Positions 1 through 64,000 of a stretch of 64,000 nucleotides of DNA are shown here, piece after piece. Source of the DNA: Prorocentrum cordatum. Taxonomy: Eukaryota. The position numbers and the translations under genes were made by a program. The stretch is taken from assembly GCA_963575745.1 (NCBI GenBank), contig CAUYUJ010000059.1, positions 1-64,000 of the forward strand, read 5' to 3'. A model generated the notes under the pieces. The model was given only the letters and a program-made list of their open reading frames with translations, was not told the origin of the DNA and made no database searches. How positions within the stretch are numbered: the first letter of the stretch is position 1; each line of letters starts with the position of its first letter.

Positions 1-919
1 CCTCACGAGGCCCAGAGGGCCCCGGAGGCTCCAAAACGAAACGAAAAGCTGGGGGCACCGCGGGCCAGGGGCACCTTTTAGCAACCCCCGAAATATCCGG
101 CAGAGGAAGGGGAGGGAAACCGGGGAAGAAGAGGAGAAAGAGGAGGAGGAATAATAATACGAATAGTAATAGCAATAATCAGATAGCAATCATAAGGATA
201 TTACCAATAAGAATGATCAGAAGTCGAACAATAAGAACCATAACACTAATGATACGAATCATTATTATAGTAAGAAGACTCGGCCCTGCGCGCGGCTTCC
301 AATTGGCCTGCTGATTGCCGAGAAGTGCCTCGGCGAAAAGGCGAACACCTTCCACAATCGCAACCGTTTCGAGACGATCCGAGATGACGGGCGTCGCGCA
401 CCGTGCAGCCTGTCGCATGGGGTGTACACAGGCAGTCTGCCGTGCAGGCAGTCTTCCTGGGCAGGGGGCGATGCCCCTTAGTGGCCTCTGTGAGGCCGAC
501 GCCCGCGGTGCTGCCTGCACCAGGCAGGCCTCCGAGCCGCCCATCCCCGCCCGGGATTCGGCCTTCAAAACTCAGAGCGTGAATTACCTACCCCGCTTTC
601 GCTTCCAGGCAAAACCAAGCCATACCACGCGCCTCCTCATCAAGCGGCCTGACCAGTACAGGCTGCAGTTTGGCATCGTTTGGTATCTCTTGGAAGCGAG
701 GGTGGTCAAACGCGAGGTAGGTTTGTTTTCCCCCTAAAAACCCCCGCTGACGACGGGGCGCGGAAAGGACGCGGCCGCGGAAGAGAGGCGACGGAGCGAG
801 GAGGGAGGAGGGAGGTGCCCGCAGCGGAAGGAGGGCAAGCAGCACGCAGCAGAGGGGGAGGGGGGGAGGGCCTGGCGAATGACCATATCGTGCACGTCAG
901 GGGGGCAGGGCGGGAGGGA

Positions 920-1068
920 AAGAAACACACAGACACAATGAGTCGCCCATTCTCCAGGAAAAATGGGAACATATGGGAAGTGGGGGGGAGACAAAGACCC
1001 AGAAAGTATTGGAAAAGATGGGGAATCTTTTTATTTGTGTGTATGTATTTGTGTGTCCCAGGGCCCCT
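920..1068 (+). repeat. Dispersed repeat family B (other copies ~55715-55938, ~59310-59537, ~60560-60703)
   Basis: Shared AAACACACAGACAC..CCCAG..ACAT(AT)GGGA.GTGG..TGTGTCCC(A/T)GGGCCCC, all in the same orientation. Confidence 0.75.
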
Positions 1069-1099
1069 TCAGGCAGGGCGGGAAGGAGGGAGGGTGGCG

Positions 1100-2480
1100 G
1101 GCAACGCGCAGGCGCCGTCCGAACGCAAAAATAGCAGGGGGCTTGACGTAGAGGTGGGAGCCGGTGTCACCGTCGGTGGCGCGTTTCACGTATGTCTTCA
1201 GCGAAAGGGGGAAATGAGTGGACGTGGGTCTTGTGCGAGGCGCGGTTGGAGGTCTCATATGCATGTGTGGAGCTCCAGTGGAAGTCGAAGGGCCTGTGGA
1301 AATCGAAGTGCTGGGGGTATGCGTCTGTCTGGCAGCCTGAGGGGAGCTGTCCTGTCGTGTCCCGCTGGAATTATTGGCGGAAGGGACTGGTAAAATGAAG
1401 AGTCGTTCCTCGAGCGCACCAATGGTCTTCAACAGTCTCATATGGGATGCCAGTCGCACAGATCGAAAAGCCAGGTGAGAGGTTACTGCGCATCGACGCT
1501 ACTACTTGCGGAACTGAGATTGCACATCGCCATTTCTATGAGAGCATCGTGCGCTCACGAGACGCCACTGTGTGAGCACTCGCTGCGACCACGGACATGT
1601 GAACAGCCCGCCCACCAATGCCATGGCATCGCGTCGGTAAGCCAGGGCTCCCCCCACCCCCCGAAAAGACGTCACGTCATCGGACATTAGGTCACACCAA
1701 AACGAACGATCCCCCGAGTAGGACGGCACGCCTCGTTGCATCAAGTCCTACCAGGCCTGGAGTTCCCCTCTGCTGCTGGAGCCCGATCGTTCTGCCGGCC
1801 TCAGACCTTTGATCGCCCCCAACATTGCTTCCCAGCTTGATCCCTGGTGGCTCCTCTCCCTCGCCCCGGTCGGCCCTGGCCTTCGTCTCGTCGACGAGTT
1901 TCCGAGCCACCACTTCCGGATGTTTTCGTGGGGCCCTGCCGAGTTTTTCCTTCCGAGAAACATCATGCAATGAGTCGTTGTCTGCTCGGTTTCAAGCTTG
2001 CTGTGAGCGATCTCCTCCTGCTCGTTGACTGCTGGACTCGTCGGGCCATCCGCGATCGCTAACTGCACCCGCGTGTACCCCTTGTTGCAGGACTTCCTGC
2101 ACCTGAAAAGACGGGCCATCAGGCCCAATTCCACTTGGATCGTTCTTGGTACACACTTCCCGTAGAGGTCACCGCCAGATGAGCCTCTGGCACCGCCGCC
2201 TTCACAGTTGTCGAAGCCGTTAGGCATTTGTACCCTGCGCACGCGATGTACACATGAGGGGTTCCGAGGTCCTTCGTCGCCGCCTGGATGGCCGCTACCT
2301 CCGCGTGGAGCTTGTCAGCGCTCGTGGCCTCCTTGACCATCGCGCAGTCCGTCGGCATCACGACGCTCGGCCACTCTGCCGCTGCCAAGTCTCGTAGCTG
2401 CTGAGCGCTTGAGTAAGATCAATATCGCGTCCTGCGGGTCTCTGGAACGGGGCGGGGCGCGTTCCGCCCTGCCTGGCCCC
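1100..2480 (-). mobile_element. Decayed LINE-like 5' region (ORF1-like, possible APE remnant)
   Basis: Frameshifted peptides AAAEWPSVVMPTD..DLGTPHV, LFRCRK..RVQLAI and GRAPRK..RKLVD resemble the ORF at 21500-22057. The downstream APE similarity is weak. Confidence 0.35.
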
Positions 2481-2742
2481 ATCGGGGGGGGCCTCGTCCT
2501 CCTCGTCGTCCTCCTCCTCCTCCCCTCCTCCTCCTCCTCCTCCTCCTCCTCCTCCTCCTTATCCTCCTCCCTCCTCTCTCCTCCTCCTCCCCTCCTGCCA
2601 CCCGGTCCAGTGCGTCCTCTGCCGTCCTCTGCCAGCTCGCCGGCCCCGTCGCTGCTCGGCTCGCGCGCCTCCGGCCGCTCTCCGCCCGCCGCCGCTCCTC
2701 CGCCCGAGGGCTTGTGCCGCTTCAGCATCACACTCGGGTTCG

Positions 2743-2798
<56 letters not shown>

Positions 2799-3099
2799 GC
2801 CGCGTTTGTTGGTGCCCCAGGCGTTTCGCACCAATCCTGAGTCTGGAATCTGCGGGTCTGGCAAGGAGCACGAAGACCTGATGCGGAGCTGCAGTGCCAG
2901 CAAGCATCGATCCTCACAAACAGCAGATGGGACAGGACAATCCCCTGGGCTCCACAAGCTCGTGTGCTAGGTACGTCTCCCTCCCCCTTGCACCTACAAG
3001 TCGATGGCCTGATCTCATCACGTGTCGCTGGGCATTGTAACCGTGGGTGACGCTGTCTCATACATTACTCTGTGAATGTGACTTGGGTGACTGAGCTAC

Positions 3100-6000
3100 G
3101 TCCTCATTGTTAAGAGCGGGTTGCCACACCGTCGGCCGCCATTGTGTAAGGGTTTACTCATTTTGGGTCGGACCCAACCTATTGTCCCCTCCTCCCGTCG
3201 GTTGTGGTATCGATGTGGGAAACGAACGCTTTCTATTGATAGTGACATCGATGTCGGCCCAAACGCCGTGCTCGTTACAAGAAAGCCGAAGTAAGGGGAC
3301 ATCCTAGTGCACCAGGTCTCTAAACTCATCCGAGCTCTCGTAAGCGAGCTACAGGGATTCGTCTTGGTATGTTGCCTTCAATCCTCCGTCACTGAGTCCA
3401 CGTCCCCCAGGTTCCCCAGGATACAATCTCGAGCGTGCCAGTGGCACGAAGGGTATCGAGCCCAGTTCTGGTACCATTTGATGATTATGATCCTGAGCTC
3501 TTGCATGTCAGTAGGATCCTCCAGAATTTCCACAGTTATGATACCGACCATCGTCGAAGTCCCACCCCCCTCTCCGTGATCCCTCGATCCTCGTACCCAC
3601 AGTCCTCTCCTCATGGCTCGCAGCATAGGCGTGTCACATTGCTTGCCGTAAATGGTATCTTGTCTACGACCTCCCATATTTGACAGAAGAGCGGACGGTA
3701 CAAAGGCAGCAATACTCATCCTCTTAATATTGTTCTTCTCATTGTGCACCAGGAAGTTCGAGATCAAGCCTAGTCCTGCTCGGCCCGCTTTGAGCCTCTT
3801 GTGTTCTCCGCCTGCAGGAACCCCGATCTCGTCAGCCAACCTCCCAGGAATCTCAGGAAACGCCCCCTCTGTCCAGCACGCTCCATGGTACCACCGTGTG
3901 GGTAGACTCAGCTGTTTAGCGCCCCCCCTCCCAAAGCTTCGTGCCAGTGTAGCCCGCTTGCCATGGTTGAGAGCAACCCTGATCTCGTCCAGGCTTGCTG
4001 CAAGCGAAGCCCGCATTGCAGCCCACTGATCGTGCATGGGGTTCCCGTCCTTGCATGACACACATCGTGATATCGTCCGCGAACGTCGTGATCCCCTACA
4101 TCGGTCATTGTGTCGTCGACCTCGGTCGCTCCGGCATCTTTGTACGAGGTCAGGGTTAGGGTGGATCATCATCTCTTCTGCAGGATGACGCAATGCAAGA
4201 GATCCCGAGGAGGTCTCGACCTGCAAGGCTCCCTGAATGGTGCGCGCGTGCTGAAATCTGCGATCCTCTGGATGATCAAGTTCGCCAATCGTATCCAAGA
4301 TAACGTCTCTTTATTTGCTGGCGGAAGGAACGGTGGCGTCTTCGTTCACAATTGCGTGCGAGAGTTCCTGGCGTTACAAACGAAGCGACGCACACGTTGA
4401 AATTGCAATGGCGTCTTCCCTCCTCCGATGCCGCGAGAAGCCGTGGCAGTAGTAAGGTAGGTGTTCTCGAGTCCTGGTCCCCCGATGCCAAAGATACGCG
4501 TTCCAAGATTTTCCAACTGAACAGACTAGATGAATACATTTCTGGCCTTCTGGGCCTAATTTGGAGTTCTTCTTGTCGAGGTCAAGACATAATGAGTTAT
4601 TGTCGAGTAAAGGTGAGTGTGTGTGCTGAGATCTTCTGAAGCTTGCCACAATATCCGAAACACGTTCCGAGAAGCCCGTCGACGTCTCTTGTGTAAGGTC
4701 CTCTCCAACTCCGCCCCTTCTGAATGTTTGCCACTGTGTTGGGGGAGAGTGATCAACAACCTGAGCTCCAGTGGCACAGACCAAGCCTGTGTAGCTCTCC
4801 TCTTCGGTAATCTTCTCAGCCCTTGCACAGTTGCGCCTGCGCCCTCCCGTGCCCGTGCTAAATCGCAGGACTGCATCACGTTGTGTCTTTGCTCGTCTGT
4901 GACTTGACGTTCCTCCCCGTCATGATCACGGCCGAGCCCCTCCTCCAACTCTTTTCTCAAGACGCAGCCGACTGCTCCCAGACCCCGCTTCCGTGCAGGT
5001 TGTTTGAGAAAGGCAGTTATCTCCTCCGCCTCGCAATGTTCGTCCGTAGTAATGAAAGATCTCCTCTATCTCGCTCCTCTTCAACGTCTCGCCAGTCTCC
5101 TCACAAGTCTCTGGACAGTGTTGTGGTCGTGGTCCGTCCAAGCCGTGCTCATCTCGGACATGATGTTGGCGTTATTGTTGATAGTTATTTCACGCGGGAG
5201 TCGTCTCAATCTGAAGGTTATCTGGGCGAGTCTTAGTTCATCTCTATTTGGAACCTCCGCTCCAATATGCTTCTCTTTCAGTTTCTGTCTGTCCGCTGGA
5301 AATTCGCTGTATGTTTTCTCTAGCTGCGTTTTTTCTCCAACTCCTTCGGCGTGGATCGTTCGAACTCCTCTTTGGAAGCATTCGTAACCAAAGTGGCGAC
5401 TGAGTTCCATATTTCGTCTGTCATAGGTCTGGTGCACAATCATTGCCATTCCTCCTCCACGATATGCCCAAAATAGTTTGATTTATGTTCTGCACACCGT
5501 TCTTGCAGTACTCATCGCCACGTAGCATTCGCATGATATGGTCATGATCCCAATTGTGTCTCTTGTGCCGTCAAGCTTCGAAACCATATTCAACTAAATA
5601 TGAATCGGTCTGTGCTCTCGATCTTCCGAGGCATTAGTTGGTTGCAGACACGGGCCCGCACTTCGTAACGTTTGGCATCTGCGAATGTGCCGGCGCAGCC
5701 CCTGTGGTACATGTACGACGTCGATCCTCGACGAGCAGCTGTGTGCTCGCATTGGTCGCCATCAAGAGATTATAGTTTGCAGAGGTGGGTGCTGCAGGCG
5801 TCCTGCTACGTGGCCCCTCCTCCTCGGCTTCGCGACGATCGGCCGCCTGGTCCGCCTCCTCGCTGGAAGGGTCAAGGCCGACGGTCGCCACTCCCTCCCG
5901 GGTGTCCTCTGCCGAGCAGCCCTAAGCGATCGTTGAGGTTGGTGCCAATGTTTGGTATGCATCTTGCTCCCATTCTCTCCACCGTGGATCTCGGTTTTCT

Positions 6001-6700
6001 CGAGGAGGACGGTTTTCTCGACTACACGGTTTTCTCGAGGACGGTTTTCTCGACTACATGGACGGTTTTCTCGACTACATGGAGGACTTCCTTCTTCTCC
6101 CTCAAAGAGTCTCCAACATCCACCTCTCCGATTTCTGCTCGCAACACGTCTTCTGAGGGCCCCGGCCCCCCCGCGCTGCCCTCGTAGGGCCGTTCCCGCT
6201 GGACCGACATCGCGCGCTCGTCTCGTCTCGTCTCTCCACCGTGGATCGTGTTGTACCGCAGTTCTGTAACCCGTCTCGGATTCTCTGCCAGTCGAGAGGA
6301 CAGGAACGTGTGGCACCGTCAGCACGAGGTCTGGGGGTCCCAGTTTCAACCAACCTGCTCCGCAGCGTCAAGCGAGACGCGCTGCAGGGCTCTAAACTCT
6401 GTGCAGAAACCTTTGTGGCAAACGACGTCGATGAAAAACCATGCTCACCGCACGACTCTTTGAGGATGCCCGAGCCCATCCGAATCTCACCTCCCAGAGG
6501 GATTGGGTGGCTGAAGAGGCTGTGGTTCCTCTCTGACTGGCATCGGGCGGTGCCAGGGAGGAGAAGCATGCCGACGTTTCTGAATTCGTTCAGTATCTCT
6601 TGTGCTTGGGGTTGCACGTGATGTTTCGAGTTTGTGCTTGCGACAAGGTCGGCGCACCACCTGTCGCCATCCACTGTAGTTCAGCTTCGCGACGGCCACG
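3100..6700 (-). mobile_element. Highly decayed Ty1/copia-like LTR retrotransposon internal region
   Basis: Degenerate motifs appear in copia order: protease-like GSGILKESCG and SRLTLRS (~6480-6350), integrase-like HNVMQ..DLARA..AGA and NCERRRHRSF (~4890-4320), then RT-like remnants (~3800-3100). Many stops. Recognised by eye only. Confidence 0.45.
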
Positions 6701-6824
6701 GCGAGCAACCACCGCCCTGGCGGCGGCGCGCCCACCGCTTTATCACGAGCGGGATTGGCCCCAGAACGGAAGTGCAGCCATTCCGTTGCTCTCTGAATTG
6801 AGTACATCTGACATGTTCAGTAGT

Positions 6825-7185
6825 TGTTGTGTGTGTGTGAGCGCGTGTGTGTGTGTGTGTTGACTTATATGTCTGCCTGTCTGTCTGTCCGTCTGTCTGT
6901 CGGTCTGTCTGTCAGTCTGTTTGTCTGTCTGTCTGTCTGTCAGTAGTTTGTCTGTTTTTCTGTCCGTCAGTCTGTTTGTCTGTCTATCTGTCTGTCTGTC
7001 CGTGCGTGTGCGTGTGCGTGTGCGTGTGCGTGTGCGTGTGCGCGTGCGTGTGCGCGTGCTTGTGCGCGTGCTTGTGCGCGTGCGCGTGCGCGTGCGCGTG
7101 TGCGTGCGTGTGTGTTGTGTGTGTTGTGTTTTGTGTGTGTTGGGTTTTGTATGTTGTGTGTTGTGTGTGTGTTGTTTGTGGTGTT
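6825..7185. repeat. Compound GT/GTCT/GTGCGT microsatellite
   Basis: Read directly from the sequence. Confidence 0.95.
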
Positions 7186-8727
7186 AATGTTCTTTCAGAG
7201 CCGCTGAAGCGGCTGGAGGAGGAAGAGGAGGAGGAGGAGGAGGAGGAGGGGGGCAAGGAGAGGAGAAACAGGAAGGAGGTGTTCGAATGGTCCTCAAAGC
7301 TTTTGTGACGTTTCCGTCTCGGAGGCTTTCAGAGGTCTGCAGGGGCTGAAGGAGGGAAGGCGGAGGAGGGAATAATGGGATGAGACCAAGCCCCCACGTG
7401 CCCAACTTGGGCCGAGCTCTTTATTGATGTCGGCCCCAGCCAGGCCGAGATGCCACGTCTACCAATGCCTGGGCCCGACGCGAGCCCAGAGAGGCTTGGC
7501 GTCGGCGGCGGTCAGTTCCCTTCTCCCTGAAAGGTCTAACCGCACTGTGGTGTTCCGGCCGATCAAGGATCAGAGGGATAGCAAAATGTTCGGTGTCCCC
7601 CCGCTACCAATTCATGGCAGATTGGCCACCAGACGGAGGGCATCGACGATGACTGATGGTTGAAGAACATCTGGTGTGGCTAACAGAGCGCGCACCCACC
7701 CGGAAGCCCGCCAATACCCAGGCACCACACATGTCCATCGCGCCTCTTTCCCTCCTCCCACCCCTCCTCCATCCATCCGTCCGTCCGACACTCCACCCCC
7801 CCGCCTCTCCTTCACCCGCCCGTTCCTCACTCCCCCTCTCATGCCCCTCCCCATCCTCCCCCCCTTTCCCCCAAGAAGAGCGAGACAAGCACAGCCTCCC
7901 GTGTATGGTGCCGCGTGCCAGTAAGCCATGGCGTGAGAGGAAGTTGCTCGAGAAGTCTTCAGGGCACAGCTTAACTACAGTAGGAGGTTTCTGGGTCTGT
8001 TTGCGGTGCCAAAGCGGGTCTGGAACGTTTTCGGTTTTGAGCCCGGTCCGCCTGGGAAAGTGTTGGGGGTCTCAATTCCATCGAGATGAGCCCCAGGGGA
8101 ACCCGTCCAATTGTCCCCCCTCGAAATCCAGGGGAAGGTAGTGCACATGTCTCACCTGGGGTCGTTTTTTGTTGAAGGTGTGGGTGCCTCGGTTCGAAAA
8201 CCCCGAGTCGAGGTGGCCAGCTTGGGACTGGCCTTGTTGCAGCATGTATGCATGACCCCGTCCCAGCAGGCATAGAAGGCCTGATCAAAATTCAGAGGTG
8301 GGAGGTCCCGTCCAGGAATGAAAAAGTTGAGTGACCTGACGTGGCCCCCGCCTTACCGAGGCTCATGAGGCGGGCACCGACCCGCCCAGGGGGCTGGTCT
8401 GCGGCAGCTGTCGCCCGTACACCTAGCAGCCAGATGTGCAAGCTGGGTTGCGAATCGTCTCCGCAGTCGTCTCCAACCCCTCCCCCCTCCTGAGTCCTCC
8501 TTCGCCTCCCGTCCCCTCCCCTCTTAATGTTCCCCTCCCCTCCCCTTCTCCCGTTCCTTCGCCTCTCTTATTGTTCCCCTCCTCGGTTCGCCCCCCTTCC
8601 CCTCTTCTCTCCCCCCCTCCCAAGAGGAGCTGGTTCTCCTGGGCGGCAGGGCCACGACCCCGGACACCCTCCCTACGGACCTGCAGGCGCTGCGGGACCC
8701 GTCGCAGCCGCCGTCGATCGACGACAG

Positions 8728-8747
8728 CAACGACCACGACCACGACC

Positions 8748-8815
<68 letters not shown>
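8728..8815. repeat. (CACGAC)n microsatellite
   Basis: Read directly from the sequence. Confidence 0.95.
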
Positions 8816-9334
8816 TACGATGACGACGATGACGGCGGCGTCGGCGGGCGAGCCGATGAGCCGACGAGCTGCGGCACGTCCCCGTGTCCGCGCGCGCGGG
8901 AGCGCGCGAGCATTTGGGGATCGAGGGGCGACGGCGTTGGGTAAGTCTGGCCTCTCCTGGGCCTCGGCGTGCCCGGGCCGCCACCGCCGTCGTTGCCGCC
9001 GTCGTCATCGCCACCTTTGGAGGAGGAGGAGGAGGAGGAGGAGGGTGAGGAGGGGGAAGAGGAGGAGGAGGAGGAGGAGGAGGAGGAGGAGGTGGAAGAG
9101 GAGGTGGTGGTGGTGAGAGGGGTCCGAGGAAGAGAGGGGGGGGATGAGGAGGGCGTGGAGAGGAGCCCAGCTGGCCAGGAGTCGGCCCGGGTGGGCCCCA
9201 AGTTGGCCCGTATGGCCCCTAGGATTGCCCACAGCTTGCCAAAACTACGGGAAGCCCCCTCCAGTAGGAGCAGAGGAAGAGGGGGGATGGGGAGAGGAGA
9301 GGGGATGAAAGGGGAGGGGAGGGGGAGGGGAGGG

Positions 9335-9376
<42 letters not shown>

Positions 9377-10374
9377 GGAGGAGGAGGAGGAGGAGGAGGA
9401 GGAGGAGGTGGAAGACGAGGGAGCGGAGGAGGCAGGGGAGGAGGAGGAGGAGGAGGAAGAGGTTGAGGAGGATGAGCAGGAGGAGGAGGAGGAGGAGTAG
9501 GAGGAGGAGGAGAAGGAGGAGGAGGAGGAGGAGAAGGAGGACCAGAGTCAACCCAAGATGCATCAACTAATGCTGCAAAACACCCTCCCGTCCCCCCCCC
9601 CTCCTCATATGTCCATCGAAATTTCCATTTCCTCTCCGAGTGCCCCCCCTTGGATGACGAACGGCCAGTCGGGCCGCCAATTAGAGGAGGCCGCTTACTG
9701 TAAAGCTTCATCTTTGCAATTGAAGGACGCACAGGGTCGCCCCATTTTGAGAGGCACATGTCCCCCATCCGTTTCAGCGCTGCAGGATGTCCTTCTCTGA
9801 TGATGGCGGGGGTGATGTCCATGGCCGATCCGAGGTTGGATTTTCATCAGCTTCCAGACCCTGGATTCCTTATTTCAGGGTTCCTTGCCCCATGCCCCCA
9901 CCGTCTTGGAAAGGACTCGCCGTCCACCCGCGCAGCTAATGAACAAATTGGACGCCGAGTACGCACGGCGCCAGGGCGAGAGCCCCCTTCTTGTAACTGA
10001 CCCGCCATCGATGAACGATGGTGTGCGGCGCCAGCATAGCGAGCGCCCAAGTGTGAAAACCGTTTGTGGTTCACGTGCCCGCTCGATATGAATTCATCTG
10101 CTGTTTGAGGCCTCTTGCGGCGACGAGGACGGTGAAGATGAGGATGTGGATGCTGCTGCTGTCGGTGGCGTCAGTAAGCCATGGAGCGCTTGGGGAGGGA
10201 TTGTAGCGTCTGGGAGCGTTTTGGAACGTTCGGGAACGTCGGAGGCAGTCCGGACCGCTCGGGTCCCAGGTCCCAAATCGGAGTCGGCGAGGGGTTCCCG
10301 AAACGCATCGATGCATTAGGTATTTGTTATATAATCATTATTTGATGTGGTGAGTTTCATGCCGAAGCCGATGT

Positions 10375-10770
10375 TGAATGTCATCAGATGCGCACCGAAT
10401 ATTTCCTTGTGCATAGGATGGTGAGGGATGGGTCGGATTCATGTACGCCGAATTCTGTGCGCCTGCAGAGGACGGTGAGGATCGGGCTGGATTTCTGAGT
10501 ACGGAATGGTCTTTACCATAAATGATGAAGGTTGTGACGTATGGATGTACACCGAATCTCATATTTTGCATCGGATGGTGAGGGTTGGGTCGGATGCCGG
10601 ATGGATGTGCACCGAATATATTGTCCACGGAACGGGAATCGATGTGTCGAGTGGATGTGTTCCGAAGAACATTTTGTTACATCGGATGGTCGATGGTTGG
10701 GTCGTATGGATGTGAGCAGACCTGTATGTTTTGTATCGGATGGGGAAGGTTGGGCCGTATGGATGTGCTC
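10375..10770. repeat. Diverged minisatellite
   Basis: Recurrent CATCGGATGGTGAGGGTTGGGTCG / GGATGTG(C/T)ACCGAAT motifs. Confidence 0.65.
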
Positions 10771-11079
10771 GACGTAACGGCGAGAGCAACATTTTGAAAA
10801 GGAGCCGGCCCTTATCCTTTCAGCTAGTAAGAAAAGGATCCGGCCTCCATCTTTGGAACTGCTGCAAGGTTTTAAAACGGAAATGCGCAGCGTTACTGCG
10901 AGAGACACCTATTGAAAGCCTACCAGGCTCCATCCTTGAACCTGCTGTCAATGTTTAACCTTCGCATCATATTTGGCGTAGGGGTCGCAAGCGAAACGCC
11001 CTGCCAGGCCGATGGTGCAACAGGGAGAGGATACCTATGAAGATCAGGGAATGGGGAGGATGAGAAGGATTATGGATGA

Positions 11080-11812
11080 TGGTGGCCATGCTGTTGCTGC
11101 TGCTGCTGCCGAGGAGGAGGAGGAGGAGGAGGAGGAGGAGAGGAAGAGGAGGAGCAGGAGGAGGAGGAGGAGAACAAAAAGAGGAAGAGGAAGAGAAGGA
11201 GGAGGAGGAGGAGGAGGAGGAGGCAGGAGGAGGACCAAAAGGAGGAGAGGAGGAGGGCGGAGGAAAAGGGAGGGGGGATAGGATGGCCAGGGGAGGATGG
11301 GGGGAGGTGGGAGGAGGACCCGCGAGTCGGCAGGTGATGCGGCGCAAGAGCGTCGACAGCGAGTCCGTGAGGCACTGGTCGACCTCCTCCATGGGCTCGG
11401 CGGCCCTGGCCCGGACGAACTCCCCTCGCGGCCGACCCATGCTGCCTTCTGGCTCCACCTCCCACCCTCCTCCTTGCATCCTTTCCATCTGCTCGTACTC
11501 CCTCCCCCTCCTCCTCCTCCTCCTCCTCCTCCTCCTCCTCCTCCTTATCCTCATTGTCCTCCTCCTCCTCCTCCTCCTCCTCCTCCTTCTCTTCCTCCTC
11601 CTCCTCTTTCTTATTAGTATCTCCTCTTCCCCAATCTTCCTTCCTTATCCTCCTCCTCCTCCTCCTCCTTATCCTCATTATCCTCCTCCTCCTCCTCCTC
11701 CTCCTCCTCCTCCTCCCTCCCTCCTCCTCGGTCCCCTCCTCCCCCTCCTCATCCTCTCTCCTCCTCCTCCTCCTTCTCCTCCTCCTCCTCCTCCTCCTCC
11801 TCCTCCTCCTCC

Positions 11813-11854
<42 letters not shown>

Positions 11855-12016
11855 CCCTCCTCCTCCGCTTCTTCCTCGCCCTCCTCCTCCTTTCCCCCAT
11901 CCTCCCCTTCCTTCTCCTCCTCCTCCTTCTCCTCCTCCCCCTCCTCGTCATCATCATCATCCTCATCCTCATCATCATCAGCATCAGCATCAGCAGCATC
12001 ATCATCATCCTCCTCC

Positions 12017-12064
<48 letters not shown>

Positions 12065-12090
12065 GCAGCATCATCATCATCGTCACCATC
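11080..12090. repeat. GAG/CCT/CAT trinucleotide low-complexity tracts
   Basis: Read directly from the sequence. Similar tracts occur at ~9020-9540, 13800-14180, 17500-17940, 57155-57680, 58637-58795 and 61090-61290. Confidence 0.95.
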
Positions 12091-14896
12091 CATTATTCTC
12101 TTGACGGGGAGCACGAGCTGGCCGCGGAGCTCGTCGGGCCCTGCGAGCCCAGTCCAATGTAGGCTTGTGGACGCTCGTGGATGCCGAGCTCGCCAGGCCT
12201 TGGCGCGAGGTGCAGGCGTCGAACGTCGAGAGCCACCGTGACCGCCAGACGGTCCTCCGGGAGGGCGCTGCGGCCTGGCTCTCCTCTCCCTCGGCAGCGA
12301 GCGCGGGGACACCCGCGCTGGTGTGAGGCGGCCCTGCGGGCGCGGCTCCCCGACCACGTCGGGGGGGCCGCTCCTGGAGCTCGAGGCGCGGGCCGCCCTC
12401 GTGCTGAGAGGCGGCCGGGCGCCGCCACGCCGGCGGCTTGCCCGGCGGGGCCCACGGCGGGCGCCGCCCCCGGCGCGCCGCCGCGCGACGCGGGCGGCCC
12501 GGTCGCGGTCCGCTTCGGCCGCGCGCGGGCGGCCTCCGCACACGGCGCGCCCGCCGGTCCGACCGGGCTGGGGTGCAGCTGCTGCGGCGCCGCGTGCGGG
12601 CTGCTGCCCCGCCAGCGCGCCCTCGGCGGGCTGGGACGGACGTGCCGCGGGCCCTGAGCGTGCGCAGCGCCCGCGTGGCCGGGCGGCGTGAGGTGTGCCG
12701 GGAGCCTGCCCAGCTCGGGCGTGCCACGCCTCGTCCTTCTCGCGCCGTGTGCTTCTGCGAGTCGTGCCGCCCCGGGAGCTGCGCGAGCTGTGGCGCGGTC
12801 GCCACCTCGCAGGCCTAGAGGTTGACACCAACACCAAGATCGGCGATGTTCCTCCACCGAGGGAAGAAGATCCCGATCTCGGTGATGGTGGTAATATTCT
12901 GGCTTCCAAGGTGGCCGAAATATTACCACCAACACCAAAATCTAGGATCACCTTCCCCCTGTGGAGGCAGCCCTCTGTCTTGGTGGTGGTGCCCATTTCC
13001 AGGCCTCCCACCACCCCCCAGCTCCGCGCCCATGCGAGGACTCCGTCGGCACCAGTTTGTCAGCGCAGGGGCGCAGAATCTCCAGGCCTCGGGGAAAGGC
13101 CTGTTTCCTGGGCACTGGACTGTCGCACGAGCCTTCAACAAGAAGAAGGCCGTTGCGGCTGCGCCTGCTGGGACGGCAGTACCCCAGCGTGGGCGGAGGT
13201 AAGCCAGGTTGCAACCTGGCCCCCTGGCTGGGCGGATCGGCGGGAGCTTCGTTTTCCCGTCCTGCCGTGTGTCGAGGGTGGGCCTCGATGCGCGCCAGTC
13301 GCCCCTGGAGTTGTAATTGGCTGAGGGGGGTTCAAGCGGGCACTATGTTAAGATATTCCATGTCCAGGAAACGTTCGAGGCCAGTGCAAAACAAAAAACA
13401 TTCGAAGTTGCTAACATCCTGACGTGGGGAAACAGTTTAGAAAAATTATCCGGAGCGCGTGTGCGAATTCTCGTGAAATGCATAATTGGTGTCGAATTGT
13501 GTCCGAATTTGGTCGGCCGTTTTTCAGATGTTCTGCGGACTTTGAAACTTAGCTCGGACTTGTTCAAATTGTTCGAACTGTTTCAAGCTCTGTTGACCAT
13601 TTCACGTTTCCGATCGCTCCCTGGACTTGTGAGCTTGTTTCGAAGCCTTGCTTCCTTTGGCTCCCGAGCTAAAGCCTTCCCCCCGCCCGCACCCAAGCCG
13701 CAACTTGATCTGTTCAAGGCAAGCCCATCTCTTCCCTCATCAGCCAATTGGAGAGGCCTGACGGCCGGTGCCGCCGACCCTGATCGAAAGGGCTAGGAGT
13801 GGGGGGAGGAAGCGGAGGAGGAAGAGGAGGAGGAGGAGGAGGAGGAGGAGGAGGAGGAGGAAAAGGAGGAGGAGGAGGAGGAGGAGGAGGAGCAGGAGAG
13901 AGCTCCAGGATCGGCGGGGCCCTGGCCATTTCGCCAGCGAGCGGGCCTCGGCGTGCAGCCTTCCAGGGCGAGGAGCGCCCACCCGTGGAGCACGGCACCC
14001 AACCTCGTCCAAGATCCTCCTCCGTCCACCTCATCCATTCTACTCCTCGGGTCCTGCTCCTCCTCCCCCTCCTCCTCCTCCGCCTCCTCCTCCTCCTCCC
14101 CCTCCCCTCCTCCTCCTCCTCCTCCCCCTCCTCCTCCTCCTCCCCCTCCTCCTCCTCCTCCTCCTCCTCCTCCTCCTCCTACGCTGGCCCGAATCTGCAC
14201 GGCAGAAGTGCTCGGTGTGCAGAAACGGCGAACATCGTCGAAAGTTCTGGTCCCCCCTCCCCCCCTTCCGGGAGGAGGCTGTTTCCCCCCGCAGGACGAA
14301 GGAACAAAAAAGAAGGCAGGCTGGAGGAGGAAGGACGGGGCCCCCTCCTCCCTTTCCTCCCCCCCTGCGCTCCAGCTCCCTCCCCGTTCTGCGTAAAAGG
14401 GACCCCCGCCGCTGACAGGCGCACCCTCCAGGGGATCCTTGTCACAGCCAGCTGCCGAAGCATTGCAAGTTTCCCAGACCTCCTCCTCATCCTCCTACTC
14501 CTCCTTCTCGACAGAAGGTTTTCAGCAGTTTTCGTCATCAGAAGGCCTTTGCAGGGCATTGGAGCTGCCAAAGAAGGACTCGGGATGAAAAGCCAGCCCC
14601 GGGGGAACGAATCGAGACCTCGGGGATCCACGCTGTAAAAAAGAACGGCGTTGGAGGATTAGGCTCGAAGGGGGCCGAGAAGGAAGCAGGACCTGGAGAA
14701 AGAGGGGAGACGACGCTTTTGGGGGGGCGGTCCTCTGCGTCCTTGGGGGGCTTTTCTTGGGACAGGAGGAAGGCATTGCGCTGTTTTTGCAGGTGGGGGT
14801 GGCGACCTCCGATCCCTCCCAGGAGAGCCCCGGCCTTCTCGGCAGCCCCGACCGACGTCTGCTCCAAACCAGCTCCCCCCACCAATGTGCACCCTT

Positions 14897-15089
14897 CGGG
14901 CCGGACGAAAAGGGGGGATTGGGAAATGGGGGGTTACGAAATTTGCTGCATGCAGCTGGTTTCGGCGTCACCGAGGGGCCCATTCCTCGATACATTGCCG
15001 CCTCCGGCGCTGGGAGGCGCCGGGAAAATCAGCTGCGTGAGCTGATTCTCAGACCCCCCCTTTGCTATCCCCCCCTTTCGCCCGACCCG
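14897..15089. mobile_element. MITE family A, copy 1
   Basis: TIRs CGGGCCGGACGAAAAGGGGGGAT / ATCCCCCCCTTTCGCCCGACCCG. A second copy lies at 18423-18609. Confidence 0.8.
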
Positions 15090-15124
15090 AACCCTCCTGG
15101 GGTCCACCCCGGCGGGTTCTTCAA

Positions 15125-15277
15125 TAGGGGGCCACATGCGAACCCTACCCCTACCCCCCACGATTTCTGAGGGGAGGGTGGGGTTCACTTCGCTCGAGAG
15201 CTCCCGAACGAAGTGAACCCCACCCTCCCCCTCAGAAATCGTGGGGGGTAGGGGTAGGGTTCGCATGTGGCCCCCTA
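15125..15277. mobile_element. Foldback MITE
   Basis: Near-perfect ~68-bp inverted arms around a ~16-nt loop, flanked by the direct repeat TTCAA at 15120-15124 and 15278-15282. Confidence 0.85.
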
Positions 15278-16103
15278 TTCAAGCCGCGCCAGGCCTCGGC
15301 GACGAGACCCCCGAAAAAGGCCCCCGACGGAAGCTCGAGTCGGCGAGGGCTCCGGCGACGTCGGCCGCGTCGCCCCCCCTCCCGTGCGCCGCCATGCGGA
15401 GGCGGGGAGGCGGCGACGGTCCGAGGGCCGCCGCGTTGGCAGCAGGGGCTGCGATGCTCCAGCCTACAGTGCCGTTTTTGTTTTATACATGCTCCGCGCG
15501 CGGATCATGTATCAAAAAAGAAAGCAGGGATTTAGTTTAAAAACCAATGAGTGCATGCATAAATTCATTCATACATTAATCATGTACTGAAAATCCCATA
15601 TTTTAAAAAGCTATGTATTACAAACTGCCCTGTATTTAGCCTTGACCACCAGAAAGGATTTCGAGCGCCCAAAAAAGTACCGAAACTCAGGGGCTTTCAC
15701 GTGCCGGTCCCTGGGAGACACTCGCCCGACACTGCTTCGCCGCTGTTTCGACACTCTTTTGACACTTTTCCGGGTGCTCGAAATTATTAATGGGATTTGG
15801 TCCTTAAGTAGGATGCGAACAACATGAAGCAGGGGTTCAGAGCCGAAGTGCCCCGGCCTGGCTGCCGCACCCCGAGAGAACGATGCTGGCCCTGGCCGAC
15901 ATTCGTCCGCATGCCTGGGGCCGCAACGCTTTCACGCTCGGGGGCAGTCAAATGCGGGGTGAGGGTCAGGGGTTTGTGGATGTGACTGTCAGGGCCACGC
16001 CATCTGCCAGACGTTCTGGCTCCCTCTTAGTATCGTCACGATTGGTAGTATTACTACTACCATCTTAGAAAATAGTATCGTTCATGTTAGTCCTAGTGGT
16101 TGC

Positions 16104-17250
<1,147 letters not shown>

Positions 17251-18422
17251 TAATATGCTTACTTTGGGTGTTATGCGCATGACTTACATGATTAGTTGTT
17301 TTCTTATTATTCGTATTATCCTGTTTCGTCTTCCAAATCGATCTCTGGCCCCCCCTCGTCCGCGCACGTGCCTCGGGCCATGATGCGCTCCCCTTTTTCC
17401 CTGGCCCCCCCTTTTCCGGCTCACTCGACGCGAGGGGGAGGGGAGGGGGAGCGGGCTCCTAGTCATCAGGCATGTGGATAATGTCTTGCCTCTCGCCTTC
17501 CTCCTGCTCCTCCTCTTCTCCTCCTCCTCTTCCTGCTCCTCCTCCTTCCCTCCTCCTCCCCCTGCTCCTCGTTCTCTTCCTCCTCCTCCTCCTCCTTCCC
17601 CTTCCCCTTCCCTCTCCTCCTCCTCGTCCTCCTCCAACTCCTCCCATTCCTCCTCGCATTCCTCCTCCCATTCCTCCTCCCATTCCTGCTCCTCCTCCTC
17701 CTCCCTCCTCCTCCTCCTCCTCCCTCCTCCTCCTCCATCGTTCCTCTCCTCCTCCTCCTCCTCTCCCCCTCCTCCTCCTCCTCCTCCTCCTCCTCCTCCT
17801 CCTCCTCCTCCTCCTCCTCCTCCTGCTCCTCCGCCTCTTCCTCCTTCCCTCCTCATCCTCCTCTTTCTTAGGAATGAGACGAGGAGGAGCAGGTGCAGGA
17901 GGAGGAGGAAGAGGAGCAGGAGCAGGAGGAGGGGAGAAGGAGGGGCGAGTTCATCCCCCGCCGAGAGGATCAGGGGGGGACCAGAACTGAAGACATCCTG
18001 GGGTTGCACATGATGTGGCCGGCCGGGGCGAGAGGCAGATGCACACGTGGCCAGATGCTTCTCCGGCGTACACGGCCCTCCGATGGCCGTGTGCGCTGGC
18101 CCTGCGCACGGGGACTGTCTTCTTGGGACTGTCTTCTTGGGGACTGTCTTCTCGGGGTCGGGGGGGGGGGGGGGCAAGAGGGGGGTGATGACTAGGTGGG
18201 GGGGGTTGGATATCCTGGCGGGGGCCGTGATATCTCCCCGGAGTTCATGGCGCTTCTTCTCATCTCAAAGCGTCCCCCGCCCCGCCGCCCCCCCCCCTTC
18301 CCCTGGGCCGCGCGCGTGCCGCCGCGGTTGCGCAGGTCCTCCGAGGGGGTACGCAGTGTTGGTACGCAGTGCTGGTCGGCTGCCCCAGGCGAAAAGCTTG
18401 GGTGATCAGCCGGCACCTCCCC

Positions 18423-18609
18423 CGGGCCGGACGAAAGGGGGGGATTGGGAAAGGGGGGGTTACGTACGGAATTTGCTGCATGCAGCTGGTTTCGGCCCCA
18501 CCGAGGGGCCCATTCCTCGATACACAGCCGCCTCCGGCGCCGGGAAAATCAGCTACGTGAGCTGATTCTCAAACCCTCCCATTGCTATCCCCCCCTTTCG
18601 CCCGACCCG
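18423..18609. mobile_element. MITE family A, copy 2
   Basis: Same TIRs and internal sequence (AATTTGCTGCATGCAGCTGGTTTCGGC..CCCATTCCTCGATACA) as 14897-15089, with different flanks. Confidence 0.8.
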
Positions 18610-20899
18610 ACTCCCCCCCAACGGATAACCCAGGTTGTCGCCGAGAAAAATATGAAGACGATCTCGCGTCAATCCAGCACATGGCCTCCAGACCAAGGCT
18701 CGAGCTGAAACGGTGTTCTGGCGATCTCGCGGGCCGTTGTCGCCTCGCTCTGGTTTCGCGGCAGAGGCAGAGCGAGGACAGAGCGAACGAAAACGGAGAA
18801 CAAAACGAAAACGAAAACACCGTCTAGCTCTAAGTCGGGCCTGTCCCTCTACAGGGGGGATATGCAAAAATAGTGAAAAAATAGTCTGGGGGCGATTTGT
18901 TGACATTTTTTTTTGCATCTGGGAGGTATTTTTGGGTATTCGTCATTTGTCGCCCAAAATCCCCCCTGTGGGGGGACACGCCCGACTTCAGTCCAGCTCG
19001 AGCCCTGCTCCAGACGCTCCACGCGGGAGTCCAGCCACGTGCGGTGCCAGCTCCCCAGCAGCCCCCGCGCGCCCCGAAGGCGGCCACGGGCTCCCGCTCG
19101 CTCGGGCAGGGGCAGCAGCTGCGCACGGTGAAGCCCCCGTCCTCGAAGCCGAGCCGGCTGTCGAACTACGAGGACCGCCGTGGTCATCGTCCTCGTCCTC
19201 GTCCTCGTCGCCCTCCTCGCCGAAGAGGAAAAATAAAGGTAACAAAATCCTCCTCGGCGTCGCCGCCACCGTTGTCCTCAGTTTGGGTGTCACGGTCATC
19301 GTCGTCGCCCCCATCGTCGTTGTCGTCATCGCCGTCGCCGTCGTCGTCCCAACAACACCCCCTGCCTTTGGTCTCACGCGCACTCCTACCTGTACCAGGT
19401 TCTCATGCATGGTCCCCCCTGTCGGAGTAATTATACTTTGGGCATCATCGCCGCCATGGCTGTTGCCACGACTCGATTTGCCCGAAATCCTGGTCAGAAC
19501 GCGCTCCAGGACATGTCCAGGAGTAGATTCCTGATTTCGATGGGAGACCCAGGCTGCAATTGTCGGAATAACCGCACCCCCTCAGTGATCCACCACATTT
19601 TTTATTGAAGACTTGCGATGGAACAAGACAATCCTGACCAGTCGTTGTTCGGTAGGGCCTGTTTGGTTGACTCCGGGGCTCATCTGGCTCTGAAAAGAAG
19701 GGAGGGGCCAGCCGACGACCGCGGTGCGAGGAGCCCGAGGAGGCGATCGAGAGCGAGGCGGAGCTCCTCGAGCGCTACATTATACCGCCTTGGCCGTAGG
19801 AGACCCCGACCCGTCCACTCAGCGCTCGGTTAGGCTGCCGTCGAGGATCGAGGTTTGATGTCAAGGCGTCAGGTTCTGGAAAGTTTCTGCATCGTATCGG
19901 CCGCTTCTGGGTTCCAGGACAGTCACGAAAAAATCCGAGGCGACAAACCGGTCCCCTGTAGAGGGTCGAGAGTTCCAGGGGCCGTGGGCTGCGAATCTGA
20001 ACGTCGGAGGTCTGGGTGCTTGTCGTCGTCCTAGGATCGATGCTCGAGGATCAAGGGATTTTTGACGCGGTTCGTGTTTTTGTTGCGGCCCTCTCTGTAA
20101 ATGCATATGTATATAAGAAACACACATATATAATTGAGTAAATCCCAACCAGTGGATGGGTTGTTATCCGCCACCGTGCCTCGAGGCACGACACAGAGTG
20201 TTCACCAGGCTTCCAGAGTTCACTATATTCTGTATTCCAAGAAGGGGCCCCGACCATGCATTGCCAGACTGTTCGGGTTCCGATTAGCAGAGCGGCGCTC
20301 TGCTATTTTGCCTCAAGGTTTGCGCACTCGCTGCTCCTCCCCTCATTCGCAGAGCTCTGCTCTACTCATTGGCCTGAAAGCAGGGTTCCCCATCCTGCTC
20401 GTGCTCTGTTGAACAGAGCGCCGCTCTGCTAATTCGCCTCAGAGCATCTGCGCGTTCATTGCTCCTCCTCTCGTTAGCAGAGCGCCACTCTGTTAATTTG
20501 ATTCAGAGCATGCGCAGTTGCTGCTCATGCTTTATTCACCCGAGAGGTGCTCCACTAATTGCTCCCATGGGCGCCTTGTGGAGCCCATGATCTTCCGAGA
20601 GGCATCCCGAGAAGCCCTCATATGCATCGAACAGGTCTATGACCCACAACCCAGGCCCGGTGGCGGGATTGGCAGTTGGCACACACACACACACATGTGT
20701 ATATATATATGTATGTACATCGGAATGCGTATGCGTGTAAGTGCTGTGCGCACATGTGTATATACACATGCGTAGCTACACATATCCATTCCGTATACGT
20801 AACTATCCCTCTATATACGATGAGGATACCTGTAATGTTTATTATCACCCCCTTCGGGTATCCAACGATAAGACGGTACATGTGCTGACCTCGGGTCCG

Positions 20900-22950
20900 C
20901 GTGTTTACAAGTTCGGCACGGCACGAAACATACACGTTCACCATGCAAGGGCAGCACGGATGCGTTACGCGAGCAAAGGTGGAACGCCTGCGGGGCCCCA
21001 TGTCCCACACATGCCCACACGGGGTGGCAGTTGTCAAGAAACCATCAACAGGAACGGATGGGGCGCCAGCCCTTATTATAACATTGTTCAGACAGGGCCC
21101 CCTCACATTTTACTGAAGACACGTGTCCCCAGCATTGTAGAAGCCATACCAATATCCAGAGAAAGTGGTACTCCACAGAAATGATCCAGCCAGCGAACGT
21201 ACACCATCCCAATCACCATTGTATCTGATGTCGCGCGTTCAGGATCCTTGATGCACCAAAAATGTATCACATACTGGACACCACTACTCAACAAAGAAAA
21301 CGTCAGGCCCCAATTGAACCTCAACGTCGACTTGAAGCTCGGGTTCCACTTCGCTATCTTCTGCATGCTTGCGCCCCTACCCAGGCCCTTCAGCTTCGTC
21401 ACCAGTTTGCCTTTTGACGCCTTGCCTAGCGTGGCAGAGAACACCGTCACTCGCAGAATGGAACACAATACGGCGCGGCTCTCCGTCTGTTTGCCTTGGG
21501 CCATCCGCAGGAGTTCGAGCGGGGTACGCAGAAATAGGGGACGAGCTTCCTGCACCGTTTCCCTCCGACTCCTTTTTGACCACGTCCAACCGTTGTATCA
21601 ACTCCTTTGTTTGCCTGGCGACTGGACCCTGTGCGTTGAAGGTCACGCGGTACACCTCGTTACCGTTGATCCGCATTCCCGCCGTTTTTTGTGCCGTCGT
21701 TTCTCAACGCCATGAGGGGTCGTGGCATACATCGATCAGTAATTTTTGCTGAGACGACCCCACGCTGCACCAACTCTCTAAACCGTTCCGAATGCCGCCA
21801 CAGCGATGATGTTTCCCCTGATGTGTGTTACCATCTGTCTTGACCATTGCCTGGTACCCGTACACCTGCATCCGTGTCTGTATTTCTTCTTCTGGCGTGT
21901 CTCCGTATTCCGTTGATTGTAATGCGTATTCATGCGTCTGCTCGCTGGCTTGGTTGCCCAGCTTCGTCATGACAGACTCCTCTCCTGGCCTGCCTTTCAT
22001 GCCCTCCCTATTCCCCGTAGCGGTGTCCCCCTTGCGTTTCGCGACGAGCCAGGCCATGAGGGGCAGGCTGGATGACGCGATGTAGTCCGAGCTCTGCTTG
22101 CAAATGCTGAATCAGGATATGGTTACGGAGCGCATCTACACCATCAGTTTCGAACTCGCACGTCGGAGAGTTCCGTGCATACCAGGCAACCGCTCCATCG
22201 TGTTTGGTTCGTCCAGTTCGGCATGCCCTGGTTTTAAAGTCCCTGGTCATGTGATACATTTCAGCAAATACACTTCGTAGCAAATACAGCTCTGCAAGCC
22301 ACACAAAACTGTTAGCAACACACCACAAGCTTCCGAAGAGCTACCGCCCACGAGTGCCATGTCTACGCCTCGCACAGGGCACTGCTGATCGTTGCTGCGT
22401 CGGGGCACAGGCCCCGCCCTTCCCCATCCGGTCCGGTCCCGGCGCAGCACACCGACAGGGCCCCCTCGTTCGAGTGGTCTGGCATGCTGTACAGATTCCT
22501 GGCTGTGCGCTCCAACGCAGGACTCGAGACCCTGCGCGTGTAAGTTGATAGAGTCCTCAACTCCATTCGCGATCACATCCGCGGGGTTCTTGCACCTCTC
22601 TCAGGGATAGCGGCTCCGTCGTCAAAAGCCTGCAGTGCCTGAATATCGCAGAGAAAGTGCGTGGCCCATGTATTCACAGGAGAGCCTCTGGAGGCCCTAG
22701 CCAGCGTGGACTCGATGTCCTCGAGTGCACCAAAAACGACAAGGAACTGAGCGGGCCGACTCGGATGTTTCAGGCATTGTTGGAACCACTTGAGTCTACG
22801 CGTTCGCAGCTCAAGATGAGTAGGCACTAAACTCACAGCGCGCAACACACTAATATTACAGTCCGTTTCCCATGCATCATTCGTTAAGGTAGCCGCACCC
22901 TTTGAAAGAACGCGTGCGCATTTGGCTGGCATGCGATCGACAGGAGCCCG
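20900..22950 (-). mobile_element. Decayed LINE fragments: RT C-terminal tail, then ORF1-like region, then APE start
   Basis: ELRTRRLKWFQ..HP (post-RT region), a zinc-finger-like remnant TCEFE..LRNHILIQHL, the ORF MAWLVAKRK.., then KIAKWNP (APE first-strand-like). Confidence 0.5.
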
Positions 22951-23229
22951 GTCGGCCTCGCGCGACAGCGCAGAACTTGTCGCGAGACGTTATGCTCCCG
23001 AGAGGCTCGCATGCATTGCGTGCTCGTTGAAAAGGTTACACCGCCATTTAAAGCGCGCGCTCGAGGTCCAGACTCGCTCCGAGGAAAACCAGGCCGTTCT
23101 TCCAGCCTGAAGCCTGAAGCCGATGCTGAAATCCGCGCAACGCAAGCCTCGAGCACAACCTGGGCCCAGGTACCCGGCTATCGCGACGGTCCTTCCCTGC
23201 ACTGGCGCCCCAGGAGGTGCGCTTCGGCG

Positions 23230-23790
23230 CCGAGTTTCTCGAGATTCCCTGCTGGGGGGCAAGGGGCGGGCGCAATTTCAAGAAACCCCTCCGCGTCCTT
23301 AAATCTAGCCGCTTGGGAGTTTCTCGAAATTCACCGCTGGGGGGGCGGGAGGCAAACGCAATCTCGAAGGACTGTGCCGCGAAGGACTGGCGATTAAACG
23401 CTCCTCGAAATTCCGCGCCAGGGCAGGGGGCTGCAATTTCGAGAAACTCCTCCGCGCCTGAAATCTGGCTGTTTGGGAGTTTCTCGAAATTCCCCGCTGG
23501 GGGGCGTGGGGCGGGCGCAATTTCGAGAAACCCTTCCGCGGCTTGAAATCTGGCCACGCGGGGGGGCGAGGGGCGGGCGCAATTTCGAGAAACTCTTCCG
23601 CGGCCTGAAATCTGACCGTTTGGGAGTTTTTCGGAATTCCGTCCCCCCGTCGCCCCCGCATTGGAAATCATGGAGTTTATCAAAAGTGCCGGCTTGAAAC
23701 CTATTTTAAGAAACTCCAGTTTGGCCTGATCAGCGGCTTGCAGAGGAGTTTCTCGAAATTTGGCCGCGGCGACAAGCGGAATTCTGATAC
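23230..23790. repeat. Diverged tandem repeat with alternating inverted motifs
   Basis: GAGTTTCTCGAAATT and its reverse complement AATTTCGAGAAAC alternate several times. Confidence 0.75.
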
Positions 23791-23869
23791 ATTTCCATGT
23801 AGTTTCATTCTTGGATTGCAGAGGATTTTCGCAAAATATGTTTTGAACAAGAAATTCCCAGAAACGCAG

Positions 23870-24610
23870 CTCGACCAGGTACCCCACCGAGGGCCCCAGT
23901 GGCTGCGCTCGAGTGGCACCACCGCACCCATTCCGGCACCCCTCACACGTTTCGCGGCCCCGTAGGAGTGTTGGTTGCGCTCGCATGGCGCTACCGCGCC
24001 CATGTCGGCACACCCCTTACACGTTTCGCCGCCCCATAGTAAGCCCCACCGAAGGTCTCAGTGGCTGCGCTCGCGCGGCACCACCGCAGCGATTTCGGCA
24101 CCCTTCACACGCTTTGTGGCCCCGTAGGGAGCTCCACCGAAGGTCCCAGTGGTTGCGCTCGCACGGCATCACCGAGGCGATTTTGGCACGCCTCTCACAC
24201 CGTTCGTGGCCCCATTGGTTGCGTTCGCATGGCACCACCGCGCCCATTTTGGCACACCCACAGCACGCTTCGTGGTCCCATGAGGAACTCCACCGAGGGC
24301 CCCACTGGCTGTGCTCGCATGGCGCCACCGTGCTGATTTCGGCACACCCCTCACACGCTTCGCGGTCCCATAGGGAGTCCCACCGAAGATCCCAGCGGTT
24401 GCGCTCGCATGGCTCCACCAGACCCAGTCCGGCACCCATCGCACATTCCGTGGCCTCATGATGAGCTGAATCGAGCCCCAATGGCTGCGCTCGCATGGCA
24501 CCACCGCGCTAATTTCGGCACACCCTTTCACACGTTTCGTGGCCCCGCAGGGAGCCCCACCGAAGGTCCCAGTACCCCGTACGCTTCGTGGCCCCAAAAG
24601 GAGTCCTACC
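23870..24610 (-). repeat. Diverged tandem repeat related to the 77-bp satellite, opposite orientation
   Basis: Recurrent GGAGCTCCACCGAAGGTCCCAGTGG..CGCATGG, the reverse complement of the satellite core, at ~75-80-bp spacing. Confidence 0.8.
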
Positions 24611-24814
24611 GACACCGATCGGTACCCTCATCGCGGTATTCCCAATTGCAGAGGACTGGGTTTTTCGCCAGTATATTTCGCAGAGGATGGTGGGGGGGGT
24701 CGAACCTGGTTTGGCTGGTGTCATACGAAGACATACTCGAAATTGAAGACGGGACATACTCGCATGTAACTTGCACGTCCACAGAAGGGGGGCGGCCCCG
24801 GCCTCGGGAGGGCG

Positions 24815-25950
24815 GTGGGCCCCAATTCCTTGTAGAAGGGAGAGCCTCTGTGATGCGACATGCGATGTGCAGTACATGTGGTGCGATGTCCGTTGTGCAG
24901 ACAAGTTCGAGGCGGTGACAGCGGCAACGTTTTACCGGGCGAAGAGCGGTATAACATAAATTTTCCGCCGTCGGGGGCGCCTGCCCTTGGGCGGCTGGAA
25001 AGTTTATACCCCTACGGTGCCACCGTAAGGGGGTATTATTTTTTTCAGCCGCCCAGGGGCAGGTGTCCCCGACGGCGAAAAAGTTTGGTTTACGCCGTTC
25101 TTCGCCCGGTAAAACATAGCCGCCAGACCGACAGACAGGCCCAGGTTTTGGCGGCGACGAGGCAGCGACGGGGCGGTGACGGCGACAACATACAGTCGGG
25201 GCGCTGAAGAAGGAGCCCTTCTCGTTTGGGAGGGGCCCCGTGTCCCTTAATCGTTTCACAGCTTGCCTTCTGTTTTCCGCAGGTGTTCGACGGGACACCG
25301 AAGTTTCACTCCTGGAAAAAGGGGGCCTCGTTCCTAATTTCTGGGGTTCCTTAGGTCAACGCCCCGACGGTAGCCGCCAGACGAACAGACAGGCCCAGGC
25401 CTCGGGAGTGCGGTGGGCCCTAATTCTTTTTAGAAGAGAGGGCCTATGTGATGCGACATGCGATGCGCAGTATGTGTGGTGCAGAGTCCGTTGTGCAACC
25501 TAGTTCGAGGCGGCGATAGCGGTAACATCGCCGCCAGACCGACAGACAGGCCCAGGCTCTGGCGGCGACGAGGCAGCGACGGGGCGGTGACGGCGACAAC
25601 ATACAGTCGGGGCGCTGAAGAAGGAGCCCTTCTCGTTGGGGAGGGGCCCCGTGTCCCTTAATCGTTTCACAGCTTGCCTTCTGTTTTCCGCAGGCGTTCG
25701 ATAGGGAAGCCGAAGGTTAACTCATGGAAAAAGGGGGCCTCGTTCCTAATTTTTGGGGTTCCTTAGGTCAACGCCCCGACGGTAGCCGCCAGACGAACAG
25801 ACAGGCCCAGGCTCCGGCGGCGACGAGGCAGCGACGGGGCGGTGGCGGCGACGACGTAGCCGCCAGACGAGCAGACAGGCCCAGACAAGCGGCGGCGACG
25901 GGGCGGCCGACGGCGGCAACACGGCCGCCAGAGCCGATAGACAGGCCCAG
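24815..25950. repeat. Local tandem duplication (~410-bp period) with GCCGCCAGAC..GACAGGCCCAG subrepeats
   Basis: ~25120-25400 matches ~25530-25812, and ~24815-24928 matches ~25410-25528. Confidence 0.85.
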
Positions 25951-26418
25951 CTCCTGAGTAACGGGTGACAGCACCAAAGCGCAAGCATTGATTGGGGAAG
26001 AGGGAAAGAGAGAGAGAGAGAGAACAAAAAAACAGGATACATATATACATATATATATATATATAGAGAGAGAGAGGAAACATACATATATAGAGAGAGA
26101 GACACACACGGAAGCCGTGCACGTCAGAGGTGCAGTGGCACGATGCCGAGGCAATCTGACATGGTACAGTTTCGGCGGCGCTGCTGCAGAACACATGTGA
26201 ATCGACTGAACGGTTATTACTTCTATTTCAGGGCCTCTGCGGGTCTCAAAACAATCTTGAAAGCACTTGAGGGCCCTGGAGGTAGTTCTGAGACGTCCCG
26301 GAACTAGACTTCTCGTGTCTCGAAGACTGCCGATCTGCCATTCGTTCGGGATCGGATCGGTCAACAGGGCCATCGATCAGCGGTCGCCTTCGCGTTGGGG
26401 CGGACACAGCCAGATCAG

Positions 26419-26907
26419 GGTCGCGATCGGGCAATGAATCAGCCTGGATCGGTTTGCGCGCTTATAAGGCCATACCACAAGCGCAAATTCAGATGGGACT
26501 GTCTGGTTGGCGTCCTGATAATCTATAGCGCCCTGACCATCCCGTTCCGCGTCGGCATGGATGTCGACAAGTCGGGTATCGAGACGGGCATTGACTTGTT
26601 GGTCGACTTGTTCTTCTGCGTCGACATGGTGCTCAATTTCAGGACGGGCTTTGTGGACGGCGACGGGCTGATCAACACGGTGCCAAGCGAGATCCGAAGC
26701 CGGTACTTGAAGACATGGTTTGGTATTGATTTGTGTTCTACGGTGCCCGTGGACCACCTGATGGACCTCGTGGCCTTGGCCACCGGGTCGGACGGGTCGG
26801 GGAGATCGGCCAGGGCCCTGAAGATGTTCAAGACCCTGCGCCTGCTGCGCCTGCTGAAGCTGGCCCGGCTTCTGAAGATGGGCCGCCTGGTCCGCTCTTT
26901 CGAGGAG
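26419..26907 (+). CDS. CNBD-family voltage-gated K+ channel (KCNH/HCN/CNG-like), exon encoding S1-S4
   Basis: The translation has IRPYHKRKFRWD..YSALTIPFRVG (S1), DLFFCVDMVLNFRTGF (S2), YLKTWFGIDLCSTVP (S3) and KTLRLLRLLKLARLLK (S4). The donor is GAG|GT at 26907/26908. The 5' boundary (cag|G at 26418/26419) is tentative. Confidence 0.9.
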
Positions 26908-27099
26908 GTGTCATGGGTAAAACGACGCGAAGATCGGGACAAAATCGGATCGGGACAATTCGAAATCTCCGAGAACCGGCGGGCTTGGAGGATGTATTGG
27001 GCGCCGCGGCCGCTCTCAGAGCGTTCCAGAACGCTCTGAGAGCGCGCCGCGAACGCTTTGGAGCGATTTATCCCGATCCTCGCCCTGTTTTTCAGGGGC

Positions 27100-27283
27100 A
27101 ACGTCAGGGGGGGATAGGCTCTGAGGAAACGCATCGACCCTCAATTGTCCACTCATCGCCGATCGGGGCCCGATGGCCCATCCTGTCCAGGAGCGTGCAG
27201 TGTCGTTTTATAGGGGGCCTATCGACGACGCGTCGCCGATGACAGGTCGATGTTTCCTCCCCTGAGCCTACCCCCCTTGACGT
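27100..27283. mobile_element. MITE-like element inside a channel intron
   Basis: ~38-bp imperfect inverted repeats: ACGTCAGGGGGGATAGGCTC..CATCGACC pairs with GGTCGATG..GAGCCTACCCCCCTTGACGT. Confidence 0.6.
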
Positions 27284-27294
27284 ACATCCCAAAG

Positions 27295-27761
27295 GTGGTT
27301 GAAGTCTCGCCCATTGTTGTCAAATGCTTTAAGTTATCCGGGCAGCTTATCATTCTCGCCCACGCCATCGGCTGCTTCTGGTTCCACATGTCGACTCACC
27401 AGGACGTCAATGCTGACGGGTGTTCGTCGGGAATGTTGGGTTGTTCACCGGGTGATTCGGCCACCACGTGGTGGGAAGAGATCAACATTACTGCAGACGA
27501 CAAGGGGGAGCAGTACATTGCGTCCTTGTATTGGGCATTCACTACCATGACGACGGTCGGCTACGGCGACATTATTCCCAAAAACAGCTACGAGCGAGTG
27601 TACGCTATCATGGCCATGCTGCTGGGGGCGCCCATCTTCGGCTACATCGTCGGGTCCATCGCTGCGCTGGCGGGCCAGAACAACAGCACCTTTGAGGCGC
27701 AGGGGAAGAAGCGAGTCGGCACCGCGCTGGAGTTCTGTGCCGAGCAGCAGGTGGGTAGGAG
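27295..27761 (+). CDS. K+ channel exon encoding S5, pore and S6
   Basis: AHAIGCFWF (S5), YIASLYWAFTTMTTVGYGDIIP (K+ selectivity filter) and IFGYIVGSI (S6). The aag|G acceptor is in phase 0 with the previous exon. The donor is AG|GT at 27761/27762. Confidence 0.92.
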
Positions 27762-27765
27762 GTAC

Positions 27766-27912
27766 CGGGGCTCGACCTAAACGGTGTCAGGGTGATTCCG
27801 TGGGCCGCTCTCGCTTCGACCTCGTTTCGCATATCAAGGGCGGAACGAGGGCAGCACGAGGGAAAGCGAAGACGAGACCACAACGGAAGACACAGTCATA
27901 GGTCTAGCCCTG
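27766..27912. mobile_element. hAT-like MITE forming an intron (introner-type element)
   Basis: The 8-bp direct repeat GGAGGTAC flanks it at 27758-27765 and 27913-27920. The TIRs are CGGGGCTCGACCTA and the reverse complement of the right end, CAGGGCTAGACCTA. Confidence 0.8.
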
Positions 27913-27916
27913 GGAG

Positions 27917-28574
27917 GTACCGCGAGCGGCTGCACAAACACTACCAGTTCTTGTATCAGCAGCGCGCTCCACACCTCGAGCCGCACCTGCTGGCGTCGCT
28001 GTCTGGCCCGCTGCGGAGGGAGGTCACCGTGCTCATCAACCGCCACGCCATCAGCAAGATCTGCCTATTTGGCGCCGGGTCAAGCGACACGCCCGACCAG
28101 CAGCTGCCGAGGTGGTTCGTGGCGTGGGCGATGCGGCTACTGGAGCCGCAGACGGCCGCAAAGGGCCACGACATCCTGATCGCGGACGAGCAGGCCGCCC
28201 CGCACGAGATCTTCTTCGTGTACGAGGGCTACTGCGAGGCGTACCTCCAGGCGCCCAGGTGCAACCGCGCCAGGAATCTGCCCGTGGACGTGCTCGAGAT
28301 ATCGTCCGCCGACGGGACGGAGGACACACCAGGCTCCGCTGCGCGCCACTCCGGGGGGGCCCACCACCGCCGGGAGCAGCAGGGCGGGGCCAAGTCCCCG
28401 GAGACCGCCGGGAGCAGCAGGGAGGACGCCGGCGCGCACGCGGACGCGGGCGGCGCCGCGCCACGGGCCTCCCTGTCGAGCTCGACGACGCTGATGGTGT
28501 TGGGGCCGGGGTGCATGTTCGGCCTGGAGCACCAGCTGGACAAGAGCCTCCATTACTCGGTGCGGTGCGGCAGG
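27917..28574 (+). CDS. K+ channel exon encoding the C-linker and most of the cyclic-nucleotide-binding (homology) domain
   Basis: RERLHKHYQFLY..LLASLSGPLRREV (C-linker), then EIFFVYEG and LGPGCMFG..YSVRC (CNBD strands). It splices in frame with the previous exon (VGRR/YRER). The putative donor is a non-canonical GA at 28575. Confidence 0.85.
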
Positions 28575-28891
28575 GACCGTGGGCGAGAAGAAGGCTGACA
28601 GAGGAGGAGGAGGAGGAGGAGGAGGAGGAGGAGAATGAGGGGGAGGGGAGGGGAACACAGGAGGAGGGGGGAGGACGATGATAGGGACGAGGGTGATAGG
28701 GGGGACGAGGGACAGGAGTCCGCGGCCTCGCGGGCTGGGTCCCTGGGCCGCGACCCCGCGGATACGGGGCGTTTTTTCACGGATGCCCCGCGCAGAACGT
28801 GTCCGTGCAACGGCGTATCCGAGGGACCGCGTCTCCGAATCCAGAGCGCGAGGGCGCGGGTACGGATAGGTATGTTCGCCGCTCGTGAGAG

Positions 28892-29019
28892 GAGGCGACC
28901 TGCTTGTTGTACGTGCTCAGGCAGTCGGCGATCGTGGAGGTCGCGCAGGCCTCGCCGGAGATGGCTTCCACCCTGCGCAGCGCAACGACCGCCGCCCTGC
29001 TCCGCCAGATGAAGCTGAG
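28892..29019 (+). CDS. K+ channel exon encoding the end of the CNBD
   Basis: ag|GAG acceptor. EATCLLYVLRQSAIVEVAQASPEMASTLR continues the CNBD pattern (C.L..L....). The 3' boundary is uncertain (AG|GT at 29019/29020, or slightly later). Confidence 0.65.
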
Positions 29020-29593
29020 GTCGGCAGACTACGACTGGATCCGGCGGCACCCTGGGCGTGGGCGAGGATCGGGACAGGAGGAGGAGGAGGAGGAGGAGGC
29101 GAGGCTTCTGGGGCGCCCGTGGGTGTCGCGGGGGTGGCCGCGCGGTCGGGCTCCGCGGTCGCGGGCCAGGGGGGTCTCTGTTTACCCCAGGGGCGGGGAG
29201 GACAGCGGGAGTCGACACTGACGGGGGTCAGCCAAACCTTGCTGGCTGGAGGCATATCTCTAGCACTGTGATTGGCATGGCCTTGTCTCGATGCCGATCT
29301 CAAGGAGGATGTCCTCAGTTTCCGAGGACGCATTCCTACGATTGTCGTCGCTTTCAGGCCTGCCCATCCTGGGGATAGGGATAAACTCAAGGCTGGTTAG
29401 GTGGTCTCAGGGCCCCCCAGACGGGCAACATCGGGTCGAACCTCGAACACATACTTTCGGAGGTTCGCATGGACTTCTTGGATCGGTGATAGACCCCTAG
29501 CGGCGCCTCCGGCGCCGCCCCTGGCGCGCTCCGCGCGCCTGGAAGGGGGTCCAGCGCCGATCCACGGAATCTGCGTTGTTCTCCGAGATGTTA

Positions 29594-30472
<879 letters not shown>

Positions 30473-31579
30473 GCGCAGTTTTTGGCTCCTTCAGAACTTT
30501 GCCCATCCTTCGTTCTCTCCAGGTGGGATTTACAGAGTCCTGGTCAGCAATGTCCTGGTCCAGGGGGCCCTGGTAGCCGCGACCCTCGGGCAGCGAAGTG
30601 CGCAGAGCGCGAAAGTAACCCACGGCAGGCTCGCGTCGTGTCGGCGCGGCGGCGACCCCGCCGCGGCCGTCCAGAGGTTGAGCGCCGCCACCGGCCCAGA
30701 ACAGCAGCCGACCCTTCAAGGTGACCGATCTCCTCCTCCTCCTCCTCCTCCTCCTCCTCCTCCTCCTCCTTTTACCAGCAGCTACCGTCAGGGCTACAGG
30801 CCTCACCCCTAAGAGGTGAGCCACGCAGCGAGAGACACCAGCTGCCAAGGTCTTGCTTGCTTGCTCCTCCTCCTCCTTCGTCCGAGCCAAGATGGGACGA
30901 CCTGGCGATCGAGAAGCAGCCGACCCTTCAAGGTTCAAAGATGCACGCGGTGTCAGCCAGCAGCGCCCGGGCCGTCGCGACACGGGCCTGCCGCAGGTGG
31001 GTGACCCAGGAGGGTGAGGATTGCCCCCCCCCCCCCCCCCCCGCTTAGGGCGTTCCCAAAGGGGCCTGTTCTTCGGGGAATCGGGCTGCGGGCTGTTGAC
31101 GTCTGGCCAGTTGCGGAGGCCGGCGACAGGCCGACCAGAGACGGGGGACGTTCAAACATATTTCAGGCGCTTCGCATCAGCCCATCCAGAGACGATGCCC
31201 AGGCGAGTTGCCCTGATCAGGGATGTGGAGGAGAACGCAGTGGAAGAAAGGGCTGGGTAAGACCTCGTGCCCCAGGAAGGGGAGGAAGGAGGAGGAGGAA
31301 GAGGAGGAGGAGGAGGCTGATGGGAGGCGAAGGAGGGTCGAGGAAGGAGGAGGAAATGGCGGATGACGAGGAGGAGGTGCTGATTATAATGAGGGTGATC
31401 GGGTCAGGAGAACAGTTGCACTATTTTTACCGAGCGCGCGTCGCGATCGATGCCGTCTGGCTCAAGTGACTGATCACTACCGTTCGTGTCGAGCGGATCG
31501 GTCTGAGAAAACATCGTCTTCGTTCCCGTGCCTATCCTCCCCGAGGGTTTGCATGGTAGCGGGCGAAGTAAAATTGCGA

Positions 31580-33150
31580 GCAATGGCGGGCGCTGCCGCT
31601 GCCGTAGCCGTTGTAAGACCAGCTGATCCAGGGCGCGAGTTAAACACGCCACAAGACCAGGACAGGTGGTTCAACCTTAATATGGCTCGGTTCGCTGAGT
31701 TTTGCGAGGTTGCCTTTTACAATGGGGACTACAGTTACGTGAGCGTCGCGCTACGAGCCAACCATGAATACATGAAAAAGCTCATTGAACGACGAATCTC
31801 GCCAGGGCGGGGAAAACTACAAGTGAAGAGAGTGTATGGCCTGCTGCGCATGGGTCAGAAGATGAGTTCGTGGTCTAAGTGTGGCGCATAGAAACCTGTA
31901 CGCCGACATCGAGTCAAAATGATGCAAGGAACGGTTAGAACACCTAGAAGCCCAGGTGGAGCCACAGAAAAGCACATTTCGACAGCGTTACCAATACAGT
32001 GGAGTTCGTAGCGGAGAGCAAGCACAAACAGGCGCATCCTGGTTCCAAACCAATTACCAAATACAAGGCCGTGCAGTAGTTAAAGACATTCGATTGTGAT
32101 CGAGGCGACCTCAGGGAATGCAGCGAAAAGTTTCTTGACGTCTTCGGAAAGGTGTGCCCGAAGTGTCGCAAGTCACTCAAGGACCTGAACAGCAAAGCTG
32201 AAGACAATGGACGGTGTGCTAGACGAGTGGGAAGACGACGTGGCTGGGATATTCTGCGGTAGGTTAACGGTTGCTGATTACGCAAAAGCGTCAGCGATTA
32301 AACAACAAGATGATGACGACAAGGGTGAACTTGTGTTTGAGGGCGATAGCTGCGCATTTTAGATATGGACCTGCGGCGCATCCCCATCGACAAGCCGGAC
32401 GGGGTGGAGCCGCTAGAAAAGTTGACGGGGCTGCGCGGAGGAAGCGGACTGCAGGCGCACCGAAAATATGCAAGGGATGCTCGGCAGTTCCAGGCGTTGC
32501 CCTCTCAGCCAAGATGAGCTTGGCCAGGAGCCCGGGCCACCCCAAACATGTCGGATACGTAGCATCATTGTTAGAGCAGTGGGCGGCGCGAGTGGAAATG
32601 CTGGAGAAGCTCGGACCGGCGCGCTCCTTGAACCTGCCGTTCCGCATCGCTGCCATACGAAAAAAACACCATGTCACATGCCATTGATTGTTTTGAGGAT
32701 TTTCACCAGGAGTATCTCAAAATTCCTCACTCGCTAATATAGGGAGGTGTTCAGAAACTGCACGCGTAATGCGATGCTTGGGCCCGCGCGAAGACGTGGG
32801 ACGCGGGCGCGCAGAGAAGGCGCCAGCGCCGTGGGAATCGGAAGCGTCGACAACGTCAACGACGACACATGGAGAGATGAACGCGAGTGGAACGACGCAG
32901 GATACGTCGACGACAGCGACCATTGGTGGCCAGATGAACAGCGGCACCAGTAGGACCAGGAGAACATGCAGGATGAAGACGCAGGGGCGAACGTCACCAA
33001 CAAGGGAGAAGGCAAAGGAAAAGGCCCCGAATGTTACGCGCGCGGGGGTTTTGGGCACGCCGCAACTGCCGAGCACGGAGGACAAGTACCAAGAAAAGAA
33101 GCAGTCGCACGCAGTGCGCACGGCCAGCGCCCCAAGGTCAAAGTAGGTCG
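31580..33150 (+). mobile_element. Decayed gag-like region of an LTR retroelement
   Basis: LLEQWAARVEMLEK helical region and a degenerate zinc knuckle KGEGKGKGPECYARGGFGHAA (C-x2-C-x4-H remnant). Interrupted by stops. Confidence 0.5.
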
Positions 33151-33469
33151 CGGAGGCAATGGGGGGGGGGGGCTCAGGGCCAGGGGACCGGGGTCAAGGA
33201 GGTCGCGCTGTTGTCTCCGAGGGTGGGCGCTGCGCCTGCGGATGCGAGGCGTACCTCGCCGCCGACCGTTCCAGGGGAGTGGGCGCGACTGCGTTTGAAC
33301 AACCGCAGAGCGGGCAGGAAAGTTCAACAGCGCCGAGCATCTTGCTCGGGCAACCCCAGCCCTCGGCACGTCGCAGCGCGGAACCGGAACAGCTATCCGG
33401 CTAGCAGGATACATGCCCCCTCCGAACAGCGCCGACGAGTGACGAAACAGCAGCGACAAAGAACAGACA

Positions 33470-34648
33470 TATCATGAAAACCTTCCATCTAAAGAGCACT
33501 TACCAACGCAAATGCGGAGAGAACTGCGCGCGCCGCGTTGATTTCGACGGCGGGGTTAGAAAGTTCATCGAGCACTGGAAACGCCAGTTCGGAACGCGCG
33601 CGGAAGGGCAGCCGGCGGAGAGGCCGGGCGACGCAGCTGCAGCTGACGCGGCCCTTCAGAAACAGCGAGTGGACGGGTTCGAAACAGCGGCGGCTGCACT
33701 CGACTAGGGGCCCCCCGACAATGCGGGCCCGCTTCAGTTTGGCCCGTGCCGCCCCGCTAAACCAACTGAGGCGCCCCAGTCATGCAAGCGCAACAGCGCC
33801 GCCAACGGGTCCGTTGCCCGCGACAGCGGCCAGACAGTGGCCAAGGGCAAACATGAAGGTTGCGCCGAGGTTGCCATGCCCATTCAAGCTGCGGGCGCTA
33901 GCAAGGCACTTGGGTCGGCCAGAGATTTCCTAGACGCCGGTGACCGAATTGCGCGGGGCAGAGACGAGCGCGGGAGATCCCGCAGTTACTTGGAGCGAAA
34001 AGCGAGCGGGCACAGGGCCGTTGAGAAGTAGAAGGGGGGCAAGCCCCAATTCAACATCAGAGCGCTCAGGAAAAGCAGGAGACGAGGCCCAGGGTCACCA
34101 AGCGCGGGAAGTTAACGGGGGCGAGAATTTTCTGGGGCAGGGGGCCCTCGCAGAGGGCCAGTTCCACTTGGCCCCCGCCGACCTGCGAGCCCCATTCAGG
34201 CAGCAGCTATCTTGGAGTCAGTGAATCAAGTGATACAGATGACGGCGAGCAGTGCGCTGAGCGACGCAGGGGGCGCATTCGCAGGGGGGGGGGGCAGAGT
34301 TTCCAGAGAAGGCGCATTGCGCCGCGAGACCAAGTGTTGAAGAAGTAGAGTTGCACTGCGCAGCTCATCTACCTTGTCGAAGTCGACGCCCCCATTGGCC
34401 AGGGGGCTAGGCCAGACGGCGCAAGCACGCCGAGCAATCAGAGAGGAGACAGGAAGAGAAGCGACTGCTCTTCCAGTTGATTGCGCGCGGTTAAAGCGCC
34501 AGCAAGGAGAGGGCGAGGGCGCAGAGAGGCAACCCCAGGATAGCGACGCGCGGGGGTGAAACAGAAAGACCAATTTTGAGCAAGGCGATTAGAAGAAAGG
34601 ACTGGCCCCGTATTGAATTGAACTAATGCGCGCTATGATTGCGTTCAG
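33470..34648 (+). mobile_element. Decayed LINE ORF2 fragment leading into array unit 1
   Basis: FIEHWKRQF linker-like peptide and weak RT-like remnants, contiguous with the RT-tail-like start of the array. Confidence 0.35.
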
Positions 34649-35258
34649 AAGCTTCAGAAAAGTTGCTGTTGAGGGTGATGGTGGGCGTGCGATCATCGCT
34701 CTCGAGAGCGCAGTTAGAGCCTCGTGCGATCTGAACAGGGGAGCGCATGTCAGCCCGGCGGGGGGCCATTCCAACGTTTGGATCGGAAAGGCAATCATGA
34801 AAGCGCAGAGACAAGGTAGAGCCCCGACAAGTGCGCTCGACAACAAGTAAAACATGGAATAGGTGAAAATCACGCGCCCATATCATTGTTCGCGTCGCGC
34901 GCATCATTGGCCATGAGTAAATGCGCAATTGGCGCCGACGGAAAGACGGCCCACGAGGAATTCAGGGGCATGACATGTTGACGGGCAGTTGCCCGAATTC
35001 GCGGAATGCGCGACGTTTCACGAACTTCCACCCAAGAAGCAGGGCGAGGAGTTCTTATCGGCACCAACAGTGTCTGTCGAAGACTGATCATGGGAACGGC
35101 GCAAGGAGCCGTTAAAGCGGGAAGGAAGCGAAGGGGAAAGATTGGACATTGAGGCAGTTCCAGCCGCGCAAGGGCTTGCCGCGGCAAAGAGATCCTAACG
35201 CGGCGAGCAACGAAGTGAAGGATCGCACCGCTGCGCCCAGGGTTCGACCTCCGGGAGG

Positions 35259-35307
35259 TTGGTTTCGCCGGTGCTAAGAGTGAATTCAGCGTGGATTTGC
35301 GTCTTCG

Positions 35308-35383
<76 letters not shown>

Positions 35384-38300
35384 CATTTTTTTATGATATG
35401 CGCACGTCAATCGATCATGTGGCTCGGGCGTTCGTGTGAATGCCGTGTGGCCAGCGAATTTCGAATGTCTTCCGTGCCCTTGATCCTTCCTCATCGTATT
35501 CATTTATCTTATTCCTCTTGCCTGCATTGTTTTTCTCTTCATTTCCCTCCCGCTGTCATCTTCTTTTCTCAGGGCCTGCGACAGGATCCAACAGGGCGCC
35601 GGGAAGACTGCAAGTGAGCTCGAGGAGAGTCCAGCAGGTCCCGAGAAGGATTGCAAGCAGGCCCTAGGGTCCCAAGACAGGCTTTGTAGGGGTCCAAAAC
35701 AACTTGCAGACCTGTCTCCTCGCATATGTTCTGACGCGTTTCGGCCGTGGTCCGCGGGATTCTACTGTTCATCCGCCTTTTTGCCTTCATTTCCGACGCC
35801 TCGCGTATTTCCGCCAGCCAAGGCAATAGCAATCACCAGGCGAGTTGCCTCGATCAGCATGTGTAGCAGCACGCGGCGCCGCAGCGAACCGAATGTGTTT
35901 TCACTGGTTCTGTGCGGGAGGAGCAAGAGGAGGTGGAGGAAGCGAAGGAACAAATATGGTGGCGAAGGACCAGTAGTGACGAAAGAATAGGGACAGCGAA
36001 AGGATGGACGCGTGCTGGAGGAAACAGCAACATGCTAGAGCATGAGAAGGTCGGAAGGATGATGAGGGACCTGAAGGGGGGGGGGAGGGTTACGAGGAGC
36101 CAGGGGGAGGTAGCTACCGCATTGGTGATCCGCGCAGAACACCAGTGCGCCGCATCCTTTCGTAAACGAGGATGTAGGAATGTGCCGGATGGGGAGGTGG
36201 GAGGAGCATGGGGGAGGTAGGAGGACACGGGGGTAAGAACACCCAGGACGAAGCAGTTCCGGAGACGGTGCCCAGGCAAATTGCGTTGATCAGGAACGTG
36301 CGCCAGCATGGTGCTCAACCAAGAGGGCGACGCCGTTTACGTTAGAAACGCGAGGACGGCGCAGGAGGAATCGGAGGATTAACAGCAGCGGGGAAGGCGG
36401 ACAAGGAGGAGGATGACGGGGAAACGGAGGAGGGGCGGGATGAGGACGAGGAGTAGGAAAAGGAATGATGGGAGAGAAAAAGTCACGACGACGGCCAGAA
36501 TCAATCATGGAGGTTGTTGTTTGTTTTCCGCGCACGGCTCTTGTTAGAAGCCCCTTGGGGTGATGTGTGGGCCATTGTGGAGCTAATGTGGAGCCATTTT
36601 GGGAGAGCCTACGGCGTCCTCCTGAGGCTGTTTCGGGCCTCCTTGGGATCCTCTTCGGGGTCTCGTGGGCCCGTCTTGGAGGCCTTGTGGGCCCTCTCGG
36701 GGCCATCTTGGAAACGCCGTCAGTCAAAGAGTACGGAGGGAGGGTCCTTGCAGCGTCCCCTCGCTGGAGCCGCCCACGTCGCCTCTTGGCGCTCTCTTGG
36801 GGCGTTCTTCGGCTGCTCTTGAGCGCTCTCGGCGCCGTCTTTGGGCCCGTCGGGTTCTTCTGGAAGGCCATCTCAGGCCAGCGTGGCCGTCTAGAGGCCT
36901 CAAGAGCCCATGGAAAACGAAAAGGCGACGAGACATAACACATAGCACGCAATGGTTTTCACTTTTTTTTTTGTCTTGGAGGCCTCCTTGGAGAGCTCGA
37001 AGGGCACTCGGGGCCGTCTTGAAGCGGTCTTGACGACTCTCAGAGGCATGTTGGAGGCTATTCGGAATCGTCCTGAGATGCATCGAGCGATATTGGAGGC
37101 GTATCTGGGCTCCTTGCAGCCATCTCGGATACATTTTGGGCCGTATTGGGCGCTCCAACGACCCGCGGCTACCTCCCCGCGCATGAAGGATTGGGCGGGG
37201 AAATGGGGAACCGTGTCCATGAAGGGGAAGAATGGGCTTGGATGAATTATTTCGTCACGCCGCTCACGCTTCAAGGGGTGCTGGGATTCCTGTCTCCCTC
37301 CGGCCCTCTCCTGCGGCGTGCCCCGCCCACTCCCTGCGACTTCTCCCCCGCCCCCTCCCTCCTTCCAGGCCCCGCGCGCGGCCTTGTGAAAACTTCGGGA
37401 AGAAAGACAAAAACTCGTTTTGAATACCTCTCCGAATTCTTGGTGGATTTTTCCTTGGGCGCGCGCATCGAAAAAAACGCGCGCGGAAAAATCCGGGGGG
37501 CACCCGGAAAAATTCACGCGGTTTCCGGGGCAAATTCACATTTGGATTTGGAAAAATCCGGGCAGAATTCACTCGAGAATCCGGGATAGTATTCCCAGGC
37601 GGCCGTGGGAAAATCCCACCAGCCATGCAGAGCGCGGGCGGTGGTTTAACGGGCTAGCTTATCCGCGCGTTTCCCCCTGGCAGGGACGGGGACCCCCCCC
37701 TGCCCTCTCGTCCCTGGGCGTGGACAGAGAGTGACCGCGGGGCGGTGGAGTGCCCGAAATGGCCGAAGACGGTTCCAAAGGAACCGCAGGCGACCCAAGA
37801 AGGATTCCGAGATCGCTCCATATACTTGCAGATGGTACAATTTTGCTTCCAATGTGCCTCCAAGCCCCCTCAAGACCGCCTCGTGACAGCCCGCAATTGT
37901 CTTTCGAGCTCTTGAAGGAGGCCTCCAACGGGTTCAACTCCTGAACAGTCACTGTGCGCTTCAATGTTTTCCTTCTCGCCTTTTTGCTTTCCGTAGTTTC
38001 TAGAGGCCTCGAGGTGGCTGCGAGTTGGTTTGGACTTGCTTTGAGAGGGGGCCATCAGGGCCCAAGTCGGCTCCAAGAGCACCAAAGAGCGGCCCAAAAC
38101 GCTTCGAGGGCGTCGCAAGAGGGCCGCATTTGGCGACTGGGGGGCTCGAGAAGGAATGGGGCGTTTCTAGGGCCCCACTTCTTTGACCGACGGCTTCAAG
38201 ATGGCCCCAGGAGGACCCCCAAGGCTTCCAAGAGGGGCCCAGGATATCCCCGAAACGACCCGAAGAGGGCCCCAAGGGGCTCCGAGACAGCCGCCAAAGG

Positions 38301-39645
38301 CAGCCAGAATTGCCCTAAGAGAGCGCCGCGGCGGCACCGATGTGACGACGTTGATGGGGCGCCCCGCGGGCACCTAAAGCGAGCGACTCGAGATCCTCGA
38401 TGATTGATGCCCGTCGTCGTCAGCGTGTTTTTTTCCTCTCTATCCTTTATCTTTCTCTTCCTTGTCCTCCTCCTCCTCGTCCCTCTTCTGTGACCTCCTC
38501 CTTTTTCTGCTCCCTCCCCGTTCCTGTGCATCTTCCGATTAATTACTCCTGCGCCCTTTTCTTTTCCCGAATGTAACGGTTGTCTTCGTTTTGTTTTTCC
38601 CCTGTGTTGCATGTTGCTTCACTTCGCTTTCATGCCTAGCGCAACTTGCCTGGGATTCGAGTCTGCAAATGCTTTCTTCTGCATGTTCTTGCTCCTCCTA
38701 TTTCCTCCTACTTCCTCCTGCTCCTTGACCCTCCCACCTCTTCCCGCGCCCTCGCTGGTGAGGGCGCGCGGCGCACGCGCGTTCCGCGCGGATCACTGGT
38801 GCGCCTTTTGCCTCCCTCAGGCTTCTCGTGCTTCTTCCTGCCTCCCCCAAGCTCCTCTTCCGTGTTCCTACCTGCTCATGCTCTTGCACGTTTCCAGTCT
38901 TTCCTATCACCATACTCCCTCTCTTCACCGTGTTCATTATGATTTTCATTTTCCGCCCTCCTCTCCTTTGCTCCGCTTCCTGCACCTCATCATCCGCGAA
39001 TGCGGATGCGGCTCGCTATTTTCGCCGCTTGCCCGATTGCCCGGCCTTGATCAGGGCGACTCGCCTTGCGGTTGTTCATGGATTGGCTCGCGAGGATTTG
39101 AGCAACGCGTCAATGACTTCACCGGGCGTCTAGGTGTTATTGTTGGCGTCTGGGCGTTGCCGCTGGGGTTTACCGCGGGCCAGTGTGATTAACAATTGCA
39201 AGCGGCGCGTCGGCAGGCATTCGCCTTCCTGGAGACATCTGTCTGGTTTCGCAGTGACCTTCTTTCGCGCTGCTCTTGTTTCTTTGCCTCCAGTTTGCGG
39301 TTGTATGTTTGTAGCCTTTGACTGAGCTCCATCAGACGGCTATAATTCCGCTGCCCATGCTCGATGCATGACCGTCCCCGCCGCAATGCTCGTGAACTTT
39401 CCGGTGGGCTGATCATTTGTGGTTTTGTCTGCAGTTGGACTGCGGGCGGAACGCGGGCGCCGCTTATGCAGTATTCCATTGTTCGTTTTCCTCTGAGGGC
39501 ATCCGCAGTGGACTTTGCGCGCTTGTTTTTTTGTTGAGCAGATCAGTTCAATAAGATATGTCGTTGTTCGGCACGAGACCACTAAAATGAAATTTGAAAA
39601 GGAAAAAATATCCACGCGTCCCTTCATAGCCCACGGCGAAGCCAA
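35259..39645. mobile_element. 4.4-kb TIR DNA transposon, non-autonomous or decayed
   Basis: The ends TTGGTTTCGCCG and CGGCGAAGCCAA are an 11/12 inverted match. They are flanked by the direct repeat CGGGAGG at 35252-35258 and 39646-39652. The empty site is seen in the other array units (ccaggaggcgcagg). Confidence 0.85.
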
Positions 39646-39677
39646 CGGGAGGCGCAGGCGCGGTCACCTCAGAAAAA

Positions 39678-41772
39678 TTATCCTGGCGAAAGACCCAACC
39701 ATAAGCAATTGTTGGTAACGCGTTGTGGGTGCCGCTTTCGGTGGGGCTCCATATGGGGCCACGAAGCGCTGCCTTGGATGGGGGAACCGCATGCGGACTG
39801 CGCCACCGGGGCGGGCCTTCGGTGGAGCTCCCTATGGGGCTACGAAACGCTGCCCTGGGTGGGGGAACCGCATGCGAACTGCGCCACTGGGGCCTTCGGT
39901 GGAGCTCCCTATGGTGCCACGAAACGCTGCCCTGGGTGGGGGAAGCGCATGCGAACTGCGCCACGGGGGCTTTCGGTGGAGCTCCCCATGGGGCCACGAA
40001 GCGCTGCCCTGGGTGGGGGAACCGCATGCGAACACCCCCACTGGGGCCTTCGGTGGAGCTCCCTATGGGGCCACGAAACGCTGCCCTGGGTGGGGGAACC
40101 GCATGCGAACACCCCCACTGGGGCCTTCGGTGGAGCTCCCTATGGGGCCACGAAACGCTGCCCTGGGTGGGGGAACCGCATGCGAACACCCCCACTGGGG
40201 CCTTCGGTGGAGCTCCCTATGGGGCCACGAAACGCTGCCCTGGGTGGGGGAACCGCATGCGAACACCCCCACTGGGGCCTTCGGTGGAGCTCCCTATGGG
40301 GCTACGAAACGCTGCCCTGGGTGGGGGAACCGCATGCGAACACCCCCACTGGGGCCTTCGGTGGAGCTCCCTATGGGGCCACGAAACGCTGCCCTGGGTG
40401 GGGGAACCGCATGCGAACACCCCCACTGGGGCCTTCGGTGGAGCTCCCTATGGGGCCACGAAACGCTGCCCTGGGTGGGGGAACCGCATGCGAACACCCC
40501 CACTGGGGCCTTCGGTGGAGCTCCCTATGGGGCCACGAAACGCTGCCCTGGGTGGGGGAACCGCATGCGAACACCCCCACTGGGGCCTTCGGTGGAGCTC
40601 CCTATGGGGCTACGAAACGCTGCCCTGGGTGGGGGAACCGCATGCGAACACCCCCACTGGGGCCTTCGGTGGAGCTCCCTATGGGGCCACGAAACGCTGC
40701 CCTGGGTGGGGGAACCGCATGCGAACACCCCCACTGGGGCCTTCGGTGGAGCTCCCTATGGGGCCACGAAACGCTGCCCTGGGTGGGGGAACCGCATGCG
40801 AACACCCCCACTGGGGCCTTCGGTGGAGCTCCCTATGGGGCTACGAAACGCTGCCCTGGGTGGGGGAACCGCATGCGCGAACACCCCCACTGGGGCCTTC
40901 GGTGGAGCTCCCTATGGGCTACGCCACGAAACGCTGCCCTGGGTGGGGGAACCGCATGCGAACACCCCCACTGGGGCCTTCGGTGGGCCACGAAACTTAT
41001 GGGGCCTTCGGTGGAGCTCCCTATGGGGCCACGAAACGCTGCCCTGGGTGGGGGAACCGCATGCGAACACCCCCACTGGGGCCTTCGGTGGAGCTCCCTA
41101 TGGGGCCACGAAACGCTGCCCTGGGTGGGGGAACCGCATGCGAACACCCCCACTGGGGCCTTCGGTGGAGCTCCCTATGGGGCTACGAAACGCTGCCCTG
41201 GGTGGGGGAACCGCATGCGAACACCCCCACTGGGGCCTTCGGTGGAGCTCCCTATGGGGCCACGAAACGCTGCCCTGGGTGGGGGAACCGCATGCGAACA
41301 CCCCCACTGGGGCCTTCGGTGGAGCTCCCTATGGGGCCACGAAACGCTGCCCTGGGTGGGGGAACCGCATGCGAACACCCCCACTGGGGCCTTCGGTGGA
41401 GCTCCCTATGGGGCTACGAAACGCTGCCCTGGGTGGGGGAACCGCATGCGAACACCCCCACTGGGGCCTTCGGTGGAGCTCCCTATGGGGCCACGAAACG
41501 CTGCCCTGGGTGGGGGAACCGCATGCGAACACCCCCACTGGGGCCTTCGGTGGAGCTCCCTATGGGGCCACGAAACGCTGCCCTGGGTGGGGGAACCGCA
41601 TGCGAACACCCCCACTGGGGCCTTCGGTGGAGCTCCCTATGGGGCTACGAAACGCGCGAGAGGTGCGCCGAGAGCAGAGGCAAGGAGGGGGAGGAGGGAG
41701 GAGAGGAGGAAGGAGAGGAACGCGGGGCACCGTCTCTTCAAAACGAGGACCCAACACCACAGGATGGTTGGG
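39678..41772 (-). mobile_element. Satellite-bearing non-autonomous element, Helentron/DINE-like
   Basis: Absent from the other two array units. Subterminal inverted repeats CCCAACCAT-N7-TGTTGG lie at 39694-39715 and, reverse-complemented, at 41751-41772. The flanks are A/T-rich and no clear TSD is visible. Confidence 0.65.
39734..41655. repeat. 77-bp tandem satellite, ~25 copies
   Basis: Unit GGGGCCTTCGGTGGAGCTCCCTATGGGGCCACGAAACGCTGCCCTGGGTGGGGGAACCGCATGCGAACACCCCCACT. Copies are nearly identical, with a disturbed patch at ~40875-41000. Confidence 0.97.
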
Positions 41773-42964
41773 ACAAAAACAGCATTCTTCTTCGCATCGC
41801 CATTCGGCGATGGAAGAGGAATGGCGACCATGGCAAACAACAAAGACTTGCCATAGCGCAAAGAAGATTCGAAGCGAGAGCTCCGGTGGAGAAGAGAATG
41901 AGCGCACCCGTGGGAGGCCCAGAACAGGGTTAACGGATGCGCGGTTCTCAAGGACAAGAAAACCATCGGACCGCGCCGAACTCCGAGGAAGGAGTTGCAC
42001 GCTCGCGGCGCAGTCTCCGTTGCTGAAGGAAACGGAAACACGCCACGACATGTTAAGGGTCGGAGCGATGCGGCAGACTCACGCGGCCAACAACAGAGCG
42101 GGCGAAATTCGCGAATTAGAGAACGACTGGTGACAAGCTGGATCTCGGACGTTGGGCGAAGAGCGGGCTGGTTGAATCGAGCGGGCTCTCGTCGACGATG
42201 ACGTGGGAATCGATGACAGCATTCCGGGGCCGAGTATTCCACCCCCGCCCTCAGCCATCGCCAGGGGGAAACCAGGTGAGATGGACGGCGAAGTCGACGC
42301 CGAAGACAAGCAAGAGGACAGGCCCGAGTGTTAGAACAAGCAGGCGAGGACGTGAGTGAGGTCAAGCACGGCATGGAGATCGGCTTTTCGCAGCGAAGTT
42401 ACTGGCTGGCTAGTTAACTCAGGTTTGGGCGCCATCGAGGAGGCGAGCGCAATCCGGCGGGCGGCCAGGTTGCGCGGCGCAGGCCAACGCGCGGCACAAG
42501 CGCGCGCTAGCGAGGCATACCCCCCGCGAGGAAAAAAACTGGCATGGCATAGACAATTGTGGCATTCCTGGCCTAGCCGCGCATTTGACCACATGTGGCG
42601 ACTTCAGAACTCCATGGGGTTTCATCAACGAAGTTACGATGAGCAAAGCGAATGTTATTGTTTCGAGCAAAGCGGCGGCGCTGTCAGTTCTCAGCCCCAC
42701 GCGCTGCCGATCCCGCGCAGCGCCCCCCCCCTGGCCCCCCCGCTTGACACAGACCCCCTCGGGGCATGAAGGACTTGCGACGGGAGGTTTTCGGTGATTT
42801 TCGGCGGCCCTCGCGCTGGGCCCCGGGGCCGTCGCCGGGCCGCGCTCAGAGCATGCAGCCCTTGCGCGCGAGGGCCGGAAGGCGCGCGCAGCGGAGGCGG
42901 GGGAGATCCAGAGGGAGGCGGGCGGCTCAAGAGAGCTGCAGAAACGGACCCCGAGAGAGGTGGA

Positions 42965-43000
<36 letters not shown>

Positions 43001-43403
43001 GACCTGGGGGGCGGGTCGGGACCTCGGGGCCCACGTCACGCAAACGGCATGACGTCGGGGGTCTTGGGGGCAAGCCCCCCTTCCGGGCTCCACGAGGCCC
43101 CAGTGGTCTCCACGGGTGTCCGGGGCTCCGCGGAGCGCCCCAGGGGCGTCGGAGGCTTCTGGAAGTTGTTTTGAGGGTCGCAGAGGCCCAACAAGAGCCA
43201 GAGCTGACCCCAAGCCTTTCTCTTTCGCCTGCCCGATCTCGCGGCCCCCGCTGGGGCCCAGCCGCCGCGGCGGGAGGTGACGTCGCGTTCGCCTGCGCCC
43301 CCCCCGCGGCCGCGAATCCCGCGGCGCCCTCGGGCGGCAGCAGGGGGCGGGGGGAGAAGGAGGAGGAGGGGGAGGAGGAGGAGGAGGAGGAGGAGGAGGA
43401 GGA

Positions 43404-43435
<32 letters not shown>

Positions 43436-46400
43436 AGGAGGAGGATTTTTTAACAAGGACGGCTACGAGGATCAGTTAAAGGAGAGACCAGGGCCCCGTC
43501 TCGACTGCAACCCCTTGGACGCTTAGGATGCTTGCCCTTCGCCTATATCTTCCAATTGTCCAGGGTGTGACGGGTGGGTATCTCGCAGCTCTTGGACAGC
43601 CGTCGAATATGTCCGTGGCTCGAGTAGCATTTACACTTAAGACATGCAAGGAGGAGCGCCTCGTCACTGCACTCAAGAGAAACGCAACTATGATTGAGGT
43701 TCCGCAGGGACGTGGGGGTGAGGCCATGCACCTGGGAGCATTCTCCAGGCGGTGGTACTGCCGTCCCTCTGCGGACCCTATTTTAATTCAGACCAAGAAA
43801 AAATCCGCGCAATCTCTGCCACTCGTGACCAGGAGGAGGGGGAGGCGCCTCAGGAGGGTCACGACGAGGGGGGCGGATCAGCTCGACCTCCGAGAGGTCG
43901 AGCATAGGCCGCAGCGGGAGCAGAGTGGCCGCAAGATCACAAACTTGTTTAGATACCTTAATTTGTCTCTGGAGCTCCGTAAGCTTCAGAAAAGTTGCTG
44001 TTGAGGGTGATGGTGGGCGTGCGATCATCGTTCTCGAGGGCGCAGTTAAAGCCTCGTGCGATCTGAACAGGGGAGTGCACGTCAGCCCGGCGGGGGGCCC
44101 AATTCCAACGTTTGGATCGGGAAGGCAATCATGGAAGTGCAGAGACAAGGTAGAGCCGCGACAAGTGCGCTAGACAACAAGTAAAACATGGAATCGGTAA
44201 ATCACGCGCTCATATCATTGTTCGCGTCGCGCGCATATTTGGCCATGAGTAAATGCACAATTGGCGCCGACGGATAGACGGCCCACGAGGAATCCAGGGG
44301 CATCACTCGTTGACGGGCAGTTACCCGAATTCGGGGAATGCGCGGCGTTTCACGAGCTTCCACCCAAGAAGCAGGGTGAGGAGTTCGTATCGGCACCAAC
44401 AGTGTCTGTCGAAGACTGATCGCGGGAACGGCGCAAGGAGCCGTTAAAGCGGGAAGGAAGCGAAGGGGGGAGACTGGACGTTGAGGCAGTTCCAGCCGCG
44501 CAAGGGCTTGCCGCGGCAAAGAGATCCCAACGCGGCGAGCAACGAAGTGAAGGCTCGCACCGCTGCGCCCATGTTTCGACCTCCAGGAGGCGCAGGCGCG
44601 GTCATCTCAGAGGCATTCTTCTTTGCATCGCCATTCGGCGATGGAAGAAGCATGGCGACCATGGCAAACAACAATGATTTGCCGCAGCGCAAAGAAGATG
44701 CGAAGCGAGAGCTCCGGTGGAGAAGAGAATGAGCGCACCCGTGGGAGGCGCAGAACAGAGTTAACGGATGCGCGGTTCTCAAGGACAAGAATGCAATCGG
44801 ACCGCGCCGAACTCCGAGGAAGGAGCTGCACGCTCGCGGCGCAGTCTCCGTCGCTGAGGGAAACGGAAACACGCCATGACATGTTAAGGCTCGGAGCGAT
44901 GCGGCAGACTCACGCGGCCAACAACAGAGCGGGCGAAATTCGCGAATTAGAGAACGACTGGTGACAAGCTGGATCTCGGACGTTGGGCGAAGAGCGGGCT
45001 GGTTGAAACGAGCGGGCTCTCGTCGACGATGACGTGGGAATCGATGGCAGCATTCCGGCGCCGAGTGCGCCACCGCCGCCCTCGGCCATCGCCGGGGGGG
45101 AACCAGGTGAGATGGACGGCGAAGTCGACGCCGAAGACATGCAAGAGGACAGGCCCGAGTGTTAGAACAAGCAGGCGAGGACGTGAGTGAGATCAAGCGC
45201 GGCATGGAGATCGGCTTTTCGCAGCGAAGTTACTGGCTGGCTAGTTAATTCAGATTTGGGCGCCATCGAGGAGGCGAGCGCAATCCGGCGGGCAGCCAGG
45301 TTGCACGGCGCAGGCCAACGCGCGGCACAAGCGCGCGCTAGCGAGGCATACCCCCCCGCGAGGAAAAAAACTGGCATGGCATAGACAATTGTGGCATTCC
45401 TGGCCTAGCCGCGCATTTGACCACACGTGGCGACTTCAGAATTCCATGGGGTTTCATCAATGAAGTTACGATGAGCAAAGCGAATGTTATTGTTTCGAGC
45501 AAAGCGGCAGCGCTGTCAGTTTTCATTCCCACGCGCTGCCGACCCCACGCAGCGCCCCCCCCCCCCTGGTCCCCCCGCCAGACACAGACCCCCCTCAGGG
45601 CATGAAGGACTTGCGACGGGAGGTTTTCGGCGATTTTCGGCGGCCTTCGCGCTGGGCCCCGGGGCCGTCAATGGGCCGCGCTCAGAGCATGCAGCCCTTG
45701 TGCGCGAGGGCCGGAAGGCGCGCGCAGCGGAGGCGGGGGAGGCCCAGAGGGAGGCGGGTGGCTCAAGAGAGCTGCAGAAACGGACCCCGAGAGAGGCGGA
45801 TGGGGGGGCGGGGAAGAGGAGGGGGAGGGGAAGAGGAGGAGGCCTGGGGGGTGGGTCGGGACCTCGGGGCCCACGTCATGCAAACAGCATGACGCCGGGG
45901 GTCTTGGGGGCAAGCCCTCCCTCCGGGCTCCACGAGGCCCCAGAGGTCTCCGCGGGTGTCCGGGGCTCCGCGGAGCGCCCCGGAGGCTTCGGGGGCCTCT
46001 GGAAGTTTTTCTGAGGGTCGCAGAGGCCCAACAAGAGCCAGAGCTGATCCCAAGCCTTTCTCTTTCGCCTGCCCGATCTCGCGGTCCCAACTGGGGCCCA
46101 GCCGCCGCGGCGGGAGGCGACGTCGCGTTCGCCTATGCCCCCCCCGCGGCCGCGAAGCCCGCGGCGCCCTCGGGCGGCGGCAGGGAGCGGGAGGAGAAGG
46201 AGGAGGAGGAGGAGGAGGAGGAGGAGGAGGAGGAGGGGGGGGAGGGGGAGGAGGAGGAGGAGGGGGGGGAGGAGGAGGAGGAGAAGGAGGAAGAGGAGGA
46301 GGATTTTTTAAACAAGGACGGCTACGAGGATCAGTTGAAGGAGAGACCGGGGCCCCGTCTCGACTGTAACCCCTGGGCGCTTAGCATGCTTGCCCGTTGC

Positions 46401-49400
46401 CAATAGCTTCCAATTGTCCAGGGTGTGGCGGGTGGGTCTCTCGCAGCTCTTGGACAGCCCTCGAATATGTCCATTGCTCGAGTAGCATTTACACTTAAGA
46501 CGTACAGTGAGGAGCGCCTCGTCACTGCACTCAAGAGAAACGCAACTATGATTGAGGTTCCACAGGGACGTGGGAGTGAGGCCATGCACCTGGGAGCATT
46601 CTCCAGGTGGTGGCACTGCCGTCCCTCTGCGGACCCTATTGCATTCAGACAAAGAGGAAATCCGCGCAATCTCTGCCACTCGTGACCAGCAGGAGGGGGA
46701 GGGGCCTCAGGAGGGCCCCGACGAGGGGGGCGGATCAGCTCGACCTCCGAGAGGTCGAGCTTAGGCCACAGCGGGAGCAGAGTGGCCGCAAGATCACAAA
46801 CTTGTTTAGATACCTTAATTTGTCTCTGGAGCTCCGTAAGCTTCAGAAAAGTTGCTGTTGAGGGTGATGGTGGGCGTGCGATCATCGTTCTCGAGGGCGC
46901 AGTTAAAGCCTCGTGCGATCTGAACAGGGGGGCGCATGTCAGCCCGGCGGGGGGGGGGGCATTCCAACGTTTGGATCGGAAAAGGCAATCATGAAAGTGC
47001 AGAAACAAGGTAGAGCCGCGACAAGTGCGATAGACAACAAGTAAAACATGGAATCGGTGAAAATCACACGCCCATATCATTGTTCGCGTCGCGCGCATCA
47101 TTGGCCATGAGTAAATGCACAATTGGCGCCGACGGAAAGACGGCCCGCAGGGAATTCAGGGGCATAACATGTTGACGGGCAGTTACCCGAATTCGGGGAA
47201 TGCGCGGCGTTTCGCGAGCTTCCACCCAAGAAGCAGGGTGAGGAGTTCTTATCGGCACCAACAGTGTCTGTCGAAGACTGATCATGGGAACGGCGCAAGG
47301 AGCCGTTAAAGCGGGAAGGAAGCGAATGGGGAAGGCTGGACATTGAGGCAGTTCCAGCCGCGCAAGGGCTTGCCGCGGCAAAGAGATCCCAACGCGGCGA
47401 GCAACGAAATGAAGGATCGCACCGCTGCGCCCATGTTCCGACCTCCAGGAGGCGCAGGCGCGGTCATCTCAGAACAAGAATCGGCATTCTTCTTCGCATC
47501 GCCATTCGGCGATGGAAGAAGAATGACGACCATGGCAAACAACAAAGACTTGCCATAGCGCAAAGAAGATTCGAAGCGAGAGCTCCGGTGGAGAAGAGAA
47601 TGAGCGCACCCGTGGGAGGCCCAGAACAGAATAAACGGATGCGCGGTTCTCAAGGACAAGACAGCAATCGGACCACGCCGAACTCCGAGGAAGGAGCTGC
47701 ACGCTCGCGGCGCAGTCTCCGTCGCTGAGGGAAGCGGAAACACGTCATGACATGTTAAGGCTCGGGGCGATGCGGCAGACTCACGCGGCCAACAACAGAG
47801 CGGGCGAAATTCGCGACTGAGAGAACGACTGGTGACAGGCTGGATATGACGTTGGGCGAAGAGCGGGCTGGTTGAACCGAGCGGGCTCTCGTCGACGATG
47901 ACGCGGGAATCGGTGACAGCATTCCGGCGCCGAGTATTCCACCGCCGCCCTCAGCCATCGCCAGGGGAAAACCAGGTGAGATGGACGGCGAAGTCGACGC
48001 CGCAGACAAGCAAGAGGACAGGCCCGAGTGTTAGAACAAGCAGGCGAGGACGTGAGTGAGGTCAAGCACGGCATGGAGATCGGCTTTTCGCAGCGAAGTT
48101 ACTGGCTGGCTAGTTAATTCAGATTTGGGCGCCATCGAGGAGGCGAGCGCAATCCGGCGGGCAGCCAGGTTGCACGGCGCAGGCCAACGCGCGGTACAAG
48201 CGCGCGCTAGCGAGACATGCTCCCCCGTGAGACAAAACTGGCATGGCATAGAAAATTGCGCCATTCTTGGCATAGCCGCGTATTTGACCACATGTGGCGA
48301 CTTCAGAACTCCATGGGGGTTCATCAATGAAGTTACGATGAGCAAAGCGAATGTTATTGTTTCGAGCAAAGGGGCAGCGCTGTCAGTTCTCAGTCCCGCG
48401 CGCTGCCGATCCCACGCAGTGCCCCCCCCTGGCCCCCCCGCCTGACACAGACCCCCAATCAGGGCATGAAGGACTTGCGACGGGAGGTTTTCGGCGATTT
48501 TCGGCGGCCCTCGCGCTGGGCCCCGGGGCCGTCAATGGGCCGCGCTCAGAGCACGCAGCCCTTGCGCGCGAGGGCCGGAAGGCGCGCGCAGCGGAGACGG
48601 GGGAGGTCCAGAGGGAGGCGGGTGGCTCAAGAGAGCTGCAGAAACGGACCCCGAGAGAGGCGGAAGGGGGGGGGGGGAGGAGGAGGGGGGGGGGAGGGGG
48701 GGGAGGCTCGGGGGGTGGGTCGGGACCTCGGGGCCCACGTCATGCAAAAAACATGACGTCGGGGGTCTTGGGAGCAAGCCCTCCCTCCGGGCTCCACGAG
48801 GCCCCAGAGGTCTCCACGGGTGTCCGGGGCTCCGCGGAGGGCCCCAGAGGCTTCGGAGGCCTCTGGAAGTTTTGCTGAGGGTCGCAGAGGCCCACAAGAG
48901 CCAGAGCTGATCCCAAGCCTTTCTCTTTCGCCTGCCCGATCTCGCGGCCCCCGCTGGGGCCCAGCCGCCGCGGCGGGAAGCGACGTCGCGTTCGCCGACG
49001 CCCCCCCCCCCGCGGCCGCGAAGCCCGCGGCGCCTTCGGCGGCAGCAGGGGGCGGGGGAGAAGGAGGGGGAGGAGGAGGGGGAGGGGGGGGGGGGAGGGG
49101 GAGGGGGAGGAGGGGGGGTGGAGGAGGAGGAGGAGGATTTTTTAACAAGGACGGCTACGAGGATGAGTTAAAGGAGAGACCAGGGCCCCGTCTCGACTGT
49201 AACCCCTGGACGCTTAGGATGCTTGCCCTTCGCCAATAGCTTCCAATTGTCCAGGGTGTGACGGGTGGGTATCTCGCAGCTCTTGGACAGCCGTCGAATA
49301 TGTCCGTGAGCCGAGTAGCATTTACACTTAAGACATGCAGTGAGGAGTGCCTCGTCACTGCACTCAAAAGAAACGCAACTATGATTGGGGTTCCGCAGGG

Positions 49401-49671
49401 ACGTGGGAGTGAGGCCATGCACCTGGGAGCATTCTCCAGGCGGTGGCACTGCCGTCCCTCTGCAGACCCTATTACAATTCAGACAAAGAAGAAATCCGCG
49501 CAATCTCTGCCACTCGTGACCAGGAGGAGGGGGGGGGCCTCAGGAGGGTCAACGACGAGGGGGGCGGATCAGCTCGACCTCCGAGAGGTCGAGCTCAGGC
49601 CACAGCGGGAGCAGAGTGGCCGCAAGATCACAAACTTGTTTAGATACCTTAATGTGTCCCTGGAGCTCCGT

Positions 49672-52600
49672 CTCATCATTCTCAGTCCAGGACGGGTGCA
49701 TGTTAGCTCCAGCTCGAGCGGCGTCGTCGGCAGCAGAACTCCCCAGTCGCCGCCGCCGCCCGTCAAAATCTAAGTCAGCTTCATTAGGGTCCAAGTGGGC
49801 TTTGACCTTCTTAACACCGCTAACCCTCTTGGACCCTTGGTGGTAAAACTGCGTCATTCCAGCGTAGGGCCTAAAGTAGCTAAGTTGCTGCTCGTGAGGC
49901 TGCTGGCTTTGCTTGACAGCGCTAAGGAAGTCTGAGTATATAAAGCTAGGACCTACCAGTTGTAGGGGAGGCATAGCTAAACTCTGAAATTATCCAGCTT
50001 GGGGGGGGGGGAAGGGGGGCGGGGGCGGGCCCGAACAGCCTGCCTTCGACTTCACCTTCCGCAGTCAAGCGCACAACTCCCCACCCCGCTCGTTGAAGCT
50101 CAGGAACAATATGTCTGCTACAGCTCCCATCTATGAAAACACTCCCTTGGAACTCGGCATCCCCTCTGTTTTCGCCGGCCCACTTCATGTCATGTGTTCC
50201 AGGCTTTGCTGGGCGAGGGTGATTGTCGCCTGGGTGCTCGAACAATCCACGGCTGCACAGAAGCTGTTCGACAGGCCCCTCTGCTGCAAGGGCTCGATCG
50301 ATGTCTGGCTATTCAACGACATCCAACCGTTGATCCTGACAGCTGGTACATTCCCACAGACGATGGAACTCCGAGTCGTCGCATTTCCGGCACAGCGCAC
50401 ACTTAGTGGTCGGAACTTGATACCCGCACTCTTTCGCGCGACTCGGAGTCCAGATCGCACCGCAGACCAGCGATTTCACACATCCACGACCGAGCGGGGT
50501 CGATCGCTTGGATCGGAGCTTCGCTCGCGGCACGTCAAAACACAATCGGGGAAAATCCACATTCGCCTGGCTGCTCGCATCGCGCTCCAACGACCTAAGC
50601 ACAGCACTGAACAGCAGGCCCTTGAGGAGCGCTGGGGGAATATAGGTAAGAAGCACCTCTCCTCAAAATCGCCCTTCAACGTGGCGGAATATTTCATGTC
50701 CCAAGAAATTCTCCTCAACGATAATTCCAGAGCCGGCAGTGGGCCCTTGACCTTCTTCCACTCCGTCACCTCCTCCCCCTGGTAACCAATCTCCCACGCC
50801 GCCGTCAGCTCCTGAAGCGGGATGCCGCGCGGGCAAGAGTGGGCGTGAGCGGCCCAGATCTCTTTGGCGCATCGGAGGAACGAGGCCACTTCGCATCTCC
50901 AGGATGGGACATCCTCCAAAATCATAAGTGAGGTGAGCGAGCGTCCAGCAGCTTGCGGGCGCAGAACCTTGCCCGCTGGCTGCCTGATTAACAGAGCTTC
51001 TCTATCAGATATGCCGTGAACAGATGCCCCGTACTCTATGCACGGTAGCGAACCAGAGACGAAGATGCGCTTAGCGTACCTGCCCAGGGTTTGCTTCATA
51101 CCCTTCAGTTTCCTGGCTTGCTTCCTGAACTGGTGCATTATGATCTTGAACTTGGAGGCTCTGTTGCGGGCCCTGCGAGGTCCCCCCACCGCATCGTCGA
51201 TCCCCAGGTTCGTCGCACTCTGGACAACTGGCCCAGCAAGCTCCCAGAAACAATCCCTTGAGTTTTTGGGCCACCAGCTTGTCGGAGCAAACGAAATTGG
51301 CTTTGTCCGTTGAAACTGAACAGCCGGATTCCGTAACGAACATCTGGTATAGGGCAGCAGAAGACTCTTTGATATTTCTAACAGACTCTTTCGCCGTGCC
51401 TACGCAGTTCAGCCCCGTGTCGTCGATATACTGATCTATGTTCACAGAGGGAGGGAATCTGGACATCAGATTACCATGCGGGCCTAGCATGTAGATCCTC
51501 ACGAAGGTGGTCACCAAACTACACCCTGCGAGAACCCCAAGTAAAGCATAATGGGGTCCAGACACCATGGAAGAAATGCAGAGGTATCTAGCGATCGCCA
51601 TGGGAAACCCAAATTCTTTGCACTGGTTCAGGAGCCTATCTAACTGGAACGTCTCATAGAACTTCGTCATGTCCCACAAGAGCGTCGCTGATACTTGACC
51701 TCTGGATGCGCCTACTTCTGGTCGAAAGGCCTGTCGCCAAACGACGTCGCAGGCTGCGGCAACTTTCGGCCCTGCGAAGTACGGTCTCATGCGGGCGAGT
51801 TCCCATTGCTGGGCATGCACCCTTCTACAGCGACCCCAAAGCCTAAACAAGGAAACAAACAACCCGATCGGACGCCAACCTCCCGTGGGTTTCCATTAAG
51901 AGGGCCACCTGGATCGCACGAATTTGCGGGGGCAGCGTGGACAGGATTTCGACCGGGGAAAGCAGAAGGGGCACCACCTCAAGGCCGTTGTCGGAAAGCC
52001 AACTGTAATGTTTCAAGTGAAACCCGTCCACACTTTGGGCAGGACGGACAGGGCACCTGGACGAGACTCCTCTTATGAAGGCTGGCTCCAGGCGCGGGAG
52101 GGCGTCTTGGACTCCTTCGAACCCGCGGCCCATGAGGGGTTCGGACGTAGCTTTCCACAGGCCACTGAATCTGTCAGATTCCGTGCGGAGCAGGGAAAGC
52201 GGATCGGAAATGACCAGGCCCCCAGCACTTAAAGTGGTAGTGGGCTCCCACCCTGGCGCTGGCTTCCTAGCAAGATGCGCATTCCTACCTCCTTTATCGA
52301 TGTTCGACAACAGCCAGTTTTTCCGACCCGCCCCAACCTCCTCCTGGGTCTTGGCCTTAACTTCTTCGTACTCCTTCTCCACCTTAGCCAGAACAAATGC
52401 CACCTGAGTGCTGTCCATCCCTTCGGGTGAGCAGGCATCTGAGGCAAGCGCCGCAGCAGCATCGAGAGTGCAACGATGCTCTCCGATGCCGTCGAGCACA
52501 AACTTCGGCGGCGGCGACCACTCGCCGCGCAAGGTCGGCCGCTCCTGGCCTGCCTGAAAATGCCCAAACACCTGCCGAACTCGGTTGTCCAGCCACTTCA

Positions 52601-55397
52601 TAGCAGCCGTCGCTGGGTACCTAAGGGGGTCGGTCTTGGCATTAAACACAGGGGCACATTGGAGCTCAGGAGGCTTGCCACGACTGCCATAGTATTAGAG
52701 GTCCACATGACCAATCCTAGCAAGTTCAATCTCAGCCTTGTTAGCGAACTTCTTATAAAGGATACGAAGCCCACGGAGAGCCCTCGGCGCCTGGCCAGCG
52801 TTGGCAGCGTCCAGCACGTGGTGACCATAGTCCGCAACCGAGTCCCAGACAGGGGGGGCGGTGGGGGGGCCGATAGGCCTTTCCGTGGGAATCCTAGGGT
52901 GGCGTCGGAACTGCAAAGCCTGCAGCTCGCACGCACGTGGGAACAGGGTCATCTGGACTGGCGTGTGAGTGTTGATGGTGGTGGCCGTGATCCGTTCTAC
53001 GGATTTGATAGCTTTACTCACGCCAGGAGAGGCCACAAAATAATCAATCAAGGGCTTCCCTCCTTGCCCCGTGCATCACGTGGCCTCACAGCCGGCTTTG
53101 ACCAAATCCCCAAGCTGTTCAGGGAAACCGCTTTCAAGCAACATCTCCGAGGGGGAGGTTGAAATCGGCGCCAACAATCGTCTCTTGCCCCAAAGTCCCT
53201 GCGGCCCCCCCGACCTTACCCAATATGTCCAAATTTCTGTCCGACAGTCCTTCTCCGTCGTAGAGGTAGAGCGAGGCAACGTTGATGGGAGTGGAGATGG
53301 GGAGGTGGACCGTGGCCAGCACAGCTCTACAAGGGACCAGGACTCTTGCATGCTCGCCTGCGCCGACAGCATGGTGCAGCCCTAGCCAGGCTCCCGCCAG
53401 CACTGCCACTCCGCCAAGCGTGCCGCCTCCAGGTCCAGGGGTAGCAGCTGAAACAAGACATTGCCATTGATGCCTGACCAGCCAACTGCTGGCTTCATTG
53501 AGACCATCGCTGCGCAAGTGGTCCTCCTGCACCGCAACGACGTGCGCCGATGTTATTTTCAACCGCTCCTCGATAGAACGCCAACTCGTACAGTTACACG
53601 TCTCGATGGCCAGGGAGAAGTTGTCGCGGGGTGGTGCGGGAGGGATACGCATGGGATCGCTGACGGCCTGGCCTGGGCCCGAACCTTCCCCATCAGCCCC
53701 CCCCCCCCGCTGGATAAGGTCGAGAGCTCCGATACTCCAGAGCTCCTATCCATTGAAATCGCTCGACCCCCCCCCCCGAAGCGCCTAGGCCTTTCGCCCT
53801 GAGCCCAAGGGGGGGGAGGGCATGGAAAAAGTCAAAACTGTGGGACCCCAATTGAGTCAGGCGGTCCCCTGGGGCTCTAGAAATCATTCTGCCATCTCTG
53901 GTGTAAGTGCCCCCGTGTGTGCCAAGGTAGCTACCGTGGCGGGGGCTCAGAATTGGGCCGCTGATCTGCTGCTGAGATGCCAGCCTCCACCAGCTGCCTG
54001 GCTCGGGATCTGACATCAGTTGGCGTCCTGGCGGCAGAGGCTCCACCTCCGCCTGCCTTGGACTGCTGGCTGCCGTTGGGAAAGGCCTCAGCATCTGCCT
54101 CGGCGGCGGGGTCATCCAACTCAGCACAATGAGGAACCGCATGGCGATGTTGCGCAGGTGGTTGTCCCGCCGATGGCGCACCTGCTGCTGGTCCCGATGC
54201 CTGTGCCCGAGGAGGAGCCGAAGTGGTCCTGTCTGAGCTGCCAGCCCTGTCGTCGCCCGTCTTCCTTTTCTTGCTCATTCTGCTCTTGTGATCGGCATGT
54301 TCCTTCTTGATGTTCTTAACCGTTGCAAGCGCTCCTGAGAATAGGTCCTTCGCACATTTCTGAAGAGCCTCCTGCATCGTGCCCATGCGGCGACTGATCT
54401 CCAGGTTGTCACTGTCAGTCGCCTCGTAATCGTCGATATCGAAGAATGCGGCAGTGTCGAACAGCTCTTCTGCCTGAATCTCACTGTTGACGAGCCGAGA
54501 GAGAGAAATCTTGGTCGTCGTAGGAGCCTGTTGCTGCACAATGCCGCCAGCCAACTCGGAAACGATATCTCTGTAAGATTTGTCTGCATTGTCGAGCTCT
54601 TGCTGCAGGTCGGAAACTCTGGACTTCTGCTTGGTGACCAGGCCAAGCAACTCCTCGAGTCGATCTGATTCCTGTTGCAAGCGCTCCTCAAGGGCCACAA
54701 CACGCGAGTGGGCAGTCGATGCCCGCTGCTGCACTGGAGTGGGTGCCTCATGCTCCTCCTGCTCTGCCAACTGCTTGCGGTACTTCTCGATTGCGGGCTG
54801 GTCAGCTCCGAGAGAGTGATGAGGTGCTGGAGTTTCTGCTTCGACAGCTCGCTTTGGAAGCGTACGCGACTGCTATCACGAGAGCGGGCACCAGCAGGAA
54901 CAGCAGGTGCATCACCCAGCGCTTGGGCCTGTCGAGCTCCTCCACGTCCAGCACCGTGGCGCCGAGGGTGAACACGAGAAGCGACATCCGACTCAGCCAG
55001 GAGTGCGTCCAGAGCTGCTGCTTCTTCTCCTTCAGCGCAGTCCCCCTTACAGTGCTTGCAGTGGGCGAGCCTGTCGTCGTTCTTCTTGCATCCGCACAGT
55101 CCGCACGTCCACCGTCTGGGGCGCGATGGCGGGCGCTGCTGGGGGCCTCCCCAGGTGCGCCCGTCGCTGCCGCTGGCAGCCGCCGCCTCCCAGCGGGCCT
55201 GCGCGTCCTGCCTCCACGGAGCGGACCAGCGCCCTCGAGCTGAATGTCCGTACCGCTCGGCTCCACGGCGCATGGCGCAAGGGTCGTGATCGGAGAAATC
55301 TGCGCGGTGACCGTGGCCAAAATGGTTCGCAGTCACCCAGCCGTTCTGAAGAGTCAGTGACTGCAAGCCCGGGAAGCCTGGGCCAGAACGGCCGAGG
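49672..55397 (-). mobile_element. Near full-length decayed LINE with ORF1, APE, RT, CCHC and RNase H
   Basis: ORF1 (~55273-53931) has a WTCGLCGCKKN..HCKHC zinc finger and a coiled coil. APE: ETCNCTSW, VQEDHL, GGVAV, GADFN, IDYF. RT: WDMTKFYE, GVLAGCS, QYIDD. CCHC: CALC..HRLWEC. RNase H: VFIDGSC, AGWGVV, KVKAH. Multiple frameshifts. Confidence 0.9.
51071..52200 (-). pseudogene. Reverse transcriptase domain of the LINE (frameshifted)
   Basis: The ORFs at 51843..52649 and 51071..51862 together carry the non-LTR RT motifs, including YIDD, in different frames. Confidence 0.85.
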
Positions 55398-55835
55398 AAG
55401 AGGAGGAGGAGGAGGAGGAGGAGGAGGAGGGGGAGGAGGAGGGGGGAGGGGGGGGAGGTTTCGGTCCCGCTGCCCCCCTCGCGCCCCGCCGCCGGCACCA
55501 GGAGGCGCCTCCGTCCACGAGCCCCCCGCGGCCGTGCGGCCGGCGGTGCTGCCCAGGGCCTTCTCGCCCTCCGCCGCCTCGCCGGGCGCCGCGCGGCCGT
55601 GAGGCGGCCGCGCCGTTTCGGCAGGGGCGCGGTTCGCCGCCCCCCCCTCGCCGCGCTCTGCGCGGCCAGCCGTGCGCGCCCGGGGCTGGCCCCAGGTCCC
55701 CAGAGGAGGGGAGAGAAAGCACAGAGGCACAGTGGAGTCGTCGCGTCCCCAGAAGAGAGGGGGAAGATGTGGGGAGGAGGGGGGGGGGAAGACGAAGCCC
55801 CAGAAGACGCGGGAAAACATGGGGGGGGGCCCTTA

Positions 55836-55884
<49 letters not shown>

Positions 55885-57751
55885 ATGTGTGTCGACCCGC
55901 AGACCAACACGTATTTAGTTGTGTGTCCCAGGGCCCCTCCACATCCCCTGGCTCGGGGGCGTGCGTCGTCCCGTCGGAGGTCCCATGGCGCGGCGGCGAA
56001 ATGCGAACTCCGACCCTCGCCGAGCAGCGAGTCGGGCCGCGCGACGGGTGGCGAGGTCGGAATTCAGCGACAGCGTGACGAATTCCTGATCCCACCCACG
56101 CCTCCCCTCGATTCACGAGGATCGATGGTTGGTGGGTGCAGTGTTTGGATGCCGCCGCCCAAGGACGGTGCGATGGCTACAGCTTCGGGTGGGTCAGTGG
56201 AGGTTCGGGGTTGCCGCGCGAACATGGGGCGCGTGGGTGATTCTCCGAGGATGTCCTGGGCGACCAGGGCCTCCAGGATCCCAGGGCCATGCGGTGGCGG
56301 GCCGTGCGGTGAGGTCTCTCTTGTCGCCCGACCCCTCTCCCCGAGGAGCCCGCGGAGCACTGGGTGCGGAAACAGTCGAGATCGATGAGTAGGTCGACCC
56401 TGCCAAATCGAGGGTGCCCTCGTGTCCTGTGGTTGTGGCCCATGCCTTGCACATTCCTGTGGCACTGTTGCCCTGGGAAGGGTCTTGCGTCCTCCCGCGT
56501 GTCCTCTCTGATCAGCCCCGACTGTATGTCCCGCCCTCAGGGGGGCGGGAGGTGGTTCAGGCAGTTCCCTTCGCCCGTGCTGCTACGCCCAACGACCTGC
56601 TCCGGCCCCCCCACGCGCGCCGAGCCCACCCCCACGACCCCCATGCGAAACGCAAACCATTCCTGCCCCCCCGCGCGCGATCCTCAGCGCTTAGCTGAGC
56701 AGCGCTGAGTGTCCATATCCAGCGCTGCCCCAGATCTTCGGAGACACGTCTCCGAATCTCGAGGCACAAGATTGGCACAGACACCAACTTTCGGAGGTCC
56801 GCGCGGACAGCTCGGATCGGCGCTGGAGGCGCCGACGGGGGCTCCAGCCTAGATCCAAGAAATCCACGCGGACCTCCAGAAGTTTATGTCCCTGTCTTTT
56901 TCGGAGGTGGATAGACCGCCTGCCCTGACACGTCGATTCAGGAATTGGCCGCTTTCGGTTCGCGAGAGGGCGTCGCGGCCGTCATTTCTGCGGGTCCAGG
57001 TCCGTCGGTTTCGGCCCCAGGCCGCTTTCACGAAGGGGGGGCTTACTAAAGGGAGGTCTGCCCACCGCCGATGTTTGCTCCTCGAGAATCGGCGGACACC
57101 GGCCGGAGAGAAGTCCGCGCACCGAAGCCCACGGCCCACCGTGTTTTGGGCGGCGGAGGAGGAGGAGGAGGAGGAGGAGGAGGAGGAGGAGGAGGAGGAG
57201 GGGGAGGAGGAGGAGGAGGAGGAGGAGGGGGAGGAGGAGGAGGAGGGGGACGAGGAGGAGGAGGAGGAGGAGGAGGAGGACGAGGAGGAGGACGAGGAGG
57301 AGGACGAGGAGGACATCCCCGGGCGTGGAGAGAGTCGGCCCGTGCTGCCCGGCGTTTTCCCTCGCCCATGGGCGCCCCGCGCCAACGGCCAGAGGCCGAG
57401 GCCGGAGGGGTGCCGACTGCCTGTTCGCGTCGTGGTCGCTCTGGCCCCGAGGCTGCTGGATGCCCGGGGCGATCGGTCTGTCTGTTCTCGCGCCTCCTCC
57501 CTCTCCGGCCGAGGAGGAGGAGGAGGAGGAGGAGGAGGAGGAGGAGGAGCAGAAGGAGGTGGAGGAGGAGGAGGAGGACGAGGACGAGGAGGAAGGGAGG
57601 AGGAGGACGACGAGGAGGAGGAGGGGGAGGAGGAGGAGGAGGAGGAGTAGGAGGAGGAGGAGGAGGAGGAGGAGGAGGAGGAGCCTCATCTTTCAGCGAC
57701 CGAGGCCCCCATCTCGTCGTGACATCCATCGCGCATTCGTGCTGTCCCTCG

Positions 57752-57784
<33 letters not shown>

Positions 57785-57788
<4 letters not shown>

Positions 57789-57877
57789 GGGGTTGCTAAA
57801 GGTACCCCTGGCCCAAGGTTCCCCCAGCTTTTCGATCAATTTTGAAGCCCCTGGGGCCCTCTGGGCCTCGAGAGGGG
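57785..57877 (-). repeat. Dispersed repeat, reverse-complement homologue of positions 1-93
   Basis: TTCGGGGGTTGCTAAAGGTACCCCTGGCCC..GGGGCCCTCTGGGCCTCG aligns with the reverse complement of the window start. Confidence 0.75.
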
Positions 57878-59053
57878 TGCTCTGGAGGCCGTGGGGGCCT
57901 TCCTGGAAATCCTGGGGGCACCTTGGCCCAGGGGCACTTCTAGGAACACCCGATCTCTCTCTCTCTTCCTCTCTCCCCCCTCCCCCTCTCTCCCCCCCGC
58001 ATGTTGGGCTGCTGGCAGCCCTTGTCCCGGGCCCCAGGACGGGCAAACAACGGCTCACGACAGGAAGCTGGTCCCCGTGATAGGGGTCGAGCCGTCGGGG
58101 GTCCACGCTTTCAAAATCCACGACGCGGGGGGTCTGGGGAGTTCGGAGCGGGGCGTCGGCTCCCTGATGGCCCCAACCGAGACCCGTCGTTTCGGGTGTT
58201 GCCAGTGGTGTGCCGTGTCCATTCGGGGGATGTGCTGCAGGGATCCAGGGGTATGCCATGCGATGTCTCAGGTGGCGTCCTAGTTTGGCGTGTCGCTTGT
58301 GGCCCCCTGTGTGTGCCGTCTTCTTCTTCTTCCTGTGTGCCGTCTTCTTCGTCCTCCTCCTCCTGTCACGCACGCTCCAGCGTCACGATGTCTCACCCGC
58401 GGACGTACGCGCACAGCTCGCGTGATCCATGCATCTGTAGACTAGCAGTACCAGGGTGTCTGCGGAGCACCCCAGTAGGACTTGACCTCCGTCGGGATTG
58501 ACCGCTCCGACTCCGCCTCTCCTTGCTCTCGCTCCCTCTCTCTCTCCCTGCCCTTGTCATGGAGTGAAGTCGAGATGGTGAAAGAAGGAGGAGCACGGGC
58601 CCAGATCGCACACGCAGGCGCAGCGGCGGAGGTTTGGAGGAGGAGGAGGAGGAGGAGGAGGAGGAGGAGGAGGAGGAGGAGGAGCAGGAGGAGGAGGAGG
58701 AGGAGGAGGTGGAGGGAGGCTGGAGGAGGAGGAGGACAGGAAGGGAGGAGGAGGAGGAGGAGGAGGAGGAGGAGGAGGATGAGGAGGAGGAGGAAGGACC
58801 GCCTTGGGTTCAGGAGGAGCACCGGGTCCCAGCTCCGGTCCTCAAAATCTGGCTCGGGGAGCCCCTCCGTGGCCCGGGCTCGCCGTGGCCAAGGGCATCG
58901 CTCCGAGCGGTGGCACGACGACTGCACCTCCGCGTCCGCAGGGCACCCCGTCCCCGCCGAGTTCTGGCGCGGGGCGCCGCTCTCCCCCCGACGGGGCGCC
59001 CTTTCGGGAGGCACTGGTCAGCCACGCGCAGAGGGGGGTGGGGGGAGGGGGGA

Positions 59054-59154
59054 GGGGCTTCTTAGAAGCACCTCTGCTTCTTAGAAGGCGCGGGCCCTCT
59101 CTGTAGACGTGAGGCCGAGGCCTTCTAAGAAGCAGGGTGCTTCTAAGAAGCCCC
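59054..59154. repeat. Foldback/hairpin element
   Basis: GGGGCTTCTTAGAAGCACC..TGCTTCTTAGAAGGC pairs with GCCTTCTAAGAAGCAGGGTGCTTCTAAGAAGCCCC. Confidence 0.75.
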
Positions 59155-59429
59155 CCCCCCTCCCCCTACCCCCTTTTGCGCGCCGCCAAACTGGCGCTCG
59201 TCCTGATCCTGTCCTGCCGGGTCCCACGCAGCGGCGGCCAGCGCCGACGGGGTCAGCTAAAACCTTCCGAGATCCTCGGGCCGGCCCTGGTTTATGGGCC
59301 TCAGGAGGGAAAAAACACACACAGACACAACTCATCGTCGACTCCCAGGAAAACATGGGAACATATGGGAAGTGGGGGGGGAAGACAAAAAGCCAGAACA
59401 CACATATATATATATATATATACACACAC

Positions 59430-59470
<41 letters not shown>

Positions 59471-61495
59471 CATATATATGACAATATGGGGAAGCCTTCT
59501 CTTTGTGTGCATTCATTTGTGTGTCCCTGGGCCCCTGTTTCATGAGCCACCCGGGGCCGACGCCCTCGCCCCTCCGGGTGACGCAGACGGGGCTCGAGCC
59601 GCTGGAGTCGGAGGATCTCGCCGCGTCGCCACTGCACCGGCGGCGCGGCTCGGTGCGTCCTGCCGATGTGCTGCGCGGTCCGCTGGTGGCTGCACTGCCG
59701 CCCTCCTCCTCCTCCTCCTCCTCCTCCTCCTCTTCCTCCTCCTCCCTCCTCCTCTCCTCCTCTCTTCCTCCTCCTCCCTCCTGCCCGCCCGCGCTCCCGC
59801 CGCCGTCCTCAGCGTGTGGGAGCTACTCCGTGGCCTGCCCGTGTTCGTGGCGCGGCCCCGGCCAGCGCGGGCCTGCGCCGACCCGGGTCGGCGCACCTCC
59901 CCGATCTTGTGCCCCACCCCCCCTTCTCGAGGGCACGCAGAGGGGGGCGGAATGGAGGATGACGATTCATAAATGACCGGGGGTCGTGTTCACGCGGCGG
60001 CGCCCGGGATGACGATTAGAAAAAACCGGCCGCGGGCTGGAAAACTATTTTTTTGATCGTTCTCCCCCAGTCAGAAAATTGTGCAGAAATAGCAGAAAAC
60101 TATTTGTTTAATTGTTCTCTCCCATTTTTTCATTAATCGTCATCCCGCATTAGTCCAGGGTGGGGCCATGGAGCGAGCCAGGCTGGATGCTGATACGGTC
60201 GGACCGAGGCGCAAGATCGAGGTCGGTGCGGGGAGGGTGTCCTGATGTTGCTCGTGTCTGCTGGATGTTCTCGTGCATCCGGGGCGAGGGCACCCTCGGA
60301 TGTTCTCCTGTCCGAGGGCCGACTGCATTTCCCTCCTGCTCCAGAGCTCTCCTCCGGCCGCACCTCCAGCCCGCCCTACATACCCCTTCCGCGCGCCCCC
60401 CCCTGCGACCTTCCCGACCTTCCTTCTCCTCCTCCTCCTCCTCCTCCTCCTCCTCCTCCTCCTCGTCCTCCTCCTCCTCGTCCTCCGAGCCCTCCCTCCT
60501 CGTGGCGCGCTCCAGGAAGGGCCTCGTCTTCGGGGTACCGAGAGGTCCGGGAGGGAGCGAAAACACACAGACACGCATGATTGCCGATTCCCCAGAAATA
60601 TGAGAACATGGGAGGTGGAGGGGAACACGAACATCCAGAAAATATTGGAAATATGTGCACTCCTGGGAGTTGTGTCTATTTATGTGGGTGTCCCTGGGCC
60701 CCTTCAGAAGTTAGTATCTCCTCGGCAGAGGTCGGCAGAAGGGCGGCGGAAGGTGGCGGAGGTAAAGCGACAGCGCCTCCGTCAGCAGAAGGCTGGCGGA
60801 AGCAGGTGGAAGTAAACATGCTCCCCCCAAGTGATGGCAAGACTTTTTAGTTCAGGGTTTCCAGAACCCGCCACGTATCGATCGGAGCGCTTTCTCGATC
60901 GTGACGCCCCCGCCCCCCCCCACCCTCTTCCCTAGTCCGACCGAGCGTCGCGTAATTCCCGCGCTGGACGCCCCTTGTGGTGGCGGGCGCCACGGGCCTC
61001 TCAGCTCGAGCCACCCGCTTTCATCAGTTCTCCAGGGATTATGTCCTTCCACATCGCAGGAGAGGGAGAGGAATGAGGAATGAGGAATGAGGAGGAGGAG
61101 GAGGAGGAGGAGGAGGAGGAGGAGGAGGTGGAGGTGGAGGTGGAGGAGGGGGGGAGAAGAAATTGGAGAAGGAGGAGGAGGAGGAGGAGGAAAGCAGGGG
61201 GAGGAGGAGGAGGAGGAGGAGGAGGAGGAGGAGGGAGGAGGAGGAGGAGGAGGAGGAGTAGGAGTAGTAGTAGTAGTAGAGGAGGAGGAGGAAAGCAGGG
61301 GGAGGAGCAGTGGGACGAGGAGGATCACCGCCTTCCCTCCTCCTCGCCCTCCTCGTCGTCGTCGTGACGTCCTCCGCTGGGGTGCCTCCCGCGATGATCT
61401 CGCCTTCCGCGATGCTCGTCTGCAGGGCGTGCTGCGGGGGCCACCGACGCGGGATAATCGAGTGTTCTTGGGGTGTGCGCTCCTCCTCCTCCTCC

Positions 61496-61517
61496 TCCGT
61501 AGCCATTTTGGCTCAAG
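61496..61517 (+). other. Dinoflagellate spliced leader (DinoSL), perfect genomic copy
   Basis: TCCGTAGCCATTTTGGCTCAAG matches the DinoSL consensus DCCGTAGCCATTTTGGCTCAAG at 22/22. It is followed by AT rather than a GT donor, so it is not an SL RNA gene. Confidence 0.95.
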
Positions 61518-64000
61518 ATGTTTGCTTCACCTGGGGAAGAAGGGGATACCGCTAGTCCGCGGCCAGTCTCTTTCTCTCCGCCGCATTCGCCTGCGGTGTG
61601 AAGTGCTGCACCAGCGTGCAACACCTCTCGCGCGACAGGTCCCACTCCGCGGCGCCAGGCTCCCCGTGCTCGCTCGCCGTCGCCTTCGAGGAGGTCGCCA
61701 CGTTCCCGTCGCAGGAGGGCACCGCCACACCCGCTGCCCCCTCCCCAGCCAAGTCCGCGCACGGCAAGGGCAAATCCGCTTCTCAAGCTCCTCCGCTTAA
61801 GCGTCAGTGTGGTCTTGGTGCCCTTGTACTGTGGTGCCTGAGGATGAATTGGTATATTGCTCCGAGCCATACATTAAGCAAGCTTGCCTCCAAGTGTTCG
61901 AGTTTTACAAGGCGGCCCTCGCTTCCGAGATCGCCGCCAAGATTTCCCAAGATACTGCCGACGCCAACAACAAATTGTTGGCCATTGTCGATGCGCTGCG
62001 TTCGGGGGTCGCCAAGGAGTCCGAGGATTTTGCAGCAGCGTATCCATTCTACCAAAGCGCGTCTCGCCGCTGCTGATGGGCGGTTGGGCGCACATGACAA
62101 TGAACTTCAAGCTCTCAAGGACGAGATGGGGCGCCTGCGCCATCTCCTCGCCGCGGCGGAGCAGCGCCCTGCGGCTCCTCCTCCCGTTCCGTCGGGCTTC
62201 GACCGCGATGTGGACCCATCCATCGTGCTGGCCATCGCCCGGCGCCCCACTTCCCTCTCAGAGGTCAAGGCCTCGCTGCAGCAGTGTGTGCTCGACCCGG
62301 GCTTCCAGGCGGAGGAGGTCGAGATCCAGGCGCTGGGCCCCCTCCCGTCGAGGCGGTTCGCGGTGCAAGTTCCTCGGGCTTGCTGCGCCTGCCGCGCGGC
62401 GGGCTGCTGAGTTGCTCGGTTGTCTCAAGAAGCGGGGCGGCACCTGGCACGAGTTCTCGGCTTCGTGTGGCACTAACTCGCAGTGTCGCTTGCACCTGGG
62501 CCCTGACAAGAGTCCGAAGCAGATCCGTCTGGAGGTCACACTGCGTCGCGTCCGCCAGGCGCTTGCTGCTGCCTACCCTCAGGACAAGATCTTCATGGAC
62601 AAGGAGCGCGGCACGTTGTCGGTCGAGTGGTCCCGCATCGCCCGCATCTCTGTTTTCCCCGGCAATGAGGCGCCGCAGATACACTGGGGGCCCACCAACC
62701 TGGCCAAGGTCGGCTGGAATAAGTAGCGCTGCCTCGACGCCTGCCGCCCTCTCACGACCCCTGAAGCCGAGGAGAGTTGGTGTCTTTAGCATATGCAAGC
62801 CGTTTGTCTGCACTTCGCCTAGGCGCGGGCCCCCGCGGGCCCCACCCAGGTTTGCCACGCGGAACTGTCGCGCGCTGCTTCAAGCAGCTGGGGCGAAAGC
62901 TAGCTTGAAGAGGGAATACTCGGCTCGTCCCTCGCCGCGCAACACCATCATCTGTTCAATCAAGTTCATCCGAACGAACTTCAACTTCGAGCTTTTCTTC
63001 GTGCTGTGGACCCTGGCATCACTGTCTTCACCAGCTTCTGTGAGGGACTGGGTGGGCGGATTCGCGGTGGGATCGCGATTATGTTGCCTCCGTTCGCTCA
63101 GTTTGGGGGCTCTCGTGTCGAGTCGAGGAGGGCTGAGTTGGTTCCTGGCAGAGTTTTACGTGTCTCAATTTTGTGTGATGGCATCTCCTTCGTGGTCTAC
63201 AACGCACACAACCATGACCTGACCCGCGCGGAAGGTCCAGTCGGTCATGTCCGACATCTCCACCTCGCTCCGCTACGCCGCTGGGGATCCCGGGATGCGC
63301 TTCGCCCTGGTCAATGGCGACTTCAATTTCTCTGACGCCGACTCCTTGCTGCTGAATGCACCGGCGGCGGCGCTCAAGCCGTCTGGGCGGCAGCATCATG
63401 CTCGAGCTCCTCTCTGGCGCGCGGCATTGGCCCGCGTGCTAGCGCTGGAGGGGCAGGAGCCGACGTGCTACGTCCGCGGCCAGAACTCGGAGGCGATCAT
63501 CGACAGTGTAATCGTCTCCATGCCCAGCTGGCTTGCCCGTCAGCACTTCTCCCTGTCCTCGGTGCTGGGCGCCGCCGCGGACGTTGCCGACAAAAGGATG
63601 TCCGATCACACTGCCGTCGTTGTCTCTATCTCGCCCCGCTCTCCCAAGCCACCGTCGGAGCGCGCTCTCACCAGGCACTTGTGCAAGGAGCCCTTCCTTC
63701 GCAAGAATTTGCAGGAGCTCAGTGACATGACTGACTGGGCTGGGCTATCACCTCCGCTCCGCCTCGAACATTTCAAGTTTTTGATGCGCGAGGCCGGCCG
63801 TGCGACACGCGATGTTCTGTTTCGAGACCGCCCTTGTCACCTCCGCGCGTTGTTGCCGTTCGCTCGGCCGATTGCTCGCGCGATATGGAGGGGTGATCGC
63901 GCGTTGGTCGGACGTTTTCTGGCATCGCACCCGCTTGCTGCCGATCACCTTGCCCTCGCCCGCATCGGGCGTCGAGTGGTCGCCATGGGTTCAGAGGGGG
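61496..64000 (+). mobile_element. Non-LTR retrotransposon (LINE), 5' part: frameshifted ORF1 and APE endonuclease; runs off the window
   Basis: Coiled-coil ORF1 fragments span ~61600-62726. APE motifs follow across frames: RFATRNCRAL (~62850), GGIAIML, VPGRVLRV, YNAHNHDL, GDFNF (~63315) and SDHTAV (~63600). Confidence 0.8.

What the first reader, a model, noticed from the sequence alone, without database searches (positions are those of the whole stretch)
27758..27920. Intron created by a hAT-like MITE whose target-site duplication supplies both splice sites
Seen: the 155-nt intron (27762-27916) equals a 147-bp element with C(A/G)GGG-starting TIRs plus one copy of the 8-bp duplication GGAGGTAC. 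The AG|GT inside the duplication acts as donor in the left copy and acceptor in the right copy, so splicing restores the original frame exactly (QQVGRR-YRERL). Known: 8-bp TSDs and CAGGG-type termini typify hAT elements, and introner elements generate introns in algae, including dinoflagellates. Inference: this is a scarless intron gain by what may be an undescribed introner family.
Basis: partly seen in the sequence, partly recalled or inferred. Interest (0 to 1): 0.85.

Follow-up and report, generated by a model that had tools for sequence, protein, structure and literature searches.

The report
Transposon-made intron in a dinoflagellate channel gene
A 147-base miniature transposon landed inside a coding exon of a dinoflagellate potassium-channel gene, and it is spliced out exactly because the 8 bases duplicated at its insertion site supply both splice signals; this is a clean example of an intron-making mechanism already described in dinoflagellates.

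Summary
A 147-bp element (27766-27912) has 14-nt terminal inverted repeats (12/14). It is flanked by a direct repeat that is 10 nt long (GGAGGTACCG); the best register is an 8-bp target-site duplication, GGAGGTAC. Transcript contigs from 4 of 4 public runs join 27761 to 27917 (GT..AG, 155 nt removed). The spliced protein is colinear with 19 homologues.

A second, diverged copy lies at 18694-19007, in a long intron of the same gene. It has a perfect 8-bp duplication (CTCCAGAC) and 13/14 inverted repeats, so this is a real transposon family with 8-bp duplications. These two copies are the only such structures in the window outside microsatellites (simulated expectation 0.04).

The closest annotated protein (99% identity) is from Prorocentrum cordatum. 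The mechanism is in print: Roy et al. describe Polarella classes that take both splice sites from the duplication, and classes with 8-nt duplications. Gozashti et al. 2025 list "co-opt both" hAT introners. The P. cordatum genome paper reports pattern-defined introner elements in 2.4% of introns.

Not shown: that the family makes many introns, that it belongs to hAT (no transposase found), or that the intron is absent in orthologues. No genome was available.

Verdict: real, well supported, a new member of a known kind.

The parts
27758..27765 (+). Left copy of the 8-bp target-site duplication GGAGGTAC. Its AG (27760-61) ends the upstream exon and its GT (27762-63) is the 5' splice site.
27766..27912 (+). 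Copy A: a 147-bp non-coding hairpin element (MITE-like) that forms the body of the intron.
27766..27779 (+). Left terminal inverted repeat, CGGGGCTCGACCTA.
27899..27912 (+). Right terminal inverted repeat (reverse complement CAGGGCTAGACCTA), matching the left at 12 of 14 positions.
27913..27920 (+). Right copy of the 8-bp duplication. [quoted passage not shown] The repeat runs on by chance or design to 27922 (10 nt in all).
27762..27916 (+). The 155-nt GT..AG intron, phase 2 (inside an AGG Arg codon). As RNA it folds into one long hairpin.
   Evidence: joint 27757->27913, 10 ambiguous letters, GT..AG at cut +4; -68.4 kcal/mol, z -4.96
27295..27761 (+). Upstream exon: S5, pore (TTVGYGD), S6 and the start of the C-linker of the second channel unit.
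27917..28574 (+). Downstream exon: C-linker and the region corresponding to the cyclic-nucleotide-binding domain that full-length homologues carry.
   Evidence: PF00027 is among the Pfam domains precomputed for full-length homologues. This exon's own translation gave no Pfam family.
18694..19007 (+). Copy B of the same family, in the same orientation, inside the long intron upstream of exon 19080-19175. Its termini are CAAGGCTCGAGCTG and (reverse complement) CAGGGCTCGAGCTG, 13 of 14 matching. It is 71% identical to copy A over 140 nt.
18686..18693 (+). Left copy of the perfect 8-bp duplication CTCCAGAC of copy B.
19008..19015 (+). Right copy of the perfect 8-bp duplication CTCCAGAC of copy B. 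It contains no AGGT and is not a splice junction.
18830..18990 (.). A different 161-bp hairpin element nested in copy B (30-nt TIRs, 90%), flanked by GTCTAGCT and GTCCAGCT (7 of 8). Without it and one flank copy, copy B is 145 bp, close to copy A's 147 bp.
26462..26907 (+). Exon (S1-S4 of the second channel unit) of the same gene.
26908..27294 (+). Neighbouring 387-nt GT..AG intron, phase 0, flanked by a 5-nt AGGTG repeat.
28575..28891 (+). Neighbouring 317-nt intron with a GA..AG boundary (non-canonical donor), phase 0.
28892..29064 (+). Next exon of the same gene.

Best explanation
A ~146-bp non-autonomous, hairpin-forming cut-and-paste transposon inserted into a coding exon. Its family makes 8-bp target-site duplications and has CA(A/G)GG-type termini, which is hAT-like. 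The exon encodes the C-linker of a two-unit potassium-selective (GYGD) channel; full-length homologues carry a cyclic-nucleotide-binding domain. The genome is a dinoflagellate's, and the closest annotated protein is from Prorocentrum cordatum. The staggered cut fell on GGAGGTAC, and gap repair duplicated it on both sides of the element. Each copy contains AG|GT. The spliceosome uses the GT of the upstream copy as the 5' splice site and the AG of the downstream copy as the 3' splice site. That removes the element plus exactly one duplication copy (155 nt), so the mRNA equals the pre-insertion sequence. Shown: the anatomy, the 8-bp duplication in two family copies, the exact junction in RNA contigs, and colinearity of the product with homologues. 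Inferred: transposition in trans by an unseen transposase. Also inferred: the long hairpin brings the two splice sites together and helps recognition. Also inferred: the insertion survived because about 2-6% of exonic 8-mers carry AGGT or AGGH, and only insertions at such sites are harmless at once.
For: Anatomy: searches show the 10-nt direct repeat and the TIR arms. The intron equals element plus one 8-bp copy. Specificity: outside microsatellites, only copy A and the homologous copy B meet 'perfect 8-bp TSD plus 12-nt TIR with at most 2 mismatches' in 64 kb (simulated mean 0.04, maximum 1 of 100). Family: copy B is 71% identical over 140 nt, E 1.8e-10; nhmmer gives E 2e-42; it has a perfect TSD CTCCAGAC and 13/14 TIRs. 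Splicing: one long contig in each of 4 of 4 runs (X13 and X17 recorded as poly-A RNA; X1 and X2 of unknown kind; 4 studies) joins 27757 to 27913, skipping 155. Ten letters are ambiguous, and GT..AG falls at +4, that is 27761|27917. No other letters differ in the flanking exons. The same contigs also skip the 387-nt and 317-nt neighbouring introns, so they are spliced mRNA, not an empty-site allele. Product: the 99%-identical annotated protein P0002 carries …EQQVGRRYRERL…. There is no indel around the junction in an alignment of 20 homologues. Hairpin: MFE -68.4 kcal/mol, z -4.96, 0 of 200 shuffles as stable. Site availability: 30 of 1716 exonic 8-mers contain AGGT and 101 of 1716 contain AGGH. 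Precedent: Roy et al. preprint, parts 1-2 read; Gozashti 2025 dataset rows.
Against: Only one intron-forming copy was seen, and the second copy sits inside a long intron and makes no splice site. So a dedicated 'introner' habit of the family is not shown. No DNA run holding the locus was found: all holders had about 0.59 of the words, as expected for transcripts. The element's presence in DNA therefore rests on the assembly itself. Because the direct repeat is 10 nt, the TSD register is inferred from TIR symmetry and from copy B. The left terminus is CG, not CA. No transposase domain appeared in 94 of the 221 ORFs of at least 130 aa that were scanned. No further copies were found by a metagenome pattern scan, a viral-contig scan or a protein-library search with the element's translation. 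Whether orthologues lack the intron is unknown.
Confidence: 0.85

Rival explanations
1. The mechanism is the same, but the element is not hAT. It belongs to another superfamily that also makes duplications of about 8 bp, or to an unclassified dinoflagellate family.
For: No transposase or autonomous partner was seen. The left terminus of copy A is CG rather than CA. About 72% of introner families could not be confidently categorised in Gozashti et al. 2025 (section 6 read). The Polarella 8-9-bp-TSD 'co-opt both' families seen in their dataset are labelled Unknown. That several other superfamilies give roughly 8-bp duplications is recalled knowledge, not tested here.
Against: There is an 8-bp TSD in 2 of 2 copies. 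Three of 4 termini start CA(A/G)GG, which fits the hAT terminal pattern as recalled. The TIRs are short (14 nt).
Confidence: 0.4
2. An ordinary intron was already at this position, and the element later inserted into it.
For: Copy B and at least two other hairpin elements do sit inside pre-existing long introns of the same gene.
Against: The intron is exactly the element plus one duplication copy (147 + 8 = 155 nt), so no nucleotide is left over for an older intron. The duplicated 8-mer is coding sequence in the spliced mRNA.
Confidence: 0.03
3. The intron arose without transposition, by tandem duplication of an AGGT-containing exon piece or by filler DNA captured during double-strand-break repair, which also leaves short direct repeats.
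For: A short direct repeat containing AGGT flanks the intron. A neighbouring intron also has a 5-nt AGGTG repeat at its ends.
Against: The insert has terminal inverted repeats. It also has a homologous copy elsewhere with its own perfect 8-bp duplication of a different sequence. That is the signature of transposition, not of exon duplication or random filler.
Confidence: 0.03
4. The joined form seen in the runs is an empty-site allele or a processed copy present as DNA, not the product of splicing.
For: All four runs are Logan contigs. Two are of unknown kind, and the tool warns that RNA libraries can hold DNA.
Against: The same contigs skip all three introns in the stretch and continue for about 2.4 kb of upstream mRNA. 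Two runs are recorded as poly-A RNA. All holders carry about 0.59 of the stretch's words, matching the exon content.
Confidence: 0.02

Closest known systems
[quoted passage not shown] Source: Roy et al., bioRxiv 10.1101/2020.10.14.339549, parts 1-2 read. The journal version (Curr Biol 2023) was seen only as a reference entry.
   Same: A dinoflagellate host; a TIR DNA element in an exon; the intron equals the element plus TSD; AG|G(T/C/A) inside the duplication gives acceptor and donor. Class 3 has an 8-nt TSD, with the splice sites able to fall at several registers.
   Different: A different species and, as far as tested, different sequence. Here only one intron-forming copy is known, against hundreds to thousands there. 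The text I read does not name a class that combines an 8-nt TSD with both sites inside it; class 3's 5 frames may include it.
hAT-classified 'co-opt both' introner families in Gozashti et al. 2025 (PMC12130899, dataset file 8 rows seen), for example Panicum virgatum fam14 (157-bp element, 16-nt TIR, 8-bp TSD).
   Same: A small non-autonomous TIR element of about 150 bp, an 8-bp duplication, and both splice sites co-opted from host sequence.
   Different: Those families are in plants, fungi and tunicates and were classified with RepBase or domain support. Here the hAT call rests on TSD length and termini only. 'Prorocentrum' gave 0 hits in the 12 of 14 supplementary files searched.
'Introner elements (IE)' reported for the P. 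cordatum genome (Dougan et al., PMC10666404 and its preprint; passages and the supplementary note read).
   Same: The same species, going by the best protein match. Their working definition is an 8-20-nt inverted repeat and a 3-5-nt direct repeat within 30 nt of the intron ends. This intron meets it. They report IEs in 2.4% of introns and in 8,934 genes.
   Different: Their call is pattern-based only. The passages I read give no families, no TSD length, no superfamily and no statement on which splice sites come from the duplication. Their table of IE-bearing genes was not among the two files held, so I could not check whether this gene is listed.
Aureococcus and Micromonas introners (Huff, Zilberman & Roy 2016; known to me from the description in Roy et al. 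and from recall, paper not read here).
   Same: A DNA transposon generates an intron, with a splice site recruited from the TSD.
   Different: In the pattern Roy et al. describe for Aureococcus, one splice site is carried by the element and only the other comes from the TSD. Here both come from the TSD and the element carries neither.

Membership tests
Introner / introner-like element, 'co-opt both' type | The intron consists of a transposable element plus its target-site duplication. | tested here: met
   147-bp TIR element plus one 8-bp TSD copy equals the 155-nt intron.
Introner / introner-like element, 'co-opt both' type | It is spliced precisely from transcripts. | tested here: met
   The 27761|27917 junction is in one long contig in each of 4 of 4 runs. 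No retained-intron contig was listed, though contigs cannot show absence.
Introner / introner-like element, 'co-opt both' type | Both splice dinucleotides lie in host-derived duplicated sequence, not in the element. | tested here: met
   GT at 27762-63 lies in the left TSD copy and AG at 27915-16 in the right copy.
Introner / introner-like element, 'co-opt both' type | There is a family of similar copies that form introns in many unrelated genes. | not testable with these tools
   No whole genome is held. Two copies lie in the window and only 1 forms an intron. The metagenome, viral and protein-library searches found no more.
Introner / introner-like element, 'co-opt both' type | The gain is recent: the intron is absent at the same site in orthologues. 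| not testable with these tools
   Only proteins or transcripts of relatives were reachable. They show colinearity but not gene structure.
P. cordatum 'introner elements' as defined by Dougan et al. | An inverted repeat of 8-20 nt and a direct repeat of 3-5 nt within 30 nt of each intron end. | tested here: met
   The 14-15-nt arms start 4-5 nt inside the intron ends, and a direct repeat of at least 5 nt spans the boundaries.
hAT superfamily (non-autonomous member) | An 8-bp target-site duplication. | tested here: met
   Copy A: GGAGGTAC in the symmetric register of a 10-nt repeat. Copy B: perfect CTCCAGAC.
hAT superfamily (non-autonomous member) | Short TIRs with a conserved terminal pattern (C/T)A(A/G)NG. 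The pattern is recalled and comes from no call. | tested here: inconclusive
   Three of 4 termini fit (CAGGG, CAAGG, CAGGG). The left end of copy A is CGGGG.
hAT superfamily (non-autonomous member) | An autonomous partner with matching termini that encodes a hAT transposase. | not testable with these tools
   None in the window: Pfam on 94 of 221 ORFs of at least 130 aa gave only Ion_trans, Ion_trans_2 and one RVT_1. The genome is not available.
MITE (miniature inverted-repeat transposable element) | Small, non-coding, with TIRs and a TSD, and present in more than one copy. | tested here: met
   147 bp and about 145 bp (copy B without its nested insert). TIRs and TSDs are present in both copies. 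The genome-wide copy number is unknown.

The most novel reading that the evidence does not exclude
The two copies belong to an uncatalogued family of about 146 bp with 8-bp TSDs and hAT-like termini (CA(A/G)GGCTCGA…). On this reading the family has created many Prorocentrum cordatum introns purely by landing on AGG(T/C/A)-containing 8-mers. The element itself carries no splice signal, and its full-length hairpin is what makes it spliceable. Any 8-bp-TSD MITE would then be a latent intron generator in dinoflagellates, with about 6% of exonic sites permissive.
Probability: 0.35. Interest if true: 0.45.

Novelty: new member of a known kind. Interest (0 to 1): 0.3.

Why it matters
This is a single-locus, RNA-verified illustration of how a DNA transposon can turn into an intron in one step without carrying any splice signal. 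It occurs in a bloom-forming dinoflagellate whose introner content has so far been reported only by a generic pattern search. It gives a concrete seed for cataloguing a family in that 4.75-Gbp genome (size from the abstract seen): a two-copy profile, the termini and the 8-bp duplication. With that catalogue one could ask whether intron creation there comes from specialised elements or from ordinary MITEs that survive only at AGGH sites. It does not change the current picture of intron gain.

Tried and rejected
1. Whole genome: none is held, so copy number, TSD statistics and enrichment at AGGT could not be computed.

2. Metagenome scan with a 19-20-nt degenerate motif conserved between copies A and B. 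It returned 10 loci. BLAST of the element against them matched only the motif itself in 8 of the 10 and nothing in 2, so these are chance hits, not copies.

3. The same motif in viral contigs gave 0 matches.

4. The element's open frame (53 aa) was searched against 1.84 billion protein representatives to fish for copies inside predicted proteins. There was 1 hit (E 9e-6). It is a 618-aa repeat protein matching one short repeated stretch, which I judge unrelated.

5. Earlier findings of this scan: 3 look-ups, all empty.

6. Rfam at E<=1 over 18600-29300: 12 weak matches, none on the element or copy B, all far below gathering scores.

7. Alternative donor at 27750/27751 (CAG|GTGGGT): with the acceptor at 27916 the intron would be 166 nt and shift the frame. 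No contig uses it.

8. P0020 (92% identical, JGI, 1543-nt contig) was considered as a possible intron-less genomic relative. It also lacks the other two introns, so it is most likely a transcript and says nothing about gene structure.

9. No DNA run holding the locus was found. Parts of the stretch without contig cover are not evidence of anything.

10. Element N nested in copy B, the two hairpins of intron 26908-27294 and intron 28575-28891 were compared with the window. No further copies were found; the many matches of the last intron are a GGA/GAG microsatellite.

Full report
**What is in the sequence.** The direct repeat is 10 nt (GGAGGTACCG, at 27758-27767 and 27913-27922), not 8. The inverted arms are 27765-27779 and 27899-27913 (15 nt, 87%). 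In the register that makes the two termini symmetric, they are CGGGGCTCGACCTA and CAGGGCTAGACCTA, matching at 12 of 14. In that register the duplication is the 8-mer GGAGGTAC and the element is 147 bp (27766-27912). GT (27762-63) lies in the left duplication copy and AG (27915-16) in the right one. An intron of 155 nt therefore removes the element and exactly one duplication copy. Unspliced, the upstream frame meets a TAA at 27778-80.

**Is it more than chance?** The 8-mer alone is not unusual: it matches 3 times in the window, and 24 of 100 shuffles reach that. The combination is unusual. I scanned the whole window for a perfect 8-bp duplication next to 12-nt termini with at most 2 mismatches, 60-800 bp apart. 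The scan returned 184 rows. All but two lie in an (AGT)n array or a TA run. The two others are this element and a second locus at 18686-19015. One hundred Markov-1 simulations gave a mean of 0.04 such structures per window and never more than 1. A second scan with 14-nt termini and duplications of 4-10 bp again gave only these two at 8 bp.

**A second copy shows it is a transposon family with 8-bp duplications.**
- BLAST of the element against the window found one relative at 18697-18832 (71% over 140 nt, E 1.8e-10). A two-sequence profile scores it at E 2e-42.
- Its true right end is further out. The termini CAAGGCTCGAGCTG (18694) and, in reverse complement, CAGGGCTCGAGCTG (19007) match at 13 of 14. 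They are flanked by a perfect CTCCAGAC on both sides (18686-18693 and 19008-19015).
- The extra length of this copy (314 bp) is explained by a different 161-bp hairpin element nested near its right end (18830-18990). That element has 30-nt TIRs at 90% and is flanked by GTCTAGCT and GTCCAGCT. Without it, the copy is 145 bp.
- Copy B lies in the long intron upstream of exon 19080-19175 of the same gene, in the same orientation. Its duplication has no AGGT and it makes no splice site.

**The junction is used.** No whole genome is held, but 20 public runs hold part of the stretch, nearly all with about 0.59 of its words, which is the exon share. I laid four of them, from four studies, on 24600-29500: X13 and X17, recorded as poly-A RNA, and X1 and X2, of unknown kind. 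All are Logan contigs.
- Each run has one long contig (1685-4701 nt) that joins 27757 to 27913. It skips 155 nt with 10 ambiguous letters, and GT..AG falls at +4, that is 27761|27917. No letters differ in the flanking exons.
- The same contigs skip 26908-27294 (GT..AG) and 28575-28891 (GA..AG after shifting by one). Three of them carry about 2.4 kb of upstream mRNA.
- They are therefore spliced transcripts, not an empty-site allele.
- No contig uses the alternative donor at 27750/27751, which would in any case shift the frame.

**The gene and the organism.**
- The upstream exon searched against the protein library gave a 99%-identical 551-aa protein named by its source as a partial product of Prorocentrum cordatum. 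It also gave an 85%-identical 1421-aa transcript-derived homologue.
- The annotated protein reads …EQQVGRRYRERLHKHYQF… across the junction.
- The homologue maps to window exons at 8624-8704, 19080-19175, 26461-26910, 27292-27768, 27915-28574 and 28868-29074.
- The window exons carry Ion_trans and Ion_trans_2. The exon upstream of the element holds a TTVGYGD pore motif. The precomputed Pfam domains of full-length homologues add a cyclic-nucleotide-binding domain.
- In an alignment of 20 homologues from dinoflagellates, stramenopiles, green algae and oomycetes there is no insertion or deletion around the junction. Splicing therefore restores a conserved, continuous C-linker.

**How it most likely works.** A transposase supplied in trans made a staggered 8-bp cut at GGAGGTAC in the exon, and repair duplicated the 8-mer. 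Because the 8-mer contains AG|GT, the left copy offers a donor and the right copy an acceptor followed by G. Roy et al. describe that context as typical of dinoflagellate introns. The element itself brings no splice signal. As RNA the intron folds into one long hairpin that pairs its two ends (-68.4 kcal/mol, z -4.96, 0 of 200 shuffles as stable). That should bring the two splice sites together; this step is inferred. In the four exons of this gene, 30 of 1716 8-mers contain AGGT and 101 of 1716 contain AGG followed by A, C or T. A few percent of exonic insertions of such an element would thus be harmless at once, and the others would be removed by selection; this too is inferred.

**Comparison with what is known.** The mechanism is in print.
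- Roy et al. (preprint, parts 1-2 read) describe 15 classes in Polarella glacialis. Several have 8-nt duplications, and classes 12-14 recruit both splice sites from an AGGH duplication. Class 3 (8 nt) makes introns in five registers and both orientations.
- The dataset of Gozashti et al. 2025 has a 'co-opt both' category. It includes Polarella families with 8-9-bp duplications. It also includes hAT-classified miniature elements with 8-bp duplications in plants, fungi and tunicates.
- The P. cordatum genome paper reports introner elements in 2.4% of introns and in 8,934 genes. It defines them only by an 8-20-nt inverted repeat and a 3-5-nt direct repeat near the intron ends. The present intron meets that definition.
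- 'Prorocentrum' gave no hit in the 12 of 14 supplementary files of Gozashti et al. that were searched.
- A full-text search for Prorocentrum plus introner found 7 papers (6 listed). Judging by their titles and abstract starts, and by the introner passages read in two of them, none gives families for this species.
- A search for introner, hAT, target site duplication and splice site as whole words found no paper.
- A family-level description for this species was therefore not found in those searches. The kind of element and the way it makes an intron are known.

**What is not shown.**
- Only one of the two copies forms an intron, so the family may be an ordinary MITE that happened to land on a permissive 8-mer.
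- The hAT label rests on the 8-bp duplication and on three of four termini starting CA(A/G)GG. That terminal pattern is recalled, not tested.
- No transposase domain was found in the 94 of 221 ORFs of at least 130 aa that I scanned. I left out the shortest ORFs and some overlapping or microsatellite-derived ones.
- No DNA run of the locus was available, and orthologues' gene structures could not be reached.
- Attempts to find more copies in metagenome contigs, viral contigs and predicted proteins failed.

**Verdict.** It is a well-preserved single example of a described mechanism in a species already reported to be rich in such introns. The interest is modest. It would rise somewhat if a genome-wide search showed a large, young, uncatalogued family.

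Noticed in passing
window 18830-18990: A different 161-bp hairpin element is nested inside copy B. It has 30-nt terminal inverted repeats (90%) and is flanked by GTCTAGCT and GTCCAGCT (7 of 8). No other copy is in the window.
   Followed up: partly
window 15125-15277: A 153-bp almost perfectly self-complementary element (96% to its own reverse complement) with perfect 14-nt termini TAGGGGGCCACATG, flanked by TTCAA on both sides. It lies in the long intron of the channel gene and is a different miniature-transposon family with a shorter duplication.
   Followed up: partly
window 28575-28891: RNA contigs splice this intron with a GA..AG boundary. That gives …VRCGR|EATCLLYVLRQ…, which matches the homologue P0001. 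The deposited protein P0002 instead continues …VRCGRDRGDLLVVRAQ…, which looks like a frame-shifted tail from a mispredicted splice site.
   Followed up: partly
window 26908-27294: The neighbouring 387-nt intron is flanked by a 5-nt AGGTG repeat. It contains at least two hairpin units (arms 26919-26943/27067-27091 and about 27095-27127/27255-27283) plus a perfect 16-nt palindrome arm pair at 27011-27044. In run X1 many short high-depth contigs hit 26896-27059, suggesting a repeat expressed from many loci.
   Followed up: partly
window 8624-29064: The channel gene is very extended. Exons matching homologue residues 714-740 and 759-788 lie at 8624-8704 and 19080-19175, so introns of about 10 kb and 7 kb separate them from the next exons. 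The first ~700 residues are not in the window.
   Followed up: partly
window 51074-51895 (-): An ORF with a reverse-transcriptase domain (RVT_1, E 6e-9), probably a retroelement fragment.
   Followed up: no
window 16104-17252, 17499-17863, 29594-30459: Very long microsatellites: (AGT)n of about 1.1 kb, (TCC)n of about 0.36 kb, and (TG)n/(TGCG)n of about 0.85 kb just downstream of the channel gene's mapped exons.
   Followed up: no
window 23971-24546: A tandem array with periods of about 90 and 244 nt (70-80% matches) in the intron between exons 19175 and 26462.
   Followed up: no

What the first reader, a model, noticed from the sequence alone, without database searches (positions are those of the whole stretch)
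61480..62730. LINE beginning exactly with a perfect dinoflagellate spliced leader
Seen: a 22/22 DinoSL sits directly after a (CTC)n tract and directly before LINE ORF1 and APE. Known: DinoSL is trans-spliced onto mRNAs, and SL relics mark retroposed dinoflagellate genes. Inference: the element's RNA was SL trans-spliced and reverse-transcribed to its very 5' end. The LINE could then rely on host read-through transcription plus trans-splicing rather than an internal promoter, with the AAG at the SL end serving as a new acceptor.
Basis: partly seen in the sequence, partly recalled or inferred. Interest (0 to 1): 0.8.

Follow-up and report, generated by a model that had tools for sequence, protein, structure and literature searches.

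The report
Spliced-leader-capped LINE copy in Prorocentrum
A decayed jumping gene (LINE) in a Prorocentrum-like dinoflagellate genome starts with a perfect copy of the host's spliced leader, and this leader plus the next 50 bases forms a 5' module that is far more abundant than the LINE itself.

Summary
A 22/22 DinoSL lies at 61496-61517 (+). It is the only match in the window within 3 mismatches, and 0 of 100 shuffles gave one. It follows (TCC)5 in phase and precedes an ATG. Downstream lie a frameshifted ORF1 (about 61664-62726) and an APE-type ORF2 (from about 62848, running off the window).

Relatives in Prorocentrum cordatum carry ORF1 and APE in one protein. A 41%-identical relative carries ORF1+APE+RT. 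So this is one LINE.

Contigs of three public runs, recorded only as 'DNA?', were laid on the locus. Many distinct contigs hold SL plus the same ~50-nt leader. The listed ones end 1-8 nt before the SL or run into unlike, CT-rich sequence.

Two results are new. SL+leader (61496-61566/7) is 20-200 times deeper than the LINE body. It also joins different sequences at a sharp border. It is thus a shared 5' module, comparable to trypanosomatid Pr77, or the locus is a chimera.

No RNA data could be had, so trans-splicing, read-through dependence and reuse of the terminal AG remain inference. I call the finding a new variant of a known kind (SL-relict retrocopies) and score interest at 0.58.

The parts
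61480..61495 (+). (CTC/TCC)n pyrimidine microsatellite abutting the SL. The SL's first TCC continues it in phase. It is probably target DNA or a microhomology site.
   Evidence: One search shows other contigs continuing with CCTCCTCCTC before 61480/61481.
61496..61517 (+). [quoted passage not shown]
   Evidence: 1 match, and 0 of 100 shuffles gave one. It is followed by ATG, not by the GTAC seen after the SL in true SL RNA genes (L127, L128, L134, L140).
61518..61567 (+). Conserved ~50-nt leader, starting with ATG (27-codon frame to TGA 61599). It is part of the high-copy SL+leader module, which has a sharp 3' border at 61566/61567.
   Evidence: depth in bin 61518-61606 is 913/119/66 in X1/X2/X3 against 0.59/0/0 in the next bin. 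No variant of 10% or more is listed for 61540-61566. Loose ends lie behind 61566/61567.
61568..61663 (+). Remainder of the 5' UTR of this copy. It is not shared with the abundant module-bearing contigs.
   Evidence: depth 0.59 or less; the continuations of other contigs do not match here.
61664..62726 (+). ORF1, decayed. Coding pieces lie in frame 2 (to about 61830), frame 1 (61801-62030), frame 2 (62030-62380) and frame 0 (62373-62723), with stop TAG at 62724-62726. The architecture is coiled coil plus RRM-like plus C-terminal domain.
   Evidence: (P0001, 78% identity).
62848..64000 (+). Start of ORF2, an APE-type endonuclease. Pieces lie in frame 1 (to about 62915), frame 0 (62904-63222) and frame 1 (63223-63999). 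It runs off the window, and the RT is not in the window.
   Evidence: One search found 223 relatives at E<=1e-3. One search found Exo_endo_phos and RVT_1 in relatives.

Best explanation
This is a dead, full-length (5'-complete) retrocopy of an APE-type LINE of a Prorocentrum-like dinoflagellate. Its template RNA carried the spliced leader at its 5' end.

Shown:
- A perfect SL sits at the 5' border of a repeated unit.
- The LINE genes lie downstream.
- Other SL+leader copies have unlike upstream flanks.

Inferred:
- The element's RNA was SL trans-spliced like other nuclear mRNAs. Target-primed reverse transcription then copied it to the last base.
- The cDNA end (complement of TCC...) was joined at a (TCC)n tract, either by microhomology or because the element targets such microsatellites.
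- The SL plus the next ~50 nt behaves as a conserved, portable 5' module. It is shared by many more elements than this LINE subfamily: other subfamilies, non-autonomous derivatives, or both.
- I take the module to hold whatever lets a new copy make SL-capped RNA again, namely acceptor context, start codon or promoter.
For: -: the 22/22 SL is unique in the window, and 0 of 100 shuffles gave a match.
- P0001 and P0003 (P. cordatum; 78% and 67% identity to the window's ORF1 C-terminal piece and APE piece) carry ORF1 followed by APE in one protein.
- P0002 (41% identity) is ORF1+Exo_endo_phos+RVT_1. RVT_1 was found in 7 of 12 relatives scanned, and Exo_endo_phos in 7 of 12 at E<=0.01 (5 above Pfam's cut-off).
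- the nearest solved RT is human L1 ORF2p (E 3.5e-6).
- the top 4 fold matches of the ORF1 model are human L1 ORF1p (E 2.3e-3 to 1.3e-2; weak, from a low-confidence model).
-, leader-bearing contigs: distinct contigs carry a leader variant (61539 G>C in 26 contigs of X1, 14 of X2, 4 of X3).
-, contig ends: of the 11 listed pieces over the SL (records 9-14 and 17-21), 7 have a contig end at 61488-61495 (records 11-14 and 18-20), 1-8 nt before the SL. Records 9, 10 and 17 end at 61481-61486, and record 21 at 61505.
-, upstream flanks: loose ends before 61480/61481 agree only 0.52-0.61.
- true SL RNA genes read SL|GTAC (4 loci), whereas here the SL is followed by ATG.
- only 0.45% of window positions follow 15 nt of (TCC)n, so the junction with the tract is unlikely to be chance.
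- 24 contigs of X1 and 10 of X2 have (CTC)n+SL followed by other sequences.
- in four dinoflagellate-like contigs (L122, L125, L135, L137) a microsatellite directly precedes the SL.
Against: -: the SL+leader bin is far deeper than the LINE body (X1 913 against 1-12; X2 119 against 0-3.7; X3 66 against 0-3.2).
- bins 61607-62051 are almost empty.
- contigs leave the window's sequence at one sharp point (61566/61567) for at least three different continuations. These continuations do not match this element (counts at chance level).
- If the leader belonged only to this LINE, 5' truncation should make it rarer than the body, not commoner.
- No other full-length copy of this LINE with DNA could be fetched.
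- No protein model starts with the leader peptide.
- P0153 reads 9 residues upstream of its Met that translate neither the SL nor the leader.
- The runs' kind is only guessed ('DNA?'), and de Bruijn contigs end wherever copies diverge.
Confidence: 0.55

Rival explanations
1. Chimeric retrocopy. The 71-72-nt SL+leader is the 5' end, or the whole, of another very abundant SL-bearing RNA or retroposon. It was fused to LINE RNA when the reverse transcriptase jumped templates at the LINE RNA's 5' end, or by later recombination. On this reading the LINE's own RNA need not be trans-spliced. Human U6/L1 chimeric pseudogenes work this way (recalled, not from a call).
For: One search shows a sharp common border at 61566/61567 in X2 and X3, with at least three different continuations. 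The module is 20-200 times deeper than the LINE body, and bins 61607-62051 are nearly empty. Searches show that the continuations do not match the window.
Against: - The junction lies only about 97 nt before the ORF1 start. This fits a natural 5' UTR, and would need an end-to-end jump rather than a random one.
- No independent small RNA of this kind is known, and Rfam gives nothing.
- The listed continuations are only 30-nt consensus sequences of low agreement (0.48-0.58 in X2), so diverged homology with indels is not excluded.
Confidence: 0.25
2. Encoded SL as part of an internal 5' 'hallmark', working like Pr77 of trypanosomatid ingi/L1Tc elements. The module is a promoter or processing cassette. 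Transcription starts at, or is processed to, the first base of the encoded SL, so the RNA carries an SL sequence without trans-splicing (SL mimicry).
For: -: the module is conserved (no variant of 10% or more at 61540-61566, none listed in the SL) and is shared among different downstream sequences.
- (passages of PMC8190864): Pr77 is a 77-nt 5' sequence shared by LINEs, SINE-like elements, SIDERs and DIREs, and acts as promoter and ribozyme.
- (passages of PMC9651163): SL 'molecular mimicry' has been proposed for a Symbiodinium RNA virus.
- giant-virus bins encode the SL behind AT-rich motifs.
Against: No promoter, ribozyme or transcript data exist. Rfam finds no ribozyme. The fold z-score of -2.9 is modest. 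An encoded SL would lack the SL RNA's cap modifications (established knowledge, not tested here).
Confidence: 0.12
3. Site-specific insertion of a LINE into an SL RNA gene, as with SLACS/CZAR/CRE or NeSL-1 (details of these recalled). The SL would then be host gene sequence flanking the element.
For: The SL abuts the element's 5' end.
Against: - The whole 22-nt exon is present, and a microsatellite precedes it rather than SL-gene upstream sequence.
- True SL genes read SL|GTAC (L127, L128, L134, L140).
- The element has an APE-type, not a restriction-like, endonuclease.
- The many SL+leader copies have unlike upstream flanks.
Confidence: 0.03
4. Chance match or assembly artefact.
For: None found.
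Against: In one search, 0 of 100 shuffles gave a match. In one search, independent runs hold the same (CTC)n+SL+leader arrangement. The window holds no N.
Confidence: 0.01

Closest known systems
DinoSL-relict retrogenes ('mRNA recycling'; Slamovits & Keeling 2008, Song et al. 2017)
   Same: A genome-encoded SL lies at the 5' end of a retroposed transcript. Song et al. report the GO term 'RNA-dependent DNA replication' enriched among SL-relict genes (passages of PMC5585692). RT genes behind relicts have therefore been counted implicitly.
   Different: Here the retroposed RNA is the retrotransposon itself. The SL is complete and single, with no tandem relict. It abuts a microsatellite and forms a high-copy module with the next 50 nt. 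The papers I read in passages do not describe SL-capped LINE copies.
Pr77 hallmark of trypanosomatid ingi/L1Tc retroposons
   Same: Both occur in lineages with SL trans-splicing and polycistronic transcription. Both are conserved 5' modules of about 70-77 nt, shared by autonomous and other elements.
   Different: Pr77 yields unspliced transcripts and holds no SL. It acts as promoter and HDV-like ribozyme. Here the module begins with the SL itself, and no activity has been tested. Sequence likeness was not tested.
SL-gene-specific LINEs (SLACS, CZAR, CRE1/2, NeSL-1); details recalled
   Same: A LINE lies next to spliced-leader sequence.
   Different: Those elements insert inside the SL exon of SL RNA gene arrays and use a restriction-like endonuclease. 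This element has an APE, a whole SL, and no SL-gene context.
SymbioLINE elements of Symbiodiniaceae (de Mendoza et al. 2018)
   Same: Dinoflagellate LINEs with ORF1 plus an APE-RT ORF2, conserved 5' and 3' UTRs, TSDs and no poly(A) tail (passages of PMC5890265).
   Different: ORF1 there is a DNMT. Here it is coiled coil plus RRM-like. The passages matching my search terms in that paper mention no SL, and 'spliced leader' occurs 0 times in it.
LINE-1 (L1)
   Same: ORF1 has coiled coil, RRM and C-terminal domain (weak fold match). ORF2 has APE and RT, and the nearest solved RT is L1 ORF2p.
   Different: L1 has its own internal promoter in a long 5' UTR and a poly(A) tail. Clade membership was not tested by phylogeny.

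Membership tests
DinoSL-relict retrocopy | Genome-encoded match to DCCGTAGCCATTTTGGCTCAAG at the 5' end of the transcribed body | tested here: met
   22/22 at 61496-61517.
DinoSL-relict retrocopy | Not an SL RNA gene: no GT... intron after the exon | tested here: met
   The SL is followed by ATG. Four true SL genes read SL|GTAC.
DinoSL-relict retrocopy | Retroposition marks at the 3' end (tail, target-site duplication) | not testable with these tools
   The 3' end lies beyond the window and no genome is held.
APE-type non-LTR retrotransposon (LINE) | ORF2 with an apurinic-like endonuclease | tested here: met
   GDFNF and SDH motifs in the window. 223 relatives at E<=1e-3. Exo_endo_phos above cut-off in 5 of 12 relatives scanned. 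The window's own pieces gave no Pfam hit.
APE-type non-LTR retrotransposon (LINE) | Reverse transcriptase downstream of the endonuclease | tested here: inconclusive
   The window ends inside or just after the APE. RVT_1 follows the APE in relatives P0002, P0007, P0012, P0057, P0073 and P0090.
APE-type non-LTR retrotransposon (LINE) | ORF1 RNA-binding protein (coiled coil + RRM + CTD) | tested here: inconclusive
   The model has mean pLDDT 48.3, with helices at 68-187 followed by a beta-alpha-beta-beta-alpha-beta region. The top 4 Foldseek matches are L1 ORF1p, but with E 2.3e-3 to 1.3e-2.
SL-gene-specific LINEs (SLACS/CZAR/NeSL) | Insertion within the SL exon of an SL RNA gene; restriction-like endonuclease | tested here: not met
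   Whole SL, microsatellite upstream, APE-type endonuclease.
Pr77-like 5' hallmark | Conserved 5'-terminal module shared by elements with different bodies | tested here: met
   the module is 20-200 times deeper than the body, has a sharp border at 61566/7, and has at least three continuations.
Pr77-like 5' hallmark | Promoter and/or self-cleaving ribozyme activity | not testable with these tools
   No Rfam family matched the module at E<=10 over 61300-61900. Activity needs experiments.

The most novel reading that the evidence does not exclude
SL + ~50 nt is a portable 5' cassette of Prorocentrum retroposons and a functional counterpart of trypanosomatid Pr77. It would be shared by autonomous LINEs and by thousands of non-autonomous copies. 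It would let each new insertion regenerate exactly one SL, either by trans-splicing at the terminal AG of the encoded SL or by starting at it, so no promoter need be carried. The same LINE machinery, joining cDNA ends at pyrimidine microsatellites, would then be the long-sought source of the SL-relict retrogenes that make up about a fifth of dinoflagellate genes.
Probability: 0.25. Interest if true: 0.8.

Novelty: new variant of a known kind. Interest (0 to 1): 0.58.

Why it matters
LINEs lose any upstream promoter each time they copy themselves. Known solutions are internal promoters and 5' ribozymes. A LINE whose full-length copies begin with the host's spliced leader suggests a third solution in a lineage that trans-splices its mRNAs.

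It would also give direct evidence that LINE-type reverse transcription copies SL-capped RNA to its last base. The enzyme behind dinoflagellate retrogenes is still unassigned: the passages read favour, without proof, LTR elements.

The SL+leader module is also a practical marker for finding 5'-complete elements in these very large genomes.

Tried and rejected
- **Other copies in the window:** none found (blastn; tblastn).
- **Whole genome:** not held.
- **Metagenome contigs:** the protein-pattern scan found 117 pattern matches, of which 0 were confirmed. A 20-nt leader core gave 2 loci, both unrelated GC-rich coding DNA without SL.
- **Leader patterns in genome contigs and viral contigs:** 0 matches.
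- **LINE profile A3:** in viral contigs, 159 pattern matches and 0 confirmed. In five MAG genomes that hold SL contigs, 0 of 5 had a match.
- **All 153 stored proteins against all 141 loci:** no hit at E<=1e-4.
- **Leader-like sequence after other SL copies in the loci:** best score 18, against a shuffled-leader mean maximum of 19.2.
- **Leader peptide search:** 62 candidates, none at E<=10.
- **SL or leader translations in the 153 stored proteins:** none; only 4 chance 'SPGE' matches.
- **RNA runs:** no RNA holder was listed, so expression could not be examined. X4 laid nothing.
- **Rfam on 61300-61900:** only chance-level microRNA/sRNA hits in the simple repeat.
- **Pfam on the window's own five pieces:** nothing above cut-off.
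- **Earlier findings of this scan:** three look-ups, all empty.
- **Papers:** PMC2734150 (SL RNA genes) is not held.
- **Literature searches:** searches listed no paper whose title or abstract describes SL-capped LINEs in dinoflagellates. Supplements were not read.
- **Rejected readings:** an SL RNA gene (no GT intron) and a chance match.
Full report
**What is there**

The + strand reads ...GTGTGCG CTCCTCCTCCTCCTCC TCCGTAGCCATTTTGGCTCAAG ATGTTTGC.... The 22 bases at 61496-61517 match the dinoflagellate spliced leader DCCGTAGCCATTTTGGCTCAAG at every position. The consensus is as printed in PMC7245778 (passages). With up to 3 mismatches this is the only match in 64 kb, and none of 100 dinucleotide-preserving shuffles gave one.

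The 15-nt relict form has one further match, at 20303, with 2 mismatches. That is at chance level: 1 of 100 shuffles reached 2 matches.

The SL's first three bases continue a perfect (TCC)5 in phase. Only 0.45% of window positions are preceded by 15 nt of perfect (TCC)n on this strand. The neighbourhood is nevertheless rich in (GGA)n and (TCC)n tracts.

**The element**

ATG follows the SL directly, but it opens only 27 codons. A Prorocentrum cordatum protein, P0001 (431 aa), is 78% identical to the ORF1 C-terminal piece. Together with P0003, P0002, P0033, P0152 and P0153, it aligns with four pieces of the window in three reading frames. These pieces define an ORF1 from about 61664 to TAG 62724-62726, with three frame changes and a deletion of about 17 codons.

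P0001 and P0003 run from ORF1 straight into the APE sequence. P0002 (1123 aa, 41% identical to the APE piece) carries ORF1, Exo_endo_phos and RVT_1. ORF1 and the APE-like sequence from about 62848 to the window end therefore belong to one LINE. That stretch holds GDFNF at 63313 and SDH at 63601, with two frame changes.

The APE piece has 223 relatives at E<=1e-3 in the representative library. Of the 12 I scanned, 7 have RVT_1 and 7 have Exo_endo_phos at E<=0.01; 5 of the latter exceed Pfam's cut-off. The nearest solved RT is human L1 ORF2p (E 3.5e-6).

An AlphaFold model of P0001 is poor (mean pLDDT 48.3). It shows long helices followed by a beta-alpha-beta-beta-alpha-beta domain. Its four best Foldseek matches are human L1 ORF1p (E 2.3e-3 to 1.3e-2), followed by RRMs. 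This is a weak hint and no more.

The copy is dead. The RT, the 3' end and any TSD lie beyond the window.

The source organism is probably P. cordatum or a close relative. The window's G+C is 60%. Contigs of run X1 match parts of the element without any difference: records 1 and 6, 188 and 173 nt.

**Other copies**

The window holds no second copy, and no genome is held. The only DNA evidence from elsewhere comes from laying Logan contigs of runs X1-X3 on 61340-64000 at 80% likeness or more. The kind of these runs is recorded only as 'DNA?'. X4 laid nothing.

Four results bear on the finding.

1. Many distinct contigs hold the SL followed by the same leader. Leader variants are carried by 26 contigs in X1, 14 in X2 and 4 in X3 (61539 G>C). 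No variant of 10% or more is listed in the SL or at 61540-61566.

2. Of the 11 listed pieces over the SL (records 9-14 and 17-21), 7 have a contig end at 61488-61495 (records 11-14 and 18-20). That is 1-8 nt before the SL. Records 9, 10 and 17 end at 61481-61486, and record 21 at 61505.
   - Where contigs go on upstream, they first continue the CT-rich tract and then disagree (agreement 0.52-0.61).
   - In a de Bruijn assembly this pattern marks the border of a repeated unit.
   - Only 18 of 111 loose-end rows and 24 of 510 pieces were shown, so this is not exhaustive.

3. The module is far deeper than the LINE. The depths are:

   | Region | X1 | X2 | X3 |
   |---|---|---|---|
   | Bin 61518-61606 (leader) | 913 | 119 | 66 |
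   | Next bin, 61607-61695 | 0.59 | 0 | 0 |
   | Body, from 62052 | 1-12 | 0-3.7 | 0-3.2 |

   - Bins 61696-62051 are near zero in all three runs.
   - Contigs leave the window's sequence at exactly 61566 or 61567. The continuations fall into at least three kinds.
   - Two motifs taken from one of these continuations do not match this element beyond chance.

4. In 24 contigs of X1 and 10 of X2, (CTC)n+SL is followed by quite different sequence. This set is biased, because an SL alone is too short to be laid.

**How I read this**

An SL-capped LINE RNA was reverse-transcribed to its 5' end and joined at a (TCC)n tract.

The in-phase TCC, the rarity of such tracts (0.45%) and the recurrence of (CTC)n before other SL copies all suggest the junction is not random. 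They point to microhomology between the cDNA end and the target, or to a microsatellite target preference. Both are known for other LINEs (recalled, not tested here).

Independent, weaker support comes from dinoflagellate-like contigs hidden in 'bacterial' MAGs. There (GT)n, (TCA)n, (AG)n or (GACA)n directly precede an SL (L122, L125, L135, L137).

The depth profile and the sharp border show more than this. SL+50 nt is a module shared by far more sequences than this LINE subfamily. There are three readings:

- **Shared 5' end.** The module is a conserved 5' end common to many LINE subfamilies and non-autonomous derivatives. This is my preferred reading.
- **Chimera.** The junction was made by template switching from another abundant SL-bearing RNA.
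- **Encoded cassette.** The SL is part of a promoter or processing cassette.

The nearest precedent for a shared 5' module is Pr77. It is a 77-nt sequence at the 5' end of all ingi/L1Tc-clade LINEs, SINE-like elements, SIDERs and DIREs of trypanosomatids. It acts as promoter and as ribozyme (passages of PMC8190864; abstract of PMC1874656 in the listing). That lineage also trans-splices.

Rfam finds no ribozyme or other family in the module. The 165-nt 5' region folds only modestly better than shuffles (z -2.9).

An SL RNA gene, or an insertion into one, is unlikely:

- Four real SL genes among the fetched loci read SL|GTAC..., whereas here ATG follows.
- The upstream flank is a microsatellite.
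- The endonuclease is of the APE type.

**What remains inference**

No RNA run was available. The following are all untested:

- trans-splicing of the element;
- dependence on host read-through;
- reuse of the AG at the end of the encoded SL as acceptor.

One observation bears on the last point. This copy has a single complete SL and no tandem relict. Relicts of the form CCATTTTGGCTCAAG arise when the internal AG is used (passages of PMC12014239; L133 shows two). The (TCC)n tract would serve as a pyrimidine tract for either AG.

**Literature**

Searches listed no paper describing SL-capped LINE copies in dinoflagellates. I also read passages of the papers found.

- Song et al. 2017 report 'RNA-dependent DNA replication' enriched among genes with SL relicts, and leave the responsible enzyme open.
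- The 2018 mini-review favours LTR elements.
- De Mendoza et al. 2018 describe Symbiodiniaceae LINEs with conserved 5' UTRs; the term 'spliced leader' occurs 0 times in their text.

I read only the passages matching my search terms, no whole papers and no supplements. An existing mention cannot be excluded.

**Verdict**

The SL marks the 5' border of a retroposed unit. This is a natural but, as far as I could find, undescribed extension of SL-relict retroposition to the retrotransposon itself. The unexpected addition is the high-copy SL+leader module.

I rate it a new variant of a known kind, with interest 0.58. I put 0.55 on the SL-capped full-length LINE reading and 0.25 on a chimera.

Noticed in passing
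L003-L121 (IMG/VR contigs, mostly giant-virus MAG bins such as GVMAG-M-3300023179-82, -3300023174-52 and -43): 119 stretches hold an exact 21-nt DinoSL. In these AT-rich contigs the SL sits directly behind recurring AT-rich motifs, for example '...tttttaaatataaatttta|SL' and '...attattattttactaaacca|SL'. It lies some tens of bases before an ATG, and the arrangement recurs at many genes of one contig. This looks like a viral promoter plus a genome-encoded SL (SL mimicry) in giant viruses of dinoflagellates. One search listed no paper on this. Mimicry has been proposed for an RNA virus.
   Followed up: partly
L122, L125, L135, L137; L127, L128, L134, L140; L133; L130: Contigs filed under bacterial MAGs carry dinoflagellate features. 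In four, microsatellites directly precede an SL. Four are SL RNA genes (SL|GTAC...). One carries an SL plus two tandem relicts (L133). In L130 an SL is flanked on both sides by the same 19 nt (ttttgcttgcaggcgtgag). These are likely eukaryote contigs mis-binned into MAGs.
   Followed up: partly
window 50479-55882 (-): A second retroelement. RVT_1 (E 6.2e-9) lies in the frame at 51074-51895 on the minus strand, among several long minus-strand frames. It shows no protein similarity to the SL-LINE family and has no SL within 3 mismatches.
   Followed up: partly
window 39737-41655: A 77-bp satellite of about 25 copies at 96-99% identity. The unit length is not a multiple of 3 and the unit has no stop codon, so all three + frames stay open for 740-800 codons.
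   Followed up: yes
window 26308-27036 (+): [quoted passage not shown]
   Followed up: no
window 57155-61324 and elsewhere: Very many (GGA)n/(GAG)n and (TCC)n microsatellites: 38 and 21 perfect tracts of 5 units or more in the window.
   Followed up: partly
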